Assembly: GCA_045124505.1 (NCBI GenBank)
Contig: JBGVLZ010000039.1
Location: 23,110-87,109, forward strand
DNA length: 64,000 bases
Source of the DNA: Eubacteriales bacterium
Lineage (GTDB): Bacteria; Bacillota; Clostridia; Oscillospirales; CAG-272
Direction of reading: 5' to 3'
Shown here: positions 1 to 64,000 of the stretch, one piece after another
How positions within the stretch are numbered: the first letter of the stretch is position 1
Layout: each line of letters begins with the position of its first letter
Made by a program: the position numbers and the translations under genes
Notes under the pieces: generated by a model
Database searches by the model: none
What the model was told of the DNA's origin: nothing
Seen by the model: the letters and a program-made list of their open reading frames with translations, nothing else

Positions 1-88
1 CAAGTCATCTGTAAAATTATCTGTAAACTTATGTGTAAAGTCAGAATTTTAAAAAATTGTAAAAAGCAAAAAAAATTTGAAAAACATC

Positions 89-117
89 TTGCAAAAATCA
101 TTAATATGTGATATTAT
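89..117 (+). promoter_or_regulatory. sigma-70-type promoter for tRNA-Leu
   Basis: TTGCAA (89-94), 17-nt spacer, TGa-TATTAT extended -10 (109-117), about 11 nt upstream of the tRNA 5' end. Confidence 0.6.
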
Positions 118-128
118 AACAGAGGTGC

Positions 129-215
129 GCCGGTGTGATGGAATTGGCAGACGTGCTGGACTCAAAATCCAGTGGTAGCGATACCGTGCGGGTTCGACCC
201 CCGCCACCGGCACCA
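129..215 (+). tRNA. tRNA-Leu (anticodon CAA), long variable arm, CCA encoded
   Basis: Acceptor stem GCCGGTG/CACCGGC, anticodon arm CTGGA-CTCAAAA-TCCAG, long variable arm, T-arm GCGGG-TTCGACC-CCCGC, CCA at 213-215. Confidence 0.9.
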
Positions 216-216
216 G

Positions 217-259
217 AAAAGAAACACCTTTTGTCTGTAGACAAAAGGTGTTTCTTTTC
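217..259 (+). terminator. intrinsic terminator after tRNA-Leu
   Basis: 15-bp stem GAAACACCTTTTGTC / GACAAAAGGTGTTTC followed by a T-rich tract. Confidence 0.8.
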
Positions 260-263
260 AACT

Positions 264-427
264 AAGTGTGCCTTAAGTCACGATAAGCACACCTTCGGTG
301 CGTGAAGCGATGCTTCGCATCGTGAAGTGCCTGTGGGTGTGGGTGGCACACTTAACTTCACATTGTGCAAAGCACAATGCTTCACAGCGGCATCGCCGCT
401 GCTTCACTTGGCAAAGCCAAACTTCAC
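264..427. repeat. array of the 6-mer CTTCAC (and its complement GTGAAG) alternating with short variable hairpins
   Basis: GTGAAG at 302-307 and 322-327. CTTCAC at 356-361, 380-385, 402-407 and 422-427. Hairpins between them: CGATGC-TTC-GCATCG, ATTGTGC-AAA-GCACAAT, AGCGG-CATCG-CCGCT, TTGGC-AAA-GCCAA. Long-range pair AAGTGTGCC (264-272) / GGCACACTT (345-353). Confidence 0.75.
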
Positions 428-484
428 TAACCATTGAAAAGCACAACAAATTTTAATATAATACTAATGAAATAAGGTGCATTT

Positions 485-1066
485 ATGTTCATAAAAGCAA
501 TTACTCTTTTTCTGATGCTTATCTTCTACATTAGCTATTTTGCTAAAATGATAAGTCAAAGAAGAAAAGGTATCAGCACAGATCAGCTTGGAAAAGGCAA
601 AACGGGTTTTATAAAGTTCGTGGAGCTATCACTCAAAACCGCAACATATATACTTCCCTTCGTGCAAATTGCAAGTATTTTTCTGTATTCCAAAACGGAA
701 CACTTTATTTTACAAATCATCGGCATTATTATAACCGCAATCGGCGTTATCATTTTTATTCTCTCCGTATTACAAATGAAAGATAATTGGCGTGCAGGCG
801 TACAAAGTGAAGAAAAGACAAGCCTTGTGACCTCGGGTATCTACTCCATAAGCCGAAACCCCGCATTTTTAGGGTTTGACCTTATGTATATCGGAATTTT
901 ATTTTCATTTTTCAACCCGTATCTTTGTGTTGCCACAGGTATCGCGGTGACACTTTTTCACCTGCAAATAGTAAATGTCGAGGAGGATTTTCTAAAAGAC
1001 ACATTCGGCGAAGAATATTTGAGATACACACGCAAGGTTTGCAGATACATAGGAAGAAAATTTTGA
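485..1066 (+). CDS. ICMT/PEMT-like membrane methyltransferase family protein
   Basis: Multi-TM 193-aa ORF. The C-terminal SRNPAFLGFDL...VEEDFLKDTFGEEYLRY resembles isoprenylcysteine carboxyl methyltransferase family motifs. Confidence 0.7.
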   Translation: MFIKAITLFLMLIFYISYFAKMISQRRKGISTDQLGKGKTGFIKFVELSLKTATYILPFVQIASIFLYSKTEHFILQIIGIIITAIGVIIFILSVLQMKDNWRAGVQSEEKTSLVTSGIYSISRNPAFLGFDLMYIGILFSFFNPYLCVATGIAVTLFHLQIVNVEEDFLKDTFGEEYLRYTRKVCRYIGRKF

Positions 1067-1077
1067 ATTTATATAAA

Positions 1078-1106
1078 CAAAAACTCCTCGAACGAGGAGT
1101 TTTTGT
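1078..1106. terminator. bidirectional terminator between convergent genes
   Basis: AAAACTCCTCG-AA-CGAGGAGTTTT hairpin flanked by A and T runs. Confidence 0.75.
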
Positions 1107-1107
1107 T

Positions 1108-1761
1108 TTATTCTTTCCATATGAAATTAAAATTTATTGATTCCCCGCCGTCAACAAGGATATTTTGCCCTGTACAGAATTTGTTTGTTACGGTGAGAAA
1201 ATATGCCCATTCGGCAATTTCTTCTGTACTTGCCCACCTTTTAAGCGGTGTTTCGTTCATTATCTGCGCCCACAGGTCGGGATCGTTCATAACACATTCG
1301 TTAAGCGGTGTTACCACTCCGCCGGGGTCAAGGCTGTTACATACAGCGCCGTACTTTGCCACACGCAAGGCAACATTTTTTGTATAAGACAGTATTCCGC
1401 CCTTGCTTGCGCAGTATTCAGGAAATTCAGAGCCTGTATGTGCACTTGCTGAGCCTATATTCAAAATTGAACGTATCCCCTCATGTACACCGTATTTTTC
1501 GGTAATATATATCAGAGCTTTGAGATTTATGTCAATATCGTCCTCATTCTGTGTTCCTGCATTGTTTATAAGAATATCTACATTTTTAATTATGGGAAGA
1601 TTTTCATAATCACGTATGTCACAAACGTAGTGTCTGTAGTGCTTATGCTCAATGCTTTTTTCCAGGCGGTCGATCCCTATGACCTCATGACCTTTATTCA
1701 AAAAATATTCAGCTATCGCATATCCGATTCCCTGCGATGTGCCCGTTATTAAAACCCTCAT
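1108..1761 (-). CDS. short-chain dehydrogenase/reductase (SDR) family oxidoreductase
   Basis: N-terminal TGTSQGIG (TGxxxGxG), NNAG motif, catalytic YCASK (YxxxK). Confidence 0.85.
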   Translation of the reverse strand: MRVLITGTSQGIGYAIAEYFLNKGHEVIGIDRLEKSIEHKHYRHYVCDIRDYENLPIIKNVDILINNAGTQNEDDIDINLKALIYITEKYGVHEGIRSILNIGSASAHTGSEFPEYCASKGGILSYTKNVALRVAKYGAVCNSLDPGGVVTPLNECVMNDPDLWAQIMNETPLKRWASTEEIAEWAYFLTVTNKFCTGQNILVDGGESINFNFIWKE

Positions 1762-2525
1762 TTTTTCTCTCCTTTAATAAAATCAAGATATTCACGTCCA
1801 ACGCCGTGCTCACGCCATTTTGTGACTATTTTATAACCAAACGGAGAAAAAACGATCTCCATTAAAAGCTCGGCAACAGCCCCCGTCAATGCACACATAG
1901 CACACTGCAGCGGTGTCCAGCAAAATCCATTCCAGAATTTCGGAGCAAAAAATACAAAAACAATAAGTGAAAATATAAAATTATCTAAAAACTGACCGAT
2001 AAATGTTGAAACGTATGCGCTGACTGCATACGCTGTCTTTCCGTCGGGATTTTTGCAAAACGCTTTTCCGACAGTGTGGTTTAATAGGTTGTTTATAACA
2101 GCTGATACAAGAAACGCAATGGTACTGCCCAAAAGAATAAACCAAGTTCCGCCAAGTATAGTATCAAGTGCTGTATAATCGTTTGCATTCGAAGGTATAA
2201 TGCTTGCAATGTAAAAGACAAGACATGTCAAAAGATTAATGACGCACGCAAGAACAGCAATTTTATTTGATGCCTTCGGTCCGAAATATCTTGTGATGAT
2301 ATCCATACACATAAACGAAAGCCACGATATCAAAATTCCGCCGTCAAGCGCAATATAATCATTTTGAAAAAGAGTTTTATTCGCAAGCAGATTCATGCAT
2401 ATAACACTGACAACAAACAATGAAACGACCATAGAAGGAATGGAACGTAATAATATTTGCGTTTCTTTTTTTTCACGTGCAAGCACATCGCTAAGTGTAT
2501 GTGTTTGCTTTTTTTCTTTATCCAT
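1758..2525 (-). CDS. VUT/YhhQ-family queuosine-precursor transporter
   Basis: 255-aa multi-TM protein resembling the YhhQ (DUF165) family. A preQ1-I-like riboswitch lies in its leader. Confidence 0.7.
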   Translation of the reverse strand: MDKEKKQTHTLSDVLAREKKETQILLRSIPSMVVSLFVVSVICMNLLANKTLFQNDYIALDGGILISWLSFMCMDIITRYFGPKASNKIAVLACVINLLTCLVFYIASIIPSNANDYTALDTILGGTWFILLGSTIAFLVSAVINNLLNHTVGKAFCKNPDGKTAYAVSAYVSTFIGQFLDNFIFSLIVFVFFAPKFWNGFCWTPLQCAMCALTGAVAELLMEIVFSPFGYKIVTKWREHGVGREYLDFIKGEKK

Positions 2526-2546
2526 AATATTCTCCGATATTTTCCC

Positions 2547-2578
2547 AAAACAAAAAGCCTTGCAAAACGCAAAGCCGC
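2547..2578 (-). terminator. riboswitch expression-platform terminator
   Basis: Minus strand reads GCTTTGC-GTTTT-GCAAGGC (one G-U pair) followed by TTTTTGTTTTGGG. Confidence 0.55.
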
Positions 2579-2600
2579 ATCATATAAATATGAAAGCAGT

Positions 2601-2643
2601 CCTGGTTTTGTTTAACGACAGGATGGTACAAACGAACTGTCGG
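2601..2643 (-). promoter_or_regulatory. preQ1-I riboswitch aptamer (candidate)
   Basis: Minus strand reads CCGACAG-TTCGTTTGTACCATC-CTGTCG-TTAAACAAAACCAGG, that is a P1 hairpin plus an A-rich tail. It resembles the Thermoanaerobacter preQ1-I tail UUAACAAAACAAGG and sits 75 nt upstream of the YhhQ-like ATG. Confidence 0.55.
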
Positions 2644-2709
2644 TGATTTAATTATACACATAAAATCTAAAATTGCAAGAGGTTATGAAGAAATGTTACA
2701 AATAAAAAT

Positions 2710-2736
2710 CAAGACTGACTCATTGAGTCAGTCTTG
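2710..2736 (-). terminator. terminator of the seven-gene transport operon
   Basis: CAAGACTGACTCA-T-TGAGTCAGTCTTG perfect hairpin. On the minus strand it is followed by a T-rich tract (GATTTTTATTT). Confidence 0.8.
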
Positions 2737-2762
2737 AAATTATCAGTTTGAGTACACCGTTA

Positions 2763-3815
2763 TTAGCCTGTGATACCGGAACGCTCAATACCCTGAATAA
2801 GGTATCTCTGGCAGAACAAGAACAGGATAACAAGCGGGAGGATTATCATAAGTCCGCAAGTATTTCTTATCGCAGCATTATAAAGGTTTGATGCAGCGAA
2901 TGTAATATCAAGCGACTTAGGAATTGCGACAATACTCTTCATCATATAAATATCCGTCTTTGTGAAGAACAAGCCTGTGTAGAAGCTGTCTGTCCACTGC
3001 CATGAGAACGCAAAGAGGAATATTGTGATCATCATAGGCACGGAAAGCGGAATAATAATCTGGAAGAATGTACGCATAACACCTGAACCGTCAACGTATG
3101 CGGATTCCTCAAGCTCATCAGGAACGCCCTTGTAGAACTGTCTCATCATAAAGATGTAAAGACCGTTCTTAAATGCAAAACCTGTGAGTGAAAGGAGTAT
3201 AAGCGGTGTGAACTGGTTTGTAAGATTGAAATATGTTACGCCGCCTGTAATATTCAAGCCCTTGAAGACACCGCCGCCGAGCAAATTCATGATGCCGAGA
3301 ACGTCAAAGTATCTGAACTTCATAAACATAGCGAGCTGGAGCGTCTGGTGAGGAACGACCATCGAGAATATAACGAGCGCAAACAACAGACCGTTGCCCT
3401 TAAATTTAAACTTAGCAAAACCGTAACCGATTATAGAGCATATAAACGTCTGGAATACTGCACATGACAACGAAAGGAGCGTTGTATTGAGCAGTGCTTT
3501 AAGATAATGGTTCTCAAGAACTATGTACTTATACTGGTCAAACGTAGGATATTTAGGTATCAATTTAACCGTTGCATCGACAAAGTCATCGGGTGACATA
3601 AACGAAGAAGCGATCTTTGCAAAGAAGGGGAAAAGTATAACATAAGATATACCGATAAGCAAAACGTATCGGAACAATGCCCAAACAACCTTTTTGAGGA
3701 AGTAAAGTGAAAGGTACTTTGCCTTCATTCTCTGCCAGAACGGGGTTCTGTCGAAATCAACCTTTACAGTGTCTTTTGCTTTTCTTTTTGTTTTTACACT
3801 TGCATCAGCATTCAT
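2763..3815 (-). CDS. carbohydrate ABC transporter permease (MalG-like), second pair
   Basis: Multi-TM with EAA loop ESAYVDGSGVMRTFFQIIIPLSVP. Confidence 0.85.
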   Translation of the reverse strand: MNADASVKTKRKAKDTVKVDFDRTPFWQRMKAKYLSLYFLKKVVWALFRYVLLIGISYVILFPFFAKIASSFMSPDDFVDATVKLIPKYPTFDQYKYIVLENHYLKALLNTTLLSLSCAVFQTFICSIIGYGFAKFKFKGNGLLFALVIFSMVVPHQTLQLAMFMKFRYFDVLGIMNLLGGGVFKGLNITGGVTYFNLTNQFTPLILLSLTGFAFKNGLYIFMMRQFYKGVPDELEESAYVDGSGVMRTFFQIIIPLSVPMMITIFLFAFSWQWTDSFYTGLFFTKTDIYMMKSIVAIPKSLDITFAASNLYNAAIRNTCGLMIILPLVILFLFCQRYLIQGIERSGITG

Positions 3816-3829
3816 TTACATACACCCCC

Positions 3830-4804
3830 TTAATCTCTTCTCTGGTAGAATACGTACATTGACAGGATACCGACCACAGCGGCGATTATCGCAATTACTA
3901 TCAAGAAGTACATCCAAGCCATCGCTGACGAAAGAACGTCACCGTCTGTCTTGCTGTATACCTGATCGATATAAGCCATAACCGTGTTTGTGGAAGATGT
4001 GAATGCGTCAATGATCGTATAAACTGCATTTGTCAGAATCATCGGGCTTATCATCGGGAAGGTGATCTTCCAGAATGTTTCCCAAGCAGATGCACCTTCG
4101 ATTTCACAAGACTCATAAATAGCGGGTGAAATTGACTGCAAACCTGCAAGGAATATAAGCATCTGAACACCGGAACGATTGACAATGTTATAAATGTTGT
4201 TGATAGCACCGATAACATATTCAACAAGCTCCGTACCGACTTTCATACTTGAGAACAAGTACTTAAAGTCCATTGCGGAAACGATTTCCGAAACACCCGT
4301 GCTCTGTGCACCTGTGCTGATACCTTCATCGGTATTCTGCATGTAGGAAAGCAATTCGTTACCTGTGTCGATCTTTGCAACCAAACCTGTTGACAAGACA
4401 ACGGGGACGAAGAAAATTGCACGGAAAGCTGCACGGCCGACCATCTTCTGGTTAAGAAGAACAGCCATAAACAGCGAGAATATTACTATACAGGGAATGT
4501 CAAGGAACAACTGCTTGACACCTGTTGTAAGCACCTGAACGTATGTTGTATCAACGAACAGTGCGTTACGGTAGTTTTCAAGACCGACAAACATCAACTG
4601 ATATCCGTCAGCGCCGTGTTTGATATTTGTAAAGCTATACAGAATGGAGTCATAAATGATCGGCAAGTACATTGCCACAAGACCGATTATAAACGGAAGT
4701 ACGAATATATAACCTGCTCTTGCCTTTTTCTTATCAAGCGAAGCAATACGGCGTTTTTTCTTGGGAGCCGCAGTTGCAAGCTTTTCATTTGCAGTATTAT
4801 TCAT
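3830..4804 (-). CDS. sugar ABC transporter permease (MalF-like), second pair
   Basis: Multi-TM with EAA loop ESCEIEGASAWETFWKITFPMISP. Its start overlaps the stop of the upstream gene. Confidence 0.85.
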   Translation of the reverse strand: MNNTANEKLATAAPKKKRRIASLDKKKARAGYIFVLPFIIGLVAMYLPIIYDSILYSFTNIKHGADGYQLMFVGLENYRNALFVDTTYVQVLTTGVKQLFLDIPCIVIFSLFMAVLLNQKMVGRAAFRAIFFVPVVLSTGLVAKIDTGNELLSYMQNTDEGISTGAQSTGVSEIVSAMDFKYLFSSMKVGTELVEYVIGAINNIYNIVNRSGVQMLIFLAGLQSISPAIYESCEIEGASAWETFWKITFPMISPMILTNAVYTIIDAFTSSTNTVMAYIDQVYSKTDGDVLSSAMAWMYFLIVIAIIAAVVGILSMYVFYQRRD

Positions 4805-7800
4805 CAGCCTTCTCCTCCTTCTGTGTATGTGTGGAAGCCGAGAGCTTCGATTTCAACACCGTCAACGGAAACTTTGAAGTTGTTGTAGTTAAGTATAAAT
4901 ACCTTACCGCCTTCATAAGTTACCTTTACGATCTTACCGTTGTCGATAAGATTTTCCGCTGCGATCTGCTCTTCGATGGAAAGCTCTTCATCGTCTTCAT
5001 CATCTTCTTCAGCGTCTTCTTCGGGAACATCCTCAACGGGAGCATCTGTTTCAGTTGAATCGCTGTCTACGGGTGCATCGGAATCAACAGGAGCTTCGGA
5101 ATCAGCAGGAACTTCGGAATCGGCAGGAATTTCCGTTTCGGGAATTTCTGTTTCTTCCTTCTTGGATTCTTCTTCTGCACGAAGCTTATCTGCAACTGCC
5201 TGCTGATATTCTTCTTCAGTAAGAACACGTACACCTGTGATAAACTCGTGATCGATAATGAGCTTATCCTGAACATCCTTTATAGCGCCGTTAAGCTTAT
5301 GATAGCTTTCAGCAAGACCTTCAAGCCATGTATCGAAGTTTACAGAATAGTACTTCTGAAGTGTTACGTCTTCCTTCAGTTTGTTCGTGTTCTGATAGCA
5401 AAGCACGAAATACATTGAAGAACCGTTTTCAATCGACTTCAAAAGCTCGTAGTCAAGGTCGCCTGCCATATTGAGAGCAGAACCTGTAAAGTTTACATAT
5501 CCATGAAGAACCATACCCATGAAAGGTATTGCATTACTTGACTTCAGATATTGGCTGGAATCAAGCGGTATATCAAGAATGTAATCTGTATACGGAAGAA
5601 CAAAGGAGTTACCGCCGCTTACCATTACTTTACCGAAATCATTCTGCATCTTTGCAAGCACATCTCTTACAAATTCCTTGCTGTCTTCTCTGTTGTAAGG
5701 ATCGTCCTCGTTAAAGTCTGAGTTAAGATTCGAACCAAGAGTTGAAACAGAAATGCCTGTGGGCTTTGTTTCAAGAAGATCCTTTGACATCTTGTCATAG
5801 AAATATTCAAAAACAGAAGGAGAAATGGGGTTGAAGCCCGTCTTGTAGAATTCCTGGTATGCAGGGTTATATTCACGCTGTGACGGATATCTGCCGTCCA
5901 TTGTCTGAACTGCGTGCTTCTTGTAGTTGAAGCCGTCAAAGAGCGAAACGCTCTGCAAATACGAGAACTCGAATTCAGGATATACACCGATATCCTTTTC
6001 TTCAGCGAATGTCATAAGATCCTTGAATCCGTCTGCACCGCCTACTTTCTTTTCCCACTTAACTTTGTTGGGAACTGTAGATGTAACACCGCCGTTTGCA
6101 TAGCCTGTGAGCTTGAAATTGATATTTGTGATATCCTTTTCAGCCAACATTCCGTACATTGTTTTAACATCATCAAATGTTGTAAGCGGTACTTTTACTT
6201 CTACGGGAATACTCAAAATCTTGTCAGTAGACTTGATAACACCCATTGTTTCGATACAAAGGGGAATATCATCTTTTATGTCTTCAGCTGTGAGTCTTGT
6301 AATAATTCCTTCGCTTTCAAGGTAATCTCTGCAGACATTTACCATACCCATATAAGATGCGGGATAATACTTATAATTATCAACCTTAACATCGGGAATA
6401 AAGAGTGATGATGTGTCAACATTTCCTTCAGCATCGGGAACGAGATTTGAAATGAGGTTCTCTCTGTAACCTTCGGGATCTGCAAGGTAAGCGTTATAAT
6501 CAGCTGCCTTCGCTTCATCTGTAAGCATTGTGTATCTGATTATGTAGCTGCCTGTGTATCTACGCTTGGATGTAACTGTCCACATCGCATTTGCGCCGAC
6601 ACTTGTTGCATCAGCAAGGTTATACGAGTCTGTAGGACGGGGATAGAACGATGTTGCAACAGAGCTGTAATCGTGGAGAACACCGCCGTGGTTTGTAGAA
6701 ATCTCAGCAAGTGCGTCACCTTCAAGAAGGATCGCAAAATATCCTCTGTCTTCCTCGTATGTGGAAGTTTCTGTAACAGACTTTGTGCTGATGAGGTTTC
6801 CGTATGCGTCGATATATTCCATATCTTCGGGATATTCGCCGTCTTTCATTGTGTGAGCGACTTTTCCGTCCTTATCATAGAATACACCGTTTTCGGGGTA
6901 TACGTTAAACCAGCCTTTGTCAGCATTTTCGGAAATATATCTTGTTATTTCCATGCCGTCAGCATAGTAGTACTTGCTGAGCGGAACATTTACTCTGTAT
7001 GTGTTAGATTCGACATAATTTTCAACTACACCGAATACGGGCAAACGCATGGGCTGACGGTGCTGAGGATCATCGGTATGGTATGCAAAGTCCGAACCGT
7101 ACATCTTCGCACTGAGTGAAAGCTGTGTATTAACGTCTTCAAATCTTGTAAGTGTACCGCTTCCGTCAGGAATAAACGTATAACCTTCGTTATCCTTACT
7201 GTTACCTGCACCGAAATAAGGCAGGATAGTAAGCTTCTTCAGCTTATAGTTTGCTTCGTTGAAGCGGATACCGTTTGCCGCAAGTCTTGCGGTAAGTCCC
7301 TGTTCGTCAAGCGTATATTCGATAGAAAGACGGAACAAGGGGGGAGCTGTGTCTGTAACACTGTACTCAACGAGATCGTGGTCTTCGTCAAGCTTTTCGT
7401 ATGTGTATTCAGGGCAGTATTTTTTGATCTGCTCTTCGATCCAGTTGAACTCTCTGTCCTTTGTATCGTTGGAAAGTACGTAGATAGCATACTTCTTTGT
7501 GATAGGCCACTGGTTATACATCGCATTAAGTGTTGTCTGTGTAACACCTGCCGCTGTGGGGTCTTTAAGCAAGTAGTAAGCTGTGAACTTATTCAAAAGC
7601 CAGTTGGAAACACCTGCTTCTTTAAGCTTTGCGATAATGTTTGTCTCAAAGCTTTCCTTTGTGATCTGACGCGGAACAAGCTTTCTTGTTTCTGTACGTC
7701 CGATCGCATACTCAACTCTCAAACCGTTCTGAATATTCTTAACGATTATCTGATCGCGGAGAGCCGCTTCCTTGTAGCTGTAATATGTCTGGTTTTTCGA

Positions 7801-8205
7801 ACCGTTTGTAAATTCAACGATTACCTGTGACAGAAGCATTTCCTTTGTATCCGCAGAACCTGTGGTTGAACCGAGGTCATAGGGATTTGAGAAAAGTATC
7901 TGACCTGATCTTCTGTCGCGAACAGCAACTTCGCCTGTTCTTGCGAAAGAATAAAGCTCATAGTTGTTGTTCTGAACACGGAGAGTCATTGATTTGAGTT
8001 TAGCTTCCGGCGATGCATACTCAACTCTTGTATAGTCGATATTACCGGACTCTTCTTCCTGCTCCTCATCTTCCGTGCCTTCGTTTTCGGTCGCACCCGT
8101 CTGTGTATCTTCCTCTTCATCAGCGTAAACTGCGAAAGAAGCTGTAAGTGTACCTACTACCATCATTATAGCAAGGAGCATAGATAAAAGTTTTTTCAAA
8201 GCCAT
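4804..8205 (-). CDS. 1133-aa secreted protein of unknown function, possibly with a glycoside-hydrolase-like core (DUF5696-like by recollection only)
   Basis: Signal peptide MALKKLLSMLLAIMMVVGTLTASFAVYA with no lipobox Cys. Poly-acidic tracts follow the signal peptide and lie near the C-terminus. The long central region has no motif I can assign to a family. Confidence 0.5.
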   Translation of the reverse strand: MALKKLLSMLLAIMMVVGTLTASFAVYADEEEDTQTGATENEGTEDEEQEEESGNIDYTRVEYASPEAKLKSMTLRVQNNNYELYSFARTGEVAVRDRRSGQILFSNPYDLGSTTGSADTKEMLLSQVIVEFTNGSKNQTYYSYKEAALRDQIIVKNIQNGLRVEYAIGRTETRKLVPRQITKESFETNIIAKLKEAGVSNWLLNKFTAYYLLKDPTAAGVTQTTLNAMYNQWPITKKYAIYVLSNDTKDREFNWIEEQIKKYCPEYTYEKLDEDHDLVEYSVTDTAPPLFRLSIEYTLDEQGLTARLAANGIRFNEANYKLKKLTILPYFGAGNSKDNEGYTFIPDGSGTLTRFEDVNTQLSLSAKMYGSDFAYHTDDPQHRQPMRLPVFGVVENYVESNTYRVNVPLSKYYYADGMEITRYISENADKGWFNVYPENGVFYDKDGKVAHTMKDGEYPEDMEYIDAYGNLISTKSVTETSTYEEDRGYFAILLEGDALAEISTNHGGVLHDYSSVATSFYPRPTDSYNLADATSVGANAMWTVTSKRRYTGSYIIRYTMLTDEAKAADYNAYLADPEGYRENLISNLVPDAEGNVDTSSLFIPDVKVDNYKYYPASYMGMVNVCRDYLESEGIITRLTAEDIKDDIPLCIETMGVIKSTDKILSIPVEVKVPLTTFDDVKTMYGMLAEKDITNINFKLTGYANGGVTSTVPNKVKWEKKVGGADGFKDLMTFAEEKDIGVYPEFEFSYLQSVSLFDGFNYKKHAVQTMDGRYPSQREYNPAYQEFYKTGFNPISPSVFEYFYDKMSKDLLETKPTGISVSTLGSNLNSDFNEDDPYNREDSKEFVRDVLAKMQNDFGKVMVSGGNSFVLPYTDYILDIPLDSSQYLKSSNAIPFMGMVLHGYVNFTGSALNMAGDLDYELLKSIENGSSMYFVLCYQNTNKLKEDVTLQKYYSVNFDTWLEGLAESYHKLNGAIKDVQDKLIIDHEFITGVRVLTEEEYQQAVADKLRAEEESKKEETEIPETEIPADSEVPADSEAPVDSDAPVDSDSTETDAPVEDVPEEDAEEDDEDDEELSIEEQIAAENLIDNGKIVKVTYEGGKVFILNYNNFKVSVDGVEIEALGFHTYTEGGEG
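5064..5158 (-). repeat. imperfect tandem repeats encoding an acidic linker
   Basis: Encodes ETEIPETEIPADSEVPADSEAPVDSDAPVDSDS. The nucleotide units resemble GGAATC(A/G)GCAGGAACTTC. Confidence 0.7.
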
Positions 8206-8222
8206 TATAATTTACCTCCTTA

Positions 8223-10373
8223 CTACATTCTGTACGAAATTTCGACCACAATACTCGTAATAAAGCTTATGATCTTTGTCATCAAGCTGGAGAACAACAA
8301 TGCGATAAACATGATTGCCGCCATACCAACTATCGTACTGATACTGATTATAAGGTTCTTTCCGAGTGAATAGTCATGTGTTATCATCGAGCCGAAGAAT
8401 ATAAGCAAGCCTACCCAGATCCACATGATGGATGTGAGAAGTGTTATGATCTGCGATTCGTTGAGTGTGAATATGTTTGTCAAAAGTGTTGCGGGTATCA
8501 TCAACAGCGGGATAGGTGCAAGTGCATAGGATGATGCAATAAAGATATCCTTGAAGCTTCCTTCACCTTCAAACAGTGTTGTAAGACACCAGTTTGCAAG
8601 ACACCACAGGAAAAGCGGAACGAGAATTGAAATGATCTGACCGAACACGCTTATGTATTCGCCCTGCGGGTTGAAAAGATATGCAGAACCGATACCGTTA
8701 TAAGTAAATGCTACTATCGCCAATACGATGTATACAATAGCACCTCTTACCGAGCCTCGTCTTTCATACTTCAGATCCCAGAAGCCGTCAAACGGGTGCA
8801 TTATTACATGCATACCGTAAAGAACTTCTTCCCAGAATGTTCTTGAGCCGTCAGGTCTCGTCGCAACCTCTTTGTTCTTACGTCCTGCATAACCGAAGAA
8901 GTAGTATATAGCTACTGCTATGATTACAACAACTATCGGAACAACAAGTGCGTATTTTGCAACCCATTCCTGTCTGTAATACTTGAATGCTGTTGAATAG
9001 TTTTCTGTATCGTATGCAAACTTGTACATATCCATAGCATCTTCGTATTTACCGTCACGGTAATACGCTCTGCCAAGTCCTACATAAGCTGCATCGAAGT
9101 TATTGTTACGTTTAAGAATTTCAAGCCAGTCAGCTTCAGCTTCGTCGTAACGGCGTTCACGCTGATTCTTGATAGCGTTGATAAGTGTGTCACCGTAATC
9201 GGTACGCTTCATAACTGTGATATTGTCAGCAGTTTTGTCGAGAAGCAGCATATCATCGCCCATATATGTGATAGCCTGAATACTCTGAAGGTTTCCAAGC
9301 TGTGTACCCTGGTCACCGAATACGAAAAGCAAACGTCCTTCTTCATCGTATGTGAATACTTTGTTTCTCTTTTCGTCGATAATGCTCCATGTGCCTTCCG
9401 GACCGAGTGCAACGTCAATGATCTTTGACGGACCCATGATGGAAGTTGAGCTTGTTGAAGTAGTTTCATCATGTACTTCTACTTCACCTGACGGAGGCCA
9501 GAAGCCGTTACGGTCAAGGATCTCGTCACCGGCAGTGTTAAGCTTCTTTACAGGAGCGTAGTCACCGGATTTGTCCTTACCCTTAATTGCATTCTGCTGT
9601 GCGCCTTCATCAATTGACGATGTGGTAACGTAGATAAGACCCATATCGTCGATTGTGATATTGTTATACTCTGTTGATACGACTGTATCTGAGTATTTTC
9701 TCTGTTCTTCTGTCTGGAACTTTCTCCAGAAGATCTCCCAAGCACTGAGGGAGGATTTCTGTGCACCGATAAAGCCCTGGAAGTTACCTTCCTTGTTGAT
9801 TGCAATAATACCTCTGTATGTAGTCGATGAAACGATGTACATACGGCCTGCGGCATCAACTGCAAGCGCAACGGGACGGTAAAGGTCATCAACGCTGATT
9901 TCCTTTGAAACGGGCTTGCCGATTATCTCAAGGAATTTACCTTCCTTGTCAAATACAACAATACGGCTGTTGTCAGTATCGGCAACATAAATTTTTTCAT
10001 CTGTAACAAACACACCGTTAGGGTTTGTAAGTGCATCCTTTATGCCGTGTTCGTTTACAAATTCATCGATTATAAATCTCTGCTTAAAACGGTTGTTAAG
10101 AACAACTATTCTGTGATTTGTAGCATCTGCGATATAAACATTGTTATCAGCATCTACTGTGATATCCTTGGGGTCGTCTATATCAACGACAAGTCCCATT
10201 GAATCGCTGTCGACGATCTCCGACGGAACGTATGCGTCAGGAGAATTCATCGGGTGTCCTTCAAGTGAATAGGTATATGTCTGATAAGAATAATATGCGG
10301 ACGCCGTGATAGGCGAAAGAACCGTAAGTACACCTATAAGGACAGCAAGTGTTCTGAAAAGTATTTTTTTCAT
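8223..10373 (-). CDS. exported NHL-repeat beta-propeller / TPR / C-terminal Yip1-type multi-pass membrane protein
   Basis: Signal peptide. NHL-like blades (NNVYIADATNHRIVVLN, KIYVADTDNSRIVVFD, GRMYIVSS...). TPR-like AAYVGLGRAYYRDGKYEDAMDMY. About 5 C-terminal TM helices. Confidence 0.7.
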   Translation of the reverse strand: MKKILFRTLAVLIGVLTVLSPITASAYYSYQTYTYSLEGHPMNSPDAYVPSEIVDSDSMGLVVDIDDPKDITVDADNNVYIADATNHRIVVLNNRFKQRFIIDEFVNEHGIKDALTNPNGVFVTDEKIYVADTDNSRIVVFDKEGKFLEIIGKPVSKEISVDDLYRPVALAVDAAGRMYIVSSTTYRGIIAINKEGNFQGFIGAQKSSLSAWEIFWRKFQTEEQRKYSDTVVSTEYNNITIDDMGLIYVTTSSIDEGAQQNAIKGKDKSGDYAPVKKLNTAGDEILDRNGFWPPSGEVEVHDETTSTSSTSIMGPSKIIDVALGPEGTWSIIDEKRNKVFTYDEEGRLLFVFGDQGTQLGNLQSIQAITYMGDDMLLLDKTADNITVMKRTDYGDTLINAIKNQRERRYDEAEADWLEILKRNNNFDAAYVGLGRAYYRDGKYEDAMDMYKFAYDTENYSTAFKYYRQEWVAKYALVVPIVVVIIAVAIYYFFGYAGRKNKEVATRPDGSRTFWEEVLYGMHVIMHPFDGFWDLKYERRGSVRGAIVYIVLAIVAFTYNGIGSAYLFNPQGEYISVFGQIISILVPLFLWCLANWCLTTLFEGEGSFKDIFIASSYALAPIPLLMIPATLLTNIFTLNESQIITLLTSIMWIWVGLLIFFGSMITHDYSLGKNLIISISTIVGMAAIMFIALLFSSLMTKIISFITSIVVEISYRM

Positions 10374-10382
10374 ATTTCCTCC

Positions 10383-11258
10383 TTAATCCTTCATACCCGA
10401 TGTACCCATCGTTTCAATAATGTTACTCTGTGTGATGACAAATACCGTAACAGGGACGATCATCATGATAACCATCGCCGCTGTACTTGCGCCGGCACGG
10501 ACGATACCTGCCGACAATATCTGGTTGATAGCGTAGTTGAATGTCTTCCACTGTTCACTCTGAATATAGATAGAAGAACCTGTGTTCCAGAGTCCCTGGA
10601 AGGAGTACACGATAAGTGTAAGCCAAGCGGGCTTAACCATCGGCATCGCTATTGTCCAGAATACCTTAAATTCACCTGCACCGTCAAGACGTGCAGATTC
10701 AAGAACCTGGTCAGATACTGAAGATTCCATAAACTGCTTCATAAGGTAAAGACCGAGAGTTGAGCAGAATGCAGGGATGATTATCGCCAGAATGTTGTCG
10801 ATAAGTCCGAGGAATCTCATTGTGATGAAGTTTGCAACACCCGTGATCGTTGAAACGAACATGAGGGAGAGGACGACCATCTTGAACATACCGTTTCTGC
10901 CGGGGAACGGAATCTTTGCAAGCGCATAAGCTGCCAAAGAACCGAGCGCAAGGTTACCAAACGTACCGCAAACCGTAATAAGAACGGTATTGAATATGTA
11001 ACGTGAGAAAGGAACCCAAGATGTGCTCATCAATTTGAACAGGTCGGAGTAGTTTTTAAGCGTGGGGTTGATAACGTAAAACTTCGGAGGGAATATCCAA
11101 AGCTCATCAAGAGGCTTGAATGACTGCATTACCGCAAAGTACATGGGCAAAAACATCATCGCACCGAGAATGATAAGCATTATTGTGATACCCGCGTCAC
11201 CGCCGGCGGAGCGGTTGAGGACGACTTTATGATTACGAACTCTTAACTTCTTAGCCAT
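10383..11258 (-). CDS. carbohydrate ABC transporter permease (MalG-like), first pair
   Basis: EAA loop ESARLDGAGEFKVFWTIAMPMVKP, 6 TM. Confidence 0.85.
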   Translation of the reverse strand: MAKKLRVRNHKVVLNRSAGGDAGITIMLIILGAMMFLPMYFAVMQSFKPLDELWIFPPKFYVINPTLKNYSDLFKLMSTSWVPFSRYIFNTVLITVCGTFGNLALGSLAAYALAKIPFPGRNGMFKMVVLSLMFVSTITGVANFITMRFLGLIDNILAIIIPAFCSTLGLYLMKQFMESSVSDQVLESARLDGAGEFKVFWTIAMPMVKPAWLTLIVYSFQGLWNTGSSIYIQSEQWKTFNYAINQILSAGIVRAGASTAAMVIMMIVPVTVFVITQSNIIETMGTSGMKD

Positions 11259-11259
11259 A

Positions 11260-12219
11260 TTATTCGCCCACCTTCGAGAGTAATTTCTGAATAAGCATAT
11301 TTGAACCGATCATCATCAAGAACAATATAGTAGCAATTGCCGATGAATAACCTACCTCGAAACGCTGACCGCCGTAGTCTTCAAGGTGGTGCATGATCGT
11401 ATGCGCACAGTAGTCAACAGACGGGAAGCCTGCAAGTGCTGTAACGATACCGCCGAATCCGAATGCGCCCGTGATAGCCATAACGGCACCGAACAAAAGC
11501 TGGGGACGCATTGTAGGAAGTGTGATATACCAAAGTTCCTGCCATCTGTTACGTATACCGTCAATAGCGCCTGCTTCATAAAGGCTGTTATCGATAGTCT
11601 GAAGACCTGCGATAAACGAAAGGAACGTAACACCGAGCGATGTCCAGAGTGCAACTACTATACAAAGAGGCATAACATAATTTACATCCTGGAAGAACTG
11701 TATAGGTTCTGTTCTTAAGTTAAGTGAAATAAGAAGTGCGTTAACGTATCCGTAACGGTCAGAGGAGAAGAAGATCGCAAAGATTGAATACATCGCACCG
11801 GAAATACTCGGAGCGTAGAATATAAGTGTAACAATAGCTCTTACCTTCGGTGAAAGCTCATTGATAAACCACGCAACGAAAAGTGACATGATGTACGATA
11901 CAGGACCTGTAACGATAGCGAATATAAGTGTATTCTTAACCGCTGTAAGGAATATATCGTCATCAAGGAATAATCTTAAGTAGTTGTCAAAACCCAACCA
12001 TTTAGGCCATTCAAGCAAGTTGAAGGACGTAAAGCTGAGTACCAGCGACAAAAGAACGGGAACAACAGTGAATATAAAGAACAGAATGAAGAACGGAGCG
12101 ATCATTACATAGCCCATCTTGTGCTTCTTCATTTCTTTCCATGTCCACTGCAATTTCGACATATCTTTACGTGATACAGGCTTCACTTTGTCGGTTTTAA
12201 CTGCCGTATTTTGTGACAT
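11260..12219 (-). CDS. sugar ABC transporter permease (MalF-like), first pair
   Basis: EAA loop EAGAIDGIRNRWQELWYITLPTMRP, multi-TM. Confidence 0.85.
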   Translation of the reverse strand: MSQNTAVKTDKVKPVSRKDMSKLQWTWKEMKKHKMGYVMIAPFFILFFIFTVVPVLLSLVLSFTSFNLLEWPKWLGFDNYLRLFLDDDIFLTAVKNTLIFAIVTGPVSYIMSLFVAWFINELSPKVRAIVTLIFYAPSISGAMYSIFAIFFSSDRYGYVNALLISLNLRTEPIQFFQDVNYVMPLCIVVALWTSLGVTFLSFIAGLQTIDNSLYEAGAIDGIRNRWQELWYITLPTMRPQLLFGAVMAITGAFGFGGIVTALAGFPSVDYCAHTIMHHLEDYGGQRFEVGYSSAIATILFLMMIGSNMLIQKLLSKVGE

Positions 12220-12276
12220 GTGTGTACTCTCCTATATTAAAATTATATAATGAATATCTTTTTTCTATTATATCAT

Positions 12277-12310
12277 CACAGCGCCGAGCCGCCAAAGGCT
12301 CGGCGGTGTG
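12277..12310 (-). other. intercistronic stem-loop after the binding-protein gene
   Basis: 14-bp stem CACAGCGCCGAGCC / GGCTCGGCGGTGTG (1 mismatch). No U-run follows on the transcribed strand, so it is more likely an mRNA-stabilising or processing hairpin than a full terminator. Confidence 0.6.
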
Positions 12311-12318
12311 ACAACGGT

Positions 12319-15300
12319 TTATTCATTTCCGTATACATCCTCGTATATCGGCAGACCGAATTCCTGTCTCTTTCTTGAAAGCTCGCTGTTGATATTAACA
12401 ACATTGTCAAGAAGTGCGTCAACGGGATCAGTACCGTTGTTGTAAGCATCAAGGAATGCAAAGTCAACGTAACGTGTTATGATGTAACCGCCGGGATATT
12501 CAGGAGTACCTTTAAGGTTCTGGAACTGTGCCTCAAGGTTCTTCATTTCGGAAGATGTCCAAGGCATACTTCTGAGCGCTTCCATGTTAGCTGTGTTGTA
12601 TTTAGCAGCCATACCGATGAGCGCTTCGTACTGTCTTGCATATTCGCTCTGTGCAGGAGCATCTGTCCACCACTTGATGAATTCCCATGCATCGTTTCTT
12701 ACCTTTTCGGATCTGTTTTCGTCAGCCATAAGGATAACTGCAGAAACGGAACAAGGAACGGAGTTATTAAGCTCACCTGTTTCGGGATCTATTGTACCGG
12801 GAAGCGGAACAAATTCCCACAAGCCCTTGATTTCAGTAGCATAGATCGAGAAGTGGTTGTATGTAAGATAATCCGCAACAGCGATGGGCATTTCACCCAT
12901 TCTGAAGTAAGTTGCAAGGTCAAATACTCTGGGGAAGTTATACGATGTGAACAAGTCACAAAGCTTCTTGAAGCAGTCGAGTGAGGTATTGGAGTCAATA
13001 TTGATCCTCATACCGTTGTCCTTGTAAAGGTCTTCATCAAGCTGATACATGAATATCTGAAGACCGCCAAGGCTGGATGCCATACCGACATCACGGTAGT
13101 TTGTCTGAAGGTCGGGAACGATCTCATAAAGGTCATCCCATGTTCTCGGAACTTCAATGTCAAGCTCTGCAAAGATGTCCTTACGGTAGAACATCATAAC
13201 GAAGCCAAGACGCTCCGGAACACCGTAATAGTCATAGTAGTGGGGATCGTTTTCATCCGTAATTTCAGGGTTCTGAAGTCTCAGACCTACAAGAGTTTCG
13301 GGATTGAAACGGTTTGTATTGCCTACATAGTCGAAGTAATCTTCAAACTGTGACAAAGGCTCAATAGCGCTACGTATCGCATAGTTGATAACGTCGGACT
13401 GACCTGTTGCCAAGGAGATATCGGGACCTGTTCCTGCAAGTGTTGCGGGAAGGAGCGTACCGCCTGCAACGAGCTTAAGGTTAACTGTTACGGGACAATC
13501 CTTGTCAACAAGCTCACGCATAACCTGCGCTTCATCACGGCTCGTTGCGATCCATACTTCAACAACGTTTTCTTCGTCGATCTTTTCGGATGCACCGAGT
13601 GAGTTATAGTCTGTGAAGAAGCTCTGGAAGAATGAGCTTATTTCGAACCAAAGGCTCTGCCAGAAGCTTGCATTTGCTTCAGGAACTTCTGCATCAGCAG
13701 CCTGAATGAGCAAATAGTCAAGTGTAAGGGGCTGGAGCTTCGTGTTCATTATCCATGTACCGAGCGTACCGGAGTTAACCTTGAGGTTTTCAAGGTTCTT
13801 CGCTATCTCGTCTTCATCGGTACACATCTTATTAAGGATAAATATAATCTTTTCAAGTGTCGCTATGTTCTCTGCGGACTTACCTTCAGAGATCTCAAGG
13901 AACATATCAACGATCGACTGAAGCTCATCTCTTGTCTTCTGCATGAGAATGATAGTGTCGTATATCTGTTCTGCGAAACCGTAGTCCATATTTTCGTCAG
14001 GTGTAGGACCTGTAATTCTCAATATGGAGTTATATATTTCGTTCATGTTTGTCAGTGATGTTTCGCAGCGGCGAAGCGCATCTGACAAATTACCGTAAAC
14101 TACTTCGAGTCGGATTGTGTACTCTTTGCCTGCCTCAAGGTAGAACTTAAACTCTTCCTCGCCGTTATTGAGGGGAGCTGTTACCCAGTCGTCGGCATAG
14201 TTAAACTGCAAGTAACTTGCTTCTTCAAACGGTAATTCACCGTTGATGAATATACGTCTTGAAACGTAAAGACCTGCCAATGTATTCTGCAGGAAACGGG
14301 GGATAATGTTGTAAAGACCCGACTGTGTTATTGCAGATGCGGGAATCGTCCATTCTATCCACTGTCCTATGTTCTGCCATTTGCTTCCGCCGATAGTATT
14401 AAGCTTCTGCTTTGCAGGGTCCTGCGGTTCTGTTATAGGCGAAGTTCTGTCATTGAGTGCGTATATTGTAAGATCGGAAGCGTAAATAGGATATTCAGCC
14501 TGGATCTTATACGCAGCTGACTTATCTACTGCGGGAAGATCTGCATACTGTGCAATATACTTCTCGTATGAAATAAGTGTTTCCGCTTTTTCCACTGTGA
14601 TATCGTAAAGATACATATCGTTCATCGTAGCTTCGAAAGCAATTGTGTGTTCACCTGCTTCAAATACAAACTTGAACGGATCTATGTGGAAGCCTGCGGA
14701 ATCGCAAAGACTGTATTCGCTCCACATATACGCCTGCTGCTTCTCGGGCTTCTTGTCGTTGCCGTTGAAGTCAAGCTTGAATGCGGGAAGTCCGTTTTCA
14801 TCCTGCTCGGTGTAAACATCCTTGAACGCACGTGTCATTTCAAAATAGTTGGCTTCCTTGAAGGGAACCTTGCCGTCTATTCTGAATACACGCTCAATAG
14901 TCGAGGTGTTTGCAGAACCGGAATCGTTTTCAACGGGTCTGTAAGTAAGCTTAACTGTGTAATAGCCGGTAGTAGGAATGGATATCTTCCACGAAACCGT
15001 ACCTGTCTGCGGAACGTAAAGGACATCGCCCTTTTTGCCGTCAGGGTCAGTTACGACCTTCGCAATATCTTCCTCCTTGCCGTATTCCTCATCCTTTGCG
15101 AAAGTGAAGCCTTCTGCCGCCTTAACGGTTACAGAACCATCACCGTCGGTAATTCCGAGGTTGTTGTTCTCCTGAAGATAGTCATAATACGTCTGTGCAT
15201 CAAGCAGCTCACGCACTTCTTCGATACTTGTCGTAGTCGATGTGCCTTCAGCGGCATTGATACCCACGGGCGATATGGCCGTCAACAGGGCGAGAAAAAC

Positions 15301-15333
15301 AATCAAAGCTCTTGACAATTTTGATTTTCTCAT
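12319..15333 (-). CDS. giant (~1004 aa) extracellular solute-binding protein with two N-terminal beta-sandwich-like modules
   Basis: Start reassigned to MRKSKLSRALIV (SD GGAGGAATACCC-ATG). Signal peptide has no lipobox Cys. An internally repeated module is visible (RVFRIDGKVPFKEANYF versus RRIFINGELPFEEASYL). The C-terminal half resembles family-1 sugar-binding proteins. Confidence 0.75.
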   Translation of the reverse strand: MRKSKLSRALIVFLALLTAISPVGINAAEGTSTTTSIEEVRELLDAQTYYDYLQENNNLGITDGDGSVTVKAAEGFTFAKDEEYGKEEDIAKVVTDPDGKKGDVLYVPQTGTVSWKISIPTTGYYTVKLTYRPVENDSGSANTSTIERVFRIDGKVPFKEANYFEMTRAFKDVYTEQDENGLPAFKLDFNGNDKKPEKQQAYMWSEYSLCDSAGFHIDPFKFVFEAGEHTIAFEATMNDMYLYDITVEKAETLISYEKYIAQYADLPAVDKSAAYKIQAEYPIYASDLTIYALNDRTSPITEPQDPAKQKLNTIGGSKWQNIGQWIEWTIPASAITQSGLYNIIPRFLQNTLAGLYVSRRIFINGELPFEEASYLQFNYADDWVTAPLNNGEEEFKFYLEAGKEYTIRLEVVYGNLSDALRRCETSLTNMNEIYNSILRITGPTPDENMDYGFAEQIYDTIILMQKTRDELQSIVDMFLEISEGKSAENIATLEKIIFILNKMCTDEDEIAKNLENLKVNSGTLGTWIMNTKLQPLTLDYLLIQAADAEVPEANASFWQSLWFEISSFFQSFFTDYNSLGASEKIDEENVVEVWIATSRDEAQVMRELVDKDCPVTVNLKLVAGGTLLPATLAGTGPDISLATGQSDVINYAIRSAIEPLSQFEDYFDYVGNTNRFNPETLVGLRLQNPEITDENDPHYYDYYGVPERLGFVMMFYRKDIFAELDIEVPRTWDDLYEIVPDLQTNYRDVGMASSLGGLQIFMYQLDEDLYKDNGMRINIDSNTSLDCFKKLCDLFTSYNFPRVFDLATYFRMGEMPIAVADYLTYNHFSIYATEIKGLWEFVPLPGTIDPETGELNNSVPCSVSAVILMADENRSEKVRNDAWEFIKWWTDAPAQSEYARQYEALIGMAAKYNTANMEALRSMPWTSSEMKNLEAQFQNLKGTPEYPGGYIITRYVDFAFLDAYNNGTDPVDALLDNVVNINSELSRKRQEFGLPIYEDVYGNE

Positions 15334-15446
15334 GGGTATTCCTCCTGTGAAATTTAACTGAAAACAAGTAAAAACTTGCAGGTATAAACAAAAAACCGAC
15401 ACAATCCGAGCGATTCTCCATTTAACCGATTTCATATTTATAAATA

Positions 15447-15475
15447 ATAATAACACATCTTTGCACCGTTGTCAA
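15447..15475 (-). promoter_or_regulatory. sigma-70-type promoter of the seven-gene operon
   Basis: Minus strand TTGACA (15470-15475), 17 nt, TATTAT (15447-15452). Confidence 0.6.
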
Positions 15476-15518
15476 GTATTGTTACGTCATAATTACCTGC
15501 AATTTATGCGCAAAACAC

Positions 15519-15597
15519 GGTAAGCAAGCGGGGGATTTGTGTCTTTTACTTGCTTTTCACAAAAGCAAAAAGTAAGTTTGTGCCACAAAAATCCGCA
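15519..15597. repeat. long imperfect nested palindrome upstream of the operon promoter
   Basis: GGATTTGTG (15533-15541) pairs with CACAAAAATCC (15584-15594). The inner pair is CTTTTACTTGCTTTT / AAAAGCAAAAAGTAAG around CAC. Confidence 0.6.
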
Positions 15598-15996
15598 CGT
15601 GTGCAAGTGCAGTAAATTTAATTCACCTCACTTGAAAATCGATGCGCAAAACGCCCTTGAAATATTAATTTTAATTGAACTTCTGTGTTATTTTTCATTA
15701 AGTTATTTTTGCCTTTTTAATAATTACTAACAAGTAGTGAATAATATTCACTTTGTTTGATAGGAAATAAATTAACATATCAAACGATGCGTGCTCCCGT
15801 ATTGTGCATTTTGCACAATTAAAAGACCGATTTTTCTACCTTTTGACGAACGCTTTTTTTGTTAACATTTTGTAACTTTTGCCAAGAAAAAAGCGAAAAT
15901 ACGTTTTCTTCTTAAAAATTCGCCTCATGTATTTACTTTTTCGCCGTAATGAGTATAATATATATGCAACCCAAATTTACAGAAAGTGTACTGACG

Positions 15997-16581
15997 ATGG
16001 AAAAAACTATACTTCGAAAATACTTCAAGCGGATACCGACGCTTAATACCGAAAATCTTATACTTCGAAAAATAAAGCCGACTGATTTTCCAGATATGTT
16101 TGAATATGCAAGACTCGAATCAGTAACAAAATTCCTCACATGGCGGGCGCATCCCGATGCAGAATATACACGAAGATATCTCCGCCTTGTGCAGGATCAG
16201 TACAGCGACGGCGAATTTTACGATTGGGCGGTAACTTTAAAAGAATCAGGGAAAATGATCGGCACGTGCGGTTTTACCTCATTTGACGAAAACAACAACG
16301 CAGGCGAGGTCGGCTACGTTATCAATCCCGTCTATGCAGGACGCGGTTATGCCTCAGAGGCACTTGCTGAAGTTATGAAGGTTGGATTTATGACGCTCAA
16401 CCTGCACCGAATTTATGCGCGCTGTATGGACGGAAATGTTGCAAGTTTGCGTGTTATGGAAAAATGCGGTATGACTTACGAGGGCTGTGCAAGGTCGAGT
16501 ATGTACATAAAAGGAAAATACACATCAATTCATACAAGCGCAATAATAAGTGATGAATTTATAAGGAATTTAAAAAAATAA
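15997..16581 (+). CDS. GNAT family N-acetyltransferase (RimJ/RimL-like)
   Basis: Typical GNAT core (GTCGF...NAGEVGYVINPVYAGRGYASEAL). Start moved to MEKTIL because the TATAAT at 15954-15959 lies downstream of the first ATG. Confidence 0.8.
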   Translation: MEKTILRKYFKRIPTLNTENLILRKIKPTDFPDMFEYARLESVTKFLTWRAHPDAEYTRRYLRLVQDQYSDGEFYDWAVTLKESGKMIGTCGFTSFDENNNAGEVGYVINPVYAGRGYASEALAEVMKVGFMTLNLHRIYARCMDGNVASLRVMEKCGMTYEGCARSSMYIKGKYTSIHTSAIISDEFIRNLKK

Positions 16582-16592
16582 ATGTACTTAAA

Positions 16593-16619
16593 GCGGGTTG
16601 TCGAGGCGCCAACCCCTAC
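16593..16619 (-). repeat. REP-like unit (GTAGGG + hairpin)
   Basis: Minus strand reads GTAGGGGTTG-GCGCCTCGA-CAACCCGC. Confidence 0.55.
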
Positions 16620-16646
16620 AGCATCGCTTCGAATATGCAAAACCAA

Positions 16647-16684
16647 CAAGGTCGGTTTGGAAAAATCCAAACCGACCTTGTTTT
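16647..16684. terminator. bidirectional terminator (GNAT gene / helicase gene)
   Basis: 14-bp stem CAAGGTCGGTTTGG / CCAAACCGACCTTG followed by TTTT. Confidence 0.8.
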
Positions 16685-18944
16685 AATTTATACTGTCATA
16701 CATTTGTCCTATTCGGGAAACGACCTCATCTTCACGCAGGCGGTCTTCAGCGTAGGCATCACGCAGAAGCTCGTGCGGTATATATTCGTCATATTTTTCA
16801 AATATCGGTATTTCTGATGGGGACACAAGCTCTTTTTTGTCAAAGCCGTCACACGTCAAGGCACAAAGCTTATTTATCAGTTCCCTTTCGCTGTTTCCCT
16901 CATATTTGAACGTGAGATAACAGCATCCGTCATATTCAATATTCGATATTTGCAGATATTTCGCATTTTTCGCCATCAGCTTGCGAAGCGTGCGGAAGCT
17001 TCTTGTGCCGAGCCACGGGAACATACAGTACGTAAGCCCTCCAAGCGGTATAACATATCTTTCACAGATACGTGCATTTTGCGCAACACGCCGTGCAATA
17101 TCAAGGCGGCGCCGTGCATTCGGCTTAAGATACGGATAAACTTTATCTTCACACAGCACCTGCTTCATTCTTTCAAGTATGCGTGTGTGTATTTCTCCGC
17201 TTTCACCTGGCCACGTGACCTCCATTTTGCCCTTTACTCCCTTGACGTAGATAAGCTTTCTCGGTATATCAAGCTCCGTTACCTCCCAGACTCTGCCTGC
17301 AAGCGCAAAGCGGTCGCCGACAGGGGGCGGTGTTGTTATAGTGCCTATTTCATCGGATTCACATCTGACAGAGAAGTTTTCGCTGTCCTTAAACACAGCA
17401 TAGAACTTAAAGCTGTTGACAATTCTCTCCCCTGCAAGACCTATCAAAAGCGTTTTTTCATCCGTCATCTGCAAGTAGTCGCATTTCAGCATACTGACAA
17501 GCAGTGCTTTGTATTCCTCTTTTGTCACCCTTTCAAATGCGGGGAGCGACAAAACACGCTCCGCAAGGGCTTTCGCAGTAAGCTCACCCGAAGCAAACAG
17601 TATTGACAGCGTTTGCTGGAACAAAAGCGAAAACGGCAGTCTTTTTTCACTCGGCGGTTCAATAAATCTTTCCTCTATATAAAGCTGAATTATGGCTATC
17701 GCCCTTATAAGCTCCCACGGTATAAGCTGAGGCATAGGCGTTTCGGGCAGGGGATTTTCTTCCCTGAACACCATAAACATTTCAGGCGGTGAGCCTCGTC
17801 TTCCGCTTCTGCCGAGCCTTTGCAAAAAGCTTGAAACAGTATTCGGTGAGCCGTTCTGCATTATTCTTTCAAGCCTGCCTATGTCAACACCAAGCTCAAG
17901 AGTAACGGTTGCGCACGTCACTGCATTGTATTCATCATTCTTCATTTTGAATTCAGCTTCCTCACGCAAAGAAGCCGAGAGATTTCCATGATGTATCAAA
18001 AATATATCGGGCTCGTGCCTGTTATCCGCAATCTGGCGGAGCGTTGCCGTTATATACTCAGTTTCTTCTCTTGAATTTGAAAAAACAAGGCTTTTTTTAT
18101 CCTTTACACAGTCATAAATATATTCATATCCCGCATCAATTCTTGCACGTGCAGGTATCGGATTTTCTTTCTTTTCATCGGTAAACTGCGTTACATCCTT
18201 GTTTGCAAACGCATCCGTTCCCGATTGGTCAAACTTTTCATTTTGTATATAAAAATGCTCAAGTGCGAGCCGCCAGGATGTTTTTCCTTCATTGAGTATC
18301 GGTGCTTCGCATATTCTGTTTGAGCCGCCGTTCAGCCACTTTTTTGCAACATCGACATCACCGATAGTTGCCGACAGTCCCACACGTCTTACATCACGTC
18401 CAATAATTTTTGCAATTCTGTTAAGCTGGCAGATTATCTGATTTCCTCTGTCCGTGCCTGTCAGTATGTGTATTTCATCAATGACGATAAACCGCAGGTC
18501 GCAAAACAGACGGACGATATCATTTGACCTGTTCATCAACATACTTTCAAGCGATTCGGGCGTTATCTGAAGTATCCCCTTAGGATTTTTCAAAAGCTTG
18601 TTTTTGTGCGACGATGACACATCGCCGTGCCAATGAAACACGGGGATATCACACTCTTTGAGTATTTCGTCAAGCCTTAAAAACTGATCGTTTATAAGAC
18701 TTTTCAAGGGTGCTATATAAAGCACTCCCACGCTTTGCGGCGGATCCTCAGTGAGCATTGAGATTATCGGAAAAAATGATGCCTCTGTCTTTCCGGATGC
18801 AGTTGAAGAGGTAAGCAAAAGATTATTATCCGTCTCAAAAAGCACCTGTGCCGATGCCGTCTGTACAGCACGCAGCGACTCCCAGTTGTTTCTGTATATA
18901 TATTCTTGTATAAACGGGGAAAATCTGTAAAATATATCCGACAT
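16683..18944 (-). CDS. Lhr-like SF2 DEAD/DEAH-box helicase
   Basis: Motif I TASGKTEA, motif II VIDEIH, motif III SAT, motif VI QRLGRSGRR, plus a long C-terminal accessory region. Confidence 0.8.
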   Translation of the reverse strand: MSDIFYRFSPFIQEYIYRNNWESLRAVQTASAQVLFETDNNLLLTSSTASGKTEASFFPIISMLTEDPPQSVGVLYIAPLKSLINDQFLRLDEILKECDIPVFHWHGDVSSSHKNKLLKNPKGILQITPESLESMLMNRSNDIVRLFCDLRFIVIDEIHILTGTDRGNQIICQLNRIAKIIGRDVRRVGLSATIGDVDVAKKWLNGGSNRICEAPILNEGKTSWRLALEHFYIQNEKFDQSGTDAFANKDVTQFTDEKKENPIPARARIDAGYEYIYDCVKDKKSLVFSNSREETEYITATLRQIADNRHEPDIFLIHHGNLSASLREEAEFKMKNDEYNAVTCATVTLELGVDIGRLERIMQNGSPNTVSSFLQRLGRSGRRGSPPEMFMVFREENPLPETPMPQLIPWELIRAIAIIQLYIEERFIEPPSEKRLPFSLLFQQTLSILFASGELTAKALAERVLSLPAFERVTKEEYKALLVSMLKCDYLQMTDEKTLLIGLAGERIVNSFKFYAVFKDSENFSVRCESDEIGTITTPPPVGDRFALAGRVWEVTELDIPRKLIYVKGVKGKMEVTWPGESGEIHTRILERMKQVLCEDKVYPYLKPNARRRLDIARRVAQNARICERYVIPLGGLTYCMFPWLGTRSFRTLRKLMAKNAKYLQISNIEYDGCCYLTFKYEGNSERELINKLCALTCDGFDKKELVSPSEIPIFEKYDEYIPHELLRDAYAEDRLREDEVVSRIGQMYDSIN

Positions 18945-19036
18945 ATTTCATTCCTTATCTATCTGCTATATTTTATTTATTTTATCACATTTATTTATTT
19001 TATGCAACTGTTTTCTTTACTTGATTTATAAAACCG

Positions 19037-19597
19037 CTATTCTTCTGTGTATAATTCGTCATAGTACCAGCGAATGGGATTTTCATATATGTATTTTATA
19101 TGTTCTTCGTAGTCATCACGGTTACGTATAATATGGTCGTAAAAACGAGGTTGCCAAATGTTGCAGCCGTATTCTTTGTTGCAAAAGCGCTTAAACGTGG
19201 ATACAAATTGCGAGCAGGCGGCGTTTGCCCTTTTGACATTTGTAGGGACAGGCGTCCTCGACTGTCCGTTATCGGTCACATTATTTTCCGTTACGCAAAG
19301 CAAAAGGTGAATATGGTTAGGCATTATCACGTAATATTCAACCGATAAATGATTATAGAAATTATTAAATTGTTTGATGTATTTTTCTGCAATTTTTCCA
19401 TATTCAGTCAATTCGGTTTTCGGACAGTCGAGGACGCCTGTCCCTACTATCTGCGAGAGAGTACACCTTTTGTTTTGTGTACAAATCGTTATAAAATATG
19501 CGCCAACCGTGCTGTAATCAAAATTTTTGAGTCTTATAGCCTTCCTTTTCGGAAATTCTTTTTCTTTATCCATTTTATCCACTGCATCATATAACAC
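19037..19597 (-). CDS. RayT-like HUH Y1 transposase (IS200-like, REP-associated tyrosine transposase family)
   Basis: GAYFITICT N-terminal motif, HUH motif PNHIHLLL, catalytic Tyr region FYDHIIRNRDDYEEHIKYIYENP. The start may be the internal MDKEKE. Confidence 0.75.
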   Translation of the reverse strand: MLYDAVDKMDKEKEFPKRKAIRLKNFDYSTVGAYFITICTQNKRCTLSQIVGTGVLDCPKTELTEYGKIAEKYIKQFNNFYNHLSVEYYVIMPNHIHLLLCVTENNVTDNGQSRTPVPTNVKRANAACSQFVSTFKRFCNKEYGCNIWQPRFYDHIIRNRDDYEEHIKYIYENPIRWYYDELYTEE

Positions 19598-19660
19598 AAA
19601 TCGGCAGAGTAAACTCTGCCGAAATTGTAAATTCCATTATGACAGCCAATCAAGGCTATT

Positions 19661-20344
19661 TTATCTGTTAAGGATAAGCTTTGTAAGCTCAACAGGTTCA
19701 ACGATCTTGTCGCCCTTATAAACACGCATATTGCCCGATGCAATTTCGTCTATAAGGATAACCTCGCCGTTGTTGTAACCGAATTCAAACTTGATGTCCC
19801 AAAGGTCAAGACCGATCTCTTTGAGGTCGTCTGCAACGATCTTTGTTATTTTAAGTGTCTGTTCCTTCATGCTTTCAAACATTTCGGGAGTCATTACATT
19901 AAGTGCGGCAAGTCCTTCGCCTGTTACAAGCGGATCGCCCTTTTCATCGTTCTTGAATGTACATTCAACATAACCGCCTTCAAGAGGTGTACCGTCCTTG
20001 ATATATTCGCCGTATCTGCGAATGAAGCTTCCTGTTGCAACAAGTCTGCAGATTACTTCAAGACCGTGACCGAACACGGTAGCGGGGAGAACCTCCATTG
20101 TTGCGTTTTCAAGATCCGCACTTACATAGTGTGTCTTGATGCCCGCATTTTTGAGCAGTTCAAAATAACGGATAGACGTTTCAAGATTTGCACGGCCGAT
20201 GCCTTCGATAGTAAGTCCGACTGTATTTTCACCCGGATCGAACACGCCGTCCTTGCCCGTGCAGTCGTCCTTGAACTTCAGCATTACATTGCCGTTTTCA
20301 AGTGAGTAAACATCTTTTGTTTTGCCTTCATAAATCTTTTTCAT
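19661..20344 (-). CDS. purC: phosphoribosylaminoimidazole-succinocarboxamide (SAICAR) synthase
   Basis: [13 protein letters not shown]... N-terminus and length typical of PurC. Confidence 0.9.
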
Positions 20345-20454
20345 AACGCAAGACTCCTTTAAGTAACAAAAATTACATTCAACATATTACCACATTTTTT
20401 GTCTTTTGTATAGTATTTTTTCAAAAAAAATCGCACCAAATGAATTTTTTTCTG

Positions 20455-20483
20455 TTGACAAAACAGAAAAACGTGAGTATAAT
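20455..20483 (+). promoter_or_regulatory. consensus sigma-70 promoter of the HMA-domain gene
   Basis: TTGACA (20455-20460), 17 nt, TATAAT (20478-20483). Confidence 0.7.
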
Positions 20484-20486
20484 TGA

Positions 20487-20502
20487 GTTAGCATATACTA
20501 AC
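20487..20502 (+). promoter_or_regulatory. candidate operator palindrome at the transcription start
   Basis: GTTAGCAT/ATACTAAC, 7 of 8 positions symmetric, immediately after the -10 box. Confidence 0.4.
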
Positions 20503-20524
20503 TACGCTAAGGGAGAAAATAAAC

Positions 20525-20785
20525 ATGGAAAAAATAACACTTAAAATAGAAGGTATGATGTGCCCGATGTGCGAATCACACATGAACGATGCCGTAAGAA
20601 ACAGCTTTGACGTTAAAAAAGTTGTTTCCTCGCACAAGGACAAGCAAACGGTTATACTTACAGAGGTAAAAATAACAGATGAACAGCTTAAAGCCACCGT
20701 TGAAAAGACGGGATATAAGCTTCTCGGAATCAACCGTGCGCCTTATGAGAAAAAATGTATACTTTCCATTTTGAAAAAGAAATGA
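20525..20785 (+). CDS. heavy-metal-associated (HMA) domain metallochaperone-like protein
   Basis: GMMCPMCESH (MxCxxC) motif and the length of a ferredoxin-like fold. Confidence 0.8.
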   Translation: MEKITLKIEGMMCPMCESHMNDAVRNSFDVKKVVSSHKDKQTVILTEVKITDEQLKATVEKTGYKLLGINRAPYEKKCILSILKKK

Positions 20786-20788
20786 AAT

Positions 20789-20820
20789 AAGAGGTCGGCG
20801 CGCTCCGACCTCTTATTTTT
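20789..20820. terminator. bidirectional terminator
   Basis: AAGAGGTCGG-CGCGCT-CCGACCTCTT followed by ATTTTT. Confidence 0.8.
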
Positions 20821-21493
20821 ATAAAATGTAAAAAATTATTCCGAAGAACTGCAGCACGCTTCCCGCAATTACAAACAGGTGAAAAACAGAATGCATATAC
20901 CTTACCTTATTTCCTATGCCGTACAGCACTGCACCGACAGTATAAGCAATACCGCCTATCAGTATGAACATAATGCCTCCGCCGGAAATCGATGCCAATG
21001 CAGGCTTCGCCGCAAATACGATGCACCATCCCATTCCGAGATAGCATATCATAGAAAGCACCGCATATTTATCAAGGTCAATTGCCGTAAACACCGTTGC
21101 AACAGCGGCACATCCCCACACGATTCCGAACAAAGTCCAAGCCCAGCCGGGATGCTCAGGACGTATTCCGCAAAGAAGCACGGGGGTATAAGTTCCCGCA
21201 ATAAGGAAGTTTATCATACAGTGGTCAAGCACCTGCATCACTTTCTTACCCATATTCGGATGAAGTCCGTGATATACACTTGACGTTGTATAAAGCACGA
21301 CCATCGATGCACCGTATATAGAGCCGCTGACCACAGCCCATGCATCGCTGTTTACTGCTGAGTAAACAATGCACAGCACAAGCACGGCAACGCCGAGCGC
21401 CGCACCCACAATGTGGCTGACCGTATTAAATATTTCTTCGCCTTTGGTGTAATCGGGCAGTTGCCTGTCCGACAGTTTTGTTCTTTTCATCAA
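20819..21493 (-). CDS. hemolysin III / PAQR family membrane protein
   Basis: 7-TM 224-aa protein with the HxxxH-type motifs of the family (SSVYHGLH, HSVFHLF). Confidence 0.8.
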   Translation of the reverse strand: MMKRTKLSDRQLPDYTKGEEIFNTVSHIVGAALGVAVLVLCIVYSAVNSDAWAVVSGSIYGASMVVLYTTSSVYHGLHPNMGKKVMQVLDHCMINFLIAGTYTPVLLCGIRPEHPGWAWTLFGIVWGCAAVATVFTAIDLDKYAVLSMICYLGMGWCIVFAAKPALASISGGGIMFILIGGIAYTVGAVLYGIGNKVRYMHSVFHLFVIAGSVLQFFGIIFYIL

Positions 21494-21495
21494 AA

Positions 21496-22323
21496 TTACT
21501 TTTCAAGCATTGATATAAGTTTACCGAGCACAGGCTCAAACTTCGCTCCATACCAATGATTTTCCTCTTCTGCTGTTGCTTTTATACATTCAACAGTATA
21601 ATCTGCCGCTATTTTTGCGCTTTCGTACGCACTGTTTCCTCTTACAAGTGAGCCGACAAAAGCAGATGCGTATATATCGCCTGTTCCGTGGCAGCTGTTG
21701 GGAAGCAGATCATGCTCATAGTAATCATACTTATCGTTTTCATAAACGACAACACCTGTCTTGCCTTCATTGTATCTGACACCTGTGAGGATGATATTTT
21801 TGCATCCTATAGCCGTGAGCTTTTCAATGATAAGATCAATATAAGTTCTGCCATAATCCGTCTTATATTCAACGCCTGTCAAGAAACAAGCTTCTGTTAT
21901 GTTGGGAACAACATAATCAGCCTTCGCACAAAGTGTTATCATTTTTTCAACGAAAGCCTCGTCAAATCCGGGGTAAAGCTTGCCGTTGTCAGCCATTGCA
22001 GGGTCAACGATAAGCGCACCGTTTACAGTTGCATCGTAAATATCGCAGACATACTGTATCTGCTGAGCCGAGCCGAGATAACCTGTGTAAAGTGCATCGA
22101 ATGAAATATTTTCCTTTACCCAATGGTCTTTGATTTTCGGCATATCATCCGTAAGATCATTGAACGTATATCCCGAAAATCCGGCTGTATGTGTTGACAA
22201 AACAGCTGACGGCAAAACACACGTTTCAATACCGCATGCAGAAATAACGGGAAGTGCCACCGTCAGTGAGCACTGACCGAGACAAGAAATATCCTGAATA
22301 GTTAAAACTCTTTTATAAGCCAT
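21496..22323 (-). CDS. pdxK: pyridoxal/pyridoxamine kinase
   Basis: Ribokinase-fold PdxK/PdxY-like sequence ending GTGDIYASAF. Start set to MAYKRV (AGAGGTG SD, 6-7 nt spacing); the track start is a GTG abutting the SD. Confidence 0.75.
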   Translation of the reverse strand: MAYKRVLTIQDISCLGQCSLTVALPVISACGIETCVLPSAVLSTHTAGFSGYTFNDLTDDMPKIKDHWVKENISFDALYTGYLGSAQQIQYVCDIYDATVNGALIVDPAMADNGKLYPGFDEAFVEKMITLCAKADYVVPNITEACFLTGVEYKTDYGRTYIDLIIEKLTAIGCKNIILTGVRYNEGKTGVVVYENDKYDYYEHDLLPNSCHGTGDIYASAFVGSLVRGNSAYESAKIAADYTVECIKATAEEENHWYGAKFEPVLGKLISMLEK

Positions 22324-22414
22324 AATAAACACCTCTACATTTGATTAAGTAAATTATACACGGTTTTGATATGATTTAAATAGTCAAACTGTAGCTTTTT
22401 TTATAACCAGATGC

Positions 22415-23785
22415 TTATTTCTTTTTTGTAGCGGCAACAACGATCGCTGACAGTGCAAAGAGTGCGATGACGTTGGGGATTACCATAAGGTTGTTGAACA
22501 TATCCGCAAGCTCCCAAACGAGATCATTTGAAAGGATCGAGCCGAGGAATATAAACACAATAGCAATTATTGAATATATAAGAACGGGAAGCTTTTTGCC
22601 GAAAAGCGATTCAACATTGAGCTTTCCGAAGAAGTTCCAGCTCAAAATAGTAGAAAAAGCAAAGAAAAGCAAGCAAACAGCAACGAAAATACCGCCGAGG
22701 TTTTCACCGAAAACTGTAGCAAATGCATTCTGCATAAGGTTTGCCTTTGTAAAGCCGTCCTCGCTTCCGTCAGCCAAGGGGCCTCCGTTTGCATAGAGTG
22801 TGGATATAACAACGAGTGCTGTCATTGTAAGAACAACGAATGTATCTATAAACACACCTATCATAGCAACAACACCCTGATCGTGAGGCTTTTCAACATT
22901 TGCCATTGCGTGTGCGTGAGGTGTTGAACCCATACCTGCTTCATTGGAGAAAAGACCTCTCTTTGCGCCCTGGCTTATTGCCGCTTTAAGCGCCGCACCG
23001 ATACCGCCGCCGAGGATAGCCTGCGGAACAAACGCATACTTGAATATCATTCCGAATGCTTCGGGCACATTTTTGATGTTAACACCGAGAACGATAAGAC
23101 CGAGTACGATGTAAAGCACAGCCATTATAGGAACGATCTTTTCAGTAACCGATGCAATACGCTGTATACCGCCGATGAAAATGAATGCGGATACAAGCAC
23201 AAGTGCAATACCGATAGCCCATGTAGGAACGCCGAAAGCGTTGTTGCAGGACTCTGCAATAGAATTTGACTGTACCATTGTACCCATAAAGCCGAGTGCG
23301 AGGATAAGTGTAACGGAGAAGATTCCCGAAAGAACCTTGCCGAATTTACCCTTGAATGCTTCTCTTATGTAGTAAACAGGACCGCCCGAAATACTGCCGT
23401 CAGCATTTTCAACACGTGTCTTCTGTGCCAGAACCGCTTCGGCATATATCGTTGCCATACCGAAGAATGCAATTACCCACATCCAGAATATAGCACCGGG
23501 ACCGCCTACGAGGATAGCACCGCACGCACCGACAATGTTACCTGTACCGACCTGTGCGGCAATAGCTGTGGAAAGAGCCTGGAACGATGAAAGACCGCCC
23601 TTTTGCTTTCCGCCCTTCATAGAGAAGTTACCGAAAACCTTTTTCATACCTTCGCCAAAGCAGCGAACCTGAACAAATCTTGTCTTGATCGTATAGAAAA
23701 GACCTATACTGACAAGTAAAACGATAAGAATGTAGTCAGACATATATGCATTTATAGTCTGAACAACTTTTAAAACTGCGTCCAT
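22415..23785 (-). CDS. alanine/glycine:cation symporter (AGCS family)
   Basis: Multi-TM with FQALSTAIAAQVGTGNIVG, typical of AGCS. Start set to MDAVLKVV (SD AGGAGGG). Confidence 0.85.
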   Translation of the reverse strand: MDAVLKVVQTINAYMSDYILIVLLVSIGLFYTIKTRFVQVRCFGEGMKKVFGNFSMKGGKQKGGLSSFQALSTAIAAQVGTGNIVGACGAILVGGPGAIFWMWVIAFFGMATIYAEAVLAQKTRVENADGSISGGPVYYIREAFKGKFGKVLSGIFSVTLILALGFMGTMVQSNSIAESCNNAFGVPTWAIGIALVLVSAFIFIGGIQRIASVTEKIVPIMAVLYIVLGLIVLGVNIKNVPEAFGMIFKYAFVPQAILGGGIGAALKAAISQGAKRGLFSNEAGMGSTPHAHAMANVEKPHDQGVVAMIGVFIDTFVVLTMTALVVISTLYANGGPLADGSEDGFTKANLMQNAFATVFGENLGGIFVAVCLLFFAFSTILSWNFFGKLNVESLFGKKLPVLIYSIIAIVFIFLGSILSNDLVWELADMFNNLMVIPNVIALFALSAIVVAATKKK

Positions 23786-23801
23786 AAAAACGCCCTCCTG
23801 T

Positions 23802-23835
23802 AAAAAAAATAAAAAAATCCGCTGAAAGATAGCGG
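23802..23835 (-). terminator. glycine-riboswitch expression-platform terminator
   Basis: Minus strand CCGCTATCTTTCAGCGG followed by a long U-run. Confidence 0.65.
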
Positions 23836-23867
23836 AGAACAAAGAAATATACCAGACATATACGATT

Positions 23868-23995
23868 TAATGCCTGCCCTGTCCTTTTGCCTGAGAGATT
23901 CGGCTGTAGCCTTGCACCTTCGGCACCCGCACGGCTTGCGGGATTCTCCAGAGCCTCCTCCGCCTTCGGTTTGCAAAATCCCAAAGGTTTCAACG
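23868..23995 (-). promoter_or_regulatory. glycine riboswitch (one complete aptamer plus a partial upstream aptamer-like segment)
   Basis: Minus strand reads CUCUGGAGAAUCCCGCAAGCCGUGCGGGUGCCGAAGGUGCAAGGCUACAGCCGAAUCUCUCAGGCAAAAGGACAGGG. This matches the conserved GGAGA...CCGAAGG.GCAA...CUCAGGCAAAAGGAC signature. A second ACCGAAGG lies upstream. Confidence 0.8.
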
Positions 23996-24176
23996 GTTGC
24001 AGACGTTATTCTATCACAACAAGATATAAAATTCAATGACAATATTGCACAAATATCGACATCAAAATTTGTATATATTACACACACAATTCAGATTTAT
24101 AATTTATTTAATGAATATACAAATGCTTTGTTCATATTTTTAGGGTATCATAAGCATATATATCTTCGGAGGAATT

Positions 24177-24434
24177 ATGGAAACAAGAGTTGCGCTTATA
24201 AGCATAATAGTTGAAAAATTCGATTCGGCAGAGGAAATAAACTCACTTCTTCACAAATACGGCGAATACATTATCGGCAGAATGGGACTTCCCTACCGTA
24301 AGAAAAATATAAGCATTATAAGCGTTGCAGTTGATGCACCTCAGGATATTATATCAGCACTTGCAGGAAAGATAGGAAAGCTTGACGGGGTAAGCGTCAA
24401 AACGGTTTATTCGGGGGTTCACGATGGTATTTAA
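24177..24434 (+). CDS. TM1266-family small ACT-like regulator of the iron-only hydrogenase system
   Basis: 85-aa protein directly preceding and overlapping hydE. The sequence resembles the TM1266 family (by recollection). Confidence 0.6.
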   Translation: METRVALISIIVEKFDSAEEINSLLHKYGEYIIGRMGLPYRKKNISIISVAVDAPQDIISALAGKIGKLDGVSVKTVYSGVHDGI

Positions 24435-25464
24435 ACTTATTGACAAGCTTGAAAAGGAACATTCGCTCACCATCGAAGAATACGAATATCTCATATCGAA
24501 TTTTTATGACGATACCTATGATTATACACGCAGAAAAGCGGTCGAGGCAAGAAAAAAGGTATATTCAAACAAGGTCTTCATCCGTGGACTTATTGAAATA
24601 TCGAACATCTGCAAAAATGACTGCTATTACTGCGGAATAAGAAAAAGCAACACTCTTTGTTCCCGATACAGACTGACAAAGGATGAAATACTCACCTGCT
24701 GCGATGAGGGTCATTCCCTCGGCTTCCGCACATTTGTCCTGCAGGGCGGTGAGGACGGATATTTCACCGATGACGTGCTTTGCGATATAGTAAAGTCGAT
24801 AAAAGCAAAATATCCCGAATGCGCCGTAACGCTTTCACTCGGTGAGCGTTCTTATGACAGCTTTAAAAGGCTGAAGGAGGCAGGGGCTGATAGGTATCTG
24901 CTCCGACATGAAAGCATCACACGTGAGCATTATGAAATGCTCCACCCCGAAAATATGTCATATGATGAAAGGGTAAGATGTCTGAATGACCTAAAATCAC
25001 TCGGCTTTCAAGTCGGATGCGGATTTATGGTCTCATCTCCGTTTATGACACTGAAGCATATCGCAAACGATTTAAAATTTATTGAAGAATTCAAGCCTCA
25101 TATGTGCGGAATAGGTCCGTTTATACCGCACGTTGACACACCGTTTGGTGACTTTGAGGCAGGAAGCGCAGATTTTACCTGTTATCTTTTGTCAATTATC
25201 AGGCTCATTCACCCGAATATCCTTTTGCCTGCAACAACAGCACTCGGCTCACTTGCCGTCGGCGGACGTGAAAAAGGAATTATGTCCGGCGCAAATGTCA
25301 TTATGCCGAACCTTTCGCCGTCAAGTGTGCGTGAAAAATATATGCTTTACAACGGAAAGGCATTCACAGGAAGCGAAGCAGGCGAAAACCTTGCAAACAT
25401 TATGGCAAGTTTAGCTGAGATAGGCTATGAAACGGTCATTGACCGAGGAGATTACGTAAAATAA
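24424..25464 (+). CDS. hydE: [FeFe]-hydrogenase H-cluster radical-SAM maturase HydE
   Basis: CKNDCYYCG radical-SAM motif, BioB-like length, position in a hydE-hydG-hydF order. Confidence 0.85.
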   Translation: MVFKLIDKLEKEHSLTIEEYEYLISNFYDDTYDYTRRKAVEARKKVYSNKVFIRGLIEISNICKNDCYYCGIRKSNTLCSRYRLTKDEILTCCDEGHSLGFRTFVLQGGEDGYFTDDVLCDIVKSIKAKYPECAVTLSLGERSYDSFKRLKEAGADRYLLRHESITREHYEMLHPENMSYDERVRCLNDLKSLGFQVGCGFMVSSPFMTLKHIANDLKFIEEFKPHMCGIGPFIPHVDTPFGDFEAGSADFTCYLLSIIRLIHPNILLPATTALGSLAVGGREKGIMSGANVIMPNLSPSSVREKYMLYNGKAFTGSEAGENLANIMASLAEIGYETVIDRGDYVK

Positions 25465-25514
25465 TTTTATCTAAAGGGGAAGAAATTCTGACCCTAAAGA
25501 AAGGAAAAAATAAA

Positions 25515-26963
25515 ATGGCAAAATACGATCCGAAATCACTCAAAGCAGAAGAATTCATAAGCGATGAGGAAATAAGAGAAACTCTTGCATATGCAGAGGA
25601 AAACAAAAACAATATTGAGCTTATTGACTCAATAATTGAAAAAGCACGCCCTGTTAAAACCGAAACAGGCTATACGTGCCACGGACTTTCACACAGAGAG
25701 GCATCTGTGCTTCTTGCGTGCGAAGACCAAAAGATGATAGAAAAAATATACAAGGTCGCAGAGGAAATTAAGCTTGCGTTTTACGGTAACAGAATCGTTA
25801 TCTTTGCGCCTCTTTATCTTTCAAACTACTGTGTAAACGGCTGTGTTTACTGTCCTTATCACCTTAAAAACAAGACTATTCCGAGAAAGAAGCTGACACA
25901 AGAGGAAGTAAAAGCGGAAGTAATAGCACTTCAGGATATGGGACACAAGCGTTTAGCAATTGAATCGGGAGAGGACCCCGTAAACAATCCCATAGAATAC
26001 ATTCTTGAATGTATCAACACAATTTACAGCGTAAACCACAAAAACGGTGCAATACGCAGAGTAAACGTAAACATCGCCGCAACAACTGTTGAAAATTACA
26101 GAAAACTGAAGGATGCGGGCATCGGTACGTACATTCTGTTTCAGGAAACGTATCACAAGGAAAGCTATCTGAAGCTCCATCCCACAGGTCCGAAGCATGA
26201 TTATGCATACCACACGGAGGCACATGACAGAGCAATGCAGGGCGGAATCGACGATGTCGGTCTCGGTGTTCTGTTCGGTCTTGAGCTTTACAAGTACGAA
26301 TTCGCAGGACTTCTTATGCACGCAGAGCATCTTGAGGCTGTCCACGGTGTCGGTCCTCATACAATAAGCGTGCCGAGAATAAAGCGTGCTGACGATGTTG
26401 ACCCCACGCAGTTTGATAACTCCATAAGTGACGAAATATTTGAAAAGATAACGGCTTGCATCCGTCTTGCTGTTCCCTATACGGGCATCATTATTTCCAC
26501 AAGAGAAACGGAAGAAGTCCGTTCAAAGCTGCTTAATCTCGGTGTTTCGCAGGTCAGCGGCGGCTCACGTACGTCTGTCGGCGGTTACGCTTGCGAGGAA
26601 CGTCCGCATGATACAGAACAGTTCGACGTTTCCGACCAGAGAACACTTGACGAGGTCGTACATTGGCTTATTGATAACGGTCACATTCCCTCTTTCTGTA
26701 CAGCTTGCTACCGTGAGGGCAGAACGGGCGACAGATTTATGAGCCTTTGCAAAACAGGTCAGATAATCAACTGCTGTCACCCGAATGCACTTATGACGCT
26801 TACAGAATACCTTGTTGACTACGGAAGCGAGGAAACGAAAAAAGCGGGTTACGAAATGATACAAAGAGAGCTTGGCAAGATCCCTAAAGAAAAGGTACGC
26901 ACTATTGCCGAGTCTAATATTGAGGACATAAAGAACTCCAACAGACGTGATTTCAGATTTTAA
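25515..26963 (+). CDS. hydG: [FeFe]-hydrogenase H-cluster radical-SAM maturase HydG
   Basis: CVNGCVYCPY motif and the C-terminal Cys cluster SFCTACYREGRTGDRFMSLC. Confidence 0.9.
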   Translation: MAKYDPKSLKAEEFISDEEIRETLAYAEENKNNIELIDSIIEKARPVKTETGYTCHGLSHREASVLLACEDQKMIEKIYKVAEEIKLAFYGNRIVIFAPLYLSNYCVNGCVYCPYHLKNKTIPRKKLTQEEVKAEVIALQDMGHKRLAIESGEDPVNNPIEYILECINTIYSVNHKNGAIRRVNVNIAATTVENYRKLKDAGIGTYILFQETYHKESYLKLHPTGPKHDYAYHTEAHDRAMQGGIDDVGLGVLFGLELYKYEFAGLLMHAEHLEAVHGVGPHTISVPRIKRADDVDPTQFDNSISDEIFEKITACIRLAVPYTGIIISTRETEEVRSKLLNLGVSQVSGGSRTSVGGYACEERPHDTEQFDVSDQRTLDEVVHWLIDNGHIPSFCTACYREGRTGDRFMSLCKTGQIINCCHPNALMTLTEYLVDYGSEETKKAGYEMIQRELGKIPKEKVRTIAESNIEDIKNSNRRDFRF

Positions 26964-26972
26964 GAGGTAGTT

Positions 26973-28166
26973 ATGGGACTTAACGATACACCGTCGGGCG
27001 AAAGGCTGACTATCGGCTTTTTCGGCGCACGGAATGCAGGAAAATCAAGTGTGGCAAACGCTGTGACGGGACAAATAATTTCCGTTGTTTCAGATACTCC
27101 CGGCACAACTACAGACCCTGTGAAAAAATCAATGGAGCTTTTGCCGCTCGGACCTGTGACAATAATCGACACACCGGGGCTTGACGACGTCGGTGAGCTT
27201 GGAGAAGAGCGTGTAAAGGTGTCGCTTCGAGTTCTGGCAACGGTCGATGCGGCAGTCATAGTTATTGATGCCTCACGTGGAATAACTGAATTTGATGAAA
27301 AGCTTTTAAAAAACGTAAAAGAAAAAAATCTGCCCTATGTATGTGTGTACAACAAGGCAGAAAATATTGAGATACCTGAAAATATCCCCGATGATACGGT
27401 ATATGTAAGTGCAAAAAGCGGTTACAACATAGATGCGCTGAAAGAAAAAATTGCAACGTCTTTTGCAAAAGCGGAAAGCAAAAAGCATCTTATTTCCGAT
27501 ATTTTGCCCGAAAACGCTTTAACGGTGCTTGTTGTGCCGATAGATGAAGCAGCACCAAAAGGCAGGCTTATTCTTCCCCAGCAGCAGACAATACGTGACA
27601 TGCTTGATGCCCACGGTATATGCATCTGCTGTCAGCCTGAGGAATTGCCGAATGTGCTTTCATCCCTTTGTAAAAAGCCCGACGTTGTTATTACGGATTC
27701 ACAGGTATTCGGCAAGGTTTCAGCCCTCTTACCGCCTGATATTCCGCTTACGTCATTTTCAATTCTTTTTGCAAGATATAAGGGCGATCTGCCGACGCTT
27801 GTAAAGGGTGCATCTGCCATATCACAGCTTAAAGACGGTGACACGGTGCTCATTTCCGAGGGCTGTACGCACAGAAGAAGCTGTAAGGACATAGGAACTG
27901 TCAAGATTCCTGCACTTATGCGTAAATTTACAGGCAAGGAACTGAACTTCAAATTCACCTCAGGCGGTGATTTTGAAAATGATCTATCCGATGTTGCCCT
28001 CGTGCTTCACTGCGGCGGCTGTGTGCTGACCGAAAAGGAAATGCGCTACCGTATGCGGATATGTGAGGAATATGACACCCCCATCGTCAACTACGGCGTT
28101 GCCATCGCACACATGAACGGCATTTTAAAAAGAAGCATCGAAATTTTCCCCGATATAAATATGTAA
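26973..28166 (+). CDS. hydF: [FeFe]-hydrogenase maturation GTPase HydF
   Basis: G1 GARNAGKSS, G3 DTPG, C-terminal CTHRRSC...HCGGC cluster motif. Confidence 0.9.
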   Translation: MGLNDTPSGERLTIGFFGARNAGKSSVANAVTGQIISVVSDTPGTTTDPVKKSMELLPLGPVTIIDTPGLDDVGELGEERVKVSLRVLATVDAAVIVIDASRGITEFDEKLLKNVKEKNLPYVCVYNKAENIEIPENIPDDTVYVSAKSGYNIDALKEKIATSFAKAESKKHLISDILPENALTVLVVPIDEAAPKGRLILPQQQTIRDMLDAHGICICCQPEELPNVLSSLCKKPDVVITDSQVFGKVSALLPPDIPLTSFSILFARYKGDLPTLVKGASAISQLKDGDTVLISEGCTHRRSCKDIGTVKIPALMRKFTGKELNFKFTSGGDFENDLSDVALVLHCGGCVLTEKEMRYRMRICEEYDTPIVNYGVAIAHMNGILKRSIEIFPDINM

Positions 28167-28174
28167 ATAAGACA

Positions 28175-28204
28175 AAAGAGAGAACGCAAATTCTCTCTTT
28201 TTGT
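28175..28204 (+). terminator. terminator of the hyd operon
   Basis: AAAGAGAGAA-CGCAAA-TTCTCTCTTT followed by TTGTT. Confidence 0.75.
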
Positions 28205-28254
28205 TATTCACATAACTCATCACAATACCTCCGCATCGTGTTTTCATAAATGTA

Positions 28255-28328
28255 TTTCCGTAGGAAATATGCGCCCTTTGTCTGCGGGCAGTCGGCAAGC
28301 CGACTGTGGGGGGCGCAGACAGGGCGCC
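28255..28328 (+). repeat. nested-palindrome repeat, copy A
   Basis: TTTCC-GTA-GGAAA, then TAT, then GCGCCCT..GTCTGCG..CAG-[TCGGC-AA-GCCGA]-CTG..CGCAGAC-AGGGCGC. Confidence 0.8.
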
Positions 28329-28387
28329 GTCACCGTAAAGATTCAGATTAAGCACGGATTCTGTTTTACGTGCATGCTATTATTGTA

Positions 28388-29293
28388 TTATGCTATTTTC
28401 GCCAAAAGCTCGCTGAATGCAAGGATAAGAAGTGCGCAAAGGGCAATTATCATACCGACAAGACGGCGTCCGCTTACCTTTTCACGGAATAAAGTCATAG
28501 CAACCACGACTGACATCATCGTTGTACCGCCGTTTTGTATCGGGAATAATACTGCGCTGTCAAGCACACCCGAAAGATAGAGGTTGACTTTATTAAGAAA
28601 TGCTATAAATGCACCGCAAACAACCGTCAAAAGGATAAGTTTTTTTGTATCAATACCGCTTTCGCTTGATTTTTCTGTTTTATTTCTTGAGCTTATAAGA
28701 TAGCTTACTGTACAAAGGACTGCCGCAGATACAAAGGCAATCGCAAGAAATGCACCCGTTTCGGAAGCGAATGAGGACTTCTGCTGCGTTTTTTGCATAA
28801 TACCGATAGAGCCCATGAAAAGGAACGCCAAGAAGCAGAAGATAAGCCATTTTGCACTTGTCCCCTTGCCGTCCTTTTTCTTCTCCGTTGAAAAATATGC
28901 GGCGACTATCATAAGAAACGTGCCGACTATCTTCCACACCGACAGCGATTCATCCCAGATGATATATCCCGAAAATGCGGGAAGTATCATTGATGAGGTG
29001 ATAAGCAAAATGGTGAACGACATCGGTCCGCAGTTAAGCGCATTAAGCTTAAAAATACCGCTGAGTGCCGTCACAGCACCGAATGCAATACCGAATAAAA
29101 CCGTAAAAAGCGATGCTTTGAAGCCTGAAAAAATACTGATAGCAACAAGAATGACCGCCGCAACAGAATAAATACACATATTTATTTTGTAATTATCGGA
29201 TCTTTCCTTGACCGCCTTTTTACCGAAATAATTATAAAATGACGAATACGCCACATTAGCGCATACAGAAAGTGCGAGCAAAAAATAATTCAT
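28388..29293 (-). CDS. 10-TM EamA/DMT-like transporter (tentative)
   Basis: 301 aa, two 5-TM halves separated by a KKKDGKG loop. Confidence 0.5.
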   Translation of the reverse strand: MNYFLLALSVCANVAYSSFYNYFGKKAVKERSDNYKINMCIYSVAAVILVAISIFSGFKASLFTVLFGIAFGAVTALSGIFKLNALNCGPMSFTILLITSSMILPAFSGYIIWDESLSVWKIVGTFLMIVAAYFSTEKKKDGKGTSAKWLIFCFLAFLFMGSIGIMQKTQQKSSFASETGAFLAIAFVSAAVLCTVSYLISSRNKTEKSSESGIDTKKLILLTVVCGAFIAFLNKVNLYLSGVLDSAVLFPIQNGGTTMMSVVVAMTLFREKVSGRRLVGMIIALCALLILAFSELLAKIA

Positions 29294-29324
29294 TTAAATC
29301 ACGACCTATGTACTGAATTTTGTT

Positions 29325-30110
29325 TTATCTGATTATATCACCGACACCGTCAAGGATATATTTGGGACGGTATGGGAACAAATTTACTTCTTCTCTTGAA
29401 GTAACACCGGAAAGAACGAGGACTGTATCAAGCTCACTTTCGATACCCGAAATAATATCAGTATCCATTCTGTCGCCGATGATAGCTGTATCACGTCTTG
29501 AGCAGTCTATTTTCTTCAAAGCGTGGCGCATGATAAGGGGATTGGGTTTTCCTATATAATACGCTTTTTTGCCTGTTGTAAGCTCAATGGGGGAGATAAG
29601 TGCACGGCAGGCAGGAATTATTCCTTTTTCGCCCGGTGCTGTCAGGTCTGTATTTGTGCCGATGAGCTTTGCGCCGTTTTGTATAAGCTTCACAGCATGC
29701 TCGATTTTTTCATAGTTAAATGAACGAGTCTCTCCGAATACAACGTAATCGGGATTCTGGTCATTCATTGAAAATCCCGCATCGTACAGTGCATTCACAA
29801 GTCCCGGTTCACCAATTGCGTAAACACTTCCGCCGGGGCACTGCGTTGCAAGAAAGGATGCCGTTGCAAGGGCTGAGGTGTAGAAGTTATCCGGGGACAC
29901 CGTAAGTCCCATTCTCTGAAGCTTTTGTGCAAGCTCTCTGGGGGAGCGTTCACTCGAATTCGTCAAGAAAAGAAATTTCTTTCCCGATTCTATAAGCCAG
30001 TTGACAAATTCGGGAACATCGGGTAAAAGTCTGTTTCCGTGGTAGATAACACCGTCCATGTCACATATGAAGGCTTTTTTATTTCTAAGATTTTCAATAC
30101 TGTTTTCCAT
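29325..30110 (-). CDS. HAD-IIA family hydrolase (NagD-like sugar phosphatase)
   Basis: CDMDGVIYHG (DxDG), LTNSS, GKPNP and GDRMDTDI motifs. Confidence 0.85.
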   Translation of the reverse strand: MENSIENLRNKKAFICDMDGVIYHGNRLLPDVPEFVNWLIESGKKFLFLTNSSERSPRELAQKLQRMGLTVSPDNFYTSALATASFLATQCPGGSVYAIGEPGLVNALYDAGFSMNDQNPDYVVFGETRSFNYEKIEHAVKLIQNGAKLIGTNTDLTAPGEKGIIPACRALISPIELTTGKKAYYIGKPNPLIMRHALKKIDCSRRDTAIIGDRMDTDIISGIESELDTVLVLSGVTSREEVNLFPYRPKYILDGVGDIIR

Positions 30111-30122
30111 AATTTTCTCCTG

Positions 30123-30797
30123 TTATCTGTATTCGGGCAATTCAACATCTTTGAGTGAAAAATCTGTGCAAACATATTCGTATACACCGCCCTCACCGTC
30201 TTCATCTGTACCTTCAAGATAATATTTCATGCAGATACCTGTTTCATCGTCAAGCGTGTAAACGTATTTATACTCAGATGAATCGTTTTTAAGCTCATAC
30301 GTGTACTCAGTGCACGCTCTTTCACATACAGAGGTTTTTTCGCCCTTTGTCATATCGCCGAAATTTTCCTCATGTGCATAGCAAAAATTGCTGAATGTTG
30401 AAATATACTGGTTCATGTAACCGTCGGCAAGCTCTTGCGCCGCCTCGGATTTTTCAAAAACTCCGTCCTCGCCTTTAACGTACGTAGCATATCCGCCCTG
30501 CGATTTTATAAACAGCATTTCGCTTTCACCGGAGCTTATATATATTCCCTTTTCTGTACGGATCAAGGAAATTTTTGTTTTTCCGAGGTCATACGATATA
30601 CTGCATACAGCGGGAAATCCCTCATGTATTGCAACATTATCATAAACAGACGTCACAGCCCCTGTTATTTTATTCGGATCACTTGCGATAACCGTTTCAA
30701 TAGCGCTGTCGGCTGTTATTTCTGACGTTTTGCCCTTGCATGATGCAAATGAACACAAAAGCACAGTACACATCAATAACACTGCGGTTTTTTTCAT
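30123..30797 (-). CDS. lipoprotein of unknown function
   Basis: Lipobox LLCSFASC after a signal peptide. Confidence 0.6.
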   Translation of the reverse strand: MKKTAVLLMCTVLLCSFASCKGKTSEITADSAIETVIASDPNKITGAVTSVYDNVAIHEGFPAVCSISYDLGKTKISLIRTEKGIYISSGESEMLFIKSQGGYATYVKGEDGVFEKSEAAQELADGYMNQYISTFSNFCYAHEENFGDMTKGEKTSVCERACTEYTYELKNDSSEYKYVYTLDDETGICMKYYLEGTDEDGEGGVYEYVCTDFSLKDVELPEYR

Positions 30798-30810
30798 ATA
30801 TGTCTTCCTT

Positions 30811-31368
30811 TCACTCCTGATTTTTATTCTTGAATATTAAGAGTTTACTGAAAATGTAGTTGATAATTACGACAATAACTCCTGCTACGATCTTTATTAT
30901 TCCCTGACTCATAGCAAGCCATGTCACGAAAATGAGGAAAATAAGCTCTTCTATACCGAGCGATAACACACGTGCGCCTGTAAATGAAACTATCTCGTGC
31001 AAAAGCACATCTTTTTTAAAGCTTTTGCTCTTGAACACCCACAGTTTATTTACTATGTAGGCAAAGATAACTGCAAATACCCATGCGATAAACACGATTA
31101 CAAGCTCATGCAGTTTTGTAAATTTCATAAGCCCGAAGTGTATCGCCATATTCAAAACTGTGGTGAGTCCTCCGAAGATAACATATACGATTATCTCACG
31201 GTATTTTTTTATAAGCGCATTTATTTTTTTGAAAAAGCATATATATATCACAGCGCATATCACTATACCGACGGCAGCAATTACCGATAGTATTGTAATA
31301 TTTTCAAGCACCCAATCCAATAGTGCCGAAAAGGTCGAATTTTCAGATGCTGATAAAAAATTCAACAT
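30811..31368 (-). CDS. GtrA-family membrane protein
   Basis: FGGLTTVLNMAIHFGL and 4 C-terminal TM helices typical of GtrA, plus an extra N-terminal TM. Confidence 0.65.
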   Translation of the reverse strand: MLNFLSASENSTFSALLDWVLENITILSVIAAVGIVICAVIYICFFKKINALIKKYREIIVYVIFGGLTTVLNMAIHFGLMKFTKLHELVIVFIAWVFAVIFAYIVNKLWVFKSKSFKKDVLLHEIVSFTGARVLSLGIEELIFLIFVTWLAMSQGIIKIVAGVIVVIINYIFSKLLIFKNKNQE

Positions 31369-31943
31369 TTTATTTCCTCCAAAATTTTATAAAAGGCTTC
31401 CTCGTCAAACAAGAGGTTTACTGCTTCAAGCAGTGCATTTGCTGACATTTCAGCAGGAAGTCCCGCTTTTATGCAAAATTTTTTCCGCAGATACGAGGAG
31501 TTTTCTCCCCCCGAAAGACCAAGCAGGAAAAAATCTGTTTTTTTGAGTGCAAGCTTGTTTTTGACCTCTCCCGTATAAGGAGCAAATATTTTTGTAAGCA
31601 CCTCGACTGTCATTCCTTCAACGCCTAAAGTGCCCTCTGCTGACGGCTTTTCTTTTCTTTTTTCCTTGCCTTTTATTTGCGGGGTATAAAGGTTTATTAT
31701 TTTTTCGGCAGGTATTATCCCTTTTATAAAATTGCGTATTACCCTGCCCGCACCGTCGCTATCGGTGACAACGATTATTTTTTCCTCGTTTGCAAGTTTT
31801 CTCAAAAGTGAGGCTTTTTCTTCGTTTTTGAATACACCAAAGCCGTCCGTTGTTATTATGACCGCATCTATGACGGAGGAAAGCTTAATTTTGTCGTACT
31901 TCCCTTCACATATAACGGGGTATTTTATTTTCAGTTTTTCCAT
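31362..31943 (-). CDS. Toprim-domain protein, RNase M5-like (DUF4093-type)
   Basis: ICEGKYDKIKL ... IIVVTDSDGAGRVIR (Toprim E / DxD). Confidence 0.6.
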   Translation of the reverse strand: MEKLKIKYPVICEGKYDKIKLSSVIDAVIITTDGFGVFKNEEKASLLRKLANEEKIIVVTDSDGAGRVIRNFIKGIIPAEKIINLYTPQIKGKEKRKEKPSAEGTLGVEGMTVEVLTKIFAPYTGEVKNKLALKKTDFFLLGLSGGENSSYLRKKFCIKAGLPAEMSANALLEAVNLLFDEEAFYKILEEIKC

Positions 31944-31944
31944 G

Positions 31945-32976
31945 TTACAAATTCGTTATAAGCGAGATAAGCTCACCTTTTACATCAGTGCCCGTGCTTT
32001 TCACAGCAAGGTCGGCTTTATAACAGCTTTCAAGAAGTTCGGAAAGATATTTTCCTGTTATTCCCGCAAGTGCCTGTGTGCGCACCTTAACGGCATATTC
32101 GTGCATACCGAGTGCGGATGCTATCTGCGGCGGCTTCATTCCCGACTTCATTGCAGATTTTATTCTGTACAGCTTTTCGATCTCCGAGGTTATCTCTGCC
32201 ATCAGCAACATAGGATCAGCACCCTTTTTGAGTGCGTCCATCGTATATGCAAGCACCGCTTCTGCATCACGCTTCAGTATTTTATTTGAAACGTAAAACG
32301 CTTCAAAGACATTCTTTTTGCCTGTTACGGCTTCAACGGTATCATCATCAAGCTCACTCATTCCCGTCTGACGCATATAGGCGCAAAGCTTTGATATTTC
32401 GTTTGATATCACACTCATATCGCACGCAGCACGGTCAGCAATAAGCGTCGCGGTGCGGACAGATATATTGAAGCCCTCGGAAACGAAGTGGCGGTTTATC
32501 CATTTCAGAAGCTTCTCACGTGACAGAAAATCAAAGTACACAACGGTTGATGCATGTGAGATCTTTGCAAGCTTTGATTTTGAATCGCTGTCATTTTCCT
32601 CAAGCTGTGTTGCGTAAAGATATATGACAAACGTAAGATAATCGTATTTTTCCGCTTCCTTTGCAAGCGTGCAAAGAATCTCAACAGGTTCTTTTCCGCC
32701 TCTTTTCAGATCGGCACCGTACAGAATAACGAGCCTTCTATCCGAAAACTGCGGTAAAGTTGCAAAGGCAGATAAAATATCCTCTTTATCTTCAAGGCTG
32801 TCAAAAACATTTATGTTAAAATCACGGAGCGTTTCATCGGGGCATACATGTTTTTTGATATCGCTCAAAAAAGCTCTTTTCAGATATTCCTCTCCGCCGT
32901 ACAAAAAATATGCGCCCTGCATACTGCCGGCGAGCAGTTCTTTTGTTTGTTTCATAACATCAACTTTTACAGCCAT
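31945..32976 (-). CDS. holA: DNA polymerase III subunit delta
   Basis: Start reassigned to MAVKVDVMKQ (SD GGAGGTG). The longer track ORF runs antisense into the PiT gene. YFLYGGEEYL is a typical HolA N-terminus. Confidence 0.8.
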   Translation of the reverse strand: MAVKVDVMKQTKELLAGSMQGAYFLYGGEEYLKRAFLSDIKKHVCPDETLRDFNINVFDSLEDKEDILSAFATLPQFSDRRLVILYGADLKRGGKEPVEILCTLAKEAEKYDYLTFVIYLYATQLEENDSDSKSKLAKISHASTVVYFDFLSREKLLKWINRHFVSEGFNISVRTATLIADRAACDMSVISNEISKLCAYMRQTGMSELDDDTVEAVTGKKNVFEAFYVSNKILKRDAEAVLAYTMDALKKGADPMLLMAEITSEIEKLYRIKSAMKSGMKPPQIASALGMHEYAVKVRTQALAGITGKYLSELLESCYKADLAVKSTGTDVKGELISLITNL

Positions 32977-33073
32977 ACCGACACCTCCGCACAAAAATAC
33001 ATTGTATTGTAACACACAGTTTTGAATTTTATATAAAGCATATTGTAAGTTTTTGTATAAATAATTTTTTATT

Positions 33074-34051
33074 ATGGATTTTTTTAACGGATTTTCACCA
33101 TCAAACGGATATTTTACCGTAATTCTGATTTTTTCCGTCATTTTTTTCAACGGTGCAACAGATGCTGTAAATGCTGTGGCAACGTGTGTGGGAACAAAAT
33201 GTCTGAAGATATCGCACGCCGTTATTCTTTCGGCTGTATTCAATTTTCTCGGTGTGTTTATCATGGGAATTTTCAGCAGCGGTGTTGCATACACGGTAAA
33301 AAACCTTGCCTTTTTTCCAAATGACACCGTTTGCAGGACCGCACTTTGCGCTTCTATGCTTTCGGTAATAATCTGGACGGTATTCACCTGGATATTCGGA
33401 ATACCTACAAGCGAAAGCCACGCACTTATATCAAGTCTTGCGGGAACTGCCATGGCATATGCAGGCTCATACATAAACGCAGAAGAGTATTCAAAGGTTC
33501 TTTACGGTTTAATCGTGTCAACCGTTATGGGATTTTGTGCGGGGATATTATCAAATCAAGCTGTGCGTTCAATTTTCAAAGGCAGATCAGATAATTTTTT
33601 CAGATTTGCACAGATATTCGGGGCGTGCATTTCTTCATTTGCGCACGGAGCACAGGACGGACTGAAATTTTTAGGGCTTTTTTTACTGTTTTCAAGCGAT
33701 GAAAACAGTATCGGTATATGGCTTGTTCTGGCTGTATCGTTTGTAATGTTTGCAGGCACTGCCGTAGGCGGTAAAAAAATAATACGCTCCGTCGGCGAAG
33801 ATATGGTGACGCTTGAAAAGTGTGACGGTTTTGCTTCCGATATTGCAAGTGCGTTATGCCTTTTGACAGCAAGTGTATGGGGAATACCGACAAGCACAAC
33901 ACATACAAAAACATCATCCGTGCTCGGCACAGGTATACTGAACGGCGGAAAAATAAATTTCAAAACCGTTTTCGGGATAGTCACCGCTTGGATATTGACA
34001 TTTCCCGTGTGCACGTTGTTAGGCTATATCATAATAAAAATACTGACATAA
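33074..34051 (+). CDS. inorganic phosphate transporter (PiT family)
   Basis: NGATDAVNAVAT and GAQDG signature repeats. Confidence 0.85.
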   Translation: MDFFNGFSPSNGYFTVILIFSVIFFNGATDAVNAVATCVGTKCLKISHAVILSAVFNFLGVFIMGIFSSGVAYTVKNLAFFPNDTVCRTALCASMLSVIIWTVFTWIFGIPTSESHALISSLAGTAMAYAGSYINAEEYSKVLYGLIVSTVMGFCAGILSNQAVRSIFKGRSDNFFRFAQIFGACISSFAHGAQDGLKFLGLFLLFSSDENSIGIWLVLAVSFVMFAGTAVGGKKIIRSVGEDMVTLEKCDGFASDIASALCLLTASVWGIPTSTTHTKTSSVLGTGILNGGKINFKTVFGIVTAWILTFPVCTLLGYIIIKILT

Positions 34052-34093
34052 TTGAATCGGGGCATTTGCAAATACAAATGCCCCGATGCTTTA

Positions 34094-35491
34094 TCATTTT
34101 TCGTAAAAGGCTTTTGTTGCCTTGTGCATATTATAAACGTCCGCTTTTGAAACGACCTCATACGGTGCGTGCATGGATATTACAGGCACGCCTGCATCGA
34201 TAGTATCGATATTTCTTTCGGCAATATACTTTGCAACAGTACCGCCGCCGCCGAAATCGACCTTGCCCATTTCGCACATCTGCCATACAACATCGGCACT
34301 GTCGAAAATGTGTGCGATCTTTGCGGTATATTCGCCTGTTGCATCATTTGTATCGGATTTACCTCTTGCGCCCGTATATTTACAAAGGCCTACACCGCAA
34401 CCGACAATTGCAGAATTGTTCTTTTCATAAGCATTTGCAAAATTAGGATCGTATGCGGCGCAGACATCCGCAGAAAGACACATTGAATTTGCACGTACCT
34501 TGCGTTCATTTTTTCCAAGTGTCACGCAAATATCGGTGATTATATCGTCAAGCACAGCACCTTTCATGCCCGTAGCACCGTTTGAGCCTGTTTCTTCTTT
34601 ATCGGCAAGAACAGCCATGAGCGTATGCTCGGGAGAATCCATTTCAAACATAGCTGTCAGAGAAGGATATGCGCATACTCTGTCATCGTGTCCGTAGGAA
34701 GCGATCAGGCTTCTGTCAAATCCCACATCCTTTGCCTTGAGTGCGGGAACTACCTGAAGCTCCGCAGATATAAAATCTTCCTCTGTAATTCCGTATTTTT
34801 CATAAAGAATTGAAAGGATATTGAGCTTTATTTTTTCGCTAACCGCATCATCGGAATAAGGCACGGAGCCGAGAAGAATATTGAGGGTTTCACCGTCAAT
34901 TCCCTCATTAAGAGGCTTTGAATACTGCTCCTTTGCCAAATGCGGAAGAAGGTCGTTTATATAGAAAATTGGATCGTTTTCGTCCTCACCGATGCAAATA
35001 TTCACAACCTCGCAGTCCTTCTTCGTAACTATTCCGTGAAGTGAAAGCGGTATTGCCGTCCACTGATATTTTTTAATACCGCCGTAGTAGTGCGTTCTGA
35101 AGAATGCCATTCCGCCGTTTTCGTAAAGCGGCACTGCTCTTATATCTATTGCAGGTGAATCGATGTGCGATGCACAGATGCGTATACCGTTTTCAATGTC
35201 TTCATTACCTATAACAAACAAGAAAACGCTTCTGTTTCTGTTTATATAATAATATTTGCCGCCTGCTTTGACATCTTTTCCGAAAGTAAATTCTTCAAAT
35301 CCGTTTGATTTTGCAAGTCTTACAGCTTCTTCTGCCGCCTCTCTTGCTGTTTTGCCCGCATCAAGATATTTTTTATATCCTTCGCAGTATGATGTGATAC
35401 TGTCTGCTTCATTCGGATATTTTTCGTAAGCATTCAGCTTTTTGTACATCAGCTTTTCTGAAAGAAGCTGACCTTTTGTTTTCTCACTCAT
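34094..35491 (-). CDS. M18-family aminopeptidase
   Basis: 465 aa; HIDSP and GHDDRVC metal-ligand regions. Confidence 0.8.
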   Translation of the reverse strand: MSEKTKGQLLSEKLMYKKLNAYEKYPNEADSITSYCEGYKKYLDAGKTAREAAEEAVRLAKSNGFEEFTFGKDVKAGGKYYYINRNRSVFLFVIGNEDIENGIRICASHIDSPAIDIRAVPLYENGGMAFFRTHYYGGIKKYQWTAIPLSLHGIVTKKDCEVVNICIGEDENDPIFYINDLLPHLAKEQYSKPLNEGIDGETLNILLGSVPYSDDAVSEKIKLNILSILYEKYGITEEDFISAELQVVPALKAKDVGFDRSLIASYGHDDRVCAYPSLTAMFEMDSPEHTLMAVLADKEETGSNGATGMKGAVLDDIITDICVTLGKNERKVRANSMCLSADVCAAYDPNFANAYEKNNSAIVGCGVGLCKYTGARGKSDTNDATGEYTAKIAHIFDSADVVWQMCEMGKVDFGGGGTVAKYIAERNIDTIDAGVPVISMHAPYEVVSKADVYNMHKATKAFYEK

Positions 35492-36059
35492 TTGTATCTA
35501 CCTCCATAAGCTTTATGTATTTTTCTCTTGCATCGGAAACCTTTTTAACATACGCTTCCGTTTCAGGAAACGGTATGCTTATAAGACGTCCGTTTTGCGA
35601 AATTTCTTCATCTTCAAGCCATTTTCTGACCTGACCGTGACCTGCATTATATGCGGCATAGACTGTTTCCCAGATTATAAACTGATCATGACAGTACGAA
35701 AGATAATAAACTCCGCACTGTATATTTGTTTCGGGATCCGTTATTTTATTCTTATCGTAAGGTATTCCCGTTTTTCCGCATATCCATTCATATGTGGACG
35801 GAATAAGCTGCATAAGACCTACAGCCCCCTTATCGGATCTCGCATTCGGATCAAAATCACTTTCCGCCTTTATAACGGCATATATGACATCCTTTGGCAC
35901 ACCGTACATTTCGGAATATTTTTCGACGTATTCGCTGTATTTTGTCGGGTAACTTGCACGCTCATGCCTGTCAAGTGCGATATCTGTTATATATCCGAGC
36001 AAAACAGCCGCAGCTATAAGCAGTACCGCAATAACGCTTCTTTTGATCGCTTCAGCCAT
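35484..36059 (-). CDS. membrane-anchored lytic transglycosylase (SLT domain)
   Basis: AVIKAESDFDPNARSDKGAVGLMQL catalytic-Glu motif. Confidence 0.85.
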   Translation of the reverse strand: MAEAIKRSVIAVLLIAAAVLLGYITDIALDRHERASYPTKYSEYVEKYSEMYGVPKDVIYAVIKAESDFDPNARSDKGAVGLMQLIPSTYEWICGKTGIPYDKNKITDPETNIQCGVYYLSYCHDQFIIWETVYAAYNAGHGQVRKWLEDEEISQNGRLISIPFPETEAYVKKVSDAREKYIKLMEVDTNE

Positions 36060-36657
36060 TTGTGCCTCCTTTTATGATATCCAAGGTGTTTTTAACCGAG
36101 CTTTCAAGTTCTTCAATACCGAAATTATTTTCAATAACGTATGTGCATTTGTCCTTGAAATAATCGGCTGAATATTGGTTTGCAAGACGTTTTTCTGCCG
36201 CCTCTCGGCTTATTTTGTCACGCTCCATTATACGTTCTGTAAGCGTTTGTTTTTCAGCCGTCACAGCAATAGTTGCATCACATTCCCTGTCAAATCCGCT
36301 TTCAAAAAGCTGTGATGCATCTACAAGAACGGTTCCGAAACCCTCTTTTTCATACTGCTTTATCATTTCACGTGAACGTGACAGAATATGAAAATGCGCT
36401 ATTTTATTCAACGCTTCAAGCTTTTCCTTTGAAGAAAAAACGATTTTTGCAAGCGTCGGACGGTGTATACCGCCCGCCCAGTCGGTTATTTCTATGCCAA
36501 ACTCACGCACAAGCTCACATACCAAGGGTGAATTTTTGCACAACATAGAATGGTAAACTTCATCCGTATTCACGCACGGAACACCGTATTTTTCAAAAAG
36601 TGTACACACGGTGCTTTTACCTGCACCGCTTTGTCCTGTTATACCGATAATTTTCAT
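36052..36657 (-). CDS. coaE: dephospho-CoA kinase
   Basis: GITGQSGAGKST P-loop, length about 200 aa. Confidence 0.9.
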   Translation of the reverse strand: MKIIGITGQSGAGKSTVCTLFEKYGVPCVNTDEVYHSMLCKNSPLVCELVREFGIEITDWAGGIHRPTLAKIVFSSKEKLEALNKIAHFHILSRSREMIKQYEKEGFGTVLVDASQLFESGFDRECDATIAVTAEKQTLTERIMERDKISREAAEKRLANQYSADYFKDKCTYVIENNFGIEELESSVKNTLDIIKGGTNG

Positions 36658-36658
36658 A

Positions 36659-37690
36659 TCAGACCTTTATTATTTTAAATCCCGCCGCACGCATAAGCCT
36701 GTTTAAAACAGCAAGACCGACACCGTCGCTTTCGGGTATTACCGAATATATTTCCTCCGCTGTTGAGCTGTTATATTCACGCAGATAGGAAAACAGCACG
36801 TTTGCCTGCTTTATAGGTGAGCGTTCAAGATATTTTACGTTTTCGCCGAATACCGTATCTTTACTGTCAACATAGCAAAGAATACCAGTTTTCGGATCAT
36901 TTTCGAGCTTTTTCTTAAAAAATTCAATTACGTTTTCTTCATTTCCCTCAACGAGATATACAGGCGCATCGGGGGAGTAATGCTTGTACATCATACCCGG
37001 TGACTCCGCCTTTTCGCCCTCTTTGAGCTTTTCGAGTATAGCCGATGACACCGTCACATTTTCGCACACAGCCTTAAGCATATGAATGTCAACTGCTCCC
37101 GGGCGCAAAAGAATTATCTCATTTTCATTTGCCCTTACAACAGTTGATTCAAGACCTATCTCACAAGAACCGCCGTCGATTATCATATCGACCTTACCGC
37201 AAAGATCCTCTATAACGTGAGATGCCTCTGTCGGTGAGGGTTTGCCCGATGTGTTTGCTGACGGCGCGGCAATTGCCGCACCTGTATGTTCTATGATAGC
37301 GGATGCAATTTTATCCGACGGTATTCTTATTGCCACCGTGTCAAGACCGCCTGTGACTGTATCGGGCACAGTATTCTTTTTAGGAAGAATTACCGTCAGG
37401 GGACCCGGTGAAAATGCGCTTGTCAGCTTATAATAAAGCTCATTTGTGTATGCATATTTCTCCGCATCCTCAGCCTTGGCTATATGGATTATCAGGGGGT
37501 TATCCGACGGACGTCCCTTTGCTTTATATATTTTTTCAGCACCGTCGGCATATTCCGCATTTGCACCCAGCCCATAAACTGTTTCGGTGGGAAATGCAAC
37601 AAGTCCGCCGTTTTTTATTATTTCCGATGCTCTTTTTATGACCGCAATATCAATATTTTCACGGTCTGTCTTTACAACTTCGGTTTTCAT
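36659..37690 (-). CDS. tsaC: L-threonylcarbamoyladenylate synthase (YwlC/Sua5 type)
   Basis: FPTETVYGLGA and KGRPSDNPLIIH motifs plus a Sua5 C-terminal domain. Confidence 0.9.
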   Translation of the reverse strand: MKTEVVKTDRENIDIAVIKRASEIIKNGGLVAFPTETVYGLGANAEYADGAEKIYKAKGRPSDNPLIIHIAKAEDAEKYAYTNELYYKLTSAFSPGPLTVILPKKNTVPDTVTGGLDTVAIRIPSDKIASAIIEHTGAAIAAPSANTSGKPSPTEASHVIEDLCGKVDMIIDGGSCEIGLESTVVRANENEIILLRPGAVDIHMLKAVCENVTVSSAILEKLKEGEKAESPGMMYKHYSPDAPVYLVEGNEENVIEFFKKKLENDPKTGILCYVDSKDTVFGENVKYLERSPIKQANVLFSYLREYNSSTAEEIYSVIPESDGVGLAVLNRLMRAAGFKIIKV

Positions 37691-38751
37691 TATGATTTAA
37701 GCTTTTCGGCTGTATCAACATTGATGATATAGTCTATCATCTCCGATATATTTCCGTTCAAGAAGCTTTCAAGTGTATACGATGTATAACCGACTCTGTG
37801 ATCGGTAACACGTCCTTGCGGATAATTATATGTTCTTATACGCTCGCTTCTGTCGCCTGTGCCGACCTGGCTTTTCCTTTCATTTGCGATCTTGTCGTGC
37901 TGTTCCTGTGTTTTCATATCGTAAAGCTTCGCACGCAGAAGCTTCATCGCCTTGTCCTTGTTTTTGAACTGGCTTCTTTCATCCTGACATTCGATAACGA
38001 TGCCTGTGGGTTTATGATAAAGTCTTATGGCTGACTCTGTTTTATTTATGTGCTGACCGCCGGCACCGCTGCTCTTACACGTTTCGAACTTTATGTCAGC
38101 GGGATTTATTTCGACTTCAACATCCTCAGCCTCAGGTAAAACAGCTACCGTTACGGTGGATGTGTGTATTCTGCCCTGCGCCTCCGTTTCTGGCACACGC
38201 TGAACACGGTGAACACCCGATTCAAATTTCAGTTTTGAATACGCACCGTCGCCCATAACCGTGAACGATACTTCCTTAAAACCGCCAAGTCCCGTTTCGT
38301 TTACACTCAAAAGCTCCGTTTTCCAGCCTACAGATTCGGCGTACATCGTGTACATTCTGTATAAAACGTACGAAAACAGTGCCGCTTCGTCGCCGCCCGC
38401 CCCTGCACGTATTTCGATAACAACGTTTTTGTCATCATTTTCATCTCTCGGCAAAAGGAGTATTTTAAGCTCATTCGTGCATTTTTCAATACCTGCCTTT
38501 GCTTCCTGCAGTTCCTCCTGCGCAAGCGCTTTCATTTCTTCATCGGGTTTATCCGATAAAAGCTCCTCGGCGTCGGACTGCATTCTGACATATCCCTTAT
38601 ACTCACGGTACTTTTCAATTATCGGCGAAAGGCGTTTGTATTCCTTCATTAAAGCGGTGTATTTTGTCTGGTCTGAAATTATCTCGCTGTCGGAAAGATC
38701 CTTTTCAATGGTGATAAATTTTTCTTCCGCTTCTTTAAGCTTATCAAGCAT
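37690..38751 (-). CDS. prfA: peptide chain release factor 1
   Basis: PET tripeptide (VPETEAQGR), GGQ motif (SGAGGQHINK). Confidence 0.95.
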   Translation of the reverse strand: MLDKLKEAEEKFITIEKDLSDSEIISDQTKYTALMKEYKRLSPIIEKYREYKGYVRMQSDAEELLSDKPDEEMKALAQEELQEAKAGIEKCTNELKILLLPRDENDDKNVVIEIRAGAGGDEAALFSYVLYRMYTMYAESVGWKTELLSVNETGLGGFKEVSFTVMGDGAYSKLKFESGVHRVQRVPETEAQGRIHTSTVTVAVLPEAEDVEVEINPADIKFETCKSSGAGGQHINKTESAIRLYHKPTGIVIECQDERSQFKNKDKAMKLLRAKLYDMKTQEQHDKIANERKSQVGTGDRSERIRTYNYPQGRVTDHRVGYTSYTLESFLNGNISEMIDYIINVDTAEKLKS

Positions 38752-38950
38752 TATGACAGTCCTCCGCCTTTTCTATCTTTTTAATGTTTTTTTCAAGCTT
38801 CACACGTGCAACCGTCACGTCATGCCCGCATGTTTCGCACAATATTCTTATATCGGACCCCACACGGAGCACACGGAACGTCTTTCCTCCGCACGGGTGC
38901 TGTTTTTTCATCGTGAGCACGTCGCCCACTTCTATCTTCGGTATTTCCAT
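38744..38950 (-). CDS. DUF951-family small protein
   Basis: 68 aa, KKQHPCGG...CETCGH zinc-ribbon-like, overlaps the prfA start by 8 nt. Confidence 0.6.
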   Translation of the reverse strand: MEIPKIEVGDVLTMKKQHPCGGKTFRVLRVGSDIRILCETCGHDVTVARVKLEKNIKKIEKAEDCHNA

Positions 38951-39030
38951 TTACATCCCTCAAACCTTTTTATCCTTATGATTATATCATACACATATAA
39001 TTAAATCAATAGAAGTTTTGTATATTTTTA

Positions 39031-39585
39031 TCACCCGTCAAAAATTGATGAAAAAATACAAATACAGAATAAAAACAGCGAAAAGTTTGCTCCCGTTTTG
39101 AAAAGCAGATAAACGGAAAACTGCCAAAGCAAAAAAAGTGTTATGAAGGAAATAATATTACAAAACGTGTCGGTTTTATTTTCAAAACGCATCATAAGAA
39201 AGGCTCGCAGTGCCCTGCCTCCGTCAAGTCCGTCTACAGGGAGCGCATTTAAGATACCGTATATCAGGTTATAGCTTCCGAAGCTGTATTTAAAAAACAA
39301 GATGAAAAACAAAAAATTGAATATGATACCACCGGAAGATATTACGACATCGTCACGGTATGAGGTAATACCGTTCAGCCTTATATCAGCACCGCCCAGT
39401 CCTATCGTGACGGATGAAATTTCAGCTTTGCATACCTTTGAAAAAACAATATGTCCAAGCTCATGCAAAAGTGAAGCAAGAAACATAAAAAACGTATCCC
39501 ATCCCCTGTATGAAAGCGAAAAAATAATAAGCGTCACTGAAGTTATGACGCTTATTTTTATCTTCCTTGACAGATATATATACAA
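39031..39585 (-). CDS. M50/site-2-protease-like membrane metalloprotease
   Basis: HELGH motif in TM context and NALPVDGLDGG. Confidence 0.7.
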   Translation of the reverse strand: MYIYLSRKIKISVITSVTLIIFSLSYRGWDTFFMFLASLLHELGHIVFSKVCKAEISSVTIGLGGADIRLNGITSYRDDVVISSGGIIFNFLFFILFFKYSFGSYNLIYGILNALPVDGLDGGRALRAFLMMRFENKTDTFCNIISFITLFLLWQFSVYLLFKTGANFSLFLFCICIFSSIFDG

Positions 39586-39600
39586 CCTTGCCTCCGGATA

Positions 39601-40680
39601 TTATTTATATATTCTTTTCACCCTTTTGCTCACGGCGCACATACATTCGTAAGGTATCGTTCCTATGTGATTTGCATATACCGAAGCATCGTCAAATACC
39701 ACCGCTTCGTCACCGACCTTCGGTTTTTCCTCCATATCGGTGATATCGACCATAAAATGGTCCATACACACCCTGCCTATGACCTTTGCCGAATATCCGT
39801 TTATTTTAACGTAAGAGCCTGTAAACCGTCTTGAAATTCCGTCACCGTAACCGCACGCAACAGTTGCAACGGTCATATTTTTTTCAGCCTTGAAATCACC
39901 GCCGTAGGAAACGGCATCTCCCTTTGAAATTTTGTGTATATGCACAACGGTCGAAACAAATTTCATAACCGGTTTAAGACCTTCGCCCGATATTTCATCT
40001 GACGGCGGAAAGCCGTAAAGCACGATGCCCGCACGTACCATGCCGAAAATAGACTGCGGAAAGTCAAGTATCGCACCGCTGTTTGCACAGTGGTACAAAA
40101 GAGGCTTATCGGAAAGGCTGTCAATAATATTCTTTGCCTTATAAAACTTTTCCAGCTGTGCCAAGCATGCGCTTTTGTCGATTTCATCACCCCTTGCAAA
40201 GTGTGTAAAAACGCCCTCGGGTGAAAATTTCGGGTTATTAAAAACGTATTTCAAGCCCTCGCTGTATGCATAGTCGAAGCCGAGGCGGTTCATTCCCGTT
40301 TCTACTTTTATATGTACACGCAATTTTTCGCCTTCATTTATTCGGGACGAAAGAAGCTTTGCATATTCACTTGAATAAACAGCCTGTATAAAGCCGTTTT
40401 CGATAACGTGGGAGATATCATCGGGGTTTGAAAAGCTCAAAATGAGTATGTCGCCGTCGGTATAACGTCTTGCCTCTATTGCTTCATCAAGTGATGAAAC
40501 GGCAAAGTGTCTGCATCCCGCATCGTGCAGTATTTTTATACATTCTCCGCCGTGACCGTAGCAGTCCGCTTTGATAACACACATAAGCGAAACGTCATCG
40601 GGGAGCTTTGATTTTATGAAATTAAAATTGGAAACAAGCGCTGAGGAGTCAATTTGTAGATACGTCCGTGGTTTGAGCAT
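39601..40680 (-). CDS. alr: alanine racemase
   Basis: VIKADCYGHG PLP-Lys motif. Start set to MLKPRTYLQID; the track start would overlap the upstream gene by 128 nt. Confidence 0.9.
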   Translation of the reverse strand: MLKPRTYLQIDSSALVSNFNFIKSKLPDDVSLMCVIKADCYGHGGECIKILHDAGCRHFAVSSLDEAIEARRYTDGDILILSFSNPDDISHVIENGFIQAVYSSEYAKLLSSRINEGEKLRVHIKVETGMNRLGFDYAYSEGLKYVFNNPKFSPEGVFTHFARGDEIDKSACLAQLEKFYKAKNIIDSLSDKPLLYHCANSGAILDFPQSIFGMVRAGIVLYGFPPSDEISGEGLKPVMKFVSTVVHIHKISKGDAVSYGGDFKAEKNMTVATVACGYGDGISRRFTGSYVKINGYSAKVIGRVCMDHFMVDITDMEEKPKVGDEAVVFDDASVYANHIGTIPYECMCAVSKRVKRIYK

Positions 40681-41191
40681 CAGTATTTTTTCCGTTCCAT
40701 TCATCAAATGTAATAACCGTTTTACCCGATCTGAGCATAAGCGGCTTCTTTTTTTCTTTGTCAAAATAAATATCACAATTGCTGTTTGTAAGCTTTACTG
40801 CCTTTTCACCGTTTACGGAATCCTCGCTTACAGTAAATTCACCGTCGCACTTCAAAAGCTCATACCAGCGGTAAACACCGCCTGTTGATGCTTCAGTGAC
40901 CTTCTGATCCAGCTCGATATTCATATCGTTATAGATAAGAAAGCTGTCATCGCCCTCGAAGCTGTAACCCATTCCCCAAAGTACAGACGGCTCCGCAAAA
41001 ACCATATCGACCGAACCGTCATCATCCTTTGAAATGCGCACCGTATACGCCGTTCCATCCTCATCAACAGATACGTTTGCGGTGTATCCGTCCTTTAAAG
41101 ACGAAACATAATCCTCGGCATTGTCACCGTTTCCGCATCCTGATATGAGAACCGATATGACCAACAAAGCAACTGAAAATATTTTTTTCAT
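40649..41191 (-). CDS. lipoprotein of unknown function
   Basis: MKKIFSVALLVISVLISGC lipobox. Start set by AGGAG SD. Confidence 0.6.
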   Translation of the reverse strand: MKKIFSVALLVISVLISGCGNGDNAEDYVSSLKDGYTANVSVDEDGTAYTVRISKDDDGSVDMVFAEPSVLWGMGYSFEGDDSFLIYNDMNIELDQKVTEASTGGVYRWYELLKCDGEFTVSEDSVNGEKAVKLTNSNCDIYFDKEKKKPLMLRSGKTVITFDEWNGKNTDAQTTDVSTN

Positions 41192-41244
41192 AAACATGCA
41201 CTCCTTTAACCTTTTATGGTTAAATCTATGCACCTAACAGCTTT

Positions 41245-41781
41245 TTAATGCCTCAATGTGTCAACAACTACTGTATTTTTGTTGTGATACTTCATTATTT
41301 TAAGTGTCTTTTTTGTCGCTTCAAAGTACAGCACCGTCTTTTTATCACCGTCATTCACGATCATAGCATAAAGATCGGGCGTCGGCTCCGCCAAGCTTAT
41401 ACAAGACGGAAAAACAACGTCGCCTTTATTCACGGTAACATCCGTGTGAGGCACTATACTGTCAACTTCGTTTATTGTGACCTGATAGTATTTTTTGCAT
41501 TTTTTTGCACCGAATACCTTTTCCATCGTAAAAACACCTCTTTCGATGGTGTATCTGTATTCGATCTGAAAATACATAAACATGTATTTGAACAGTATAA
41601 GACAGAGCATGAACATTACAGGTGTGAAGTAAATAAGCATTTTTACAGCCACACATGCACCGCACAAAAGAATCGATGCAAGCACAGCGCCTAAAACGTA
41701 CATTATCCTCTGAAGCCTGTATTTACCTTCTACCTTTTTTTCTACCGTATGAGTTATACTGTTGAAAGATGAATCATCCAT
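41245..41781 (-). CDS. two-TM membrane protein of unknown function
   Basis: Start set to MDDSSF (SD AGGAGG, 7-nt spacing); hydrophobic hairpin at residues ~30-75. Confidence 0.5.
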   Translation of the reverse strand: MDDSSFNSITHTVEKKVEGKYRLQRIMYVLGAVLASILLCGACVAVKMLIYFTPVMFMLCLILFKYMFMYFQIEYRYTIERGVFTMEKVFGAKKCKKYYQVTINEVDSIVPHTDVTVNKGDVVFPSCISLAEPTPDLYAMIVNDGDKKTVLYFEATKKTLKIMKYHNKNTVVVDTLRH

Positions 41782-41855
41782 AATTAAGCCTCCTTGATAG
41801 ACTTTTTTTATTCTATCACACATTTAATAAAAATTCAATCCCTAACGGCTCGGTA

Positions 41856-41884
41856 TTGACAAAAAAAATAAAAGGGTATATAAT
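41856..41884 (+). promoter_or_regulatory. sigma-70 promoter of metF
   Basis: TTGACA-17 nt-TATAAT. Confidence 0.65.
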
Positions 41885-41905
41885 TGAGCCAAAGGAGTGA
41901 GAATT

Positions 41906-42781
41906 TTGAAAATAATCGACATAATAAACAGCAATATCGCCAAAGATGCACCCACTCTGTCATTCGAAGTGTTCCCGCCCAAAACATCCGATTCTATAGA
42001 CACGGTGATGAATGCGACATCTGAAATTGCAAAGCTTAACCCTGCTTTTATGAGCGTTACATACGGTGCCGGCGGCGGCACAAGCAACTATACCGTATCC
42101 GTTGCGGAAAATATTAAAAACTGCGGTATTACACCCATCGTACATCTGACATGTGTTTCCTCAACTGAGGAAGCTGTAAAAAATCAGATAGAAAAAATCA
42201 AGCTTGCAGGGATGAACAATATACTTGCCCTGCGCGGAGATATCCCCACAGACTGGGAATTTCCCGAAAATGCCCCTTACAGATATGCTTCCCAGCTTAT
42301 AAGGGAGATAAAAAAGCACGGTGATTTTTGTATCGGCGGTGCATGTTATCCCGAAAAACACCCTGAAGCTTCAACTCTCAAAGAAGACATAAAGCACATT
42401 AAGGAAAAGGTCGATGCAGGCTGTGATTTTCTGACAACACAGATGTTTTTCGATAACAATATCCTTTACAACTATCTTTACAAAATACGTGAAGCAGGCA
42501 TAACAGTTCCCGTTGTTGCGGGTATCATGCCTGTAACAAACGCAAAGCAAACGGAAAGAATATGTAAAATATCGGGTAATTTCTTACCCCAGCGATTCAA
42601 GGCTATAACAGACAAGTTCGGTTCAAATCCCGAATCAATGAAGCAAGCAGGAATTGCATATGCAACAGACCAGATAATCGACTTACTTGCAAACGGTGTC
42701 AACTGCATACACGTCTACTGCATGAACCGCCCCGAGGTGGCAAGAAAAATAAAGGATAATCTTTCAAGTATACTTAAATGA
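41906..42781 (+). CDS. metF: methylenetetrahydrofolate reductase
   Basis: SFEVFPPKT and TYGAGG motifs. The likely start is TTG at 41906 (GGAG SD, 8-nt spacing); GTG at 41897 is the track start. Confidence 0.9.
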   Translation: MKIIDIINSNIAKDAPTLSFEVFPPKTSDSIDTVMNATSEIAKLNPAFMSVTYGAGGGTSNYTVSVAENIKNCGITPIVHLTCVSSTEEAVKNQIEKIKLAGMNNILALRGDIPTDWEFPENAPYRYASQLIREIKKHGDFCIGGACYPEKHPEASTLKEDIKHIKEKVDAGCDFLTTQMFFDNNILYNYLYKIREAGITVPVVAGIMPVTNAKQTERICKISGNFLPQRFKAITDKFGSNPESMKQAGIAYATDQIIDLLANGVNCIHVYCMNRPEVARKIKDNLSSILK

Positions 42782-42785
42782 TACC

Positions 42786-42822
42786 AAGGCAAGCGGATGC
42801 AGTGTCCGTTTGCCTTTTATCT
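42786..42822 (+). terminator. metF terminator
   Basis: AAGGCAAGCGGA...TCCGTTTGCCTT followed by TTATCTT. Confidence 0.7.
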
Positions 42823-42825
42823 TAC

Positions 42826-42854
42826 TTGACAAACAACGGCTTGTATGGTATAAT
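42826..42854 (+). promoter_or_regulatory. consensus promoter of the NYN two-gene cassette
   Basis: TTGACA (42826-42831), 17 nt, TGg-TATAAT (42846-42854). Confidence 0.7.
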
Positions 42855-42891
42855 TCGCAGACGGAAAGCGCATGGAAGGAGGTAAGGAAAG

Positions 42892-43722
42892 ATAGGAATT
42901 ATAGGGAATTTATTTGCAAAAAAAAGAAAAAAAGCACTTGTTTTTGTTGATTATGAGCATTGGCACGTTTCAATGTATAAAAACTATTCAAGCCGTCCTG
43001 AAATAAAGAAGTGGAAAAATGAGCTTGATAAAAAATACAACGTCGTTGACATGTTTTTCTTCGGTGATTTTTCAAATCCCGGTATGCGTTATGAGATACC
43101 CAAAATAAGGGAAGTTTCAAACAACGTCATAGAAACACAGAACACAAGCCAGCATTATAAAAAGGATTTTACGGACTTCATCATGCTTGACAGCATATAT
43201 CAAAGGGCGATGTTTGCAAAAGATATCGATACCTTTGTTATTTTCACCGGTGACGGTCATTTCACATCGGTAGTGAAGTTTCTTACAAACACCTGTAAAA
43301 AAGAAGTTATTGTTTATGCCGTAAGGGATTGCTTGTCGGGTATGCTCAAAAGTGCCGCATCGTCTTATATTGAGGTGCCGACACTTGAAGAAATTGAAAA
43401 TGTACGTGTTTCAATGGTTGCAAATTATTTAATACAGCAGAAAAAATCAAAGCATCAGCGCAGATATATCACGTTTTTATCCGCCATGGAAGCCGTTTCG
43501 GAAAAATACGGCGAAGACAAGGAAAATATAAGAGAAACTATGACAAAGATGCTTGATAGCGGTCTTTTGCGTCAGGAAAGAAAATTTTTGACAGGCGGCA
43601 AACAACTGAAGGCAATATATCTCAATGACGAAAAGCTGGAAGAAAACGGCATTGACATCATTTCAGATGATAAGCTTGTGCCGAATGAAAAAAAACGCAA
43701 AGACAGCGGTAGGGAAAAATGA
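42892..43722 (+). CDS. NYN (LabA-like) nuclease domain protein with a C-terminal OST-HTH/LOTUS-like region
   Basis: ALVFVDYEHW ... DFIMLD ... TFVIFTGDGHF are NYN acidic motifs. The first strand, with its Asp, lies upstream of the only ATG (42973). The frame is open from 42886, and AGGAGG at 42877-42882 points to an ATA or ATT start. Confidence 0.65.
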   Translation: MGIIGNLFAKKRKKALVFVDYEHWHVSMYKNYSSRPEIKKWKNELDKKYNVVDMFFFGDFSNPGMRYEIPKIREVSNNVIETQNTSQHYKKDFTDFIMLDSIYQRAMFAKDIDTFVIFTGDGHFTSVVKFLTNTCKKEVIVYAVRDCLSGMLKSAASSYIEVPTLEEIENVRVSMVANYLIQQKKSKHQRRYITFLSAMEAVSEKYGEDKENIRETMTKMLDSGLLRQERKFLTGGKQLKAIYLNDEKLEENGIDIISDDKLVPNEKKRKDSGREK

Positions 43723-44678
43723 TAAAATACGATCGTTTTTCGGGATATTACACCGAAACAGAGTTACCGATGATAACGGTAAACTCTTTGAACGAAATAG
43801 TTGATTACAATGAAAAAAGCATCTTTAAGGTAGGACGTGCCGACATAGGTCTTGAAGTTGAGCTGCGGCCGCTGGTAAATTCAAAGCAAAAAAGCTTTCC
43901 GTACACAGCGGTGCTCGTCCTGAAGGATGTTGAGTATCTTGCGTGTGTATGTCTTGCAAGTCCGAAATCGGATGAGTACAGACACATATATTTCAGCGAC
44001 ACGGCAAACGATACAGCGGATGCGCTTTTAGCATCGAGATTCATAATTGAACAAAAGTATACAGAGCTTCACAGCAGAAATCGTTTCGCCTCAGAAAGCG
44101 ATCAGCCGTTCAAAAAGCTTCAAAGGCTTACGATGCTTTCATGCGCAGATACATGTGAGCAATCACAGAATATAAGCCTTGAACAAATAGTTGAATACAC
44201 GGTAAACAGTTATAAAAAGCGTTTTCCCGATACTGTCGGCAAAACCGTTGAATTTTCCTGTGAGGCACAAAGTATTCAAGTAAACGAAAATATCACATCA
44301 TTGACTGTTGCTCTTGCTGTTTTATCAATGGCGCTTGCAAAGGATGAGGCGGTGTTCACCGTCAAAGAAACTCCCACACATTATGTATTTTTGCTTATTT
44401 TAAAGCACAGAAGATTTATGGGGGACATATCCTCATGCGGATTTTCTGGTATGTTTCTTTCCCGCATTTCGTGTTTGAATTATTGGAACACGGAGCTTGC
44501 GTACAATGCTTTGCAAAATGAAACGTCAATTAAGATATTTGTACCTAAATCAAGCACATCGCACAGATTTTCTGCCGAAACATATCATTTCGACATCTGG
44601 GAATACACAAAGCTGCTTGCCGATGCGTTTACAATGTATAATTATTCTGAAAAGAATACCTGGGGTTGGCTCGTTTAA
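43719..44678 (+). CDS. 319-aa protein of unknown function (weak GHKL/histidine-kinase-like impression only)
   Basis: ATGA start/stop overlap with the NYN gene. No canonical motif recognised. Confidence 0.4.
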   Translation: MIKYDRFSGYYTETELPMITVNSLNEIVDYNEKSIFKVGRADIGLEVELRPLVNSKQKSFPYTAVLVLKDVEYLACVCLASPKSDEYRHIYFSDTANDTADALLASRFIIEQKYTELHSRNRFASESDQPFKKLQRLTMLSCADTCEQSQNISLEQIVEYTVNSYKKRFPDTVGKTVEFSCEAQSIQVNENITSLTVALAVLSMALAKDEAVFTVKETPTHYVFLLILKHRRFMGDISSCGFSGMFLSRISCLNYWNTELAYNALQNETSIKIFVPKSSTSHRFSAETYHFDIWEYTKLLADAFTMYNYSEKNTWGWLV

Positions 44679-44698
44679 GGAAATATATGGTAAACTTT

Positions 44699-44792
44699 GT
44701 AGGGGCGACCATTGGTCGTCCGCCTCGAAATGTATAAATATACTAAAAGCGGGAGTGCGCAGTTCGCACACGAACTGATTGCACCCCCCTAC
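44699..44792. repeat. inverted doublet of GTAGGG + hairpin REP-like units (REPIN-like)
   Basis: Left unit GTAGGGGCGACC-ATT-GGTCGTCC. The right unit, read on the minus strand, is GTAGGGGGGTGCAAT-CAGTTCG-TGTG-CGAACTG. Confidence 0.65.
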
Positions 44793-44868
44793 AGAATAAA
44801 TATTCAAAAAAATGCATGGGGCGACTTATTTTGGGAGTTATTTCCTTAAATGAGCCAGCCCCATTTTT

Positions 44869-46275
44869 TTATTCTTTTCCGTTCCAGCAATATGTGCAAA
44901 GCTTATCTGCGGGAAGTCCCGTTGCTTCAATCATATCATCAAGTCTGTGGTAGCGTAAGGATGTAAAGTGAAGCTCACGCCGTATGACCTCGATCATTTT
45001 TGCATATCTTTCAGATTCGGGATCAGCATATTCCTCAAGTATCTCACGTGACGGCTCACCGCCCTCAAGCTCTCTTATTACACGTCTTGTTATAAGCTCC
45101 ATTTCAGATGTTGAGCGTGAGAAATTAAGATACTTACAACTGAAAAGTATAGGCGGACAGCCAAGTCTTATATGTACCTCTTCAGCTCCGCTTTCGTAAA
45201 GAAATTCCGTTGTTTCACCGAGCTGTGTACCTCTCACGATAGAGTCATCGATAAGAAGCAGTTTTTTCTTATCTATAAGATCGTGAATTGCAATAAGCTT
45301 CATCTTTGCAATAAGATTTCGCTTCACTTGGTTCGGGGGCATAAATGAACGGGGCCACGTAGGTGTATACTTTATAAAAGGTCTTGCATAAGGTATTCCC
45401 GATTCACCAGCATATCCGATAGCATGGGCAATTCCCGAATCGGGAATACCTGCGACGATATCGGGCTTTGCATCATCACGCTTTGACAAAAGCTCACCGC
45501 ATTTATAACGTACCTTTTCAACGCTGATGCCTTCGTATGACGATGACGGATAACCGTAATATATCCACAAAAATGTGCATATTTTCATTTCTTTTCCCGC
45601 TTCTGCCAGCGTTTTGACCCCGTCAACAGTCATGACAACTATCTCACCGGGACCAAGCTCCTTATAGCTTTTATATCCGAGGTTAAGATATGCAAAGCTT
45701 TCAAAGCTTGCGCAGTAGCCGTCAGAACGCTCACCTATCGATACAGGTGTTCTTCCGAGCTTATCACGCGCGGCATATACGCCCTTCGGTGTCAGTATCA
45801 GCATACTTACGGAGCCGTCTATTATTTCCTGTGCGTATTTTATTCCGTCAATGAAATTTTCCTTTTGGTTGATAATTGCCGCAACGAGCTCCGTTGGGTT
45901 GATATCCCCGCTTCTCATTTCAAAGAAATGTGTTTTGCCTGCAATTATTTCATCGACTATTTCATTTGCGTTGTTGATCTTACCGACTGTAGTTATGGCA
46001 TATGTGCCGTGATGTGAACGAACAAGTATGGGTTGCGGCTCATAATCCGAAATACACCCTATTCCCATAGTGCCTTTCATAGAAACGGATTCGGATGCAA
46101 ATTTCGTTCTGAAAGGGGAATTTTCTATATTATGTATTGCCCTGTCAAAGCCCGCCTGCGCATCGTATGTCGCCATACCCGCACGGCGTGTACCTAAATG
46201 CGAATGATAGTCCGTACCGTAAAAAAGCTCAAAAACACAGTCTTCCTTTGAAACCACACCAAAAAAACCGCCCAT
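44869..46275 (-). CDS. amidophosphoribosyltransferase-like protein lacking the N-terminal nucleophile Cys
   Basis: Ntn-amidotransferase plus PRTase architecture (LLLIDDSIVRGTQ PRPP loop), but the N-terminus is MGGFFGV instead of (M)CG[IV]FG. Confidence 0.7.
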   Translation of the reverse strand: MGGFFGVVSKEDCVFELFYGTDYHSHLGTRRAGMATYDAQAGFDRAIHNIENSPFRTKFASESVSMKGTMGIGCISDYEPQPILVRSHHGTYAITTVGKINNANEIVDEIIAGKTHFFEMRSGDINPTELVAAIINQKENFIDGIKYAQEIIDGSVSMLILTPKGVYAARDKLGRTPVSIGERSDGYCASFESFAYLNLGYKSYKELGPGEIVVMTVDGVKTLAEAGKEMKICTFLWIYYGYPSSSYEGISVEKVRYKCGELLSKRDDAKPDIVAGIPDSGIAHAIGYAGESGIPYARPFIKYTPTWPRSFMPPNQVKRNLIAKMKLIAIHDLIDKKKLLLIDDSIVRGTQLGETTEFLYESGAEEVHIRLGCPPILFSCKYLNFSRSTSEMELITRRVIRELEGGEPSREILEEYADPESERYAKMIEVIRRELHFTSLRYHRLDDMIEATGLPADKLCTYCWNGKE

Positions 46276-46313
46276 ATGCTCGCCCTGCCTTATATGTAAT
46301 TTTTGATGTAGCC

Positions 46314-46342
46314 ATTATATAATACCTTTTCACAAAAGTCAA
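46314..46342 (-). promoter_or_regulatory. promoter of the purF-like gene
   Basis: Minus strand TTGACT-17 nt-TATAAT. Confidence 0.6.
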
Positions 46343-46359
46343 CATTTGTACTTTAATTT

Positions 46360-46402
46360 CTGTAAAATAATATCACTCCCCTGCCGATTGGCAGAGGAGT
46401 GA
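46360..46402 (-). terminator. terminator of the DUF1893 operon
   Basis: TCACTCCTCTGCC-AATC-GGCAGGGGAGTGA followed by a U-rich tract on the minus strand. Confidence 0.75.
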
Positions 46403-46405
46403 ATA

Positions 46406-46837
46406 TCAGGTAATATGTTTTGACAAATTTTCAAGGGTAATTCTTATAGCTTCAAGCGCACGTGTACTGTCGTCAATGTCAAGCGTTGCCGATTCTATCG
46501 GGCATCTGCCTGTTTTACTGCGGTTTTTGATTTCATCGCACACAGTACCGTATTCAACGCTGACGTTGTTTTTAACAAGCAAGTCAAGCGCAGGTGCGCT
46601 TATTACCTCGGCATACAGATGCTCAGGCTTCAAAAGCACATATAAATGTGCCGCACCTTTACCGACAACCTTATCGGCACAGTAAAAGCCTTCAAGGCTT
46701 TCTTTTGCATCGATCAGAGACAGCAGAGGCTTTACCCCTCTTTCCGTGCTTGTTTTTATTTTTTCGCCGCAAACACCGACAAAGGTAAATCCCTCCGATA
46801 TAAGTGCCCTTACCTGTGAAATTTCGTTGTTATTCAT
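46406..46837 (-). CDS. DUF1893 (TM1506-like) domain protein
   Basis: 143 aa; resemblance to the TM1506 family by recollection (ADKVVGKGAAHL, TGRCPIE). Confidence 0.55.
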   Translation of the reverse strand: MNNNEISQVRALISEGFTFVGVCGEKIKTSTERGVKPLLSLIDAKESLEGFYCADKVVGKGAAHLYVLLKPEHLYAEVISAPALDLLVKNNVSVEYGTVCDEIKNRSKTGRCPIESATLDIDDSTRALEAIRITLENLSKHIT

Positions 46838-47369
46838 TGATTTTTCTTACTATAAACGGAACTGCAATAAGCTGTAAAGCAATGCCGGGAAGTCCCATAA
46901 TTACGCTTGTATATATGATTTTTGCCTGCAAGGGCGAATCCAAAAATCCTATAGCTGTGAGTAGTGCAAGTGCCTTTACAGCACGTCCTAAAAGCTGAAC
47001 TGCGCCTACCTTCAAAACAGAGTTAAAACGCATATTGCTTAAAATACCGGAGAAAAATCCGTATGCGCAAAGCTCGATAACCATAAACGGAAGCATAACA
47101 GCAGTCGGCATGCTTGTCAGCGCAAAGCTCAGAACAGGTGCCGCAATACCTGTTACAGCACCGTACACAGGGCCAAGCACGAAGCCTGCAGCCATTACAA
47201 AAATGTGCATCGGTAAAAATATTTCGCCTACATTTGTTCCAATGTGTAAAACATGGCCGAGAGCATGCAAAAGCCACGGCAGAATGACTGATGCGGAAAT
47301 AGCTGCGAATGTTAATAAAGTCTTTCTTTTAAAAGACATTGACTGTCTGATAGAAACTGTATTTTTCAT
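46830..47369 (-). CDS. ECF-transporter S-component-like membrane protein (ThiW-like)
   Basis: 5-6 TM, LPMHIFVMAAGFVLGPVYG motif. It overlaps the downstream gene by 8 nt. Confidence 0.55.
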   Translation of the reverse strand: MKNTVSIRQSMSFKRKTLLTFAAISASVILPWLLHALGHVLHIGTNVGEIFLPMHIFVMAAGFVLGPVYGAVTGIAAPVLSFALTSMPTAVMLPFMVIELCAYGFFSGILSNMRFNSVLKVGAVQLLGRAVKALALLTAIGFLDSPLQAKIIYTSVIMGLPGIALQLIAVPFIVRKINE

Positions 47370-47380
47370 AATTGACCTCC

Positions 47381-48493
47381 TTAGTCAAACACTTCTGAAA
47401 CATTCTTCAAAAATTCTCTTATGGGAAGCTTTTGCGGGCAGTGCTCCTCGCACATACCGCATTCTATACAAACAGAGGCTTTACCGTTTGTTTCCGATAC
47501 TTTTCTGTATCTTTCTTTCATGTGCCCCATTTTCGGCAAGCCGAAACGCTTGCTGTCATTATATATTGCAAAATACTCGGGAATTGCAATATTCATGGGA
47601 CAGTCATCAACACAGTAACGGCAGGCTGTGCATTTTATCGGTATATCTTTTCTGATTATTTCCGCACATTCCAGTGTGAGCTTCATTTCGTCATCTGTCA
47701 GCGGTACAAAATCCTTCATATAGCTGATATTGTCGTTTATCTGTTCTTCGTTGCTCATACCCGAAAGCACCATAACTACCTCGTCAAGCGATGCGGCAAA
47801 ACGGATAGCCCATGACGGAACAGACATATCAGGCTCTTTATCCTTCAAAAGCTTCTTAGCATTTTCCGAAATATCAACAAGTGCACCGCCCTTTACAGGC
47901 TCCATTACAAGCACGGGCTTACCGTGTTTTACAGCCACCTCATAGCACTGACGGGACTGAATTACATCATCCTCCCAGTCAAGATAATTTATCTGGAGCT
48001 GAACGTATTCAATTTCAGGATGCTCCGTAAGTATCGTGTCAAGTATATCCGCAGTATCATGGAATGAAAATCCTATATGCTTTACCTTTCCCTGCTCTTT
48101 AAGCTTCGCAACAAACTCAAATGCGCCGAATTCCTGCGCTTTCTTGTAAGAATTTCTCGAAAGCGAATGAACAAGATATATATCAACGTAGTCAACGCCC
48201 AGCTTTTCAAGCTGTCGGTCGAAAAATCCCTGCATGTCCTCTGCTTTTTCTATCATAAAAAGGCTGAGCTTATCAGTTACGGTATACGCATTTCTGGGAT
48301 ATCTGTCAGCAACGGCTTTTTTGAACACGACCTCACTCATACCGCCGTGGTACGGTGCGGCGGTATCAAAATATGTAAAACCGTTTTCAATAAAAGTATC
48401 TACCATTTTGCAGACACGGTTAATGTCTATTTCAGGCTTTTCGGTATTTTCTGTCATAGGCAAGCGCATAAGTCCGAATGCTAATTTTTTCAT
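47381..48493 (-). CDS. aldo/keto reductase with a C-terminal 2x[4Fe-4S] ferredoxin domain
   Basis: AKR N-terminus (GLMRLP, YHGG) and CTACRYCVDDCP / CIECGMCEEHCP. Confidence 0.8.
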   Translation of the reverse strand: MKKLAFGLMRLPMTENTEKPEIDINRVCKMVDTFIENGFTYFDTAAPYHGGMSEVVFKKAVADRYPRNAYTVTDKLSLFMIEKAEDMQGFFDRQLEKLGVDYVDIYLVHSLSRNSYKKAQEFGAFEFVAKLKEQGKVKHIGFSFHDTADILDTILTEHPEIEYVQLQINYLDWEDDVIQSRQCYEVAVKHGKPVLVMEPVKGGALVDISENAKKLLKDKEPDMSVPSWAIRFAASLDEVVMVLSGMSNEEQINDNISYMKDFVPLTDDEMKLTLECAEIIRKDIPIKCTACRYCVDDCPMNIAIPEYFAIYNDSKRFGLPKMGHMKERYRKVSETNGKASVCIECGMCEEHCPQKLPIREFLKNVSEVFD

Positions 48494-48505
48494 AATTTAC
48501 CTCCG

Positions 48506-49207
48506 TTATTTTAAAAATTCAAAAAGGTCTTCGAATGTGCCCGACGGACAATCAGGCATTTCACCGCCGCATATAAGGCAGTCAGTCAACAAAAACGATG
48601 AAAATCCGAGAGTCATGGAGGCTTTTGCATCCTCCTCGGCATTATTGCCTATCATAAGGCACTTTTCGGGATTCAGCGAAAATTTTTCCGCAATTTCTTC
48701 AAAATATTTCGGATTCGGCTTGCAGTAATGTGAATTTGTATAGTCTGTTGCATAGTCGAAATCTTCATATTTCAACCCCGTCCACTGCAGTCTTGCCTTG
48801 ACTGCCACTGTCGGGAACATCGGGTTCGTTGCAAGAATGATCTTATCAGCACATTTTTTGGCATATTCAACAGCTTTTTTCGCATTTGGTGTCGGGAAAG
48901 TATATTTTACCGCTTCATTGAATCGTCCGCTGTAAAATGCATCAAAAAGCGGTATATCATCGTACACCTTTTGTCCGAGTGTATCTGAAAATGTTTTCCA
49001 GAAAGCATCGGAATTTGTTACGCTTCCGTCGTTTTTAACCATTGAGGCAACACCGCGCCACATAGCAGGCAGAAGCGTTTGCTCACAGTAACCGTATTTT
49101 TCCATTTCTTCGGCAAGTGTGTGCAAATACCCCTTTGAAAATGTATCCATATCCATAGGAAGAAGTGTTCCGTCAAGGTCAAAAAGGATAGCTTCGTATT
49201 TTTTCAT
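48506..49207 (-). CDS. HAD-superfamily hydrolase
   Basis: ILFDLDGTL motif I and a C-terminal GNNAEED. Confidence 0.8.
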   Translation of the reverse strand: MKKYEAILFDLDGTLLPMDMDTFSKGYLHTLAEEMEKYGYCEQTLLPAMWRGVASMVKNDGSVTNSDAFWKTFSDTLGQKVYDDIPLFDAFYSGRFNEAVKYTFPTPNAKKAVEYAKKCADKIILATNPMFPTVAVKARLQWTGLKYEDFDYATDYTNSHYCKPNPKYFEEIAEKFSLNPEKCLMIGNNAEEDAKASMTLGFSSFLLTDCLICGGEMPDCPSGTFEDLFEFLK

Positions 49208-49283
49208 CGTTTACCTCCCTTTACGTGTATGAAAATATTTTACAGTATTTATGCGGCTTTGTCAATATTTTTCTCAAAAACAC

Positions 49284-49312
49284 TTGACATGGTTTTCAAA
49301 AACTGATATAAT
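49284..49312 (+). promoter_or_regulatory. consensus promoter of degV
   Basis: TTGACA-17 nt-TATAAT. Confidence 0.7.
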
Positions 49313-49357
49313 GGTTATGGTTTTAAAAAACAGATAATGGAATATGGGGAACGAATT

Positions 49358-50191
49358 ATGTCGAAATATAAAATTATAAGCGATTCATCGTCGGATATCA
49401 AAGAGATTTCAGACGTTGCATTTTCATCTGTTCCGCTGAAAATAAGCACAGCAGAAAAGGAATTTTGCGATGACAAATCGCTTGACCTTAACGAAATGCT
49501 GACATACCTTGAAAAATACAAGGGCAGATCGGGCTCTGCATGTCCGAATACAAGTGAGTGGCTGGAAGCATTTGAAAATTACGAAAATATTTTCTGCATC
49601 GCCATCACAAGTTCCCTTTCGGGCAGTTACAATTCCGCAGTCAGTGCCGCAAAGGATTATACCGAGATGCACAAGGACAGAAATGTGCTTGTCTTAGATT
49701 CACTTTCAACGGGTCCCGAATGTGCGCTTATAATTGAAAAGCTGAAGGAGCTTATAACAGCAGGCAAAGCCTTTGATGAAATATCGGAAGAGATAACAGA
49801 ATACAGAAAACATACACATCTTCTGTTCGCACTTGAGTCTATGCATAACCTTGCAAACAACGGCAGGGTCAGTCCCATTGTTGCAAAGCTTGCAGGCGTG
49901 CTTGGTATTAGAATAGTGGGCAAAGCAAGTGAGGAGGGAACTCTTGAAATAATAAACAAATCAAGAGGGGCTAAAAAAATGCTTGAAGACATAGTTGATA
50001 ACATGAAAAAGATGGGGTGCTCCGGCAAGGTTTTCATTCACCATTGTGAAAATGGAAGCACAGCAAAAAAGATAGAAGAGCTGGTAAAAGAAAATTTCAC
50101 AAACACAGCAGTGAAAATATCACCGGTCGGCGGTCTATGCGGTTTTTATGCCGAGCGCGGCGGCATTCTCATAGGCTTTGAGGGCGAATAA
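49358..50191 (+). CDS. DegV-family fatty-acid-binding protein
   Basis: MSKYKIISDSSSD N-terminus typical of DegV. Start moved to the second ATG, downstream of the predicted TSS. Confidence 0.85.
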   Translation: MSKYKIISDSSSDIKEISDVAFSSVPLKISTAEKEFCDDKSLDLNEMLTYLEKYKGRSGSACPNTSEWLEAFENYENIFCIAITSSLSGSYNSAVSAAKDYTEMHKDRNVLVLDSLSTGPECALIIEKLKELITAGKAFDEISEEITEYRKHTHLLFALESMHNLANNGRVSPIVAKLAGVLGIRIVGKASEEGTLEIINKSRGAKKMLEDIVDNMKKMGCSGKVFIHHCENGSTAKKIEELVKENFTNTAVKISPVGGLCGFYAERGGILIGFEGE

Positions 50192-50209
50192 TAAAAGAAT
50201 GATCTATAT

Positions 50210-50240
50210 AAAACGGTGAGAAAAATTCTCACCGTTTTAT
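50210..50240 (+). terminator. degV terminator
   Basis: AAAACGGTGAG-AAAAATT-CTCACCGTTTT. Confidence 0.8.
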
Positions 50241-50413
50241 AACAAGCACAGCATTTTAAAAATTACGTTTCACATGATGTTTTTCTTTATAAAGCAAAAA
50301 TATTTCCCGCATTACGTTATGGTGCAAAAAGTTAAACAATGTATCTTTTTTGACTTGCTTTTACATCATTTGAAAATAATTTTGGAAGTATAAGAAAATT
50401 TTGCGTTTTTATA

Positions 50414-50442
50414 TTTACATTTTACGCATTTTGTTGTATAAT
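50414..50442 (+). promoter_or_regulatory. promoter of the pduL / NifU-like / GGGtGRT operon
   Basis: TTTACA-17 nt-TATAAT, 34 nt upstream of the pduL ATG. Confidence 0.6.
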
Positions 50443-50476
50443 ACCAAGAGTTAATAAATAAAAAGGAGATAGATCA

Positions 50477-51049
50477 ATGGCAAACAAAATTTTAGTTGAA
50501 ACATCTGCACGCCACGTTCATCTTACAAGAGAACACGTTGAGATCCTTTTCGGTAAGGGTGCAACACTTACACACAAGAAGGACTTGAGCCAGCCCGGTC
50601 AGTTCGCTTGCGAAGAAAGAGTAACTATTTCAGGCCCCAAGAAGGATATCCCCAACGTAATTATCCTCGGTCCGGAAAGACCTGCATCCCAGGTTGAAAT
50701 TTCATTCACAGACGCTCGTACACTCGGCGTTACAGCTCCTGTTAAGGAAAGCGGCGACGTTGCAGGCACACCCGGCGTAAAGCTCGTTGGCCCCTGCGGC
50801 GAAGTTGAGCTTAACGAAGGTGTTATCATCGCAAAGCGTCACATCCACATGACACCCGAAGATGCTGCAGCTCTCGGCGTTGAGGACAAGCAGATCGTAA
50901 GCGTTAAGGTTGATTCCGAACGTACAACGATCTTCGGTGACACAGTTGTTCGTGTAAGCCCCAAGTTTGCACTTGCAATGCACATCGACACAGATGAATC
51001 AAATGCTGCATGCGCTTTCGGCACATGCTACGGTGAGATCGTAAAATAA
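50477..51049 (+). CDS. pduL: PduL-type phosphate acyltransferase (phosphotransacylase)
   Basis: Duplicated signature SARHVHL / AKRHIHM, length 190 aa. Confidence 0.85.
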   Translation: MANKILVETSARHVHLTREHVEILFGKGATLTHKKDLSQPGQFACEERVTISGPKKDIPNVIILGPERPASQVEISFTDARTLGVTAPVKESGDVAGTPGVKLVGPCGEVELNEGVIIAKRHIHMTPEDAAALGVEDKQIVSVKVDSERTTIFGDTVVRVSPKFALAMHIDTDESNAACAFGTCYGEIVK

Positions 51050-51073
51050 TCATCTTAAAAGGAGATATATAAA

Positions 51074-51775
51074 ATGGCTGAATTACAGTATTCAAATGAA
51101 GTACAGCATATGTGTAAGGTCGCTAAAGGCCCCCACCACGGTCCTGCTCCCATTCCCGAAGAAGGCAAATGGGTAAAGGTTTATGAGATCAAGGATATTT
51201 CCGGTCTTTCCCACGGTATCGGCTGGTGCGCTCCTCAGCAGGGTACATGTAAGCTTACACTTAATGTAAAAGAAGGTATCATTGAAGAAGCTCTCGTTGA
51301 AACACTCGGTTGCTCCGGTATGACACACTCCGCAGCTATGGCTGCTGAAATCCTCCAGGGCAAGACACTTCTCGAAGCTCTTAATACTGACCTTGTTTGC
51401 GATGCTATCAACGTTGCTATGCGTGAGATCTTCAAGCAGCTCGTTTACGGTAGATCACAGACAGCTTTCTCCGAAAACGGTCTTCCCGTTGGTGCTTCTC
51501 TCGAAGACCTCGGTAAGGGTCTGCGTTCACAGGTAGGTACGATCTTCGCTACAAAGGAAAAGGGTGTTCGTTACCTTGAAATGGCAGAAGGTTATATACT
51601 TTCCCTCGCACTTGACGCAAATGACGAAGTTTGCGGATACAAGTTCGTTCACCTCGGCAAGATGATGGAAGCTATATCCAACGGTACAGATGCTGCTGAA
51701 GCTTATGAAAAGAACATCAAGACTTACGGCAGATACGACGGTGCGGCTAAATACATCAACCCCAGAAAGCAGTAA
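51074..51775 (+). CDS. NifU/IscU-N-like Fe-S scaffold-domain protein with a ~100-aa C-terminal extension
   Basis: Three Cys in IscU-like context: GIGWCAPQQGTCKL...LGCSGMTHSAAMAAE. Confidence 0.65.
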   Translation: MAELQYSNEVQHMCKVAKGPHHGPAPIPEEGKWVKVYEIKDISGLSHGIGWCAPQQGTCKLTLNVKEGIIEEALVETLGCSGMTHSAAMAAEILQGKTLLEALNTDLVCDAINVAMREIFKQLVYGRSQTAFSENGLPVGASLEDLGKGLRSQVGTIFATKEKGVRYLEMAEGYILSLALDANDEVCGYKFVHLGKMMEAISNGTDAAEAYEKNIKTYGRYDGAAKYINPRKQ

Positions 51776-51789
51776 TGGAGGGCAGACAA

Positions 51790-52788
51790 ATGATAAGATT
51801 TGAAGGATATGAAAGAAGAATCGCCGGAATCGAAGCTTGCATGGCTGAATACGGCATTAAGGATCTTGAAGAAGCAAGAGATATCTGCCTTGCAAAGGGT
51901 ATCAATGTTGAAGATATCGTTAAAGGCGTTCAGCCCATCGCATTTGAAAACGCTGTTTGGGCTTATACACTCGGTTGCGCTGTTGCAATCAAAAAGGGAG
52001 TAAAAAATGCTGCTGATGCCGCTGAAGCTATCGGTATCGGTCTTCAGGCATTCTGCATCCCCGGCTCTGTTGCCGCTAACCGTAAGGTTGGTCTCGGCCA
52101 CGGTAACCTCGGCGCAATGCTTCTGCGCGAAGAAACAAAGTGCTTCTGCTTCTTGGCAGGTCACGAATCATTTGCGGCTGCTGAAGGTGCTATCGGTATC
52201 GCAAGAAGTGCAAACAAGGTAAGAAAAGAACCCCTCCAGGTTATTCTTAACGGTCTTGGCAAGGATGCCGCTTATATCATCTCCAGAATCAACGGCTTCA
52301 CATACGTTGAAACTGATTATGATTTCTACTCTGACGAGCTTACAGTTAAGCGCACTATCGCTTATTCCGACGGCGAACGCTCCAAGGTAAGATGCTACGG
52401 CGCTAACGACGTTCTCGAAGGCGTTGCAATCATGAAGAAGGAAGCTGTTGACGTTTCCATCACAGGTAACTCAACTAACCCCACAAGATTCCAGCACCTC
52501 GTTGCAGGCACATACAAGAAGTGGGCTATCGAAAACGATAAGAAGTACTTCTCCGTTGCATCAGGCGGCGGTACAGGCAGAACACTTCACCCCGATAACA
52601 TGGCTGCAGGTCCTGCTTCCTACGGTCTTACAGACTCTATGGGACGTATGCACGGCGATGCGCAGTTCGCAGGTTCTTCCTCCGTTCCCGCACACGTTGA
52701 AATGATGGGTCTCATCGGCGCAGGTAACAACCCCATGGTTGGTATGACAGTTGCTTGTGCTGTTGCTATCGAAGAAGCAAGCAAATAA
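51790..52788 (+). CDS. uncharacterised GGGtGRT-motif protein
   Basis: SGGGTGRTLHPDNMAAGPASYG motif. Start set to MIRFEGY (GGAGGG SD, 7-nt spacing). The family name is recalled from NCBI annotation and has no known function. Confidence 0.6.
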   Translation: MIRFEGYERRIAGIEACMAEYGIKDLEEARDICLAKGINVEDIVKGVQPIAFENAVWAYTLGCAVAIKKGVKNAADAAEAIGIGLQAFCIPGSVAANRKVGLGHGNLGAMLLREETKCFCFLAGHESFAAAEGAIGIARSANKVRKEPLQVILNGLGKDAAYIISRINGFTYVETDYDFYSDELTVKRTIAYSDGERSKVRCYGANDVLEGVAIMKKEAVDVSITGNSTNPTRFQHLVAGTYKKWAIENDKKYFSVASGGGTGRTLHPDNMAAGPASYGLTDSMGRMHGDAQFAGSSSVPAHVEMMGLIGAGNNPMVGMTVACAVAIEEASK

Positions 52789-52802
52789 TCTGTAATTTAT
52801 TT

Positions 52803-52840
52803 AAAAGAGTCTTGGAATTTCAAGACTCTTTTGTTTATGT
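52803..52840 (+). terminator. operon terminator
   Basis: AAAAGAGTCTTG-GAATTT-CAAGACTCTTTT followed by GTTTATGTTT. Confidence 0.8.
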
Positions 52841-52846
52841 TTCCGT

Positions 52847-52919
52847 GCGCCCTGTCCGCCCCCCCGCAGTTGACAAAGTCAACTGCCCACGGACAAAGGG
52901 CGCATATTTCCTGCGGAAA
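52847..52919 (-). repeat. nested-palindrome repeat, copy B (inverted relative to A and C)
   Basis: Minus strand reads TTTCC-GCA-GGAAA, then TAT, then GCGCCCT..GTCCG..CAG-[TTGAC-TTT-GTCAA]-CTG..CGGAC-AGGGCGC. Confidence 0.8.
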
Positions 52920-52999
52920 TATATAATATTACCTTTTTTTTATTGACATAACGAAACTTTTGTAGTATAAAAATAGTAGGTACAAACAGGAGGATCAAT

Positions 53000-53890
53000 A
53001 TGGTTATTTCAACTGCAATTTCCATTATACGTGACCGTTTCGGAAACAAAAAGGCGATAAAAATGTTATCGGATGCGGGATTTAAAACGCTTGACTGTTC
53101 CCTTTTCGAAATGGCTTATTATGACAGCCCTTTCAACTCAGAAAATTGGGAAAAAGAAGCACGAGAGCTGAAGGCATATTCAGACTCACTCGGAATTACG
53201 TTCAATCAGGCGCATTTACCTTTCAATTTCAAGTGGAACGAGGAGGGCGAATGGGAGCGTTTCATCGGCCCTGCGCATTACAGAGCACTTGAGATCTGCG
53301 GAATTATGGGTGTAAAATACGTTGTTGCGCACCCTATACATCACATGGAATATCTCGGTCACGAAGAAGAAGTATATGAATACAATATGCGCTTTTTCCG
53401 CACGATGATACCTTACTGCGAGAAGTACGGATACAAGATATGTATTGAAAACATGTGGCAGTTCGAAGCGAAAACAAGACGACTCGGACACGATTCCTGC
53501 TCGCACATGGAAGAACTCATTCGTTATATCGACGGTCTTGGCGGAACGGAGCATTTTGCGGCTTGTCTTGACCTCGGTCACACAACGATCGTCGGCTTTG
53601 AGCCGCAGGATTGCATACGAAAGCTCGGTCATGAGTATCTGTATGCTCTCCACGTTCACGATAACGATTATATGAGCGACAGGCACGACCTGCCAGGTCA
53701 AGGAAAAATAGACTGGGAAGAGGTCTGCCGTGCGCTCGGTGAAATAGATTACGTCGGCGACTTTACATACGAATCAAGTAATTTCCAAAGACACGTTCCT
53801 GAGGATATGCTCCCCATATCGTTTAAATATATGCTCGACGTTGCTAAGCATCTTACAAACAAAATCGACAGCTACAGACCGAAAAAATAA
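53000..53890 (+). CDS. sugar phosphate isomerase/epimerase (xylose-isomerase-like TIM barrel)
   Basis: AP_endonuc_2-like metal motifs (VVAHP, ICIENM, LDLGH, LHVHDN). Confidence 0.8.
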   Translation: MVISTAISIIRDRFGNKKAIKMLSDAGFKTLDCSLFEMAYYDSPFNSENWEKEARELKAYSDSLGITFNQAHLPFNFKWNEEGEWERFIGPAHYRALEICGIMGVKYVVAHPIHHMEYLGHEEEVYEYNMRFFRTMIPYCEKYGYKICIENMWQFEAKTRRLGHDSCSHMEELIRYIDGLGGTEHFAACLDLGHTTIVGFEPQDCIRKLGHEYLYALHVHDNDYMSDRHDLPGQGKIDWEEVCRALGEIDYVGDFTYESSNFQRHVPEDMLPISFKYMLDVAKHLTNKIDSYRPKK

Positions 53891-53908
53891 ACTGTAAATT
53901 ATAAAATC

Positions 53909-53947
53909 AGCAGGCTCATTTTGAAAACGAGCCTGCTCCTTTTATTT
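53909..53947 (+). terminator. terminator of the isomerase gene
   Basis: AGCAGGCTC...GAGCCTGCT followed by CCTTTTATTT. Confidence 0.75.
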
Positions 53948-53956
53948 ATATTGTAA

Positions 53957-53976
53957 GACACCTTCGGCGTCCCTAC
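53957..53976 (-). repeat. REP-like unit (GTAGGG + hairpin)
   Basis: Minus strand GTAGGG-ACGCC-GAA-GGTGTC. Confidence 0.6.
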
Positions 53977-53984
53977 CGCCTATA

Positions 53985-54058
53985 TTTCCGCAAGGAAATA
54001 TGCGCCCAACGTCCGCAGGCGATTCGTATACGAACCGTGGAGGGTGCGGACAGGGCGC
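53985..54058 (+). repeat. nested-palindrome repeat, copy C
   Basis: TTTCC-GCAA-GGAAA, then TAT, then GCGCCC..GTCCGCA..[GATTCG-TATA-CGAACC]..TGCGGAC-AGGGCGC. Confidence 0.8.
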
Positions 54059-54339
54059 AACCGATAATACACGTAAATCCGCTTCACGTAAATGTGGGGC
54101 AGGCACGGGGTGCTTGATTTAAATATATCGTTTTATATTATAATTTTTGAAGACAAAAATCGTTATTGTGCAAATAATTTCCGTTTAAAGTACCATTTTT
54201 CGCACCCATGTTTTTACATATTTTAAAAACTGTATACAGAAGTATTAGGGATTGCTGTATCATTATTTATTTTTTTCTGATAGAATGTTATGGTAAGACT
54301 ATAAAAAGATCTCAATACACGAAAGGTGATAATTTATCA

Positions 54340-57324
54340 ATGCTTGAGCTTAAGAAAATAAAAAAGGACTATCCCGTTGGTGACGGTGTAGTTCATGCTC
54401 TTAAGGGTGTCAATCTGTGCTTCGGCAAAAGCGAGTTTGTTTCGATACTCGGTCCGTCCGGATGCGGTAAAACAACGCTTTTGAACATCATCGGCGGACT
54501 TGACGGATACACAGACGGCGACCTTATTATAAACGGAAGGTCAACAAAGGATTACAAGGACAGAGATTGGGACACCTACCGTAACCACTCAATAGGCTTT
54601 GTTTTTCAAAGCTACAACTTAATTCCGCACCAGTCTGTTTTACAGAACGTAGAGCTTGCTCTGTCGCTTTCCGGTGTCAGCAAATCTGAAAGACGTCAAA
54701 GGGCAAAAGATGCTTTAAAGCTCGTCGGGCTTGAATCGCAGTACAACAAAAAACCGGGTGAGATGTCAGGCGGTCAGATGCAGCGTGTGGCAATTGCAAG
54801 AGCCATTGTCAACAATCCCGACATAATTCTCGCTGACGAGCCGACGGGTGCGCTTGACACAGAAACAAGTCTTCAGGTAATGGAGATATTGAAAGAAATA
54901 TCAAAAGAACGTCTTGTTATAATGGTAACGCACAACCCTGAGCTTGCGGAAAAATATTCAACACGTATTATCCGTATGCTTGACGGTGAAATTATGGGCG
55001 ACTCCATGCCTGCAGAGCCTGAGCCCATACTTCCAAGCACAAACAAAGCCAAAAAAGAGAAAAAGCCTTCAATGTCATTCGCAACATCTTTTTCCCTTTC
55101 ACTGAAAAACCTTTTTACAAAAAAAGGAAGAACACTCCTTACATCATTTGCGGGAAGTATCGGTATTATCGGAATTGCTGTTATCCTTGCCATTTCGCAG
55201 GGTATGACCGCATATATTGACACGGTGCAGGAAGACACCCTTTCGTCTTATCCGCTTATGCTTGAAGCAAAACACATGGATTTAGGTACTATTCTTGAAA
55301 CATTTGCAGGAACAGCACAGTCCATAGAAAAGCACGATAACGATGCAGTGTATCAAAAGGCGATGATGTATGACCTGCTTAACGCTTTGAACAATATGGA
55401 AGAGTCCGAAAATGACCTCGCATCATTCAAAAAATATATTGAGGAAGAAAAAAGCAACGAAGAAAGCAAGCTGTACACATCGCTCAGCGGTGTGCAGTAT
55501 TCCTACGGACTTGACATGCTGATCTACACAAAAAGTGCTGACGGCGATATAATCCGTTCCGATTCTAACACAATAATGCAGGACCTCATGGTCGAGCTGT
55601 TCGGCATGGATATGTCAAACATGATGGGAATGTCATCATCGGGCGGCGGACTTATGTCTATGTCTCCCGGTGCAAGCATGTCAAATGTCACGATGTGGCA
55701 GGAAATGCTCCCCGGTGAAAACGGCAAACCTGTAAGTGAGCTTCTTGAAAAGCAATATGACGTTGTATACGGAAGCTGGCCTGACGAATACAACGAGGTC
55801 GTGCTCGTACTTGATGCATTCAATGAGCTTGATGACTTTACGCTCTATGCACTCGGTCTTAAACCGAAGTCCGACATAGATGCAATAATGGATTCGGTAA
55901 TAAACGGCACAGAGATCAATATAGAAAGCCGCAAATGGACATATGAAGAAATATGCTCCATGGAATACAAAACGATACTTAATTCAGACTGTTTCAAATA
56001 CGATGAAGCAACAAAAACTTACGTAGACCTCAGAGATACGGATACAGGCTTAAAATATCTGTACGACAACGGTGTAGCCCTTAAAGTTTCGGGTATTATC
56101 AAGCCTGCAGAAAAAGCAGTATCAACAATGCTTACAGGTTCCATAGGTTACACACATCTGCTTACAAAGCACATCGTGGAGCAGTCGGAAAAATCCGTCG
56201 CTATATCAACTCAGCTTCAAAACCCTACAATCGATATTTTCACGAATCTTCCCTTCAAGACCTCGTCCGGCAGTTTAACAGACGAAGTAAAAGAAAAGGA
56301 ATTCAGAGAATATATCAAATCGCTCGATGTAAATGAAAAGGCACAGGCATATATTGCAATCAAATCTATACCGAGCGATGAATTCATAGAAGCCGCCCTT
56401 GAGCAGGCACTTGGAATGATGACACCCGACGATATGAGAGAAGCACTTTCGCAGGCTTTCTCACAGCAGATGGGAATGGGCGGTATAGATATCGAACAGT
56501 ATCTTTCATTGATGTCCGATGAAGACATCAGCGAATATTTTGCGGAAATGATGAAAGAACAGCTTAAAATGAACTACGCTTCGGAAACCGCATCACGTCT
56601 TTCGCAAATGACGCCCGATCAGCTTGCAGCAGCACTCGACGGCGAATCTGCCGAATATACAACAGAAATGTGCGTGCTTTACTACGATGCGGTTTTGGAA
56701 TTTTCAAAGGCATCGTATGAAGAAAACCTCAAGAAGCTCGGCTATGTAGACCTTGAAAAGCCCTCTGCAATAAACCTTTATGCGGCTTCGTTCAACGATA
56801 AGGATATCATTGAAGAAGTGATTCAGTCATACAATGACGGAGTTGATGAGCTTTCAAAAATCAACTACACTGACTACGTCGGACTTCTTATGTCATCAGT
56901 CACAACGATAATTGACGCAATTGCATATGTGCTTATATCATTCGTTGCGGTATCACTTGTTGTATCGTCAATTATGATAGGTGTAATAACGCTTATATCA
57001 GTTCAGGAAAGAACGAAAGAGATCGGTATTTTGCGTGCCCTCGGCGCATCGAAAAAGAACGTTTCAAGAATGTTCAATGCTGAAACGATGATAATAGGCT
57101 TCACTTCAGGACTTTTAGGTGTGCTTATCACATACCTGCTTTGCATACCGATAGATATGATAATGCAGCATGTCAGCGGTATCAAGAGTCTTGAAACAGA
57201 ATTCCCGATACTTGCGGCAGTGTTCCTCGTTGTAATAAGTGTTGTATTTACGCTTGTTGCAGGTATCATACCTTCAAGAAGTGCGGCAAAAAAAGATCCT
57301 GTAGTCGCTTTGAGAACAGAATAA
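54340..57324 (+). CDS. fused ABC ATPase / FtsX-type permease (MacB-like) with a ~560-aa extracytoplasmic domain
   Basis: Start set to MLELKKIKKDY. Walker A GPSGCGKTT, signature LSGGQMQR, Walker B ILADEPT. One TM, a long extracellular region, then three C-terminal FtsX TM helices. Confidence 0.85.
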   Translation: MLELKKIKKDYPVGDGVVHALKGVNLCFGKSEFVSILGPSGCGKTTLLNIIGGLDGYTDGDLIINGRSTKDYKDRDWDTYRNHSIGFVFQSYNLIPHQSVLQNVELALSLSGVSKSERRQRAKDALKLVGLESQYNKKPGEMSGGQMQRVAIARAIVNNPDIILADEPTGALDTETSLQVMEILKEISKERLVIMVTHNPELAEKYSTRIIRMLDGEIMGDSMPAEPEPILPSTNKAKKEKKPSMSFATSFSLSLKNLFTKKGRTLLTSFAGSIGIIGIAVILAISQGMTAYIDTVQEDTLSSYPLMLEAKHMDLGTILETFAGTAQSIEKHDNDAVYQKAMMYDLLNALNNMEESENDLASFKKYIEEEKSNEESKLYTSLSGVQYSYGLDMLIYTKSADGDIIRSDSNTIMQDLMVELFGMDMSNMMGMSSSGGGLMSMSPGASMSNVTMWQEMLPGENGKPVSELLEKQYDVVYGSWPDEYNEVVLVLDAFNELDDFTLYALGLKPKSDIDAIMDSVINGTEINIESRKWTYEEICSMEYKTILNSDCFKYDEATKTYVDLRDTDTGLKYLYDNGVALKVSGIIKPAEKAVSTMLTGSIGYTHLLTKHIVEQSEKSVAISTQLQNPTIDIFTNLPFKTSSGSLTDEVKEKEFREYIKSLDVNEKAQAYIAIKSIPSDEFIEAALEQALGMMTPDDMREALSQAFSQQMGMGGIDIEQYLSLMSDEDISEYFAEMMKEQLKMNYASETASRLSQMTPDQLAAALDGESAEYTTEMCVLYYDAVLEFSKASYEENLKKLGYVDLEKPSAINLYAASFNDKDIIEEVIQSYNDGVDELSKINYTDYVGLLMSSVTTIIDAIAYVLISFVAVSLVVSSIMIGVITLISVQERTKEIGILRALGASKKNVSRMFNAETMIIGFTSGLLGVLITYLLCIPIDMIMQHVSGIKSLETEFPILAAVFLVVISVVFTLVAGIIPSRSAAKKDPVVALRTE

Positions 57325-57341
57325 TTACAATTCAAATTATA

Positions 57342-57386
57342 AAAAAACGGATACTCTTTACTTAAAGTATTGAGTATCCGTTTTAA
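57342..57386. terminator. bidirectional terminator between convergent genes
   Basis: AAAACGGATACTC...GAGTATCCGTTTT. Confidence 0.8.
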
Positions 57387-59507
57387 TTATACAAATCTTT
57401 GTGCATAACCGCACCGTCGGCAAAGCTCCTCCGAAGCTTTACCGCATTTAAAGCTTTCGACCATATTTACAGCTCTTTTGGAATTAAGAATGGCTGTTAT
57501 ATCATCGGTAAATATATTGCCGAGGTGTATGACACCGTCACTGTCAAGACAGCACGGCACTACAGTTCCGTCACAAAGAATACCGAATTGATCTTTCAGT
57601 CCGTAACAGAAAAACTTGTCGCCTTTGATGTCTGCATTGATATCAGGCCACTCAAAACGCTCACCCCATTCAAGATAGATCTTATCCCGTATCTTTACGC
57701 CGCGGGTGTTTTCTTTCCATTCGCCGGATATATTTTCTTTGAGCAGCTGCAGCGATATATCATTTTTGCCATCGTCACACCCCTTGTTCCAAAGGCGGAA
57801 AACAACGATAGTTCCCTGTTCTGCCGCAGCTTTTGCAAACTCCGCAAGCTCATATACATACCTTTTATGAGCATCTTCAGTTCCGTTTTCAAAACTGTGC
57901 AAGGATATATTCACTTTATGTAAGCCTGCTTTTAAAAGCTCTTTTTTCCGCTTATTCAAAAGCGTGCCGTTTGTGGTTATGATCGACTTAAAGCCTCTTT
58001 TCCCTGCTGTTTTAATGAATTCTGGAAGCAGAGGATGTGTCAGCGGCTCTCCCATCAAATGATAATAAATATATTCCGTCTGTCCTTTTAATTTGTCAAG
58101 AACAAGGGTAAACTCGTTAATACTCATTTGCCTTTTTTCCCTCTTGTGTCCGTGACAAAACGAACAGCTCATATTACATATATTGGTAATTTCTATATAT
58201 ACCTTTCTGTACACGTTTTCCTCTTTGTTATTTATTCGCCTTTGTCGCACGGGAATTTTTGTATCGCACAAGGTGTAACGCTCACCGCCGAGGATATCGA
58301 CCGGTATATCAAAGCTTCTCAGCTGTTCGGCAAAAGCATTAACGTAAAGATCTCCTTTTCCGCTTTGCATAAAGTTTATTGTAAAATCCTCACCTATAGT
58401 CATAACCTCGATGAGAAGCATGTCTTTGGTATTCTTTTCGCCGATATACGCATGGAGATCCTCAACATATTTATCAAGTCCGCACCAATCCATCTTGCCG
58501 ACATAGCTTATTCCGAATGTTTTTCCGCGGATACTGTCCTCAACGTATTGCCGCATAAGCCGTTCTTTTTCTTCAAGACTCGTTTCGTCACCGTCAGGGA
58601 AAACGGTCAGCAAACGGTTTACCGCATTCAGATCCGCCTCTTTTTCGCTTCCGAGGATCACTTGACCTCTTATCACGGTATTCTGCCGTTCAACGTGCCA
58701 TTCCTTTGCTTTTGCGGAAAGCGTTACGGGAATGTAGCTTACCAAGCTGTGTCGGTTAACAGGTGCTTTCAATGCTGAACGGTATTGATGCTGCACGTGC
58801 CCGACTATCGGCTGATCTATACCGTCATCAAGCAAACAAAGCGCACGGTACAGCATTACAGATAAAAACGAGACCGGGCTTCCGTCTGAGGGATTCGCCT
58901 TCGCCATCATGGCTTTTTGCGGAATGTGCAGATGATATGCGTAAAGTCCTTCACTGTCAAATTCATTCGGATTTAAGCTGTATGGTACGCATGACGTCTT
59001 TTTCATAGGCAGTAATGAATCGATCTCTACAGGCTTATCAAAAAAAGGATATTCATATTCTTCTTTCATAACGGGATCGCTCGGCATATTGATCCTATCA
59101 CAGCTCAATCCATCCGCACCGTACAGCTCTGACACATAAAGATACAGGACCGTTTTCAACAACGGATCGATGCCCATGCCGTCGGCTATATAATGGCTGG
59201 CGTGCAGAAATATCTTTTTTTCTTCACATCCGAATGCAAGCAAATGTCCGCAGCTTTCCTCTGTGCCAAGAACCACACAGCGTCCGTCATTGAATACAGG
59301 CACAGGTCTTTCGTTGTGTGTAAGAATTATACTGTTTCCGCATTTTTCGGGATATACGCTGAAATAAGGATACCGTTTCATAGCCTTTGCAACGGCACGG
59401 CAAAGCGTTTCATGCTCGACACAATACCGCATGGTAATGGCAAGCTTGAAGCTGCTGAAAAAATCTTCGTTAGCGCCGTATAAAAGCGGATTGGGTTTAA
59501 AATTCAT
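57387..59507 (-). CDS. fusion protein: N-terminal HxxxDG acyltransferase/condensation-like domain + C-terminal radical-SAM/SPASM domain
   Basis: HASHYIADGMG near residue 105. CNMSCSFC (CX3CX2C) near residue 445. SPASM-type Cys clusters CYGLKDQFGILCDGTVVPCC and CRRCGY. One uninterrupted 706-codon frame. Confidence 0.7.
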   Translation of the reverse strand: MNFKPNPLLYGANEDFFSSFKLAITMRYCVEHETLCRAVAKAMKRYPYFSVYPEKCGNSIILTHNERPVPVFNDGRCVVLGTEESCGHLLAFGCEEKKIFLHASHYIADGMGIDPLLKTVLYLYVSELYGADGLSCDRINMPSDPVMKEEYEYPFFDKPVEIDSLLPMKKTSCVPYSLNPNEFDSEGLYAYHLHIPQKAMMAKANPSDGSPVSFLSVMLYRALCLLDDGIDQPIVGHVQHQYRSALKAPVNRHSLVSYIPVTLSAKAKEWHVERQNTVIRGQVILGSEKEADLNAVNRLLTVFPDGDETSLEEKERLMRQYVEDSIRGKTFGISYVGKMDWCGLDKYVEDLHAYIGEKNTKDMLLIEVMTIGEDFTINFMQSGKGDLYVNAFAEQLRSFDIPVDILGGERYTLCDTKIPVRQRRINNKEENVYRKVYIEITNICNMSCSFCHGHKREKRQMSINEFTLVLDKLKGQTEYIYYHLMGEPLTHPLLPEFIKTAGKRGFKSIITTNGTLLNKRKKELLKAGLHKVNISLHSFENGTEDAHKRYVYELAEFAKAAAEQGTIVVFRLWNKGCDDGKNDISLQLLKENISGEWKENTRGVKIRDKIYLEWGERFEWPDINADIKGDKFFCYGLKDQFGILCDGTVVPCCLDSDGVIHLGNIFTDDITAILNSKRAVNMVESFKCGKASEELCRRCGYAQRFV

Positions 59508-59589
59508 AAAAAACTCCGTTTGTATTATTGTTCATCCGTCTATTTCGTATTTCAAATCACTATTGAAATACAGCTTTCGTTCACCGCTC

Positions 59590-59618
59590 ATTATAACATA
59601 AATGCATTGTTTTTGCAA
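59590..59618 (-). promoter_or_regulatory. promoter of the fusion gene
   Basis: Minus strand TTGCAA-17 nt-TATAAT; ~85-nt leader containing the ATTTCAA/TTGAAAT hairpin. Confidence 0.55.
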
Positions 59619-59862
59619 GTGATTTATTAAGGCTATCATTTAGCTGATCGTGATATATCATTTTTCAGCCGTTTTCTTGTTAAGCTTCTTAATTCAACTG
59701 TAAAGGTGTTGCGCCCTTTCCATTCGGACCGTACACTCGGTTTGTTCTGTTTTTACCAATCCAAGATTATTACAAATATGAAGTAATTTCTTGTTTGATA
59801 TATTTATCAATCCGTTTTAACGCTTCTTCCGCATCAAACTCATAGAAGGGAGCAGAGTGGTT

Positions 59863-60627
59863 TTACCTTAAACCAAGGCTAACTGCTAATTCGTCAAGAT
59901 AATCTATATGCCCGTGGTTTGCACCATACAGAGTAACATAACCGTCTTTTTCAGCAGTGATGTCTTGTCCCATAAAAACGACACGTTCACCCTTTTTTAA
60001 ATACTCCTTGCGTCCGTTTTTTAATTCGTTATTGTATTCATCTACAGCAGATTGATAATATTCGTCAAATGATTTTTTTGCCTTTTCAAGATCCCCAAAA
60101 TGACCGTAAATCATACATTCTTCTAATAAAATCTGATGATAGAAAATCGTGTCAAACAATGGATAATCCTTGCGATGTGCCAAAATTGCCTCTCTGCTGT
60201 TTAAAACGTCAAGGGTAGGAATGACAACTTCTTCAATTTCTTTTATTATACTTTTAGATATTTTATTTGCATCTTTGCGAAGGTCATACCACGTTTCCAT
60301 TCCACCGCTTACAGTTCCGAGTTGCGACCTGATAGTACACTCATACTCGTGATAATATTTTTTGTCATTGATTGGATTAAAGGCTCTTTCTGTGCATTCC
60401 GGAATGCGAATGCCTATGTTTACACAAAAAGACTTTTTCATCCCCCATTTGGGTAGAGAACTTTGAAAATTGATTACTTGAGAGATGTCACCCGAAACGA
60501 AGCGATGGAGTGTTCTACCGTGTTTTTTGAATTCGTGCGGCTTCAGCGCCGCATAAACCGATGCTTCAATTTCATCAATTGTTTTTGTAGTGTTTATATC
60601 CTTTTGTTTTTTGAAAATATAAAACAT
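59863..60627 (-). CDS. hypothetical protein (DUF4304-like by recollection)
   Basis: Start set to MFYIFKKQ (GAAGGTG SD). The longer track start lies inside the TCATAAC repeat array. Confidence 0.45.
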   Translation of the reverse strand: MFYIFKKQKDINTTKTIDEIEASVYAALKPHEFKKHGRTLHRFVSGDISQVINFQSSLPKWGMKKSFCVNIGIRIPECTERAFNPINDKKYYHEYECTIRSQLGTVSGGMETWYDLRKDANKISKSIIKEIEEVVIPTLDVLNSREAILAHRKDYPLFDTIFYHQILLEECMIYGHFGDLEKAKKSFDEYYQSAVDEYNNELKNGRKEYLKKGERVVFMGQDITAEKDGYVTLYGANHGHIDYLDELAVSLGLR

Positions 60628-60696
60628 ATAGCACCTTCTGTTTATCTCGTTACAACCATTTGCAACTATTCCTTTTGCAAATCTCTTAAAAATATA

Positions 60697-60932
60697 CTTG
60701 GCGAAGCCAATCATAACTTGCCGCAGGTAATCATAACTGATAACTCGTTTCGCAGATTGGGAAATGAGAAGTTATGAGTTTAGAGTTATAAATTTGGCTC
60801 CGCCAAATGTTATGATATGATTGCCTATTAAAAGACAGTTTTGCCTTAAGGCAAATCATAACACGGCGGAGCCGTTCATAACTTATAACTTGCCCAAAGG
60901 GCAATCATAGTTGATTTTGCTTTGCAAAATCA
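60697..60932. repeat. array of the 7-mer TCATAAC (and its complement GTTATGA) alternating with short variable hairpins
   Basis: TCATAAC at 60711, 60731, 60856 and 60876 (variants TGATAAC, TTATAAC, TCATAG). GTTATGA at 60771 and 60808. Hairpins: TTGGC-GAA-GCCAA, TTGCC-GCA-GGTAA, ATTTGGC-TCC-GCCAAAT, TTGCC-TTAA-GGCAA, ACGGC-GGA-GCCGT, TTGCCC-AAA-GGGCAA, TGATTTTGC-TTT-GCAAAATCA. Confidence 0.75.
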
Positions 60933-61165
60933 TTCCCACTCTTCTTATGAAGCTTAACTTAACACATTTCGTTTAGTGATTATTGCTTCGTATCCTCTTG
61001 ATTATCTAATGTATTCGTATTATCCTGACTTAAAAAGCTCCTATTATCATTTTGTTATCGAGGTTGATAACAAGAATAGTAACATCGTGGATAATAACAA
61101 GTGGTATATAGGTATTATAAACGATTTTTCCTTAAATTTCAAGGTTTTCAGCTAAGTTTACGTTT

Positions 61166-61495
61166 TTACTCAATATCCACACCCAAATATGACAGTTCTC
61201 GCATCAGTTCCCACTCTTCAGCCGCCGGTGCGATTTCAAAGAAAATCTCGTTAGTGAATTTTGCTTTGTCTGCTACGGGATACGGGAAATAGTCAAACTG
61301 TACGGATGCGTGGATTTTACCGCTATACTCATATTTGCCGAGCAAGAGATTTAACAGTGTTGTTTTTCCTCTGCCGTTTCTTCCTACAAAGCCAAGTTTC
61401 CAATCTGTATCAATTTGAAAATTGATATTTTCAAAGATATTGTCGTAGCTGGTGTGGTAGGAAAATGTAAGGTTTTCTATTTTTATCATTGACAT
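61166..61495 (-). pseudogene. N-terminal fragment (109 codons) of an ABC-F ribosomal-protection-type ATPase (Lsa-like)
   Basis: MSMIKIENLTFSY...GFVGRNGRGKTTLLNLL Walker A. The frame ends after GVDIE and no ABC-F-like coding continues downstream; full-length proteins are about 490-550 aa. Confidence 0.7.
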
Positions 61496-61905
61496 ATATA
61501 AAATTCTCCTTTGTATGTTGTAGTTGATACAAAGTCGGTGTCACGGTGACAATTTACTCCGTATGAGTCCCACCGGACTACACCGACATCACACGGAGAA
61601 AAATATGTGTAACAACCATTTCTGCGGTATTCATCACAGATTTCACTTCCTTTCACAAAAAAATAAGAGCCGCAAGAAAGTCGATTCTTGCAGCTCGTCA
61701 TAGCATAATTACACCACCATACAAAGTGGCAAAAGCACTATATAGAGATAAAGAGACTTATAACTTTCTTGCAATAGGTGCAACAATACCATCAAAAATG
61801 GCACTATCGCATATTCCGATTTTATTTGCAAGAAAAGTTAATCATCTTTCCACCTCTTTAATTTTAATTTATTCGTATTATATCACAAAACACAGAGAAA
61901 TGCAA
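61496..61905 (-). promoter_or_regulatory. promoter plus leader-peptide transcription attenuator of the ABC-F gene
   Basis: TTGCAT-17-TGaTATAAT (61877-61905). Four alternative pairing segments: TTTTCTTGCAA (61826-61836), ATTGCAAGAAAG (61764-61775), GCTGCAAGAA (61685-61694), TTTCTTGCGGC (61669-61679), then a U-run (61657-61668). Confidence 0.7.
61822..61845 (-). CDS. 7-codon leader peptide MINFSCK
   Basis: AGAGGTGGA SD, 3-4 nt spacing, ATG..TAA. Its 3' half forms segment 1 of the attenuator. Confidence 0.55.
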   Translation of the reverse strand: MINFSCK

Positions 61906-61921
61906 TATATAGATTATTATA

Positions 61922-61995
61922 AAACGGCGGCAAGGAGATAATTCACTCCCTGCCGCCGTTAACATTATGCGAATATCAATTTTGCTTATTGACAA
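61922..61995 (-). repeat. orphan copy of the tnpV 3' end plus its terminator hairpin
   Basis: About 85% identical by eye to 62826-62896, including the sequence TTATGCGAATATCAATT. Confidence 0.7.
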
Positions 61996-62373
61996 TTATC
62001 TCGTCAACCTTTCAAGTGCCTCATCCTGCGTAGCAACAAAGAACACATCCTTGCCTTTATTACTCTCGTAAATAAAATCCTTCAGCGGCTTGCTTGTATA
62101 GTGAGAATAATCTCCGAAGATGGCGAGTTTTGCTTGATAGGTGATGAATTTTTCGAGCATCTCGCCCGCAAGACCTCGACTAAGGATAAAGAAGTCATCG
62201 GCTACGGCACTTTTTTCAATGGCAATCAGATTTGTGCCTACCTCATATTTAGCGGTCATAATGAGGTCAAGTGCCGATTGCACATCGGTCAATACTTTTT
62301 CAGCTCCCGTGATCACGGCAACCGTTTTTTCATTTCTTATAAATTTCTCAACATTCATTTTCTGTTTCTCCAT
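61996..62373 (-). CDS. DUF4180-domain protein
   Basis: 125 aa; resemblance to DUF4180 by recollection (LAIFGDYSHYTSKPLKDFIYESN). Confidence 0.55.
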   Translation of the reverse strand: MEKQKMNVEKFIRNEKTVAVITGAEKVLTDVQSALDLIMTAKYEVGTNLIAIEKSAVADDFFILSRGLAGEMLEKFITYQAKLAIFGDYSHYTSKPLKDFIYESNKGKDVFFVATQDEALERLTR

Positions 62374-62752
62374 TTGTTATTTCACGATTGGCAGTTTCCT
62401 CCTGCAATATCCTGCGAACCGCCTCTTTCAATTTTGCATTAGCCGACGATGACGGATCAAAGCACATCGAAAGAAACGATGATAATTGCGTGTCCTCTAA
62501 CGGCTTCGGCTGAGCATCGTACAACTGTCCATGCGGCTCGTCACATCTTCCGAAAATATAATCCAACGATACATTGAAAAAATCCGCATACTTCATCAAC
62601 ACACCGTAAGGCGGAAAGGATTGAGCGTTTTCATAGCGAAAGATGGCAGGCTGATCTAAATCAAAAACAGCCGCAAGCCTTGCTTGTGAGACGTGTATCC
62701 CTTCTCTCAGCTCGGTCAATCTATGTGCAACAATGGCAGGTTTCTTTTCCAT
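62348..62752 (-). CDS. XRE-family helix-turn-helix transcriptional regulator
   Basis: N-terminal HTH (LTELREGIHVSQARLAAVFDLDQPAIFRYENAQ). Confidence 0.8.
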   Translation of the reverse strand: MEKKPAIVAHRLTELREGIHVSQARLAAVFDLDQPAIFRYENAQSFPPYGVLMKYADFFNVSLDYIFGRCDEPHGQLYDAQPKPLEDTQLSSFLSMCFDPSSSANAKLKEAVRRILQEETANREITNGETENEC

Positions 62753-62825
62753 AATATTCTCCCATAATCGTGATAATATAAATATTATATACGAAATTTA
62801 TATTATTGTCAATACGCATAATGAA

Positions 62826-62896
62826 TTAACGGCAGGGATTTTTATCTCCCTGCCGCCGCTGACGTTATGCGAATATCAATTCTGCATTTACAATTT
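62826..62896 (-). repeat. tnpV 3' end plus terminator hairpin (parent copy of the 61922-61995 repeat)
   Basis: CGGCAGGGA-TTTTTAT-CTCCCTGCCG hairpin directly after the tnpV stop. Confidence 0.7.
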
Positions 62897-63242
62897 CTGT
62901 GGCTCTGCTGCGGATATTATTCATACGACCAACCCACTCCATTTGATTATCCGCTTTGAGTTTTTCCGTCACTCCCTCACGCTCTGCCATCTGTTTTACG
63001 AGCCGAAAAAACATATCCTCAGCCTGCTTGTCGATCTCGGTAAGGTGGTCATTGAGTTTTCCGGTGGTGAGCAAATTGGTGTATAAAACCTTCCGGTTTT
63101 GCTTTAGATACCGTAAATGCCGCTGCCCCCATAAGCCGATTTCGGTTTCTTTTTCGGGTGGTAATTGCAGATCGGGCAGATAATAATCGCCTTGCAAAGT
63201 GTAGCGGATGCCGGTTCTTTCGTCTGTGAAATGCTGTTTCAT
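62865..63242 (-). CDS. tnpV: TnpV transposon-associated protein
   Basis: MKQHFTDERTGIRYTLQGDYYLPDL...GLWGQRHLRYLKQ, typical TnpV sequence. Confidence 0.8.
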   Translation of the reverse strand: MKQHFTDERTGIRYTLQGDYYLPDLQLPPEKETEIGLWGQRHLRYLKQNRKVLYTNLLTTGKLNDHLTEIDKQAEDMFFRLVKQMAEREGVTEKLKADNQMEWVGRMNNIRSRATEIVNAELIFA

Positions 63243-63252
63243 TGTGTGTTCC

Positions 63253-64000
63253 TACCTTTCATAATTTCTATTTTTTGAGCGTTGCCCACGCTCTTGGGGT
63301 TGATTTTTGGGTGCAGGAATCGGCTCATACATAATGCTCTTTTCCTGCTTTTTGAAGCGTTCAAGAATACCGTCTATAAATTCCTTAACCGCTTTCGGAG
63401 CTGCTTTTAATGCTTCAAGGTATGGGCGGCACTTCTCAGTCAGCTCAGATAACGCTTCCTTCAGCCGAGAAACTTCCGACTGTAACGACCATATTTGCCG
63501 TTACAAATATCGGTTTTGGTCTTGCAATTTTCGCACCTCGGACTCTGCCGAGTAGCTACGCTTCGCAAGAGAAGTCAGCTTCTGATAGTCCTCTGCCGAC
63601 ACGGTGTATTTTCCCGTGAGAGATTTTTTGCCGGAATTGTCTATCTCCATAAAAGTCATTGAAGCGGTTTTCTTGTCATCATAACGCACCTGCACATCGG
63701 CAATTTTCTCTTGCAGATCGGACAGCCGCTTTTGATCCTGCTTAATTTTGTGTTCAAGCGAGGTGAGATTTTCAGCGGTGCTGCCACGCTCTCCACGGCT
63801 AAAACCGTTAAAGCCTGCACTCTGCATATGCTCATAAAATTTGTCTTGCAGAACACTGTAGGAAGCGTGATAAACTTGTTTCCCTTTGCTGTTGAGAATG
63901 GGATTTCCGTCTTCGTCAAGTGCTTTTTCGGAACGCCATTTCTTTGAATGGCTTACTTGATGAATGACCTCTTTGACCGTTCCCACAAGTTCGGGGCTCT
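63253..64000 (-). pseudogene. MobV/Pre-type relaxase, C-terminal part, interrupted by an in-frame TAA; N-terminus lies outside the window
   Basis: The reading frame gives ...RKLQDQNRYL-TAA(63501-63503)-RQIWSLQSEVSRLKEAL...RSKNRNYER-TAG(63253-63255), in the same frame on both sides of the stop. Confidence 0.7.

Follow-up and report, generated by a model that had tools for sequence, protein, structure and literature searches.

Does a single gene that joins an HxxxDG acyltransferase-like domain to a radical SAM (rSAM)/SPASM domain encode a purpose-built bifunctional enzyme, or two independent enzymes that have run together? The gene lies in a 64,000-nt stretch of contig JBGVLZ010000039.1 from a clostridial genome, referred to here as the window, and an earlier note, made from the sequence alone, had read its product as a bifunctional tailoring enzyme combining radical chemistry with acylation.

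The fused gene

The fused gene is an unbroken frame of 706 codons, as first described, and its M1 aligns with the M1 of the acyltransferase family in the family alignment.

57387–59507, minus strand: fused gene, 706-codon open frame with stop codon TAA at 57387–57389
59514–59517, minus strand: GGAG ribosome-binding site, 6 nt upstream of the start ATG (59507; read from the sequence)

All of the motifs quoted for it are present: HASHYIADGMG (residues 102–112), CNMSCSFC (residues 444–451), GEPLTHP, CYGLKDQFGILCDGTVVPCC and CRRCGY. The 706-residue fused frame is real in the assembly. Logan contig SRR25030041_5829, which matches the window at 100% identity along 6116 bp, encodes the same 706-aa product; this contig may share one source sample with the genome.

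The acyltransferase half

The first of the two halves corresponds to a whole protein of a family that normally stands alone.

58248–59507, minus strand: residues 1–420, entire acyltransferase of condensation/BAHD-like type, ~420 aa and normally standalone (homologue lengths, AF2 model and Foldseek; no Pfam model)
59178–59195, minus strand: HxxxDG motif (H105-Y-I-A-D109-G110; alignments and AF2 model)

All 120 of the N-terminal matches listed are proteins of 417–437 aa that align with the first 59% of the query, and the family comprises 603 representative clusters, nearly all of 415–435 aa; standalone relatives end in CDTKIP(x) followed directly by a stop codon. The AF2 model of this half (pLDDT 88.2, pTM 0.89) gave 249 Foldseek matches in the PDB at E ≤ 0.001, every one of the top 50 listed being a BAHD enzyme, an NRPS condensation (C) domain or a related acyltransferase such as TRI101 and PapA5 (probability 1.00, TM 0.5–0.63); the best are HCT/BAHD, NRPS C domains, TRI101 and PapA5 (E of 6e-16 to 1e-13). 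Common to these enzymes and the N-terminal half are a two-lobed fold over the full length, a similar size (~420 aa) and HxxxDG at the equivalent position, which in the model follows strand 98–104 and precedes helix 110–129. Sequence identity, by contrast, is 9–14%, and the N-terminal half goes unrecognized by Pfam and NCBIfam: searches against both (Condensation, Transferase and WES_acyltransf included) gave no match even at E ≤ 10, and phmmer against the PDB gave none. PF00668 touches one of 72 acyltransferase relatives (E of 0.0016), and the family profile searched against PDB sequences reaches a condensation-domain protein at an E of 0.04, in the motif region only. It took structure comparison to assign this half to a fold class, sequence searches having failed.

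Within the family, SHYIxDGMG is invariant among close relatives, and in 72 distant relatives the motif histidine is kept in 70, the aspartate in 62 and the glycine in 63. By the model and the conserved HxxxDG, the half has the acyltransferase/condensation fold; both lines support the HxxxDG acyltransferase-like domain originally proposed, and the fold, whose absence would have told against that proposal, was found by AF2 and Foldseek.

Unlike NRPS condensation domains, members of this family are free-standing and lack nearby genes for carrier proteins, adenylation domains or PKS/NRPS enzymes. PCP, A and KS domains were found neither among the window neighbours nor at the 3+23 relatives' loci, so that the NRPS/PKS modules in or beside which an NRPS condensation domain proper works are missing there. 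Recurring beside the acyltransferase gene across 23 species loci are just generic XRE regulators, ABC ATPases and a 202-aa ORF, at five loci each.

The radical SAM half

The second half likewise matches an entire, normally standalone enzyme, and the radical SAM/SPASM call made for it is borne out by concordant Pfam and structural matches, with an extension of SPASM/twitch type.

57390–58214, minus strand: residues 432–706, entire radical SAM/SPASM-twitch enzyme of 275 aa, normally standalone (PF04055, PF13186, homologue lengths and AF2 model)
58155–58178, minus strand: CxxxCxxC radical SAM cluster motif (C444, C448, C451), invariant in family alignments
57411–57608, minus strand: auxiliary-cluster Cys region (family alignments and SPASM Pfam match)

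Pfam Radical_SAM (PF04055) spans residues 438–568 (59.3 bits, cutoff 29.5) and SPASM (PF13186) residues 634–699 (47.2 bits, cutoff 21.5). There are at least 8000 homologues; the 120 listed are all standalone, nearly every one has a length of exactly 275 aa and begins at the internal GTG (residue 432), with identities of up to 87% among those 120 and 90% in the relative G009.

The cysteine clusters assigned earlier to a SPASM/twitch region hold up in part: all seven C-terminal cysteines are present (C-x10-C-x7-CC-x34-C-x7-C-x2-C), but just five are invariant in the family (C634, C652, C653, C696 and C699, equivalent to C203, C221, C222, C265 and C268 of the standalone enzyme), C645 and C688 being variable. 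The SPASM block, CX2CX5CX3C, is absent from this half, and the five invariant cysteines would be too few for two auxiliary [4Fe-4S] clusters; their count fits one. Two auxiliary clusters define the SPASM domain, whereas the single auxiliary [4Fe-4S] cluster of BtrN, an enzyme that oxidizes a small molecule, is held by four cysteines (PMC9012708).

BtrN (2-deoxy-scyllo-inosamine dehydrogenase, a twitch rSAM enzyme) is also the best structural match to the AF2 model of this half (pLDDT 86.8), with an E of 2.8e-12 and a TM of 0.71 normalized to BtrN (PDB 4m7t). Both proteins are compact (~250 aa for BtrN, 275 aa for the rSAM half), with CxxxCxxC near the N terminus and a short, Cys-bearing C-terminal extension. 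They differ in that identity is ~20%, the rSAM half passes the Pfam SPASM threshold with five invariant C-terminal cysteines (seven in the window copy), and no aminoglycoside gene cluster was found near the window gene. Second among structural matches, and the best PDB sequence match, is the cytosylglucuronate decarboxylase BlsE (PDB 7vob); MoaA and SpeY were matched as well. BlsE, AbmM and DesII are sugar-modifying radical SAM enzymes with non-peptide substrates; they are 17–18% identical to the rSAM half, around whose gene no nucleoside or sugar antibiotic cluster occurs. BtrN and BlsE being the solved structures nearest to this half, the earlier suggestion of a non-peptide substrate is plausible.

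Flanking sequences

The regions on either side of the gene contain the following features.

59590–59618, minus strand: promoter-like site TTGCAA-17(TG)-TATAAT, 10/12 matches (consensus match only)
57347–57381, no strand assigned: hairpin ACGGATACTC...GAGTATCCGT with an A-run on one side and a T-run on the other, lying between the convergent stops (read from the sequence)
54340–57324, plus strand: MacB-type ABC ATPase/FtsX exporter, convergent and outside the operon of the fused gene (Pfam ABC_tran and FtsX)

A promoter of its own had been claimed for the gene; the site exists, with a TG extension, but the region contains nine sites of this kind, where shuffles give 6.5 ± 2.3. The structured leader of ~85 nt described alongside it folds no better than expected (minimum free energy of −11.6 kcal/mol, z = −1.05, with 36 of 200 shuffles folding as well) and has no match in Rfam. 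Downstream, the hairpin, whose loop of more than 8 nt led a terminator scan to miss it, is probably a bidirectional terminator, judging from its sequence. The convergent exporter is as reported, at 994 aa counted from M45 and 1038 aa from the first ATG, and in the relative G004 this same exporter gene is convergent with a standalone rSAM gene.

Between 59508 and 59862 there is, in agreement with the initial reading, no Cys-rich small ORF, and the coding-like fragments noted there are seen as a remnant reading ...YEFDAEEALKRIDKYIKQEITSYL*. These flanks bear on whether the rSAM half might be a RiPP (peptide) maturase acting on a precursor from another part of the genome. The Pfam SPASM match points that way, as do NCBIfam matches, weak and partial, to maturases of sactipeptides and ranthipeptides; those NCBIfam matches, however, fall far under the cutoffs of the equivalog models (AlbA, PapB, SkfB and StsB) and cover the N-terminal core only, a length of 275 aa leaves no room for an RRE, and no RRE-type Pfam match was obtained. 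With BtrN and BlsE as the best structural matches, just five invariant auxiliary cysteines, no precursor-like ORF nearby and neighbours that are variable and non-RiPP across genomes, a role as peptide maturase is highly improbable.

The junction

Between the two halves lies a short segment with the traces of a gene boundary.

58245–58247, minus strand: CGA (Arg421), at the position of the acyltransferase gene's ancestral stop (aligned codon in G005 is TGA)
58215–58247, minus strand: 11-codon linker RQRRINNKEEN, the translated former intergenic spacer (aligned to the G005 spacer)
58212–58223, minus strand: retained GAGG ribosome-binding site (58223–58220), 5-nt spacer and GTG start (58214–58212) of the 275-aa rSAM gene (read from the sequence)

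In G005, of the same genus, both genes lie in one frame with a TGA between them where the window has CGA. Aligned base by base, the junction reads ...CCC GTT TGA, 21 nt and GTG in G005, and ...CCC GTG CGA, 30 nt and GTG in the window, the frame being shared; the linker thus differs from the 21-nt intergenic spacer of G005 by a 9-nt in-frame indel. It is missing from every standalone acyltransferase member in the family alignment. Those members and G008, in which the gene ends ...CDTKV-TAG, stop at the Arg421 position or one to two codons from it. Selenocysteine insertion or other recoding at the G005 TGA was ruled out, as the family members all end there, with various stop codons. The junction is open in one of 11 genomes of the genus, that of the window only.

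Loss of a stop codon between adjacent genes is a textbook single-step route to fusion, with nothing unusual about it. The marks of such read-through between same-strand neighbours, namely a sense codon in place of the ancestral stop, a spacer turned into a linker and a downstream Shine–Dalgarno (SD) sequence and start that are kept, are all seen in the window gene.

The open frame could also reflect an erroneous consensus, or a variant from a minority strain, in a metagenome-assembled genome, the true organism having a TGA and two genes. The source is a 124-contig draft with an estimated contamination of 5.8%, one base separates CGA from a stop codon, and many other database 'fusions' of this rSAM enzyme are chimeric or over-called ORFs. 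In addition, an exact scan of JGI metagenome contigs for the junction pattern, with the critical base left free, returned no match and gave no second sample of the junction. Against this, the genome and Logan contigs agree base for base over 6.1 kb, CGA included, and inspection of the site revealed no homopolymer or repeat. Substitution errors are rare in short-read consensus. We regard an assembly or strain artefact as unlikely. That the halves might be separate genes in the true sequence, a caveat raised by the earlier note, applies to the relatives, but in the window genome two assemblies agree on the open frame.

Linkage of the two families in other genomes

The idea that the fusion is an architecture in its own right was tested by homologue architecture and locus context, and the halves of its relatives proved to be standalone. 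No acyltransferase–rSAM fusion occurs in the best 150 of the 603 representative clusters, and none of the N-terminal matches listed is a protein of ~700 aa; rSAM matches of matching length have extensions that are unrelated or artefactual. Across the N-terminal matches, the length-matched rSAM matches, the 11 genomes of the genus and 28 loci, the same fusion was not found in independent lineages, and a literature search returned no paper joining radical SAM, SPASM, condensation domain and fusion.

The acyltransferase family was found in seven of the 401 genomes of the order. The rSAM gene adjoins the acyltransferase gene in one of 28 other loci; in two further genomes the genes are on different contigs, and three genomes that are 93–100% complete have the acyltransferase and no rSAM gene. 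In G004, G009, G007 and G002 (same genus) and in L007, L008 and L010, DNA homology starts just 5–14 nt before the rSAM start, and the gene upstream differs, being an HTH_3 protein or a 217-aa ORF. The HTH_3 protein, which precedes the rSAM gene in most relatives, was compared with the N-terminal half and ruled out as a diverged homologue.

The pair adjoins in two species, G000 and G005, with differing downstream flanks. As a counterpoint to an accidental origin, this arrangement might represent a maintained two-gene module with a functional link.

Selection for the fusion would make the protein a true bifunctional tailoring enzyme, in which acyltransferase and rSAM domains share a small-molecule substrate and channel an intermediate. 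Consistent with this are the in-frame adjacency of the pair in two species and different chromosomal contexts, the retention of all invariant residues in both halves, and closest rSAM structures that act on small molecules to which natural-product pathways often add acyl groups. SPASM enzymes can accommodate N-terminal extensions in their structure, as RRE-containing maturases illustrate. An adaptive origin is nevertheless quite unlikely: only one species has the fusion, its linker is unmodified intergenic sequence that still contains an SD, 27 of 28 other loci show no linkage of the families, complete genomes exist with the acyltransferase but no rSAM gene, the rSAM gene elsewhere sits behind many unrelated genes, and no biosynthetic cluster was found among the window neighbours.

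Origin and implications of the fusion

The most probable account, to which we give a probability of roughly 0.7, is that the fusion arose by stop loss joining two normally independent genes, and that it is recent and neutral or mildly tolerated rather than a selected bifunctional architecture. The purpose-built tailoring enzyme of the earlier note is not favoured, as the halves are separate in every relative examined and their join comes down to one codon; the retained SD and start of the rSAM gene, together with families that are neither co-distributed nor linked elsewhere, weaken it further.

According to the stop-loss account, the acyltransferase and rSAM genes would have become neighbours in the ancestor of the window species and G005, head to tail and in one frame, with a TGA and a short spacer between them. 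Once the stop had changed to CGA, ribosomes starting at the acyltransferase ATG would pass through the old 30-nt spacer into the rSAM gene, yielding the 706-aa fusion. A free 275-aa rSAM protein is probably also produced, because its own GAGG-N5-GTG initiation site is kept. Each half probably retains its own activity, since both are intact and keep all family-invariant residues. The N-terminal half may transfer acyl groups through His105, and the C-terminal half may perform SAM-dependent radical chemistry, probably oxidizing or rearranging a small molecule in the manner of BtrN and BlsE, its closest structural relatives.

A broader reading treats adjacency in two species and fusion in one as a 'Rosetta stone' signal that places the widespread, orphan 275-aa twitch-type rSAM enzyme of gut Clostridia and the unannotated HxxxDG acyltransferase family in a shared small-molecule pathway, in which, for instance, a sugar-like metabolite would be oxidized or rearranged by radical chemistry and then acylated. 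We consider this rather improbable; if true, it would offer a first indication of function for an rSAM family with thousands of members.

On the preferred account of stop loss, the locus illustrates that an exotic-looking two-domain enzyme can stem from the loss of a stop codon by a single base, and that its architecture alone is no ground for assuming coupled chemistry. It also brings to light two families. Free-standing HxxxDG acyltransferases with the condensation/BAHD fold, which form some 600 representative clusters in herbivore-gut Clostridia, are missed by both Pfam and NCBIfam. The 275-aa twitch/SPASM rSAM protein is an orphan enzyme of very frequent occurrence, and time and again its gene is co-transcribed downstream of unrelated ones. 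Were the fusion functional, it would provide the first handle on the substrate of this orphan enzyme.

Two genes joined in one reading frame

The 706-codon frame is best explained, at a probability of roughly 0.7, as a lineage-specific read-through fusion, by stop loss, of two adjacent, otherwise independent genes; the downstream one probably remains independently translated. The frame is present and unbroken, all motifs that the earlier note had quoted are found in its product, and it is convergent with a MacB-type exporter, as that note had described.

51775-52788, plus strand: GGGtGRT-family protein (PF14057, E 1e-192)
53000-53890, plus strand: xylose-isomerase-like TIM-barrel protein, next after the GGGtGRT-family gene
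54340-57324, plus strand: MacB-type ABC/FtsX exporter with a very large extracytoplasmic domain (~560 aa)
57387-59507, minus strand: fused gene, 706-codon uninterrupted ORF

Within the fused protein, Radical_SAM (residues 438–568) and SPASM (634–699) score above the Pfam gathering scores; residues 1–431 have no match in Pfam, NCBIfam or PDB sequences, loose thresholds included. The proposed promoter, TTGCAA-17-TATAAT, exists at 59618-59590 as a consensus match only. The ~85-nt leader thought to be structured has no more structure than shuffled sequence (z = -1.05) and no Rfam match. Upstream of the gene, no Cys-rich small ORF was found, in agreement with the first reading. The 355-nt upstream spacer holds a coding-like remnant of ~25 codons (ending ...YEFDAEEALKRIDKYIKQEITSYL followed by two stop symbols; 59770-59845, minus strand), directly past the stop of a DUF4304 gene and probably the relic of a lost gene.

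Each half is a separate protein elsewhere

With the whole protein as query, 656 homologs were found. The top 120 of these are all 417–437 aa; their alignments stop after the first 59% of the query, and identity is at most 73%. Exhaustive HMMER searching with the N-terminal half gave 603 representative clusters, nearly all standalone proteins of 415–435 aa, none with a radical SAM (rSAM) domain. Residues 432–706 drew at least 8,000 candidates; among the 120 matches listed, nearly all are exactly 275 aa, with 95–100% fragment coverage and identity up to 87%. Opening this half is an in-frame GTG (58214-58212), with GAGG and a 5-nt spacer just before it. Given these signals and the standalone homologs, the C-terminal half is a whole gene, equipped to be translated by itself.

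A conserved acyltransferase–rSAM architecture is not borne out: length-matched rSAM-containing proteins carry unrelated extensions, mostly singletons, and several proved on inspection to be mid-domain chimeric joins or over-extended ORF calls. Database proteins such as P0125, P0127 and P0139 are artefacts: unrelated genes are joined mid rSAM domain, among them one whose Pfam domains are of GTPase and translation-factor type (by eye, IF2-like), and one N-terminal extension resembles translated non-coding DNA. Such cases urge caution when metagenomic protein sets are searched for domain architectures.

Origin of the fusion

Comparison of 11 species genomes of the genus, followed by base-level alignment, located the junction. 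One of them, G005, aligns to residues 322–706 with a single in-frame TGA, reading ...TGC GAT ACG AAA ATA CCC GTT TGA, 21 nt, then GTG TAT AAA...; the window reads ...TGC GAT ACA AAA ATT CCC GTG CGA, 30 nt, then GTG TAC AGA.... Every aligned acyltransferase-family member ends at ...CDTKIP(x), and a standalone copy in genome G008 terminates ...CDTKV-TAG. As the G005 stop and the family termini fall at the same place, the ancestral state is two genes. The acyltransferase and rSAM genes lay adjacent with a stop codon between them; the stop has become CGA (58245-58247) in the window genome, and the former intergenic spacer is now translated as the 11-residue linker RQRRINNKEEN. In both genomes the spacer is a multiple of three without an in-frame stop, and one substitution suffices to make the fusion.

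That the open frame reflects a consensus error or a strain variant is unlikely. The window genome is a draft in 124 contigs, its contamination estimated at 5.8%, and a pattern scan of JGI metagenome contigs did not find the junction. The exact 706-aa product and the same neighbours also occur on a Logan contig of run SRR25030041, 100% identical to the window across 6116 bp, although both assemblies may come from one sample; an assembler-specific artefact is therefore unlikely.

An adaptive fusion is about as unlikely. The two genes are mostly not functionally linked. The acyltransferase family has a patchy distribution, with members in 7 of 401 genomes of the order, and the rSAM gene adjoins it in one of 28 other loci, that of G005. 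Three genomes, 93–100% complete, have the acyltransferase without the 275-aa rSAM, and two more carry the genes on different contigs. The closest rSAM genes (84–90% identical; genomes G009, G007, G002 and G004, loci L007, L008 and L010) sit downstream of other genes, usually a ~395-aa HTH_3 protein overlapping by 11 nt, which on comparison is unrelated to the acyltransferase half. DNA homology between the window and these relatives begins just 5–14 nt ahead of the rSAM start codon; G004 is collinear over the stretch that spans the MacB-like and rSAM genes, and its homology ends 11 nt upstream of the GTG. Against this, the pair is adjacent in both the window genome and G005 despite different downstream flanks (MacB-like in the former; TetR and a cation-efflux gene in the latter). 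With separate halves, a stop-loss junction and mostly unlinked families, the purpose-built bifunctional enzyme first proposed is not supported.

Across 23 species loci, no informative gene recurred beside the acyltransferase gene; apart from generic neighbours, only a ~200-aa ORF of unassigned family showed mild recurrence, directly adjoining standalone copies in five loci (L031, L036, L042, L041 and L049; at about 5214-5843 in the first three).

Genomic neighbourhood

In G004, too, the exporter is conserved and converges on the rSAM gene (85% DNA identity; L021:3-1436), so this arrangement is older than the arrival of the acyltransferase gene. In several relatives the 5′ part of the rSAM gene occurs a second time in truncated form (about 103–143 aa, 84–88% identical to the window's), a partial duplication lying about 1.5–2 kb upstream of the full-length gene beside ECF sigma/anti-sigma-like genes (L010:4187-4498; G007:C213:5881-6216; G002:C1:233248-233562). 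The fused gene lies ~1.7 kb from a low-GC stretch (61166-63998; 0.356 at 60–62 kb) of apparent mobile-element remnants: a truncated ABC ATPase (a 109-aa fragment), DUF4180, an XRE HTH protein, TnpV and, running off the edge of the window, an ORF that has no Pfam match and is a suspected relaxase fragment.

Identity of the two halves

An AlphaFold2 model of the N-terminal half, built from 20 sequences, is confident (pLDDT 88.2, pTM 0.89) and matches over its full length the fold of BAHD hydroxycinnamoyl transferases, NRPS condensation domains, TRI101 and PapA5 (E 6e-16 to 1e-13, TM 0.5–0.63). HxxxDG comes right after strand 98–104, its histidine kept in 70 of 72 distant relatives. Fold and motif uphold the acyltransferase-like assignment, and the half belongs, as a free-standing protein, to the CAT/condensation/BAHD superfamily, though curated sequence models miss it.

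The radical-SAM/SPASM call holds for the C-terminal half, on Pfam and family alignments that show CxxxCxxC and five invariant C-terminal cysteines; all seven cysteines noted there are present, two being variable across the family. Its model (pLDDT 86.8) is nearest to BtrN (E 2.8e-12), followed by BlsE and then SuiB, MoaA, AbmM, DesII and SpeY. A predicted twitch-like small-molecule enzyme fits the data better than a two-cluster peptide maturase; that this half matures RiPPs, a matter of its function and separate from the origin of the fusion, is highly improbable. Two things keep their interest: an acyltransferase family that lacks annotation, and an orphan rSAM that is very common.
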